Assembly (NCBI RefSeq): GCF_001194135.2
Contig: NC_068981.1
Location: forward strand, 97,842,139-97,905,260
Direction of reading: 5' to 3'
DNA: 63,122 nucleotides
DNA from: Octopus bimaculoides
Lineage: Eukaryota
The notes under the pieces are model-generated. The model saw nothing but the letters and a program-made list of their open reading frames with translations. It had not been told where the DNA came from and ran no database searches. The translations under genes and the position numbers were made by a program. Shown one piece after another: positions 1 to 63,122 of this stretch (within the stretch, counting starts at the first letter, position 1; the number at the start of each line of letters is the position of its first letter).

Positions 1-23489: not shown

Positions 23490-23895
23490 ACAAAGATTGG
23501 ACCTAAATGCCTCTCTAAATATATGGGATGGTTATAATCAGAACTCCTTTGGTGATATGACTTCAACCAGATTGATCTGGGACTAAAAAACAACTAGGGA
23601 TATGGTTTATGCTACTGAGTAAATACTTTTCTTAAAGGATTGAACCAAATACTCCACTAAATATATGAGATGGTTATTCTTCGAACTCTTTTGGTCATAT
23701 AACTGCTCTATCAGGTTGATATCCCTAAACAACAACTAGGGATATAGTTTATGCTACTGAGTAAATACTTAAAGATTGAACCTAAATATCCCACTAAATA
23801 TATGGGATGGTTATGTCAGAATTCCTTTGGTCATATGTCTGCTCAATGAAGTTGATCTGGGACTAAACAATAACTAGGGATATAGTTTATGCTAT
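23490..23895 (+). repeat. Three tandem units of about 140 bp derived from the family E 3' end
   Basis: aactagggatat at 23592, 23734 and 23872 (periods 142, 138). Confidence 0.85.
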
Positions 23896-23897
23896 TA

Positions 23898-24293
23898 GGC
23901 GTAGGAGTGGCTGTGTGATAAGTAGCTTGCTTACCAACCACATGGCTCTGGGTTCAATCCCATTGCGTGGCACCTTGGGCAAGTGTCTTCTACTATAGCC
24001 TCGGGCCAACCAAAGCCTTGTGAGTGGATTTGGTAGATGGAAACTGAAAGAAGCCCATTGTATATATATATATATGTATGTTTGTGTGTCTGTGTTTGTC
24101 CCCCCAACATCGCTTGACAACCAATGCTGGTGTGTTAACATCCCCTTAACTTAGCGGTTCAGAAAAGAGACCGATAGAATAAGTACTAGGCTTACAAAGA
24201 ATAAGTCCTGGGGTCGATTTGCTCGACTAAAGGCGGTGCTCCAGCATGGCTGCAGTCAAATGACTGAAACAAGTAAAAGAGTAAAAAGAGTAA
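23898..24293 (+). mobile_element. SINE family A, full length, young
   Basis: Close match to the 18041 and 55023 copies. Confidence 0.92.
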
Positions 24294-24592
24294 ATAGTCA
24301 CATTATCAAAATCTCAAAGCTACAAGATAATGCATGATTAATTCAAAGCAATGTTAATAAATAATCATAACATTTGACAGAATAATCTGAAGGCTAAAGG
24401 GTTCAAACAAGGACACATTAAACAATATACTTCCTGATGCACAAGGAGATGGGACGGTCATGGTTGGCAGAGCTTTAATCATAGGTAAGCTGGTTATCAT
24501 ATTGCCAAAGATGAGATTCCCCACTACATTCTATTCTTTGATTGGTTTCTGCCAGAGGCTGTAGCCATGCTGGGACACATGAATAATTTTGT

Positions 24593-25008
24593 CTTTTATC
24601 TTTTACTTGTTTCAGTCATTGGACAGCAGCCATGCTGGGGTATCACTCTCAAGGGTATTAGATGAACAAATCAACCACAGTACTTATTCTTTTATTCCTT
24701 TACTGGTATTCTGTTGGCCTCTTTTGTCAAACTGCTAATTTACTGGAACATAAACAAACCAATACCAGTTAACAAATGGTGAGGATGAAAAACATAGACA
24801 AAAAACACTCTCACATGCACACACATGCACAAATATATTATACAATAGGCTTCCACATAGTTTCTGTCGACCAAATTCTCTCATAAAGATTTGGTCGGCC
24901 TGGAGCTGTAGTAGAAGATACTTGCCCAAGGTGCCATGCAGTGGGACTGAACTCAGAACCATGCAGTTGGAAAGCAAACTTCTCAACCACATAGCCACAC
25001 CTGCACCT
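24593..25008 (-). mobile_element. SINE family A, diverged full length (extra head fragment about 25030-25160)
   Basis: Reverse-complement match to head and tail modules. Confidence 0.85.
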
Positions 25009-25260
25009 CCTATTTTTGTCTATGAAAACTCACTCACAAGGCTTGGTTCAACTTGAGTCTACAGTAGGTAAATACTCTTGCCCAAGATGCTACATAATGA
25101 AATTGAACCTGGGCCCTTGTGATTGCAAAGCAAAATTCTTCACCACTCAGCCATGCACCATACAAAAATAAAAGTGCATATAAAAGAAATAGTAAATAAA
25201 TCTCCCTCAAATGACACTCTATTATCTTACATTTAAAAAAATGTAGTCCTAGATGCGTAG

Positions 25261-25590
25261 TGAAGGTATGTGGCTTATTGGTTAAGGTATTTGGCTCACA
25301 GTTGTGAGGTCAAAAGTTCAATTTTCAGTGGTGCATTGTGTCCTTGAGCAAGACACTTTATTTCACATTGCTCTAGTCCACTCAGCTGGCAGAAATTAGA
25401 AGTATCTGTATTTCAAAGGGCCAGGCTTGTCACATTCTGTGTCATGCTGAATCTCCCAGAGAACTACATTCAGGGTACACATGTCTGTGGAGTGTTCAGC
25501 CACTTGTATGCTAATTTCACGAGGAGGCTGTTCCATTGATCAGATCACCCAGAATACTCATTGTCATAACCAACAGATTGCCAGAGTGCC
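25261..25590 (+). mobile_element. SINE family C
   Basis: tRNA-like head, gtgtccttgagcaagacac central domain, shared tail. Confidence 0.82.
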
Positions 25591-26136
25591 AAAGTCTTGG
25601 ATATAATATATCTGGAAATAAAACAAGGGATGGTCATGGCTTGGAATGGCTCCTGAGCATACAGTCTATTGGATCAGAGCTGTCTTGGGACTAAACAATA
25701 ACATAATAACACTACAGCACTACTACACTCCATACCAGTTCATATTACCAAACACCACCCTCATACCACCACATCACTACATATTACATACTAACCCTCA
25801 ATACCATCACCACCACCATCACTGCACAAGGTGATGTCAGCGTGGGTCATGTCACAACTGTAATTAACATAGTGTGTCATTTTGTATTAAGTGAGATATA
25901 TAGGTACAGTGTGTGTGTATGTGCTGGTTTCATAGATGAAAATATGTACATGCATACATATATACGTGCTGTGTATTGTGTACCCACACACATACACTTA
26001 TACCCCTATGTTTACATTTATATGATCACGTATACCTGCGTATACTCCCGTATACATTTACATGTGCATATGTACTTGTGCATACCCATGCAGTTGTGTA
26101 GTACAGTACATACAGAAATAATTACGGATGTGTGTA

Positions 26137-26180
<44 letters not shown>

Positions 26181-26662
26181 CATACATACTGACATATATA
26201 TACATACATACACACACATACATTGGATCACCTATGCTCAGTGCATACATACAATGTATTTACACCAAAACATGCATTTGTATGTATGTATGTATACACA
26301 CAAACATATATACATGCATACATATTCCCACATATACATGTGCATACATACATACAAATGTACACACATTTGCATTCATACAACATTGCAGGCACACACA
26401 TGCACATACATACACACACAGTCATACATATAGAAACACACCTCAGAAGTAGATATGAATATTTGAAATTCATGTCACTTTTCACTTCCTTCTTTCCCTT
26501 GTCAATTACAGCTTGCCTGGAGATGGAGTGGAAGTTGTAGGGAGTCTGTTGGGTGGCGAATATTAAAGGATTGGGTGGAGCAGTGGAGGTGGATAGTTTC
26601 CGGGTTCAAACATATCTTTGTGTGCCATAATTATTATTATCATCATCATCATCATCATTATT

Positions 26663-27580
26663 AAAGTGATGAGCTGGTGGAATTGCTAGCAGACTGAGCA
26701 AAATGCTTAGCAGCTTTTCATCCATCTTTACATTCTGAATTCAAATACCACTGAGGTCAACTTTGCAGTTCATCTTTTTGGGATTGATGAAATGAATAGC
26801 AGTTTAGCACTGGGGTTGATGTAGTCAACTTACTCCCACCCCTAAACTTGTTGGTCTTGTGCAAAAATTTGAAACCATTACTCTTTTACTCATTTACTTG
26901 TTTCAGGCATTTGACTGCGGTCATGCTGGGGCACCGCCTTTAGTCAAGCAAATCGACCCCAGGACTTATTCTTTGTAAGCCTAATACTTATTCTATCAGT
27001 CTCTTTTGCCAAACCACTTAGTTACGGGGATGCAAACACACCACCATCGGTTGTCAAGCGATGTTGGGCGGACAGACAGACACACACATATATATATATA
27101 CATATATACGACAGGCTTCTTTCAGTTTCCATCTTCCAAATCCACTCACAAGGCTTTGGTTGGCCTGAGGCTATAGTAGAAGACACTTGCCCAAGGTATC
27201 ACACAGTGGGAATGAACCCAGAACCATGTGGTTGATAAGCAAGCTACTTACCATACAGCCACTCATTATTATTATTATTATTATTAAAGCAACAAGCTGA
27301 CAAAATCATTAGCACACCAAACAAAATACTTAGTAGCATTTTGTCCATTTTGTTCATTCTGAGTTCAAAATCTGCAGAGGCTGACTTTACTTTTCATCCT
27401 TTCAGAATTGATGAAATAAGAACCAGTTGAGCACTGGGGTCAATGTCATCAACTAGTGCCCCCTCCTCAAAATTTCAAGCATTGTGCCTATAGTAAAAAG
27501 GATTAATATTATTAAGACAGCAAGCTGGTGGTATCATTAACCCTCAGACAAAACACTTAGTAGCATTTTTTTCCATCTTT
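26663..27580 (+). mobile_element. Chain of SINE family D copies (26663-26880, 27286-27512, head 27513-27580), interrupted by an A copy
   Basis: Each unit begins ttaa(a)g right after (ATT)n. Confidence 0.8.
26879..27264 (-). mobile_element. SINE family A, inserted in the (ATT)n tail of a family D SINE
   Basis: Flanks gaaaccatta| and |attattatt. Confidence 0.9.
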
Positions 27581-28047
27581 ACAGTTCACTAAGGGACATG
27601 CTCAAATGGTTAAGGTCAATCAAGTGACTAGCAAATTTGTGGTATTGAGCAGAATATTTGCTGTAACGATATTTCTGCTTCAGCAACCCAGTACTGAATC
27701 TGTCTGAAATGTAATGGAAAATGTCCAGGTCACAAAAGCAAAGTTTGAAGGGAATAACAACCATTTCCTTTGATTTATAGATAGAAGCAAATAAGAAATA
27801 ACACTTACTGACCAAAGACCAAAAAAAATTTTAATTTTGTTACACAATGTTAATTAACATTACTATTATTTTTTAATTGTGTTTTACTAATTTTGTTATT
27901 TATTTTTATTTCTTTACATATTTTATTTTTTAGATAGTTTATTTATTTTATCTTTTACCCCTTTCTTTTACATTATTAATATTTGCACTCAACCTTCTCC
28001 TCTACACCTCTTTCTGTGTCCCCCTAAATAAGCAATACAAATGTAAT

Positions 28048-28124
28048 CTATTTAGAGTGTTGTTTTGCTGTGAGAATGTCAAAACAATCAGCTAACTTAG
28101 CGAGATGTGTTACTGTGGAATGTT
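28048..28124 (-). CDS. Candidate antisense terminal exon (xHSTVTHLAKLADCFDILTAKQHSK*)
   Basis: Acceptor ttttctaaatttttcag, 24 codons to TAG, then AT-rich UTR-like sequence. No homology recognised; could be chance. Confidence 0.22.
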
Positions 28125-29032
28125 CTGAAAAATTTAGAAAATCTTAATTTTACTTAGGTTCAATTTCATTTCGTGTCTCTTTTCTGCTGATGTTTAACCT
28201 CAGAGCAACCTTAATCAAACATACCTCTGATCACAGGCATTCCACCTTTGGCCATCTCATTTTATTTTCAAACCATATATCTAGAACTACATTATCTAAA
28301 GCATCCTTAGAAGTAGTTAGAAATTTGGCTGCTATTTCTAATAGACTGGGTGTCTACATACGAGCTTCCTTATTTTGTTAAGATATTGGGAATTAGAACA
28401 TGTAAAGTCAATTGCCTCTATGAATATGCAGACCTTTAATTAAAAGCATTTCAGCTGTGACCATTATTTCTTGGAATTCCATTGCTAATGTAGTCCTTTT
28501 CCTAAGGACTTCATTAGATAATAGAATTCATCATCATCATTACTTAGCATTTGTATTCCATACTGGCATGGAATGAACTGTTCAACAATCCTCCAACAGG
28601 CCAGAGGACTGCATTGAGCTACAATGTCTTCTTTGGCATGGTTTCTACAGCTGGATGTCCTTCCTAATGCTAACCACTTTACAGAGAGTACTAGGTAGAT
28701 TTTTCATGACACTAGCACTAACAATACATTACAGCATCATTTTTATTGTCTCTCTGATTATTCTTTTCTTTTTCATGCATGACCATTTTTTTATCACGTG
28801 TTCATGAACTGAATGACCTCCCCATTTCCCTTCCTTGAGCCTTCAACTCTTGATGGAGTCATAAGGATGCCATCATATATAGTATGTTGTGGACATCTAA
28901 ATCCATCAGAGTCCATCCCTCTCTAGGTTCAAGCACAGCTGATTTCTTCTAAAGCTAAAAGAGAACATACCTTGGTACCAGACTGGTACTTTATTTATTG
29001 ACTCCATAAAATCATTCTAGCTAACATCTACC

Positions 29033-29200
29033 AGCTCTGCCAATGTGGTAAGAAGCTTGCTTCCCAATCACATGGTTCCAGGTTCATTCCCACTGTGTGG
29101 CACTTTGGGCAAGTGTCTTCTACTATAGCTTCAGGCCGACCAAAACCTTGTGAATGGATTTAGTAGACAGAAACTGAAAGAAGTCCATCATATATATATC
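29033..29200 (+). mobile_element. SINE family A head only, tandem to the next copy
   Basis: Head module ending in (TA)n. Confidence 0.85.
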
Positions 29201-29873
29201 TATAGCTGTGTGGTAAGAAGCTTGCTTCCACATCACATGGTTCCAGGTTCAGTCCCATTGTGTGTCACCTTGGGCAAGTGTCTTCTACTATAGCCTCAGG
29301 CCGACCAGGGCCTTGTGAGTGGATTTGGTAGATGGAAACTGTAAGAAACTCATTGTATATATATATATATATATCTTTTATTTTTTATCTTTTACTCGTT
29401 TCAGTAATTAGACTGTGGCCATGCTGGGGCACTGCCTTGAAGAAGTTTAGGCGAATTAATCAACCCCAGTACTCTTTTTTTTAAACCTGGTACCTATTCT
29501 ATTGATCCCTTTTAGTGAACCACTTTACAAGGATGTAAATACACCAACACTGGTTACCAAGTGGTGATAGGGAAACACACATAGACAAAAAGACACACAC
29601 ACACAGATATATATATATATATAAAATGGGCTTCTTTTAGTTTCCATCTATCAAATTCTCTCACAAGGCTTTGGTTGGACTGAGGCTATAGTAGAAGATG
29701 CTTGCCCAAGGTACCACACAGTGGGACTGAACCAAGAATCATGTATATATATATAAATATATATATGTATGCATGTGTGTGTGTCTTTCTTTCTGTGCTT
29801 GTCCCCCACCACTGTTTGACAACCAGTATAGGTTTGTTTATATCCCTGTAATTTGGTGTTTCAGCAAAAAGAA
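29201..29873 (+). mobile_element. SINE family A, split by a nested antisense A copy
   Basis: Head 29201-29355, (TA)n, insert 29375-29743, (TA)n, tail module 29770-29873. Confidence 0.82.
29375..29743 (-). mobile_element. SINE family A, nested in the (TA)n linker of another A copy
   Basis: Reverse-complement tail plus 5'-truncated head, with (TA)n on both sides. Confidence 0.85.
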
Positions 29874-30129
29874 ATATTTAAAGATCTGTGAAGGATCTGA
29901 AGAAATAAACAATTTTAAATGTTTGTACTCTATGATTTTAAATGTAAAATTGATGATGCATTGTGTTGCTGCATCTACCACTAGCCAAACAAAAATAGAA
30001 TCAAGTGTTAGTTAGTCATGAGTTGTTTGAGCCTTGGAATGTTGGTGAAAGGCTTCTAAAAAGTGTTATAATAAGTGACATAATGAAGGTATAGAAAAAG
30101 GAAGTCAGTTGCTTCGTTGAGTAGGATTA

Positions 30130-30364
30130 TCATTGTCACAACCAAAAGAAAAATAAAGTCCAAGTCACTGAAATGTGAAGGTGATACTGATCATCTTTTC
30201 TGATTGGAGGGGCATTGTTCATTGTGAGTCTGTTGTTCATGATTAGACGATCAATAAAGAAATTAACTTGGATGTTCTGAAGTGTTGGAGAGAGGTACTA
30301 AGAGGGAAGAGGCTTGAAACATGGTCAAACAAAACTTGGATGCAGTGCCATGATGACACGCCTG
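30130..30364 (+). mobile_element. mariner (DD34D) transposase fragment, decayed
   Basis: Translates as VKVILIIFSDWRGIVHCESVVHD*TINKEINLDVLKCWREVLRGKRLETWSNKTWMQCHDDTP, a match to the mariner core KGIVH.E...GQTVN...Y..VL.RL...RKRP.......HHDNAP. Confidence 0.88.
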
Positions 30365-31086
30365 TTTGGTTTCTTTCGGACAGATTTCATATGCAACTAG
30401 CTAATTCAGAGGAGCAGAGGCTGTTGTAATTGTGATAGGATAGTCAGTGGGGAGATATAACATGTCTGTAAGGTCAAAGGTTGTAATGTGCTGGTGAGTG
30501 AGTCTTTGCCTGTTAGTTTGATGGCCAGCTTTTGGATACAATCTGGGATGCTTGTATGTGTAACAGCAACAATATCCCAGCTATAGAACTGGTACTTAGT
30601 TTTTTTGTTTCATACATGAGTTTTGTAGAGGGCCAGTAAAAGATTGAGCAAAGTCTCTAGTGTAAGATGTAAAAGGAGACACAATAGAAAAGATGAAATT
30701 GTGGATATGTGATGCAAATAAATGTTGAGTGTTGAATGAGAAAAGAAGTGCCATGTGCTGACAATGAATGATGCTCAAAATAGAGTAAGACATGAACAAA
30801 TGTGATGAGGTCAGATATTCAAATTATGGACCTCTTAAATGAAATGATATAGGTCAAGACATGTGTCTTTTATTATCATATAAATCCAGCCATCCAGTGC
30901 ATGCTAGCATGCAAAAAATAAAAAAAACAAACAAACATTAAAATCAGTTTTAAAAAATCAAGCCAGTTAACTGCGTATAATGAATCTAGGACTTGATAGG
31001 TGTGTATGTACACACACACACACACACACACATTTACACATGTATGTATTTATGTATGTATATGTATGTGTGTGTACATATAAATA

Positions 31087-31120
<34 letters not shown>

Positions 31121-31939
31121 CACATGTGTGTATATGTATATATATGTGTGTATAATATATATATGTATATATATACACATATATATATATATATACATAT
31201 ATATATGTATATACTCTTACTTCTCCTTACCTGGCACAAGGCCACCTCCCTCAATACCACTCTCCATCTCAGGGATCTTTGTCTTGCAAGTAACTTGGTG
31301 ACCTCAATAGTGCTAGTGCCATGTTAAATGCACTCAGTACCCTCTGTAATGTGGTTGGTATTAGGAAAGGCATCCAGTCTTAGAAATCATGCCAAAGGTG
31401 ATGGTTGAGCTTGGTGCACTTCTCTGGCTTGCTAGTTCTTGCCAAATGGTCCAACCCATGCCAGCATGGAAAACAAATGTTAAATGATGATGGTGATGAT
31501 GATGTAAAGAGTATAAAACCCACAGAATTGTCTTCCCTTACACACACTTCCTGTTTTGACACCACACTTCCTGCTTAACACATAAACTTTCAGACTCTTC
31601 TTTTTAAACACAACTCTTAATTCCATGCATCCTAATCTTTCTAACAATTATCTACATGGATTACCATTGAACTTTAAAAGCTCAAAGACAATATTATGTA
31701 TTGGTATATTTATTTTTTTACATATTATTTTTTATTTTTTTGTAAAAAACATTTTCATTCTCCCTCTTCTTCAAAATTTGCCATGCAATGAAAGCCGGTT
31801 AGAAATCATTTTTAATCCTCCTTATACACATCTATATTAGAATATGCTTTCAGTTTAGCATTCTGCCTTATTATTATTTTTCATGTAGACATGACAGGCA
31901 TTCTAGCCTTGGACCAAAGCAATCCTTCATGTGTGTGTT

Positions 31940-32360
31940 TGGTTGTGTCTTAAGAAGCTTGCTTCTCAGTCATATGGTCTTGGGTTCAGTCTCTTAGTGC
32001 AGCACATTGGTTATCTTCTATGATAGCCCCAGTTATAATAGAAACTATGCCTTGTGTGTAGGTTTGGTAGATGGAAACTGAAAGAAGCTTATTACATATG
32101 AATGTGTTCAAATGTTTGTGTGTGCCCTTGTGTAGACATCACATGATGGTTGCAAATAAGCACTGTTGTCAAACTAGAGAGGATGTTCGTTTCCAGTCTT
32201 CTCTGACAAATATGTCTGGTCATGGCAGGAAAATATCACCTTTCTTGGAAACGGGTGAAGGCTGGCAACAGAAAAAGCATCTGGCCATAGAAAACCTGAC
32301 TCAATAAAATCTGTCTGACCTATGCAAACATGGAAAAGTGAATATTATGATTATGATGAG
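31940..32360 (+). mobile_element. SINE family B, diverged
   Basis: A-type head plus B-type tail. Confidence 0.72.
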
Positions 32361-33777
32361 GAGAATATTTGCATGTGTACGTATATATTTTTTTAAATCT
32401 TGTATGTTCTCTAACACACACACGTGTGCGTGCGTATGCACAGCTACCATAACACCATACCTTGTCACCCACCTATCTTTCTTTGCATGTTTTAAGTGAT
32501 GAACTAACTGGACGTTACTATAATTGATCACTGCAATCTCATGCAGAAACATTTTTCCGTTTCATTTTTTTTTCTTTTTTTTCCATGGAAAAAGAGAGAG
32601 AGTAAATTTTCATAATTATGTGTATGTGTGTATGATCTTGTATCTGTCAACTCTTGGAGGAAAATGGTTTGGTAAATGGGGATAAGCTGATGAGTTTGGT
32701 GAATGGAGTTGGTGGGGGGGGGGGTGCTGTTGAAGTGAGCAGAGGCAGTAAAGCAGTACAGTGGTTTTCTGTAGAAACCAAACCCTGCAAGCAATGTGAT
32801 TTGTCACCTGAGCGTGTTGGTTTGGCACCAATGTTCTCGCTGTCAATTTGGCCTAGCCATTCATTTCTCTTGCTTTGCACCTCGATTTGTTCAATGGTTA
32901 TCTCCCACCAACACCGCCACCACCTTACACACACACACACACACTCCTATGTGTGTATGCGTGTGTTGGTCTTGTGAGCGATTATGCATTTGTGTATGTG
33001 AGCTGATGTGCAGAATGTGTAAGAGCACTTTCCAAGGGACAACATGGAATCTCTCATTTTTGCCTCTCTAACTATGTTTCTATTTGTCTGAACTGTATGT
33101 GTGTGTGTGTGTGTGCATGTGCATGCATGTGTGTATGTGTGTGTTCTGTTTATTAATCTATCTATATTTGAATTGTCGCACACAACTACAAACAAACACG
33201 CACACAACTGCACTCTATGTAGTAGTGTATGTTCTGTTTATTAATCTATATTATCTGAATTGTCTTTCTCTGTCTCTCTCTCTCTCTCTCTCACACACAC
33301 AACAACAACAACACACTGTGTAGCTGTATCTCTCTGTGTGTATTCATGTTCTGTTTTATCTGTTCATCCATCCATCTATCTAGCTATATAATCTAATCAT
33401 CTATTTATCTAATCTACTGCTCTACCTTTCTAAACTCTATCTGATTTGTCTATGTGCATGTCTGTCCACCTAAAGTATCTACCTAATTTATCTATCACTT
33501 TATTTATGCCACTCTTTTTTTTTTATTTCTCTCTCTCTCTGTACACACACACACACACACACACATATAAAACACCATCCATCCATTCATGAACCTGTCT
33601 GTCTATCCATCCATCCAGGCATGTTTGAATTTCTCTCTCTATCTCTCTTTGTGTATGTGTGTGTGTGCATATCTACACATGTTTGTGTATGCATGTATGT
33701 ATGTGTATGCATTTCTATACATAGGTATCTGTATATACATATATGCATTTATATATATATATGTATGCATTTGTATA

Positions 33778-33819
<42 letters not shown>

Positions 33820-34079
33820 CATGTATGCATTTGTATGTATATGTATGTGTGTAGGTATATATGTGTGTGTATTTGCATATATATACATGTTTGTATATGT
33901 GTCTGTATGTAAAATTAGACGCACACATAAAAGTTTCTTCTCTCTCTCACCATCCCCTTCAGTTCTGGCTCTCACCTTCCTTTAGTCTCAGCTTTGTTCT
34001 CTTATATCTTACAAAGAGCTTTGTCCCCTATTTTTCTGGTGATTCCCTCCAATTTTCACACGTCATAAACCAATAAAAG

Positions 34080-34140
34080 CTATGTCTGACCTGCTGTTAC
34101 TTCTCTTTACTTTTTCAATTATTATCTTCTGTTTCTTTGC

Positions 34141-34183
<43 letters not shown>

Positions 34184-35580
34184 TCCCTCCACCTCTGTCT
34201 TTCTCCTCTTCCTCTTTCCCCCTTCTACACCTTCCATTCTTTCTCTATGCCCCTTTTCTCTATCCTTGCCCCTGTCTCTATTTTTCCCCATCACCCTCCT
34301 CTCTCTCTCACCCTCTCTCATTTTCTTTTACTTTCTCTTCCTCATTCTCTCTCATCCTTGCTCTATCTATCTCTCTTTCATTCTTCTCTCTCTCTCATTC
34401 TCTCTCTTTCTCTCTCTCCACCTCTATCTTTCTACTCTTCCTCTTTCTTCTCTACCTTCCATTCTTTCTCTCTCTCTGCCCTTCTCGTGATCCCTGTCCC
34501 TGTGTCTATTTTTCCCTATCTCCTTCCTCTCTCTCTCACTCTTTCATTCTCTCCTCTCCACAATGTTTGTCTCCCAAGATGCTACATTATGTAATTCACA
34601 CACAAATTTAGATAATAAAACTGTCCACTATGGCTGTATCTACATACCACTGTCTAACACTACACTCTGTCTTTATGTATTTTGATGACAATTGGAAATT
34701 ATTTTCTGCTTCCTGTCAAGCTGTCTCATTGCTTACAAACTTCTCTCATTGTCTTACTGTCTCCCTATTTTATTGACTGTCTGCTTGTCTCAATGACTGT
34801 TTACTTATCTTACTGTATGTCTGCATCGTTGTATGTCTTTGTCTTGCTCTCAATCCCACAATCTATCTGTCTCACAGTTTTGTCTATCTTACAGTCTGTC
34901 TCATGGCCTTTCTGTCTCACAGTCTATCAGTCCCACAACCTCTCTGTCCTGCAGTCTATCTATCCCACAGACAATCTGTTCCACGGTCTATCTATCCCAC
35001 AGTCAATCCGTTCCACAGTCTATCTATTCCTCAATCTATCTGTCCCACGGTCTAATTTTTTCCCTGTCTACCTATTTCACTGGCTGTGTTCTTATCTCAA
35101 CAACTGTTTGCTTATCTTACTGTATGTGTATCTCACTATATGTCTCTAACTCACTCTCAGTCCTATAGTCTATCTCTCCAACAGTCTATCTACCTCACTG
35201 TCTGTCTCATAATCTATTTGTCTAACAGTCTGCCTATTTTACTGTGACACTGTCTCATTGTATGTCTGTCTCACTCTCTATCTGTCTATCTCACTATCTG
35301 TCTATGAATGTCTGTTTCACTCTGTCTACCACACTATCTGTTTGTCTCACAATCTCCCCCCACCCTGTCTTTCATTGTGTATCTCTGTTACTGCTTGACT
35401 GTATTACTGTTGCTCAATCTCATCTTTTTGCCTGTCTCTTTGCCTCATTGCCCATCTCACTGTCCACTTCACTGACCAACTGCGTGTCACACTGCATGTC
35501 TTCCTGCCTTCTTCTTTGTTTAACTGTCTGTCTGTTTGACCATCTGCCCAACTCCTCTCTGCTGGTATTTCTTCTCACGT
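34080..35580 (+). repeat. Pyrimidine-rich low-complexity region: (CT)n-like 34080-34560, then cryptic (TGTC/TCTA) repeats
   Basis: Strong C/T strand bias; recurring cacagtctatc units. Confidence 0.85.
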
Positions 35581-35891
35581 TTCTATTTTTCAAGTTCTAT
35601 TTTTGCTTTATAGTAAAATGCATTTCAATTCTAAAAGCTTAATGCTAGCCCAGAAATGTACTTATTCATCATCTTTATCATCATTGCTGTTGTCATCATA
35701 TTGATAATGCCAGTGGTGATGATGATGATGATAGTCATGGAAAAAAATATTCACAAACAATATTAGTTAAATTTTTTTTTTGCATCTTTTAATCTTAGTT
35801 TCAGTTTACCCTTTTCCAAGTTTCATTCCTTCCTTAAATTTTTCATTCTCAAATGCAATAAACTTTCCATGGATATATTTTCTGATTGCAG

Positions 35892-35938
35892 GTTTTTGTT
35901 GACACCCCTGGACTTGTTACTTCGAAGAGCTTTTCAAA
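35892..35938 (+). CDS. ERAL1: ERAL1 internal exon with G3 motif: VFVDTPGLVTSKSFS(K)
   Basis: Acceptor ttttctgattgcag, donor gtaagt; 47 nt, phase 0/2. DTPG is the GTPase G3 box and continues the 13306 exon in frame. Confidence 0.94.
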
Positions 35939-36239
35939 GTAAGTTCTGTTGTGTTATTTTTTTTTTTTTAACGAAAGCATATCATTGGATTGTTGTTGAA
36001 ATTCAAGTTCTTCCTAGAGATTTCCACACAGTTTCCGTCTACTCAAAGCTAAGGGAAAGACTCTTGCCTAAAGTGCTGTACAGCCAATTGAATCTAGGAC
36101 GTCCTGTTTGAAAAGCAAATTGCTTTACCACATTGCCATGCTTACATCTATTCATACTGGAGTGGGATTTGTAGATGACACCCTTGCAGGTCAAGTGATC
36201 ATGTAAAAGGCTCTCTCATTGGCTTAAAAAAAAAAGGCA

Positions 36240-36830
36240 TGTGTGACGAGGTTGAGTTATGTGTGTGTACGATGATGTTGAAATTCTGTTGTATAATGTA
36301 TGGATGCATGGTGAGGTTCTTTTGTGAAATATGTGTGTGTATGTATTAGTGATCTGTTGTGTAATGTATGTATGTCTTTGTGTCTGCATGTGGTGAAGTT
36401 CTGTTGTGTAATGTGTTTGTGTGGTGAGATTCTGTTCTATGTGTGTATGGTAAGCTTGTGTTGTGTAGTGTGTGTTTGTGTGTATGTTTTGTGCATGTGT
36501 GCACACATGAGCATTTGTGTGTATAGGATCTGTTGTAATGTGCATGTGTGTGTGTGTGTAGTGATTTATTGTGTAACATGTGCCTTATGCTTGTGTGTCT
36601 GTGTGTGGTGAAATTCTGTTGTATAATTATGTGATGTGTGTATATGTGTATGGTGCACTGTTGTATAATGTGTGTGTATAGTTCACTGTTGTGTAGTGTG
36701 TGTGTGTTTGTGTGTGCATGTGAGTGTTGTGAGGTTTTGTTGTATAATGTATGTGTGTGCACATGTGAGAGTAGTACATTGTAATTTCTGTTGTATAATG
36801 TATGTGCAGTGTGATATGGTATAGGTGTTA
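36240..36830 (+). repeat. Degenerate GT-rich minisatellite (ttctgttgtataatgtatg-like)
   Basis: The ctgttgt(a/g)taat motif recurs many times. Confidence 0.8.
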
Positions 36831-37609
36831 CTCTCAATCTAGCAGATATGTAATCAAAGATGACAACCCAGCTATGACCATGCCATCTTATATTTCCAGT
36901 CAGAGTACAGATCCCAAACAACTACGTAACTCAATGTATCCTGTGTTGTTTTAAAACTGTAGCGTGTAATATGACGGAGATTTAGCTGCTATTTCTAGTA
37001 GGTCATGCAACCGATGTAGAGACTTCCCTCTAGATAGACTTAATCTTCAGGCTTTTAATGGTCTTGTGTTGTATATGCTTTCTCTTTTTTTCTTTTAAAG
37101 CCTCCCATTTGCTACCCCCATCTCCATTACTTTTCATACTTGTGTCACCTTTTGTTAATTAATTTTGTCTAGACTTCATTCAGAAGTATTACATATAGTC
37201 CCTTATTCTGCCAATTATCATGATACTCTTTCTTTTCAACACTAATTCCCTACCACACACACACACAACCAAAAACTTATCTATGTGTATTATATATAGA
37301 CATATAGTTAATTTATTGAAGTCAGACTTGCACTTAAAATTCCCACATTTTTAATCAAAATCTGCTAGTTACTATGGTGGCAACACTATCTTTCTCTCTC
37401 TCTCTCTCTCTCTCTCACACTCTATTTCTCACTCACCAACAACGTTTTCTCTCATCCTTCTTACCTCCAAAATATTCGTTGTGACTGGGGTTATCTCCCC
37501 TGTTGATGCCTCCCCTTCTTCCCTGTCTCTACATAGATGTTGTTACATACAGACAGATGAAGATCAGCCTCTTTTTTTATCATTTAAGATTATATTTGAA
37601 CTCAGAAAT

Positions 37610-37920
37610 GGAGAGGTTGCTAAAAAAGGCCAAACTTGCTATCTTCAATTCAGTTACATGCCTATCCTTACCTCTGGTCATGAATGTTGGGTAATGATGG
37701 AAAGGGGACGATCATGTATACAAGCAGCCAAAATGGGGCTCCTCTAAAGAACCTCTGGAGTAACATTACTTGATATGTAGCTCAGAAATCGGGGAGTTTC
37801 TCCAGGTGGAGTCACTATCTCTGTGCATTGGAAGATCACAGCTCTGGTACTACAGATATGTGGTTAGAATATAGCAGGAAAATTCACAAGCAAGCCAGAC
37901 CAACTTTTAGGAGACCTAGA
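37610..37920 (+). mobile_element. RTE/Rex3-like LINE ORF2 fragment
   Basis: KAKLAIFNS(fs)YMPILTSGHECWVMMERGRSCIQAAKMGLL*RTSGVTLLD. Confidence 0.78.
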
Positions 37921-38472
37921 GGTAGACAGAGAACAAGATAGGTGGATTGTATCTATATTCTCAGTTGGCCACACTTGGGAATCCAACCTGAGGCTATGGC
38001 GGAAGACACCTGTCCAAAGTGCCTTGCAGTAGGATAAAACCCAGAATTGTGATTGTGAAATGAAATTCTCAGCCACATTGCCACATCTGCATCACTTACA
38101 GCTTATTGTTGAGTAAATCTGGTTGGTTATAAATTAACCTATGTCCCTAATAACTTGTATAATTCTAACATGACACCACAATCACATCTAGCATTCTGGA
38201 TATAAACAGTATCATGTCTGATGTGTCAATGTGATTAGGTCTTGTAGCTTTTCTCATAGAGCCCTACTGTGTAGGTGCCTGAGGATTCTACATCCCCACA
38301 ACCTTCCTTGGAATAATGGGCAACAAAAATGGATACGTGGATCATGGACCTCATAGTAAATTTGTAATTAATAAATACACTTGAATGGTGAGTTTATATG
38401 GTTTACACATACACACACACACACACACACATATATATATCATGCTTGTGTTTCTGGATTTTAAAAATATTT

Positions 38473-38850
38473 CTATGTGGTAAAAAGCTTGCTTTCCAAC
38501 CACATGGTTCTGGGTTCAATCCAATTGCGTGGCACCTTGTACTATAGTCTCAGGCCAACAAAAGGTTTGTGAGTGAATTTGGTAGACAAACTGAAAGGAG
38601 CCTGTCGTGTGTGTGTGTGTGTGCGCGCGCGTGCCTGCCTTTGTTTGTCCTCCCATCACTGCTTCATGACCAGTGCTAGTGTGTTTACATCCCCATAACT
38701 TAGTTGTTTGGCAAAAGAGACTGATAGAATAAGTACTAGGCTTACAAAAATTAAGTCTTGAGGTCGATTATTCAACTAAAATCCTTCGTGGCAATGCTCC
38801 TACATGGCCACAGTCAAATGACTGAAACAAGTAAAAGAATAAAGGAATAA
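38473..38850 (+). mobile_element. SINE family A, diverged
   Basis: Head, (GT)n(GC)n linker, tail. Confidence 0.85.
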
Positions 38851-39300
38851 TTAACAGCAGAAAATGTATTTCATTTACATTTAGAAAATATTTAGTTTGT
38901 TAGTTATTCTTTAAGATTATATTGTTTCAGTTCTTGGACTGTGGTCATACTGGGACACTACCTTCAGAAGTTTTTGTTGGTTTAATTGTCTGCTACTTAT
39001 TTTATTGGCCTCGGGAGAAGAAGGACGGGCAAATATGTTGTATGGCTTTCTTTCACATGCAGTCTGAGGTTGAAGACTATTTTCTTGTTCTGTGCATTGG
39101 TTGTGTGTTTGTATTTTTGATGGAAACAAGATTATCATGTCCTCATTGGAGAATATATAGGAGATTTCTGTTCATGGTAGTATTGCCGGTTTGATGTGAG
39201 ATATCTAGGTTAAATGTGATTGACATCTGTATGGGGAAGGGTAGGAGAAAGGAAAGAATGGTATCACCTATATAAGAATTAGGTTTGCTTGAGGTGATGG

Positions 39301-40230
39301 CATCATCATCATCATTGTTCAGCCTCTGCTATCCATGTTGGCATGGGTTGGACAGTTTGACAGGAGCCGACCAGACAGAAGACTACACCAGACTTCTGTG
39401 TCTGTTTTGATAGGGTTTTTCAGCTAGATGCCCTTCCTAACACCAACCACCCAGTAGAGTGGACTGAGTGCTTTTTATGTGGCACAAGCACAGGCGAGGT
39501 CAGTTCTGGTATGGTTTTTACAGCTGGATGTCCTTCCAAACGTCACCCACTTTACAGTGTGGACTGGATACTTTTTACGTGGCACCAACACTGGCACATA
39601 ACTTGGGTCACCAAGTAACTTGCAAGACAAAGATCCTTTGAGAGGGGATGGGGAATTGGAGGAGGTTATCACATGCCAGATGATGAAAGGTTAGAATGTG
39701 ACAGAGGCATAGAAACAGGTGTCTTGCTGGAAGGCGACGAGTTGGCAGAAGCATTAGCACGCCGGGCAAAATGCTTAGCACTGTTTTGTCTGTCTTCATG
39801 TTCTGGGTTCAAATTCTGCCAAGGTCAACTTTGCCTTTCATCCTCTCGGGGTTGATAAATTAAGTACCAGTTATGCACTGGGGTCGATGTCATCGATTTA
39901 ATCCCTTTGTCTGTCCTTGTTTGTCCTCTCTATGTTTAGCCCCTTGTGGGCAATAAAAAAAGAAAGAAGAAACAGGTGTCTTGCTGGAGAGAAGGTACAT
40001 GGTTACCCAGCCAGAGAGAGAGAGGGTAATCAAGAATGTGGACAAAAACAGGTATGCTGCTGTCATTAATGTTGGTAAGAAGTGTAAGCATGGAGCTATG
40101 GAGCACACTAGAGTTGATGTAGCATATGTTAAAAGAGAACTCTCTGTGTGCTATAATAGTGTGATCAGACAAGAGGCTTCTGACCCAAGAGATAAAAGTC
40201 TGTTGGAAGCCATAGATTAGTCAAATCAAC
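39301..40230 (-). mobile_element. RTE-tailed retroposon, interrupted by a family D SINE
   Basis: (GAT)n tail at 39301-39315, duplicated ggatgcccttcc module; 5' limit approximate. Confidence 0.65.
39732..39967 (+). mobile_element. SINE family D variant with (AAGA)n tail and 21-bp TSD
   Basis: agaaacaggtgtcttgctgga at 39711-39731 and 39968-39988, identical. Confidence 0.92.
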
Positions 40231-43102
40231 CTGAGGTTATGGCAGAAGACACCTGTCCAAGGTGCCCTGCAGCAGGATAAAACCCAGAATTGTGATTGTG
40301 AAATGAAATTCTCAGCTACATTGCCATGTCTGCATCACTTATAACTTATTGTTGAGTAGATCTGGCCAGTTATAAGTTGACCTATGTCCCTGAAATAACC
40401 TGTATAATTCTAACACAACAACACAATTACATCCAGCACTCTGGATATGAACAGTGTCTGATGTGTCAGTGTGATTAGGTCTTGTAGCCATTTGTGCATA
40501 AGTTTAAAATGTGCCTGATGTGGGTGATGTAATGTTTGATACGTGTAAACATTTCACAAATGTAACCTTTGAAGTGTGTAAAATTTGTCAGGTACACAGT
40601 TTTACTTCTGTAATATTTGACAAAGATAATGCTAATGGTTCTGTTGATGTTAGCATGAGCGAGACAGGCAGACAGACAGAGAAAGAAAGATAAAAGTCTA
40701 CTATTATATAAAATTCCACTTCAGTCATTCCAAATGTGACATCCTCCCCCAAAATATTGAATATCATTCATGTCGAAATTTCCAGTAAAGTAAAATGTAA
40801 TGGCAGGTGTCTTGCATTCTCCACAGGGGAAGTCGTCAAGAAGCATACATGTGTGTGTGATAGTAAAGTGTGTGATATTTATGAAAAACGTTTCTTTTTA
40901 TTGGAATTATTTTGGATAATTTCAAGCCAAGAAACTTTAACTGAAGCTTTGATCTCTCCTGTAACTAGACATAATGGAAACAACAAGAGGGAGAATCAAC
41001 AACTGTCTGTTATTTTCACACAAAATAACTCTTGTCTCAAGTTCTTTCTGCTTTTATCTAATTATCATACTTCACTTATATAACAAAATAAAGGGTGCCA
41101 ATCCTAACTGAAATAATGGAACTTGCTAAGGAGACTTGAGCTTTTCAAATGGGTAATAATAGATAAAAATAAATAAAGAAAAGTAGTTTTAAAGTTCTGT
41201 AAAAAAAAAAAAAAAAGAAAACAGTCTTCTTTTAGACTTCTGGTAAGAAATACAAAAGTGGATTAAAAGAATAGATGATGATAATGAAAGGAGAAAACTG
41301 TTGCAAAGAAACAATTATGACAACTTTGACAATGGTAATTCAGCGTTCCATGTTGACACCTTGTATCAACCACAAACTATGTTCAGACTTTTGAAAGCAA
41401 CTTCTGATGAATAGCTTTGGCACATTTGCAGTGTAAAGAATAACTTCTTGGAATTGTCAATTTTCATGCTGATTCTTATCTCATGGACTGTTTATTCTTG
41501 CACTACTCCCACCCCTCCAGGGCAGGTTGTCTGACATAGGAAAGAGCTCAGCACAGATCCATATTTACACAGTTCAAACAATACTTTCTCTCTTTCTCTC
41601 TCTCTCTCTGTAACAAGGCCTGTCCACAAGATCTATTGTTTTTTTTTTGTGTGTGTTTTGTCTATTGAGGATAGCACCACCACCACCATCACAATCTCCA
41701 CCTCTATTCCTTTCATCAACTTTTAAACATATTTCCTGCCATTCCTCTCTATGACCATAGCCGCCTCAAACTGTCTCCATGTCACCATGCTCTCTATCTC
41801 TATCAGTTACATTTCTTTCTTCATAAACCATCTTAGTCATCTTCAACTTTTTCCACTACCATCTGCGGCTTTCACTGATTGGTTTTTCTGCAGCCTGGAA
41901 AGATTGTTCAGTTTCAAGATGTTAGTTATTATCACAAAATTACTGCAGATCAGACCAAAATATTCTGGAAACGTTGCCAATTCTACAACAGTAGTAGAAT
42001 ATTGTGGAGATATTGCCTGTTTTGCTCCATAGTATTTAAATAGGGTACCATTATGCTTAAAACTTTAACATTTTAAAATTGCTTCATATATGTCTTTACC
42101 TATTTTGGCTAAAACAAACATACATGTATACATGTGCATGATTATAAACCTAAGTGTGTGTATACATGTATGTATGTAAATATCTTTATATATCTTTGTG
42201 TGTGTGTGTGTGTGAGGTGAGTAAACTGAATATCTATTTCCTCTTGAGAAATTCAATTTAACTTGGTGCACCCTTGTGTCTTGCTTGGAGCAGTTGACCT
42301 GGAAATGAAATAACAGAAACTTGAAGTCATATTAAGTTTTTTTAAACTTAAAATGTTCACATGTGTAAGCATACATACATAGATACATACATACATACAG
42401 ACAGACCGACAGACACCATGTGCAGTCTGATTTTTAGAATAGGTACACTATCCCTGTGTGTTGCAAGAGGTAACTAAAAGTTTGATATCATGAAAAGCAT
42501 CTGGCCATAAAACAGTGCTTCAAAAATTCCCATCCAACCCATGCTAACATGGAAAAGTGTAAGTAAAAAAAAAACTTGATGATATCATCACCATCACCTT
42601 TTACAGTTGCTTTCCATGCTGGCATGGGTTGGATGATCATGACAGTTTGAATAATCTATTATTGGGAATCACTGCTCCTATACACTAGTGTTTGTTATGT
42701 GTCATTCATTTTCGTTTCTATGTCTGAATGCACTTCCTAGTACAAACCACTTTAAAGAGTAATACTAGATGCATTTTTTTCATGGCACAGCACTTGAAAG
42801 ATTGAAAAGTCCTCGGTGAGGCAGGACTATAAGAACCTCACAGTCCTATGCTTTCTCTGTTCATTTGACAACCACATGTATACAGAGCATATTTCTCATG
42901 GCACCAGTACAGGTAGAGGAGGAAAGTTACCTTGTACACAGAGAATATAGAGCATAGTCAATAATCTGTGTAAACCAATGAAGAAGGACACAGAGAGAGG
43001 GGGATGTAGGGAGAGAGTGAAAGAGGGAGAGAGTAATAACAGCCTCACAGTCAGAATAGGGTGAGGAAAATATGAGTGTTAGTGTAGAGAATACTTAAAA
43101 AT

Positions 43103-44523
43103 TTAAGGGTTACTTACATAAAAGCCAATATAAATACTAAGATCAGGAGGGTGGAACGCTTTAAGAAAGGGATAATAAAGTAATTACTAAAATCATTTTA
43201 AATAATATTGCCATATTGTATAAAGTTAAAATTTAGGGTTATTTAGATTATTAAGAATAATATTATAACAAAAAGATGAAATTTCTTTGAGTACTTTTGA
43301 GTATATGCCAAATTTTACCACATTAGAGGGAGGAAAAGAAACTACATAGAAATAGTTTAATATTTATATATAATATATACTTAAATATTAACTTATTAGA
43401 TGGTATCTATGGAGATTGATCAGTTGGCATTTACTGGTATTTAATAAAGGAGCACTGAGGTGAAAAAACATGTTGAACTATATATTAATTAAATTATAGT
43501 CTAAGCAGTTTATTTTAAGTTGTGAAGATACCGGTATTGTTTTATATAAGCTAAAAATAGAATTTGTAGGGGTACAAAAATTAGGTCTATTTCATAAAGA
43601 AATTTTATCCTTTTTTGTTATAATATTCTTCTTAATAATCTTCTTGTTAACCCTAAATTTTAACTTTATACAATATGGCAATATTGTTTAAAATGGTTTT
43701 AGTAATTACTTTATTTATCCCTTTCTTGAAGTGTTCCACCCTCCTGATCATAGTATTTCTAAGGGCCTTTATTTAAGTACCCCTAAGAAACTATATCATG
43801 TATGGATTAACACTAATAACTTTTAAAACCTATAATATACCTCTTAGTTTATAATTAGTATATAATTAGAATGTCCTATAACATCAATATTCCTTTAGCT
43901 AATACCAGGTATCAGTCTTTATTGATACAAGCTAAATAAGTAAATAAACAATTTTTAGTTTAAAATACTTAAATTATTATACATTTTCTATAAATCTTCT
44001 CTATTGATGTTAATGAAGTATATATACTTTATCATGGTTTTAGTGATTTAGCTATTTTATTCTTTTTCTGTGGTGTTCTGCTCTACCTAATCATTTTATT
44101 ATTTTATAATAGCCTTTATTTATGAAATAAACCTAATTTTTTGTACCCCTATAAATTCATACTTAGCTTATATAAAACAAGACCGCTATCTTCACAACTT
44201 AAAATAAACTGCTTAGATTATAATTTAATTAATATACAGTTAGCATGTTCTTTTGCCTCAGTACTCCTTTATTAAATACCAGTAAATACCAATGATCAAT
44301 CTTCACAGATACCATCTAATAAGTTAGCATTTAAGTATATGATATATATAAATATTAAACTATTTCTATGTAATTTCTTTTCCTCCCTCTATTGTGGTAA
44401 AATTTGGTGTATACTCAAAAGTATTCAAAAAAATTTTATCCTTTTGTTATAATATAATTCTTAATAATCTTCTGAATAACACTAAATTTTAACTTTATAC
44501 AATATGGCAATATTGTTTAAAAT
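43103..44523. repeat. Unclassified AT-rich block: inverted partial copy plus 831-bp permuted tandem unit
   Basis: 43195-43598 is the reverse complement of 44119-44523; 43103-43288 is the reverse complement of 43596-43790; aattttatcc recurs at 43601 and 44432. Confidence 0.9.
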
Positions 44524-45121
44524 ATTTAACTATAGTGCCCCATGATAAAATTTCCCCTGTATCATTATCAATGGTCGACTAGTGGCTTGCCCCTTTAATT
44601 GTCAGCTAACATCTTGATTTAAGATTTCCTTTACCAAATCTCATTATATTGCTTCAAATTAATCTTGATACTTTAATGACTATACCCACTATGATTTCTA
44701 TCGACTCCCTCAGCCCCCTTCCTAACAGACACTGCTCGTTGTTCTTTAGCCTTAGATTTTGATGTACAAAGATTTAATAAACAAGACTATAAATTAAAAC
44801 TGACCCCAGAAAACAGTAACAAGCTAGATCTCTAACAAGTCTTTCTTCCTGATACCTTAGTAGCTTCTAAGCTGAAGTGAAAACAGCATGCTCTTTGTCT
44901 GTCTCCTTACCTTCTTGGAGGGTTTAGGTAAAATTATACTAATGTGTCCATCTGCTTTAATTTAATTCAATTCTATGTCTTTATGCAGCTGAGGATTGCT
45001 CTGTTAAATTGATGTAGTGGTTACATTGTTCAATTAAATGGAGTTGCTTGAAACGATCATATTGCATTACTTCTGGATATACTTGTTGCTTATTTTGGTT
45101 TTATATATATGTATGTGTGTG

Positions 45122-45196
<75 letters not shown>

Positions 45197-45211
45197 ATAT
45201 ATATATGTGTA

Positions 45212-45266
<55 letters not shown>

Positions 45267-45990
45267 GTTTGTGTATATAGATGTGTGTATGTTTGTAAAC
45301 CAAGTGATTAGGTGATGAATTAAGTCTACCATCCATGTAGGTTATAGCAGGATTTGAACTCAGAATGCAAAGAGTTAGAACAAATACTGCAAGGTATCCT
45401 AATTGTTTCTACCTGTCTACTCCCTTAGACATCATTTATCAACCCCACAAGAATGAAAGGCAAAATTGATGTTGCTCTTCTTCAAAGCAGCATTTAATTG
45501 GTCTTGGAACAACTTTGGTCCTTCAGCCAGGTGTTGATGTGGCTGTAGAGGATTTTACTGGTGAGACATGAGTCAGATATGTGAACTATATTCCATGTGT
45601 AGTGTGAATTTAATGTTACTGGTGTTGGTTTATTGAGTATTTCTATGTTACCAGATAACTAAAAGGACCTTCTGGTGATACAGGATGTTTAAGGCTTTGT
45701 GATTCAGCTATATGCGCTCCATGTCCATTATTGATACAAGAGAATGGAAACACAGACTGTTTGGTTGGAAGGGGATTCAGTGTAGCAGCAAAATGAATTA
45801 CTTATAAATATTCTTTCAGATCCTTCTGAAAAATACAGAGGTCTGGCTAATGTGGTTTAATGTCTGTTTGCAAGAAGTTATTATAATATATTATGATAGC
45901 CTACTGGCTTGCCAGTCCTCAATCAAACCGTCGAACCCATGCCAGCATGGAAAGCGGATGTTAAACAATGATGATGATGATGATAATACT

Positions 45991-46310
45991 TATGCATGGC
46001 TTACTTGTTAGGGGTATCCAGCTTACAATCATAAGGTCATGAGTTCAATTCCCAGCAGCACCTGTCCTTGAGCGAGACACTTTATTTCATGTTGCTCTAG
46101 TTCACTCAGCTGACAAAAAATGAGTTTTACCTGTGTAATTCAAAGAGCCAGCCTTGTTACATTCTATGTCACACCAAATCTTCCTGAGAACTACATTAAA
46201 AATATGCATGTCTTTGTAGTGCTCAGCCACTTGCACATTAATTTCACAAACAAGCTGTTCCATTGTTTTGATCAACTGGAAAATTCGTTGACATAACTGA
46301 CAGAGTGTCA
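45991..46310 (+). mobile_element. SINE family C
   Basis: Same modules as 25261-25590. Confidence 0.82.
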
Positions 46311-46760
46311 GGTTACAATATTTACTGAGAAACATCATGCCCAAGTGTAGAGTTTGAATATAGTTTGTACATAATGTAGTATTGTTGGTGAGGAAATGAT
46401 TAAGCTGAAGGACTATTGTCTCATTTTCACAGCAGAGTGGTTAGAATCGGGGCAAAGACATCCAGGCATAATACCAATCCCCCATTTATGTTAAATCTGA
46501 GTTAACAATACCAGGAGAGGTAGAGCATTGTGATGCCGCAAGAGCAGTTTGGCATTAAAGATATCAGTCAGTGAATGGGGAATGACTGCTCTGATGTGGA
46601 TATATGTATGTAAGTGATAAATGTTGTGTGAAAAGTGCTCTCAATGACAGATATTTAATGAAGGAAACAATACAGAAATAATTGTTAAGATAAATCTCAA
46701 GACATTAATCTTCATGTATGAGATGAGGAAATATTAATGAATTTAATGAATAACAATATA

Positions 46761-46974
46761 CAAGAGGGTGCTGAAAAGTTCCTGGCTTTGGGTAAGTAAA
46801 AAATACAGGAGGATCAGTTAATTATGATTTTATTCAACATATTCCTCTCTCAGATTCACACACTTATTGCAGTGGTCCTTCAGTTTTTCTGATCCCTATG
46901 AAAAAATTTGGAAGGTTGAACTTCCAACCATGCCTTTTGTGACACCCTAGCCAGGAACTTTTCAGCACCCTCAG
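46761..46974. mobile_element. mariner-type MITE
   Basis: Perfect 24-bp inverted repeat gagggtgctgaaaagttcctggct (46764-46787) / agccaggaacttttcagcaccctc (46949-46972), with TA just outside each end. Confidence 0.85.
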
Positions 46975-46990
46975 TAAGTACCCCATGTGT

Positions 46991-47191
46991 GGTAAGTTTA
47001 CTGTCATCAATTCACCACAGGGAAAGTTCATCATCATCAATTCACCATTTTTTTTTTTTTTTTCTTCAATAAAAATGTTTTTAACTATTAATGGTGAGAT
47101 ACTTTGGGTATACTTTTTTGGTAAACTTTCCTCATGGTGAATTGATGGTGGTGAACTTTCCCTGCGGTGAATTGATGGCGGTGAACTTACC
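46991..47191. mobile_element. Fold-back MITE with 58-bp arms built from internal subrepeats
   Basis: Arms 46991-47048 and 47134-47191 are reverse complements; each carries two catcaattcacc units. Confidence 0.75.
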
Positions 47192-49269
47192 TGTGATTGT
47201 CCAACATACCCATGGAAGTGGAGAAAAGAAAAAATGTTACAATTTTGATAAGGTTAACCACTTTGAATAGTTGCTATGAGCCAGAGAAGTTTCTGTATAA
47301 TCACTTGACCTGCTCAATGTAACAGCCAGGTCTCCCTTAAAAAAACTGTCTTCCTTCTTTAAAATAGGTGAAATAAATATCAAAGATGTTTTGCTCCGTG
47401 CAGAAACTGCAGGAGCTACTCAGAAATATTGCAAGCTCTTCTGAATCTATTCAATGTCAGAAACCCTTCTGTATCATCAGCAGGGATCTCAGAGTCACAT
47501 GCATTTTTACCCCTTAGCTTGTATGATTCCCTGAATTAGGCAGCAAGGATTGAATTAATCTTCACCTGCAGAAGGGTTCTACCTGCAATCTTAAGGGAGT
47601 GTGACCACAATAAAAATAGGATGATCTTTGCTTGGACATTAACTTTACTGGAGTGTCTGGTGACTTCTTATAGTATTCAACCAATCTCTTCTTACCATGG
47701 AATCAGTTCATCTCTATCTGATTGAAGATAATAACTTCAATGAGGTACAATTAGCATAATTACTATTAATATCACAACCAATTTTGCTGTCATTAACACA
47801 TCTTTTACTGTTGCTCGTACTACTACTACTACAACTCTTACTACCACATCTGTGACTACCACTATCACCATTACCTTTACTTATCTGCCAATACATTCAC
47901 TATTACAATGATAGTTTTTCATTTGAACCCCATTGAATTTAGATTAAATCCACTTTAACCAATAAAATATAATATAATCACCTTATTATATAACATTATT
48001 TATCATTGATAAATATCACCTTTTAAAAATTGTCTTAGCCTCATCATGTTCTTATCACATCTCTCTTTCTCCTCTTTTCCTCTCTACCTAAAAAAAGAAA
48101 TATTATGCAAGTCTTTGTTTTTCTTGCTTACCAAGGTCAATGAGATCATGGCTACATGTACATCTATTATTTTGTCTGTGCTAAACGCTAAATAACAAAC
48201 AGCAAGCTCCTTTAATCAACTCTTTCTGGGAAAGATGGCTGAAAGATTTCCAAGCAGCAACTGTGAAAATTACATGCTACAACTGTTTTAATTCTCTCCT
48301 CTTTCGTCAAAAACCAACACTCCACAGATATTTTCCTCTCATCCCAAAATTTTCACACCTATCAGAGACAATTTTTTCTTTTTTTACCTTTTCTTTTTGC
48401 TTGTTTTCAACTATTTGGCTTGTCTTTCTCATAGATGGTGTTCCATTTTTGCTAATCTCTTCTGTGGACCTATGTGAGAAGATCCACTGCTATGTCATAT
48501 CAGCCGCAAGTAAAAACCCAGCTGGTTAATTCAACACAACTTTCTTTTTATTTTTACTCATTCTTCTATTTCTGCTTTCCCCCTATTTACACTCCATAAT
48601 GGTGTGTGCTTATATATTTTTTCTTTTCTGTGTGGTGGGAGATGCTTGTCTACATAAGGTTTTTTTTGTATTATTTTATCTACATATTTATTCATTTATT
48701 CCCCGTTTTTTACTCCTTTTCTTATCTTTCTTTCTCCTCGTAGATATTTCAATTGTCTACTGCTTTTTGCAAAGTTGACTTCGTTGACTTGATTCATAGA
48801 GTTGGCTAAAGCTATTTTGAACCTAATTTCAACTTGCTTCAGCCCAATGGAAGAACTTCATGTTAAGATCTATCACACATTTAATTTTCATTCTTTCTAC
48901 AGTTCTTTCTGGATAGCCAATCTGCTTATTTCAGTGTATTATAGAAATTTTTCAGCGCAGTCCTTGAATTTGTAGTGTCAATCACACTTCATGTGTGTAG
49001 TACCTAGATTCCAAAGAGTCTTGTCTTTTCATGCTCTTTCTGGACCTGCACCTGTGAATAAATACACTATGCTACAATTGTTGTGTGAATAAAAACCTTT
49101 CCACTTTTGAGAGGAAAAGAAAGAAAAATGAAAAAAAAAAGGAACAAAACAATTTTGTTATGGTTTTCTCCCTTATATGAAAGATAGACGAGCCAATAAT
49201 TAAACTGCTTACATGTTTACATATACAAATATATAGACGGGCCTAGGCATGATGTAGGCACAGATATAG

Positions 49270-49710
49270 GAAAGCAACAGGTAGTTATATTGTGGTCACA
49301 AAGTTTGCTTCACATCCACATGCTTTCATGTTTGGTCCCACTGTGTGGCACCATGGGCAAGTGTCTTCTCCTGGAATCAGATATCTTACAAGTGGGATTG
49401 ATAGAGAGAAACTAGAAGAAGCTTGTTGTTCATGTGTGTGTATGCATGAATGAATGAATATTCCATTTTTGTTATTAATAGTATTTGAATGAAAAAATGG
49501 TGTCTGTGTTTACAATCTCCAGGAAGTAAAGGTCTCTTAAGTTTTAGCTTCCATTGGATCAGTGGAAGAGCATTGGATCAAGCAAGAGCCACTACTATAC
49601 TTGGAAAATGAGTAAAAGTTAGTAACAGAAATGACGCCCAGCTATAGAAACTTTGTCTCAATAAGTTTTGTCAACTCCATGCCAGCATGGAAAAGTAGAT
49701 GTAAAACTGA
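49270..49710 (+). mobile_element. SINE family B, highly diverged
   Basis: gtggcaccatgggcaagtgtcttct head remnant; catgccagcatggaaaagtagatgtaaa tail. Confidence 0.6.
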
Positions 49711-50139
49711 ACAGACCTAGCAGTGGAGTAGTCAAAGAAGCTGAGTGACTGACTATAAATGCCTTAAAGTATTTAGTTAGATTTCTATACATTCTATCAT
49801 ACTTGTCACTACCATCTACCCATCCAGTGTAAATTAGTACCAGTAGTGTATTAGGATTAATTGATGCTAATCTGCCCTTCCTCTACAAATTTATGATCTT
49901 GTGCCATTGTAAGAAATCAGTATTAAAAAATGTTCCTGTCAATTTACAAGGTTTTTAGAACCCATAATTGTTATTTTATTGTTAGGTATCTATGTGTCAA
50001 CATAGCAGTATTCAGTTAGTATCTTCTATTGCTAACAATTCCTACAGTAATTTCATGATAGCTAGTGATACAGTGGAATAATTAATGTATTGTTTAGTAA
50101 GTAAAGTGCAAAGTATACTGAGCAATAGTATTCTCCACT

Positions 50140-50400
50140 ATTGTGCAGGTTTGAGGCATGGATGATATACTAAGAACAGGTAAGAAAATTGTATACATTC
50201 ATGATGAGACTCCTGAGACAGATCATGCATGTCATATGGAAAAAAAAAATGATCAGGAAGACTACCATCATAGAGAAAGCCAAGCTTCCTAGCATGAAAG
50301 AAATATTGGTGCAATGAAACCTCTGCTGGCTTTGGAGTGTCTAAAGAATGGAAGAAACTCAATTATCAAGACAAAAGCACATAGCTGTTTGGTAGTACAA
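50140..50400 (+). mobile_element. RTE LINE ORF2 fragment
   Basis: FEAWMIY*EQVRKLYTFMMRLLRQIMHVIW...IIEKAKLPSMKEILVQ*NLCWLWSV*RMEETQLSRQ. Confidence 0.78.
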
Positions 50401-51893
50401 GAAATTCAGTTAGACTCTGAGGAGATTCAAGGATCTGGCTAAATGTAGCACAAGGTGATTGAACATCAATACCCACAACTAGACCAAAGTCACTGTGGTG
50501 ATTGATTCACTTCTTTACTGCCTTTGATGGTTGGTACAAGTCAGCTCCAATTAAGCAGATCTCTAATGCAAAGACAGCCAAGGAAAGCAATTATTCCATC
50601 CATGTTGTAGTCATGGCCATCTCATGTTCATTGTGAGCTTACTATCCTAATATTTAGGAATTAAAAACATGTAGTCCTCAAAAGACATTGGAGAGTTTCT
50701 TGAGGGAAACTTTTCTGCTACACCGAGCAGATCAACCAATGATTCACCTATGATAGGACTCTAGGTTTTTGTATGCAATATTCTCAAAAGATCTGGTACT
50801 TATTTATTGGACACCTACTATTGAGCTGAACCTCATTAACAATCTATCAGTGTCTTAATTTGCATCATTTTATAGAAAATAGTGTATAAATAGTGGATGA
50901 GGCTAGATAGAGGGTGTATGTATGTGTGTGTGTGTGTCTGTGTCTGTGTATCTGTCTGTCTGTCTGTCTGTACGTGTGTACATGCATAGGATTTTCAAAT
51001 GGCTTTGGGTTTATTCTTTAATGTGTTCTTTGTTGAAATTCTGTCATGGTTTGCTTTGCATTTCATTCCCTCAGGATTGATAAAATAAGTACCAGTCATT
51101 TACTACGATCAGTTCAATCAACTATACTCCTCCACAGCAAAGTTATGGTCTTAGCAATGTTAAAATTGAACAGTGGTCAGATAAGAATAGCTGGCTTAAA
51201 GAGTTACTGCTGGGTGGACCAGTTATATGTACACACACTCAGCACCACAGCAATAATTATAGCTATAGTTGTTGGGTTAAAGAAATTTTGAAGAGTTTTC
51301 AGAGAGAACGGTTTGTGGGAGAACCAAAGGTGATGAAATCAATAGAATGTTGAGTACCAGTCTCAGGATCAGAATTCTGTATATTGTCACCAGTGTTGTA
51401 CTATGTATGTAGCCAGCATATGCTGAGCCAATAAAGGAACCTTCTCATGATCACTTGACCTGCTACAGATAGCTGCCAAATCTCATCAAATCTCACCATC
51501 TTAAAAAAGGAAGGACACATTGACTACTGTAGTCCTTGTCACCATTGGTTTTGTGTTTACTTTTTCATGCTGGCATGTGAAAGACAGGACATTTTGAGCC
51601 AAAGTTTTACAGCTGGTTACTCTTCCTGACACTAACTCTTTTAACCACTTCTGACAGTACTCAATAACACAGTGTACCTATCTAAAAACTAGGACACACA
51701 CTCATAGATATAGAAAAAAAATCATGAAATGGTTACAATTGCACTGACTTTAAGAATACATAGGTCTATTTGACCAAGAACAACCCAAGGTTAAGCAACA
51801 ATTGCTGTACTATTGTAAGAAATCTATCTCTTTCACCTATTCATGATTAACATAAAGAAAATTTCATACATATAAAGAGTAAACTTTAGCTTA

Positions 51894-52089
51894 GTTAAAA
51901 TATATTTGTGATATATTTTAACTTCTAAAGGCAAATTCACTGCAGTTATCAGGGACAAAAAAAATTCTCTCTGATGGTAAAAGGTGTAAAAACACCATAT
52001 CTGCCCAATAAAAACACATTTTTTTTCTCCACAGTAATTGCAGTGAATTTGCCTTTAGAAGTTAAAATATGTCACAAGCATATCTTAAC
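51894..52089. mobile_element. Fold-back MITE, about 55-bp arms
   Basis: ttttaacttctaaaggcaaattcactgca in the left arm has an exact reverse complement in the right arm (52034-52089). Confidence 0.75.
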
Positions 52090-52701
52090 ATAAAGTCCAT
52101 GTATTCCTAATTACTGTTTGGCACTGATGCCATTATACAAAAAGTATCACTATATCAATAAATTCCTTAGCCCCTAAACAGCTATTGTACATTACCCAAT
52201 TACAGCTTACCCACTTTTGCTTTGGCCAGACTGAAGAAGATGCCTTATGTTCAGACTACTCAGTGTGGTTTTCAACTAGGCAGAACATTGTATATTGTAG
52301 ATCACTGGATCTGTATATTACATCTGGTCTTCCGGCAGGCTACTTACAGGTCATAGGTGTGCCCAGTACCCTGGTTAAAGGCCTTTTCTAACCAGATGTT
52401 TTATGGACATTGCATACCTCCTTGATACACTCCACAGACTAATGCCAACTCTCTCATTCATGTCCTTCACACAAGTATGGAGGCACATGGCAAATACTCC
52501 TGGTCACTGAGTGGCATCGTACCACAAACTGGTCTAAATGACTAGTTTCTTCCTAACATCCACTGAAAAGACTAACATAACAGCCATACAACAACAGCAA
52601 TTACTACTTCTAGTACTACCATTATAATATCTGATGCACAACACACACTCAGCAAGAACAGCAACACACACACATTGCACTGCACTATACATACACTACG
52701 G

Positions 52702-52985
52702 CAGGGGTTTTCAAACTTTTTGACTTGCGGACCCCTTTATATTTCAGGTTTTACCCTTATAAACGCTTATGAAATTTATACATAAATATTTGCTTAAATT
52801 AACATATTTTTACATTTATTTATTTAACAGTATTTAACAAATAGGTTTATTGTCAATTAAAAGATTTCAATTAAAAACCATATATAAAATCAAATTGCTC
52901 ATAAAAAGTATTTGCTGTTCACGGACCCCTTGTCTTGTCCTTGCGGACCCCCTGTGGTCCGCAGACCACAGTTTGAAAACCCCTG
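52702..52985. mobile_element. hAT-type MITE
   Basis: Perfect 16-bp TIR caggggttttcaaact / agtttgaaaacccctg; subterminal gcggacccc repeats; 8-bp TSD cactacgg / ctctacag (6/8). Confidence 0.88.
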
Positions 52986-54342
52986 CTCTACAGTATACAC
53001 CAGATACAATTAGACACACTTCTCTTGATGCTTACATGCTTTACATTGCACACATATACACACATCACAACATACAAAATACTTACAACAAAACGCACCA
53101 AATACATTACATTAAATACAGTACAACATGCTAAATACACCACAATTATACATTCAGCACTACTTTGAAAAATTTAAACAAAATAATATAAACACAAGAC
53201 TATTACATAATTCTTCATTTAGATGGACTTACACACATATACACACATTTTTTTTTTCATTCTTTCCTTCCTTTCTTCACTATTTACTTCAGAACCTTCA
53301 TGGCTACATCCCAATCTGTCATGCTAGCCTCCACATCACGTTGTCTACTATGTAGACCACCACATGATTCCATCATGTTGGCAACCATATTACCATATTA
53401 CTCCCCTCCACCAACCTAGCCACTACTACATAACTAAAGCATTAACTCTTTTCCTGTAACTATACACATTAAGATTGTCATGCTAGCCACCACATCATCA
53501 CTCCCCCCCCNNNNNNNNNNNNNNNNNNNNNNNNNNNNNNNNNNNNNNNNNNNNNNNNNNNNNNNNNNNNNNNNNNNNNNNNNNNNNNNNNNNNNNNNNN
53601 NNNNNNNNNNNNNNNNNNNNNNNNNNNNNNNNNNNNNNNNNNNNNNNNNNNNNNNNNNNNNNNNNNNNNNNNNNNNNNNNNNNNNNNNNNNNNNNNNNNN
53701 NNNNNNNNNNNNNNNNNNNNNNNNNNNNNNNNNNNNNNNNNNNNNNNNNNNNNNNNNNNNNNNNNNNNNNNNNNNNNNNNNNNNNNNNNNNNNNNNNNNN
53801 NNNNNNNNNNNNNNNNNNNNNNNNNNNNNNNNNNNNNNNNNNNNNNNNNNNNNNNNNNNNNNNNNNNNNNNNNNNNNNNNNNNNNNNNNNNNNNNNNNNN
53901 NNNNNNNNNNNNNNNNNNNNNNNNNNNNNNNNNNNNNNNNNNNNNNNNNNNNNNNNNNNNNNNNNNNNNNNNNNNNNNNNNNNNNNNNNNNNNNNNNNNN
54001 NNNNNNNNNNNNNNNNNNNNNNNNNNNNNNNNNNNNNNNNNNNNNNNNNNNNNNNNNNNNNNNNNNNNNNNNNNNNNNNNNNNNNNNNNNNNNNNNNNNN
54101 NNNNNNNNNNNNNNNNNNNNNNNNNNNNNNNNNNNNNNNNNNNNNNNNNNNNNNNNNNNNNNNNNNNNNNNNNNNNNNNNNNNNNNNNNNNNNNNNNNNN
54201 NNNNNNNNNNNNNNNNNNNNNNNNNNNNNNNNNNNNNNNNNNNNNNNNNNNNNNNNNNNNNNNNNNNNNNNNNNNNNNNNNNNNNNNNNNNNNNNNNNNN
54301 NNNNNNNNNNNNNNNNNNNNNNNNNNNNNNNNNNNNNNNNNN

Positions 54343-56090
54343 CATCACCACCACCACCACCACCACCATCAAAACCTTCATCCCTGCCATTATTATCACA
54401 CCACTAAACAACAGTAACAACAGCACTGACTCACCCATCACCAACACCACATTGCTACCACCACCAATAGCTATACTACAACCACCACTATCAGCAACAC
54501 CACTACCACCACCACCACCACCACCACCACCAACATCAGCACTACCATCTCTAACAACAGCACTCATCACCAACAATACCACCACAACAAGCCAACGACT
54601 TGCTTGAAATAGCAGCCAGTGTAGTCCTCTACTCACTGTTTCAGAATAATAGATAAGTGGGCCCAGCTGGAGTGTCTTTAATCTTGGATCTGCTTGATCA
54701 GAGTTGACCTGGGGCTAAACAGTGCTAACTACAACAACAACAGTGTCATCATTAACAAATACTTACTGTCACTGCCACACAAAAAAAATAAATAAATGAA
54801 TATATAAAAAATAGCAATCACCAACGAAAGAATCTACTGCTTCAACAACATCAATAACACAACACTATGGAAGACCACAACCATACAGCACTATCAGGGA
54901 CCAACAACAACACTATCAATGATATAGTATTATCAATGACTACAGTCATATAGCACTTTCAAGGACCACAATCATACTTATTGCATCAAAGACCATAACA
55001 CAATATTATCAACAATATCAACAGCACAGGAGTGGCTGTGTGGTAAGTAGCTTGCTTACCAACCACATGGTTCCGGGTTCATTCCCACTGCGTGGCACCT
55101 TGGGCAAGTGTCTTCTACTATAGCCTCGGGCCGACCAAAGCCTTGTGAGTGGATTTGGTAGACGGAAACTGAAAGAAGCCCGTCGTATATATGTATATAT
55201 ATATATATATGTATGCGTGTGTATATGTTTGTGTGTCTGTGTTTGTCCCCCCAACATCGCTTGACAACCGATGCTGGTGTGTTTACGTCTCCGTAACCTA
55301 GTGGTTCGGCAAAAGAGACTGATAGAATAAGTACTAGGCTTCCAAAGAATAAGTCCTGGGGGTCGATTTGCTCGACTAAAAGGCGGTGCTCCAGCATGGC
55401 CACAGCCAAGTGACTGAAACAAGTAAAAGAGTAAAAGAGCACCAGCAACGATCATAAACCATACAATGCTACACTATCAACAACACAGCAACAGAATGCC
55501 TTCAGTGATATCGACAATACAACACTATTAATGATATCAGCTCAACACTATCACTGACATTAACAGCACTAGCAATGGTCAGAACTATACAACACTATCA
55601 GCAACACAACAACACTATCAATGATATCAATGATACCTCCTCGTCTTCGTCATCCTTTAACATCTGTTTTCCCTGCTAGCATAGATCGGACAGCTTGACC
55701 AGAGTTGGCAAGCTGGAGCGCTGCACCAGATTCCAGTCTGTTTCTACAGCTGGATGCCCTTCCTAATGACAATCACTATCAATGACTACAACCATACAGT
55801 TCTATGAAGACAGAACATCATCAGTGATATCATTAACACAACTCTATCAACACTATCAAAGACCATAACACAATACTATTAAAGGCCAAAATACTATGAA
55901 AGACACAACACTGTCAAGAACCTCAACCATACAACACTATCAAACAATAGAACAACAACACTATCAGTGATATCAACACTATTGTCAACAGGAACAAAAA
56001 GACAACATTCGGCAACATCAACAATACATCATTATCAATGACACTAACAATACATGATTAACAACACCAGCTTCACAACACTGTCAGAGG
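54343..56090 (+). repeat. (CAC)n tract, then degenerate (ACAACACTATCA)-like cryptic minisatellite interrupted by SINEs
   Basis: acactatca recurs many times from 54830 to 56050. Confidence 0.8.
55023..55439 (+). mobile_element. SINE family A, full length, young
   Basis: Retains most CpGs; (GTAAAAGA)n tail. Confidence 0.92.
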
Positions 56091-57249
56091 CCACCACTAC
56101 AAGTTGATGAAGGAGCCTCTAAACAGTTACTTGATTTACTTAAAACAGCAACCAAATTCCCTCACTTCAATGCCTATTGTTTTAAAAAGAGGACACATTA
56201 ACTCATGTAGTCTTAGTTGTACAAAAAGATGGGATGGCAGCATCTAAAATGCTTTGGATCACAGGTCTACCCAACCAGGGTTAATCTGGGATTAAGCAGT
56301 TTTATGAAACTAATGCATTGCATTTTAAAAGAAAGGAAGAGAAATCAATGTTTGGAATAGTTGTCATCCTTTGTCAAGATAGACAGAAAGAGAAATGAAG
56401 AAAAGAAAATGTATCTAAGACAGGTGAAAGCAAAATTGCATTATTAAGAATGTAGTCAGGGATTGATAGTGGACAGGAAGTACATAAAATCAATAGTTTA
56501 TCAATAGTCTCCAGCAATATAGGATGAACCAAATGAAGGGCTAATGCCAGAAGTAACTGGGTGGAATTGTAAATTTTGTATGTGTGAGTATACATTTGTG
56601 TGTAACAATAGGTGGAGGATTAAGTATGTGAAAGTTTTATATGACTGTATTATGTGTGTGTGTGTTTATGTTTGCTTATTTGAACAGAGTGTGTTTGAGT
56701 GTATCTTGTTTATTCGTCTTAATGAGATCCTCAGTGATAGTGAGGACTAGCATTTGAAATAACCGTAAGGGTTTTAATTGTATGTGGTTCGTGTTTTGGA
56801 ACAGGACGGTATGGTGCAATAATGTTATCTACGATTTTTGTACAATTACTGGCAGTGCTACAGCATGGTCACAGCTTTTGGGCTGAAACATATAAAAAAA
56901 TAATTAAAAGGAGAAATCACTTGAAATATGTATTTATGTTTAAGAGAGGTTTTGTGTGAATGTGTGTGTGTGTGGAAGTATGTGAGAAATTGTAGTGAGT
57001 TTGTGTGGAAGTAGGGAATGAAGTATGTGTGTGTGGAGTGCTTGTGAAGGGGGTTTTGTCCATGTAATTAGTGGGTTGTTTTGAAGAAACAAAATTGGTT
57101 GTTGATACCAAATGAAGCAGAAGTATTTAAGCAGAAGATGGATTGTTGTCTATGGCTGAGACAAGAGTGCTGTAGAGAATTAAAGTAATGGACAACAGGT
57201 TTCTATAATCCAGTGCTGATATGCTGGACAATCGTTTAGCCTAAAACCA

Positions 57250-58400
57250 GTTTTACTTATATTCAATAAGCCAGGATTGACCCACGATGCAACGAACTGA
57301 ATAGGAGCCAGCTTAACCCCCTCCTGGGTGAATGCCATTACAAGACAGGCAGACAATAAGCCAGAATTGACATTTTAAAGCAGCAGATGGCTTAGATGAA
57401 GCAATCCATGATATGGAAGGTAGAACTATGTCTACATAGGCTAGTGATGTTCTGAACAAAGGAACATGGATTACAGTTAGAGTGGTAGCACAAGAAAGGA
57501 TTCTAATTGGGTGTGATGAACGATGAAGAAAACACAAACCAGGAGGTTGCCCAAGTTGCAGAGTAGATTCTGAAGGAAGAGAGATATTCAGAAAAGATCT
57601 GGAGGGATGGCAGTTGTGCAGGATGGTGCACTGCAGATGTTGGGTGGTGGGATGGAACATGGGGAGGAAGGGAAGTCAGAGATGTGATGGTTATGAAGTG
57701 GAAGCATAGAGATAGGATCAGTAATGAAGGCATAATGGCTAACAGCATCGACAGCTGATTAGAGGCATTTATGTTGTAGAAAGAAATGAACAATTTGGTA
57801 AGATTTTACCTCAATCAAAGTTTTAGCTGCAGAGCTAGTGGAGACAGAGAAATTGTGAGGTAAGAGTGGGAATTGATAGATTTGTAAAAAAAGATGAAAT
57901 TGGGGAGTTTAGTGTAGTTAATAGAGCCAAAGTTGTGTTAACAGAGATGGTGGATTTGAAATCTAGAGAAGGGTGCAAGGAATTAACAACAACATAATCA
58001 AAGTGTTGAATTGTTTACAAGTAAAGGAGGTGACACCCATACATCCATCAATGTAATGATATAACACTGGAGGATGTAACAGGGAGTGGGAGAGATCTGG
58101 GCCCCTGGGTAACTAACAAACAGTTTAGCATGGCTAGAATCTATCCTGAAACCTATGGCCGTCTGGTAATCTACTGAGAGTAATACTTGGAAAAGAAGTT
58201 GACAGTGAGGACAAGGTCAGTGAAACAGTAGAGATTGGGAGTGCTGGACTCAAGCATAATGCAATAGTCCCAGAAGAAATTAAGGGCTTTCACTCCATTA
58301 TCAGTGGGGGGACCTGGTAGACTGGTAGGTAAAGGTGAGTGTAGATGAAATGGGTGAGGGGGACATTCTGAACTGTCCTGTCTGGGGTTTAATCCTGGCC
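57250..58400 (-). mobile_element. Penelope-like element (Neptune/Poseidon type) RT plus GIY-YIG remnant
   Basis: Frameshifted minus-strand peptides in the expected order: DNGVKALNFFWD...DLVLTVNFF, TAIGFRIDSSHAKLFVSY, HYIDGCMG, VVNSLHPSLDFKSTIS, YKSINSHSYL, FHPTTQHLQCTILHN, KCQFWLIVCLSC. Confidence 0.78.
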
Positions 58401-58902
58401 AGGATGAGAGAAGGAGACGAGAGTCTTTTTATTTTTTTTTTTCGTTTATACAAAAATGTTAAAAGATATATTTCTAGATAGAGATTGAAACCTCTACTGT
58501 CATACAATGTTATTGGTTAAATTACTAACACCTTTACCTATTAGGCCATCAAACCAACACCTGAGAAACAACTTAAAAATTAGATATTTAAATCTATTTC
58601 TATTATTGATTTAATGCTGTGNNNNNNNNNNCAGTAGAGATTGGGAGTGCTGGACTCAAGCATAATGCAATAGTCCCAGAAGAAATTAAGGGCTTTCACT
58701 CCATTATCAGTGGGGGGACCTGGTAGACTGGTAGGTAAAGGTGAGTGTAGATGAAATGGGTGAGGGGGACATTCTGAACTGTCCTGTCTGGGGTTTAATC
58801 CTGGCCAGGATGAGAGAAGGAGACGAGAGTCTTTTTATTTTTTTTTTTCGTTTATACAAAAATGTTAAAAGATATATTTCTAGATAGAGATTGAAACCTC
58901 TA
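58226..58902 (+). other. 271-bp apparently identical duplication (58226-58496 / 58632-58902) across a 10-N gap; probable assembly overlap
   Basis: The second copy starts exactly at the gap edge. Confidence 0.8.
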
Positions 58903-59367
58903 TCATCTTGCAATGCTATTGAACTAATTATAAATACCTTTATTCAGAAGGTCGTCTCTGCAGCAACAAGAACAAGCTTAAAAATGGGATATTTATTTAA
59001 ATCTATTCTCAATAATGATCTGATGCTGTGTTAGATTTAAATATCTCATTTTTTACTGAACCTAGAAGTGGGAGACCCAGTAAACCAGTGGGTTAATGGC
59101 ATGGTGAGGCAGAACAACAGCTAAGATGCGAGATTCTGTCCATGGTTCAATAATGCACAATATTATCCAACTCTCTCTTTCTTGGTCTATACATATATAC
59201 ATATATATACATGCATATATACACACATGTATACATGCATATATATTCCAATATATATATATATATATACACACATATGTATATACACACACATGCACAT
59301 ATGTATATACAAATATATACACATATGTATATATGTATGTGCACATATATACACATATATGTATATA

Positions 59368-59460
59368 ATCGAAGTAGTCAGAATATGTGACAGAGTACTT
59401 AAGATTAGGCTAGTGCTTCATCATAGGTTAGCTACCGTCATCTCAGCCTATGCCCCTCAA
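59368..59460 (+). mobile_element. RTE LINE APE-endonuclease fragment embedded in microsatellite
   Basis: IEVVRICDRVLKIRLVLHHRLATVISAYAPQ; SAYAPQ is the RTE APE motif. Confidence 0.8.
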
Positions 59461-59639
59461 CATACATACATGCATACATATATATATATATACATACATA
59501 CATACATATATAAATATATATTCAACTTACAAACAATATCTTACAATACATCTCAATGCTTCTAAAAAAAAAGAACAAACTTTGTTTACTTTCATCGTAA
59601 AGTTGAANNNNNNNNNNTATATATATATATATATATATG

Positions 59640-59935
59640 AAAGTGAGTTTGGAGGGATATATTATCCAGGTGGATGCTGTATTAGCTCTCAGTTAAGTTC
59701 CAGCGAATGGTTAACCACAACGGCCAGTATCAAACGTCCGTGACTACATTTAGTTGTGAATCATTCCGTGAATTCTTCTGATTGATGACCAAATGGACAG
59801 ATCTTGATGAAGCTGCACTGACAATATTGCAAGGTTGCATTTGCAACAGTGAATAGTTACTGCAGCGGAAACACATGTCGGTCATTATAATATGCTGTAT
59901 ATATCTATAAAATAGATTTTGTGATTCTGTGGATG
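59640..59935 (+). mobile_element. Possible Cys-rich C-terminal fragment of an unclassified DNA transposase
   Basis: KWTDLDEAALTILQGCICNS...YCSGNTC resembles the WT.L.EA...C...C.C tails of invertebrate transposases; bounded by gaps. Confidence 0.35.
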
Positions 59936-61122
59936 TACANNNNNNNNNNNNNNNNNNNNNNNNNNNNNNNNNNNNNNNNNNNNNNNNNNNNNNNNNNNNN
60001 NNNNNNNNNNNNNNNNNNNNNNNNNNNNNNNNNNNNNNNNNNNNNNNNNNNNNNNNNNNNNNNNNNNNNNNNNNNNNNNNNNNNNNNNNNNNNNNNNNNN
60101 NNNNNNNNNNNNNNNNNNNNNNNNNNNNNNNNNNNNNNNNNNNNNNNNNNNNNNNNNNNNNNNNNNNNNNNNNNNNNNNNNNNNNNNNNNNNNNNNNNNN
60201 NNNNNNNNNNNNNNNNNNNNNNNNNNNNNNNNNNNNNNNNNNNNNNNNNNNNNNNNNNNNNNNNNNNNNNNNNNNNNNNNNNNNNNNNNNNNNNNNNNNN
60301 NNNNNNNNNNNNNNNNNNNNNNNNNNNNNNNNNNNNNNNNNNNNNNNNNNNNNNNNNNNNNNNNNNNNNNNNNNNNNNNNNNNNNNNNNNNNNNNNNNNN
60401 NNNNNNNNNNNNNNNNNNNNNNNNNNNNNNNNNNNNNNNNNNNNNNNNNNNNNNNNNNNNNNNNNNNNNNNNNNNNNNNNNNNNNNNNNNNNNNNNNNNN
60501 NNNNNNNNNNNNNNNNNNNNNNNNNNNNNNNNNNNNNNNNNNNNNNNNNNNNNNNNNNNNNNNNNNNNNNNNNNNNNNNNNNNNNNNNNNNNNNNNNNNN
60601 NNNNNNNNNNNNNNNNNNNNNNNNNNNNNNNNNNNNNNNNNNNNNNNNNNNNNNNNNNNNNNNNNNNNNNNNNNNNNNNNNNNNNNNNNNNNNNNNNNNN
60701 NNNNNNNNNNNNNNNNNNNNNNNNNNNNNNNNNNNNNNNNNNNNNNNNNNNNNNNNNNNNNNNNNNNNNNNNNNNNNNNNNNNNNNNNNNNNNNNNNNNN
60801 NNNNNNNNNNNNNNNNNNNNNNNNNNNNNNNNNNNNNNNNNNNNNNNNNNNNNNNNNNNNNNNNNNNNNNNNNNNNNNNNNNNNNNNNNNNNNNNNNNNN
60901 NNNNNNAACTTATTATATTTCTAAATTTGGGGCAGAGAACATAGATGGTCCATTCTATAGGAAACACTCAGGCCGGGTTTTCTGTCGGAGGACCACTGCC
61001 GTCTCCCTTTTCCCCACTACTTTCAAAAGCCATGAAAAACCCAAGAGTGTTGCCCTTCCTTTTCTGACTAAACCACAGAGCTTAACACCAACAAGAATTT
61101 CTCTCTCTCACTCTCTCTCTCT

Positions 61123-61465
61123 GGGCAGCAAGCTGGCAGAACCATTAGCATGCTGGACAAAATGCTTAGTGGCATATCGTGTCTTTACATTCTGAGTTCA
61201 AATCTTGTCAAAGTCAGCTTTGCCTTTCATCCTTTTGGGGCCACTAAAATAAGTACCAGTTGAGCACTGGGGACAATGTAATCAACTTACCCCACTTCCC
61301 AACAATCTCAGGTCTTGTATGCCTATAATAGAAAAAATTATTATTACCACCACTTCTACTACTGTTATTATTATTATTAAGGCAGCAAGCTGGCAGAATC
61401 GTTAGCAGGCTGGATGAAATGCTTTGCGATATTTTGTCTGTCACTACATTCTGAGTTCAAATGCC
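61123..61465 (+). mobile_element. SINE family D copy plus a second head
   Basis: ggcagcaagctggcagaa at 61124 and 61381. Confidence 0.8.
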
Positions 61466-61604
61466 ACTGCACCATTCCTATTACTACCACTACTACAATT
61501 ACTATACTTACCACCCTTGTTACTATCACTTGCAAGCCAATAAGAAAGGTCAACCTACCAATTTTCCACCTAGTATAGCTGTCATTAAAAAAAAAAAAAA
61601 TTAA

Positions 61605-61824
61605 CCCTTTAGCATTTAAACCAGCCATACCTAGTCAAATAATTCTACCTGTTTTATGTTCAAACTAACTAGATCTAGCCCCTCCCATCAATCCTATAAG
61701 GTCATTCTAAAAATAAACAACCATATCATCAAATTCTCGAAACAACAAAATAATGCTTGATTAATTTCAAACGACATGAATTAATAAGTATTATTTTTGA
61801 CAGAATAATCTGATTGCTAAAGGG
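61605..61824. mobile_element. piggyBac-type MITE, full length (partial relatives near 8960-9062, 17583-17807, 24300-24403, 62446-62630)
   Basis: TTAA|ccctttagca ... tgctaaaggg|TTAA: perfect 10-bp TIR with TTAA target duplication. Confidence 0.88.
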
Positions 61825-62179
61825 TTAAAGGACACATTAGAGACCCTTAAAAAACAGGACGGTCATGACTGGAATGCTTTTGATCACAGACCTGCTTGAT
61901 TGGTATTGACTAGAGGCCAAACAACTATTTCTGTCATCATCACAGCTGTTACTACTACTACTACTACTATCACCACCACCACATCTACCACCACTACTAT
62001 AATTATCATCATCACTGCTATTACATCTTCGTGCCCCCACAAAAGAAGGTGCAAGAGTTGACAATTTCCAGAGTAAACTGCCACAATTCCATCTTGGTTT
62101 TCTTTCACAATTCTTCCCTGTTGCTTCTCTATTAATTCCACATAGTTCCACTAAAGTCTTGCTTTCAACTTTTTTTCAG

Positions 62180-62241
62180 ACACAACATTGACAGGAATAT
62201 GATTACTGACCCTGAAAATTGTATTCAAGCAGTTAATATGA
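62180..62241 (+). CDS. ERAL1: ERAL1 internal exon: (K)HNIDRNMITDPENCIQAVNM
   Basis: Acceptor ctttttttcag, donor gtaagt; 62 nt, phase 2/1, compatible with the preceding exon. Resembles ERAL1 [21 protein letters not shown] (H...DP pattern). Confidence 0.88.
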
Positions 62242-63122
62242 GTAAGTATGGTTTTCGCATCAGGTTCCATCATAGCACATGTGAATAATTATAATCTAAG
62301 GCTGTTGTTCTTAACCTACGTGACATTAACATCCCCTTGAGGGAGGACCTCACAGGGAGATGACAGGTATCAAGTGGATGCTAAGGTGCAGTAGGGAGGC
62401 ACTGGGTGTTTAGAGGGCTTGAGATTTTTCTTAAAGATACAATATTTAACCCTTTAGCTTTCAAATTTCTCTGTCAAATGTAATGCTTATTTATACATAT
62501 TGTTGACATGATTGTTTATGATTAGAATAATATTGTAGGCTAAGTGTGAGAGGCCAGATCTTGCCAGCTTGAAGATAAAGCAGGTAAATTATTTTTGCTG
62601 GATATGGTGGTTTAAATGCTACCTGATACACTACTTTTCTACATTTGTTTCTAAACAAAGTAATATTCCCCCATGGACAGACATGCTTTTCATGGAAGAC
62701 AGGAAACAAACAACTTTACTTGTATGACAGTAATGCTCTTTACAACCATCACATGATTTCTAAACAAGGGTACATACATGTTCATGCACACACACACACA
62801 AACACATGACAGGCTTTTTCCAGTTTCCACCTACCAAATCCACTTATGTGTGTATGTACATATATATATATAATATGTTACAAAAACAAAATAGAAACTA
62901 TATGTGGAAATGTAAGGGAAAAGTAAGAAGAAAAATAAGTGAAAATGCACATTGGAAATCAAAAAAAGTAAAGGTTTTCTATGAAAAGTAGATGAACTGA
63001 GGTAGGAATAAAGTATATATCTATCGTTACTTTTCATAAAAAGCTTTTATTTTTTTTGATTTTCAATGTGCATATGCGCTTATTTTTCTTCTTACTTTCT
63101 CCTTATATATATATATATATAT

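What the first reader, a model, noticed from the sequence alone, without database searches (positions are those of the whole stretch)
43103..44523. AT-rich fold-back of an 831-bp circularly permuted unit with RIP-like, transition-dominated divergence
Seen: with segments A (44119-44431), B (43598-43693, repeated at 44432-44523), C (43694-43790) and D (43790-44118), the locus reads rc(C)-rc(B)-rc(A) | B-C-D-A-B. That is 1.1 head-to-tail copies of an 831-bp unit plus an inverted 0.6 copy, joined at an aaa microhomology near 43596. The block has no microsatellites. It is roughly 17-23% GC in the lines I counted, clearly below its surroundings, with only three CpGs that I found. Of about 20 substitutions I aligned between the A copies, most are transitions: two classic CpG decays (tg/ca) and several CpA/TpA or TpG/TpA pairs. 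Established: a partial tandem plus inverted repeat is how Penelope-like elements and rolling-circle or template-switch products appear; duplicate-specific C-to-T erosion is known as RIP in fungi, not animals. Inference: a circular or concatemeric template integrated here, and the repeat may then have undergone non-CpG deamination. I could not recover a protein in any frame. In ERAL1 pre-mRNA it would fold into a hairpin of about 400 bp.
Basis: partly seen in the sequence, partly recalled or inferred. Interest (0 to 1): 0.78.

Follow-up and report, generated by a model that had tools for sequence, protein, structure and literature searches.

The report
Rearranged AT-rich repeat copy in intron
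The fold-back is real, but it is a one-off head-to-head arrangement of pieces of an ordinary, naturally AT-rich repeat that exists in tens to hundreds of copies per genome, and its mutations show no RIP-like C-to-T erosion.

Summary
The described structure is in the sequence. An inverted arm rc(A-B-C) at 43104-43602 abuts B-C-D-A-B at 43596-44527. The arms are 88-92% identical, GC is 23.9%, and there are three CpGs. Independent sequencing runs support the left edge and the inversion junction with error-free contigs at single-copy depth.

The unit is not a locus-specific oddity. It belongs to a non-coding repeat family of roughly 40-600 copies per genome, found in four related organisms. Other copies carry every adjacency (A-B, B-C, C-D, D-A) and also B-E into 44524 onward. 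The "circular permutation" is therefore a property of the family. Only the inversion junction is unique to this locus.

The transition excess is the genome's norm: 25:8 in the A+B arms against 652:241 in other repeats of the window (p=0.84). The other two pairs have more transversions. When substitutions are polarised against the family's majority letters, 13 of 16 transitions run A:T to G:C, the opposite of RIP.

The best explanation is an inverted fragment made when the element inserted (twin-priming or Penelope-like), followed by neutral divergence. Interest is low.

The parts
43104..43602 (-). Inverted arm: an internal fragment of the repeat family, read on the minus strand as A-B-C. Its outer (left) end abuts single-copy DNA.
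   Evidence: BLASTN pairs. Depth jumps from 35.5 (single copy) to 1500-13000 at 43104, and a 0-mismatch contig spans 42609-43147.
43596..43602 (.). Inversion junction. Seven bases (AAAGAAA) are shared by both alignments.
   Evidence: Only one contig spans it at 82% likeness or better, at single-copy depth with 0 mismatches. All other copies run on into rc(D) or come from the end of A.
43596..43694 (+). B1, first direct copy of the roughly 96-nt segment B.
   Evidence: Depth is about 8000-17000.
43694..43790 (+). C, the least abundant segment of the unit (depth about 700-2400).
43790..44118 (+). D, present once at this locus but high-copy in the genome.
   Evidence: A 0-mismatch contig at single-copy depth covers 44019-44118.
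44115..44431 (+). A, the direct copy that pairs with 43288-43602.
44427..44527 (+). B2, second direct copy of B.
44524..45084 (+). E plus a very abundant terminal segment. It is colinear with B in other genomic copies, and copy number rises to the right.
   Evidence: Contigs such as 44456-44615 and 44442-44560 cross from B into E with 7-10% mismatches. Loose ends at 43195 read rc(E start). Depth is 9k-34k, then 130k-540k.
45102..45297 (.). (TA)n/(TG)n microsatellite at the right end of the repeated stretch.
35889..35938 (+). Upstream exon of the ERAL1-like host gene (VFVDTPGLVTSKSFSK).
62180..62241 (+). Downstream exon. The intron 35939-62179 contains the block.
   Evidence: The loose end of the spliced RNA reads matches 62180 exactly.

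Best explanation
The block is one rearranged copy of a non-coding, intrinsically AT-rich interspersed repeat. The family has roughly 40-600 copies per genome and is shared by at least four related organisms. The copy sits in a 26-kb intron of an ERAL1-like gene.

The direct part (B-C-D-A-B, continuing into E and a very abundant terminal segment) is colinear with the family. The apparent 831-bp circular permutation is therefore inherited from the family's own internal or head-to-tail repeat organisation.

The inverted arm (A-B-C) is an internal fragment joined head-to-head at a junction that exists only at this locus. I infer that it formed during insertion, by a second priming event or template switch in target-primed reverse transcription. 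This would be twin-priming-like, or the tandem/inverted insertion mode of Penelope-like elements.

After that, the copies diverged about 8-9% by ordinary neutral mutation. No duplicate-specific deamination is involved. The only likely consequence is a long intronic dsRNA stem.

What is shown: the structure, the junctions, the high copy number, the family adjacencies, the uniqueness of the junction, the substitution spectrum and the intron context. What is inferred: the retrotransposition mechanism and its timing.
For: - Structure.
- High copy number in organisms A-D, against a single-copy depth of about 35.
- The adjacencies A-B, B-C, C-D, D-A and B-E occur in other copies: pieces, joints and loose ends.
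- The junction is unique to this locus.
- The left arm is an internal fragment that ends sharply against unique DNA at 43104. Twin priming and Penelope-like insertion both predict this; an independent 5'-truncated insertion does not.
- Copy number rises to the right, from about 40-600 to 250-970 to 3700-8100 copies. That is the pattern expected of 5'-truncated retroposons with the 3' end on the right.
- A (TA)n/(TG)n array lies at the right end.
- The three B copies are about equally distant from one another, which suggests they arose at about the same time.
- Only one derived letter is shared by both arms (44346), so there was little time between insertion and duplication.
- There is no ORF and no Pfam domain in six frames, so the element is non-autonomous.
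- The published description of Penelope-like insertions (a partial tandem plus an adjacent inverted 5'-truncated copy, with a bias toward microsatellites) is in PMC8557442. Twin priming is described in PMC2837659.
Against: - No target-site duplication of 8 nt or more was found between the left flank and any candidate right end.
- The family's true termini, orientation and class are unknown, because no other copy could be retrieved.
- Under twin priming from one RNA, the inverted and direct parts would overlap by about 185 nt (B-C). That is larger than the small deletions or duplications usually described.
- No hammerhead ribozyme, RT or endonuclease is present.
- About half of the differences between the arms fall at sites where both letters may exist in the family. 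The arms could therefore descend from different source copies.
- Colinearity of 43630-44650 is not confirmed by long reads.
Confidence: 0.5

Rival explanations
1. Rearrangement at the DNA level after insertion. A colinear 5'-truncated copy (A0-B1-C-D-A-B2-E) later underwent a replication template switch (fold-back, FoSTeS/MMBIR type). This inverted A0 and made an inverted duplicate of B1-C, with the join at the A-rich microhomology.
For: - A0-B1-C would supply the contiguous A-B-C template that the left arm needs.
- A 4-7 nt overlap lies at the junction.
- No TSD was found.
- The junction is unique to this locus.
- All duplicate pairs show similar divergence of 8-9%.
Against: - The microhomology is A-rich in 76% A+T DNA, so it is weak evidence.
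- Only one derived letter is shared by both arms. The event would therefore have followed insertion almost at once.
- This model needs two events where the insertion-time model needs one.
Confidence: 0.25
2. Two independent family members inserted next to each other in opposite orientation, with later deletion of the outer part of the left copy.
For: - The family has many copies.
- About half of the arm differences are not private to one arm.
- The three B copies are star-like.
Against: - The left arm is an internal fragment with no family 3' part beyond C, and it meets unique DNA sharply.
- Both copies would have to break exactly at the A-start / B-start point.
- At tens to hundreds of copies in a genome whose contigs total about 2.3 Gb, chance adjacency is very unlikely.
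Confidence: 0.1
3. A RIP-like, duplicate-triggered C-to-T (non-CpG) deamination eroded the repeat.
For: - The block has the lowest GC in the window.
- TpA/ApT is 1.16 and (CpA+TpG)/(ApC+GpT) is 0.89, against window medians of 0.86 and 1.31.
- The A+B arms differ by 25 transitions and 8 transversions.
Against: - The transition:transversion ratio matches other repeats in the window (652:241; Fisher p=0.84). It is lower in the other two pairs.
- Polarised against the family majority letters there are 13 A:T-to-G:C and 3 G:C-to-A:T transitions. The per-site ratio is 0.74, against 2.5 in control repeats of the same gene.
- The second RIP index lies inside the mononucleotide-shuffle range, and the first lies only just outside it.
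- AT-richness is shared by all family copies in four organisms, and single-copy segment D is equally AT-rich.
Confidence: 0.02
4. The fold-back is the normal form of a foldback or long-TIR DNA transposon, or part of a homogeneous 831-bp satellite, or an assembly artefact.
For: - The arms are long and inverted.
- The assembly is short-read based and rich in gaps (4631 N in the window).
- Penelope-like structures are known to confuse short-read assemblies (PMC8557442).
Against: - No other genomic copy carries the junction, so it is not a family TIR.
- Depth varies more than tenfold along the unit, and B-E adjacency is common, so it is not a uniform satellite.
- The left edge and the junction are confirmed by independent runs with error-free contigs at single-copy depth.
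Confidence: 0.08

Closest known systems
Penelope-like element insertions (pseudo-LTR partial tandem plus an adjacent inverted 5'-truncated copy), including non-autonomous derivatives
   Same: The layout matches the published description (PMC8557442). There is an inverted partial copy head-to-head with a partial tandem, a short direct repeat (B) frames the unit, a microsatellite is nearby, and the host appears to be an invertebrate.
   Different: There is no RT or GIY-YIG coding capacity and no hammerhead ribozyme. B is followed by E in many other copies, so B is not simply the element's 3' end. The microsatellite lies about 580 nt from B2 rather than at the junction. The family's termini are unknown.
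LINE twin priming (5' inversion of a 5'-truncated non-LTR retrotransposon copy)
   Same: An inverted internal fragment abuts the 5' end of a direct copy that runs on toward the abundant 3' part. The internal junction has short microhomology. Copy number rises toward the right end.
   Different: No TSD was found and there is no poly(A). The inverted and direct parts overlap by about 185 nt rather than showing a small deletion or duplication. Membership of the family in non-LTR retrotransposons is unproven.
Repeat-induced point mutation (RIP) of ascomycete fungi
   Same: The sequence is AT-rich, CpG-poor and duplicated, and the differences in one pair of arms are mostly transitions.
   Different: The direction of change is mostly A:T to G:C. 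The spectrum equals that of other repeats. The composition is family-wide rather than duplicate-specific. The host is an animal.
Replication-based inverted duplications (fold-back / FoSTeS-MMBIR)
   Same: The join is head-to-head at a microhomology, and an inverted duplicate lies next to its template.
   Different: It requires an unobserved colinear precursor, and nothing here distinguishes it from an insertion-time event.

Membership tests
RIP-like duplicate-specific deamination | Differences between duplicates are dominated by C-to-T / G-to-A changes, more than in other sequence of the same genome | tested here: not met
   The ratios are 25:8 (A+B arms), 6:10 (B+C arms) and 2:5 (B/B), against 652:241 in other repeat pairs. 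Fisher p=0.84. Polarised transitions are 13 A:T-to-G:C against 3 G:C-to-A:T.
RIP-like duplicate-specific deamination | A dinucleotide signature (high TpA/ApT, low (CpA+TpG)/(ApC+GpT)) beyond what base composition explains | tested here: inconclusive
   The values are 1.16 and 0.89. Mononucleotide shuffles give 0.91-1.10 and 0.84-1.19. There is a slight TpA excess only.
RIP-like duplicate-specific deamination | The erosion is confined to duplicated sequence at the locus | tested here: not met
   Segment D, single-copy at this locus, is as AT-rich as the rest. The family majority letters in four organisms are as A/T-rich or more so.
Twin-primed non-LTR retrotransposon insertion | An inverted 5' fragment and a direct 3' fragment of the same element, joined internally | tested here: met
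   The junction is unique to this locus, and both parts belong to one family.
Twin-primed non-LTR retrotransposon insertion | Target-site duplications flank the composite | tested here: inconclusive
   No shared k-mer of 8 nt or more links 43070-43112 and 44500-45450. The true 3' end is undefined, and the copies are about 8% diverged.
Twin-primed non-LTR retrotransposon insertion | The family is a non-LTR retrotransposon or its SINE-like dependant (3'-anchored, 5'-truncated copies) | tested here: inconclusive
   Copy number rises toward the right end. No coding sequence is present, and no other copy could be retrieved.
Penelope-like elements | An ORF with a PLE-type reverse transcriptase and a GIY-YIG endonuclease | tested here: not met
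   There is no Pfam hit in six frames of 43103-45100. The longest stop-free stretch is 63 aa. A non-autonomous derivative remains possible.
Penelope-like elements | A partial tandem (pseudo-LTR) with an adjacent inverted 5'-truncated copy | tested here: met
   compared with the description in PMC8557442. This is a resemblance of form only.
Penelope-like elements | A hammerhead ribozyme in the pseudo-LTR (canonical clades) | tested here: not met
   There was no Rfam hit at the gathering threshold over the window, nor at E up to 10 over 42600-45100. The Naiad clade also lacks it.
Foldback / long-TIR DNA transposon | The inverted arrangement is shared by the family's other copies | tested here: not met
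   Only the locus's own contig spans the junction.
Satellite DNA with 831-bp monomer | Homogeneous head-to-tail arrays with even representation of the whole monomer | tested here: not met
   Depth differs more than tenfold between B and C. B is often followed by E instead of C.
NUMT | Mitochondrial genes, rRNA or tRNA content, and low copy number | tested here: not met
   There are no Pfam domains and no Rfam family. The family has tens to hundreds of copies. It was not compared directly with a mitochondrial genome.
Helitron / rolling-circle element | 5'-TC ... CTRR-3' termini with a 3' hairpin, insertion between A and T, and a Rep/helicase in autonomous copies | not tested
   The family's termini could not be defined without other full copies.

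The most novel reading that the evidence does not exclude
Relative to the family's majority letters, private changes in the block are A-to-G on the genomic + strand 11 times and T-to-C twice (p=0.010). This holds in both arms even though the arms have opposite element orientation. The + strand is the sense strand of the ERAL1-like gene, whose intron RNA would form a duplex of about 410 bp. A control repeat family in the same gene shows no such bias (47:46).

The most novel reading not excluded is that a long intronic dsRNA, a natural ADAR substrate, leaves a sense-strand A-to-G footprint in the DNA itself, for instance through RNA-templated repair.

The signal is small. It drops to 8:2 if two TG/CA sites descend from a CpG-bearing subfamily. 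It also rests on majority letters from short contigs.
Probability: 0.03. Interest if true: 0.8.

Novelty: new member of a known kind. Interest (0 to 1): 0.15.

Why it matters
It matters little beyond annotation. The locus is one more transposable-element copy carrying an inversion that probably arose at insertion. The RIP-in-animals idea, which carried the finding's interest, is not supported.

There are two practical points. First, the repeat should be masked as a family that extends to about 45084, not treated as a locus-specific 831-bp unit. Second, the ERAL1-like intron contains a near-perfect inverted repeat of about 410 bp. It could form dsRNA and be edited or processed, and it could make the locus prone to rearrangement or mis-assembly.

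Tried and rejected
**Retrieving other copies of the family**
- Exact-pattern scans of metagenome contigs (twice), viral contigs and prokaryote genome contigs found nothing.
- A protein-database search with a concatenation of the seven longest stop-free translations found nothing.
- A family consensus, termini and TSDs could therefore not be obtained.

**Long reads**
- No PacBio or Nanopore runs were listed.

**Identifying the organism**
- A 42-aa ERAL1 exon query found no homologue.
- An exact look-up of the piggyBac-like ORF was not on record.
- The taxon remains unverified. The SINE-like consensus resembles, from my memory only, the microsatellite-containing SINE of Octopus genomes.

Those 38 bases of the left arm were therefore never assayed.

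**Hypotheses tested and dropped**
- Hammerhead ribozyme or any other Rfam family: none found.
- Protein domains: none found.
- Selection for the RNA hairpin: transitions between the arms give 14 G-U wobbles against 11 A-C mismatches in + strand RNA, which is no bias (one search list; p=0.69).
- Transcription-associated mutational asymmetry as the cause of the A-to-G excess: not supported by the control repeats in the same gene.
- The apparent element boundary at 45003/45004 is only a 3-nt indel relative to other copies (loose ends).
- Presence of the locus in organisms B-D: no junction contig was seen and the left flank is only partly covered. This is inconclusive, because contigs show presence and not absence.

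Full report
**1. The observation**

A self-BLASTN of 43001-44700 against the window gives three repeat pairs:
- an inverted pair 43190-43602 / 44115-44527 (417 columns, 90.2% identity);
- an inverted pair 43106-43288 / 43596-43784 (189 columns, 88.4%);
- a direct pair 43596-43694 / 44427-44523 (99 columns, 90.9%; spacing 829-831 nt).

The block is the most AT-rich stretch of the window, at 23.9% GC against 35.8% overall, and it has exactly three CpGs. It contains no real microsatellite. The two alignments overlap by seven bases (AAAGAAA, 43596-43602). There is thus a short microhomology, but in 76% A+T sequence it carries little weight.

**2. Read support**

Contigs from independent public runs of the same organism support two junctions.
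- A 539-nt contig with no mismatch, at single-copy depth 35.5, crosses the left edge (42609-43147).
- Contigs with no mismatch, at depth 33.7 and 20.9 in two different runs, cross the inversion junction (43526-43620 and 43526-43630).

No long-read run was listed. The order of the segments between about 43630 and 44650 therefore rests on the assembly alone. Each adjacency in that stretch also exists elsewhere in the genome, so a chimeric assembly cannot be fully excluded.

**3. The unit belongs to a repeat family**

Against a single-copy depth of about 35, the block has word depths of about 1,300-21,000 in organism A. Values are similar in three other organisms. That is roughly 40-600 copies at 90% similarity or more.

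The left edge of the repeat is sharp at 43104. The right edge is not at 44523, because depth keeps rising. It is 9,000-34,000 over 44524-44900 and 130,000-540,000 over 44905-45070.

Other genomic copies cross from B into the sequence after 44523, here called E. Examples are contigs 44456-44615 and 44442-44560. Loose ends at 43195 read as the reverse complement of the start of E. Other copies also carry the adjacencies B-C, C-D, D-A and A-B (pieces and joints).

The 'circularly permuted 831-bp unit' is therefore how the family itself is organised. It may be an internal repeat, or head-to-tail units that end in A-B-E. It need not be the trace of a circular template integrated at this locus.

Depth is uneven along the unit (B about ten times C), so the family is not a homogeneous satellite. 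There is no ORF longer than 63 codons, no Pfam domain in six frames of 43103-45100, and no Rfam family, hammerhead ribozymes included.

**4. The inversion is private to this locus**

I laid four runs on 43545-43655 at 82% likeness or better.
- Only the locus's own error-free contig at single-copy depth spans the junction.
- Every other contig that matches the left arm stops at 43599-43603 and runs on into letters that are the reverse complement of the end of D.
- Every contig that matches B starts at 43596-43613 and is preceded by the end of A.

The canonical order is therefore D-A-B, and the head-to-head join is a single event. This rules out a foldback or long-TIR transposon whose normal form is the hairpin.

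**5. The substitution spectrum**

Counts for the three pairs:

| Pair | Transitions | Transversions |
|---|---|---|
| A+B arms | 25 | 8 |
| B+C arms | 6 | 10 |
| B versus B | 2 | 5 |
| All other repeat pairs in the window at 80% identity or more | 652 | 241 |

The A+B arms do not differ from this background (Fisher p=0.84). The block as a whole has, if anything, fewer transitions (p=0.03).

I polarised the changes against the majority letter of the family's other copies, using the 'other letters' tables. This gave 24 confident private changes: 16 transitions and 8 transversions. Of the transitions, 13 run A:T to G:C and only 3 run G:C to A:T.

Per site, the G:C-to-A:T rate is 0.74 times the A:T-to-G:C rate in the block. 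In 13 copies of a control SINE-like family in the same gene the ratio is 2.5.

At one of them a minor CG variant exists, so CpG decay from a CG-bearing subfamily is possible there.

The RIP indices are TpA/ApT 1.16 and (CpA+TpG)/(ApC+GpT) 0.89. Both stand out from the flanks. However, they sit at or near what base composition alone predicts: 0.91-1.10 and 0.84-1.19 in shuffles. It is the flanks that deviate, through the usual TpA depletion and CpG decay.

The AT-richness is intrinsic to the family. This locus has been drifting toward the genome's higher GC, not away from it. The RIP-like inference is not supported.

**6. Gene context and hairpin**

Three exons on the + strand, with canonical splice sites, were identified:
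- about 13303-13383 (SSKVHTTRKNTLGVLTENSNQI);
- 35889-35938 (VFVDTPGLVTSKSFSK);
- 62180-62241 (HNIDRNMITDPENCIQAVNM).

Three RNA-seq reads cover the second exon and continue with 30 letters that match 62180 exactly. The 62-residue concatenation matches human 'GTPase Era, mitochondrial' best (8csp, E=1.2e-9) and also Pfam MMR_HSR1.

The + strand RNA of 43103-44530 folds into a nearly continuous stem of about 410 bp (-586 kcal/mol). Transitions between the arms give 14 G-U wobbles and 11 A-C mismatches in that RNA, so nothing suggests the stem is under selection.

**7. Mechanism**

The left arm is an internal fragment (A-B-C). It ends against unique DNA, and its inner end is joined to the 5' end of a direct copy that runs on toward the most abundant, presumably 3'-terminal, part of the family.

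That is the form produced when a second priming event or template switch occurs during target-primed reverse transcription.
- Twin priming of LINE-like elements is described in PMC2837659.
- Penelope-like elements are described as forming 'partial tandems' preceded by 'an inverted 5'-truncated copy', often at microsatellites (PMC8557442).

Three observations fit a structure formed at or very near insertion. The three B copies are about equally distant from each other. The two arms share only one derived letter. All duplicate pairs are 8-9% diverged.

Four observations count against it. I found no target-site duplication. The family's class and termini are unknown. The 185-nt overlap between the inverted and direct parts is large for twin priming. 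None of the coding or ribozyme hallmarks of Penelope-like elements is present.

The main rival is a later replication template switch acting on a colinear copy A-B-C-D-A-B-E, and present data cannot exclude it. Two independent insertions, a family-wide foldback element, a satellite, a NUMT and RIP are each disfavoured, as set out in the rival explanations and the membership tests.

**8. An unexplained detail**

Eleven of the private transitions are A-to-G on the genomic + strand and two are T-to-C (p=0.010). This holds in both arms despite their opposite element orientation.

The control family in the same gene shows 47:46, so ordinary transcription-associated asymmetry does not explain it. 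The count falls to 8:2 if the TG/CA sites descend from a CG subfamily. It also rests on majority letters from short contigs that drop rare variants. I treat it as a weak lead and not as a finding.

**9. Verdict**

The RIP-like part is not supported.

This is a rearranged copy of an ordinary AT-rich non-autonomous repeat. It is a known kind of thing, and its interest is low.

Noticed in passing
window 43104-44527 (both arms): Private changes relative to the family majority are A-to-G on the + strand 11 times and T-to-C twice (p=0.010), in both arms despite their opposite orientation. A control repeat family in the same gene shows 47:46. The ratio weakens to 8:2 if two TG/CA sites come from a CG subfamily.
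   Followed up: partly
window 52-292, 7637-7868, 10587-10763, 18040-18475, 20094-20357, 23897-24296, 24592-25003, 26877-27264, 29044-29744, 38473-38853, 55024-55438: A SINE-like family of about 430 bp with an internal (TA/TG)n microsatellite has at least 13 copies in the window, at 66-90% identity. From memory only, its consensus resembles the abundant SINE of Octopus genomes. The organism was not verified.
   Followed up: partly
window 42531-42635: A short palindromic element (ccatccaacccatgctaacatggaaaag ... ctttccatgctggcatgggttggatg). Its right half has word depth 385,000-466,000 in organism A, roughly 11,000-13,000 copies. It is often preceded by (ATC)n in other copies.
   Followed up: no
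window 44905-45084 and 45102-45297: A segment with depth 130,000-540,000 (thousands of copies) lies directly upstream of a (TA)n/(TG)n array. It may be a 3' tail shared by a LINE/SINE pair. The apparent boundary at 45003/45004 is only a 3-nt indel.
   Followed up: partly
window 42656-43103: The flank left of the repeat is single-copy in organism A. In organisms B-D it is only patchily found at 90% similarity or better: 42784-42879 is present, while 42880-42975 and 43072-43103 are absent. By contrast, 42400-42635 is present in organism C with 6 mismatches and 3 gaps. This could be a lineage-specific indel or a gap in the contigs.
   Followed up: no
window 3439-3942 (+): This ORF matches the N-terminal part of the piggyBac-type transposase domain DDE_Tnp_1_7 (E=5e-11). 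It is a transposon remnant or a domesticated copy.
   Followed up: partly
window 13303-13383, 35889-35938, 62180-62241 (+): The exons of the ERAL1-like gene are separated by introns of about 22.5 kb and 26.2 kb that are packed with repeats, microsatellites and assembly gaps (4631 N in 11 gaps). CpG observed/expected is only 0.22 across the window.
   Followed up: partly
window 44240-44262 joined to about 43637 in other copies: Some family copies in organisms A, C and D carry an internal deletion variant that joins mid-A to mid-B. This is seen in the loose ends 'AAATTTGTTCTTTCACCTCAATGATA' and the joint 44233->43648.
   Followed up: no
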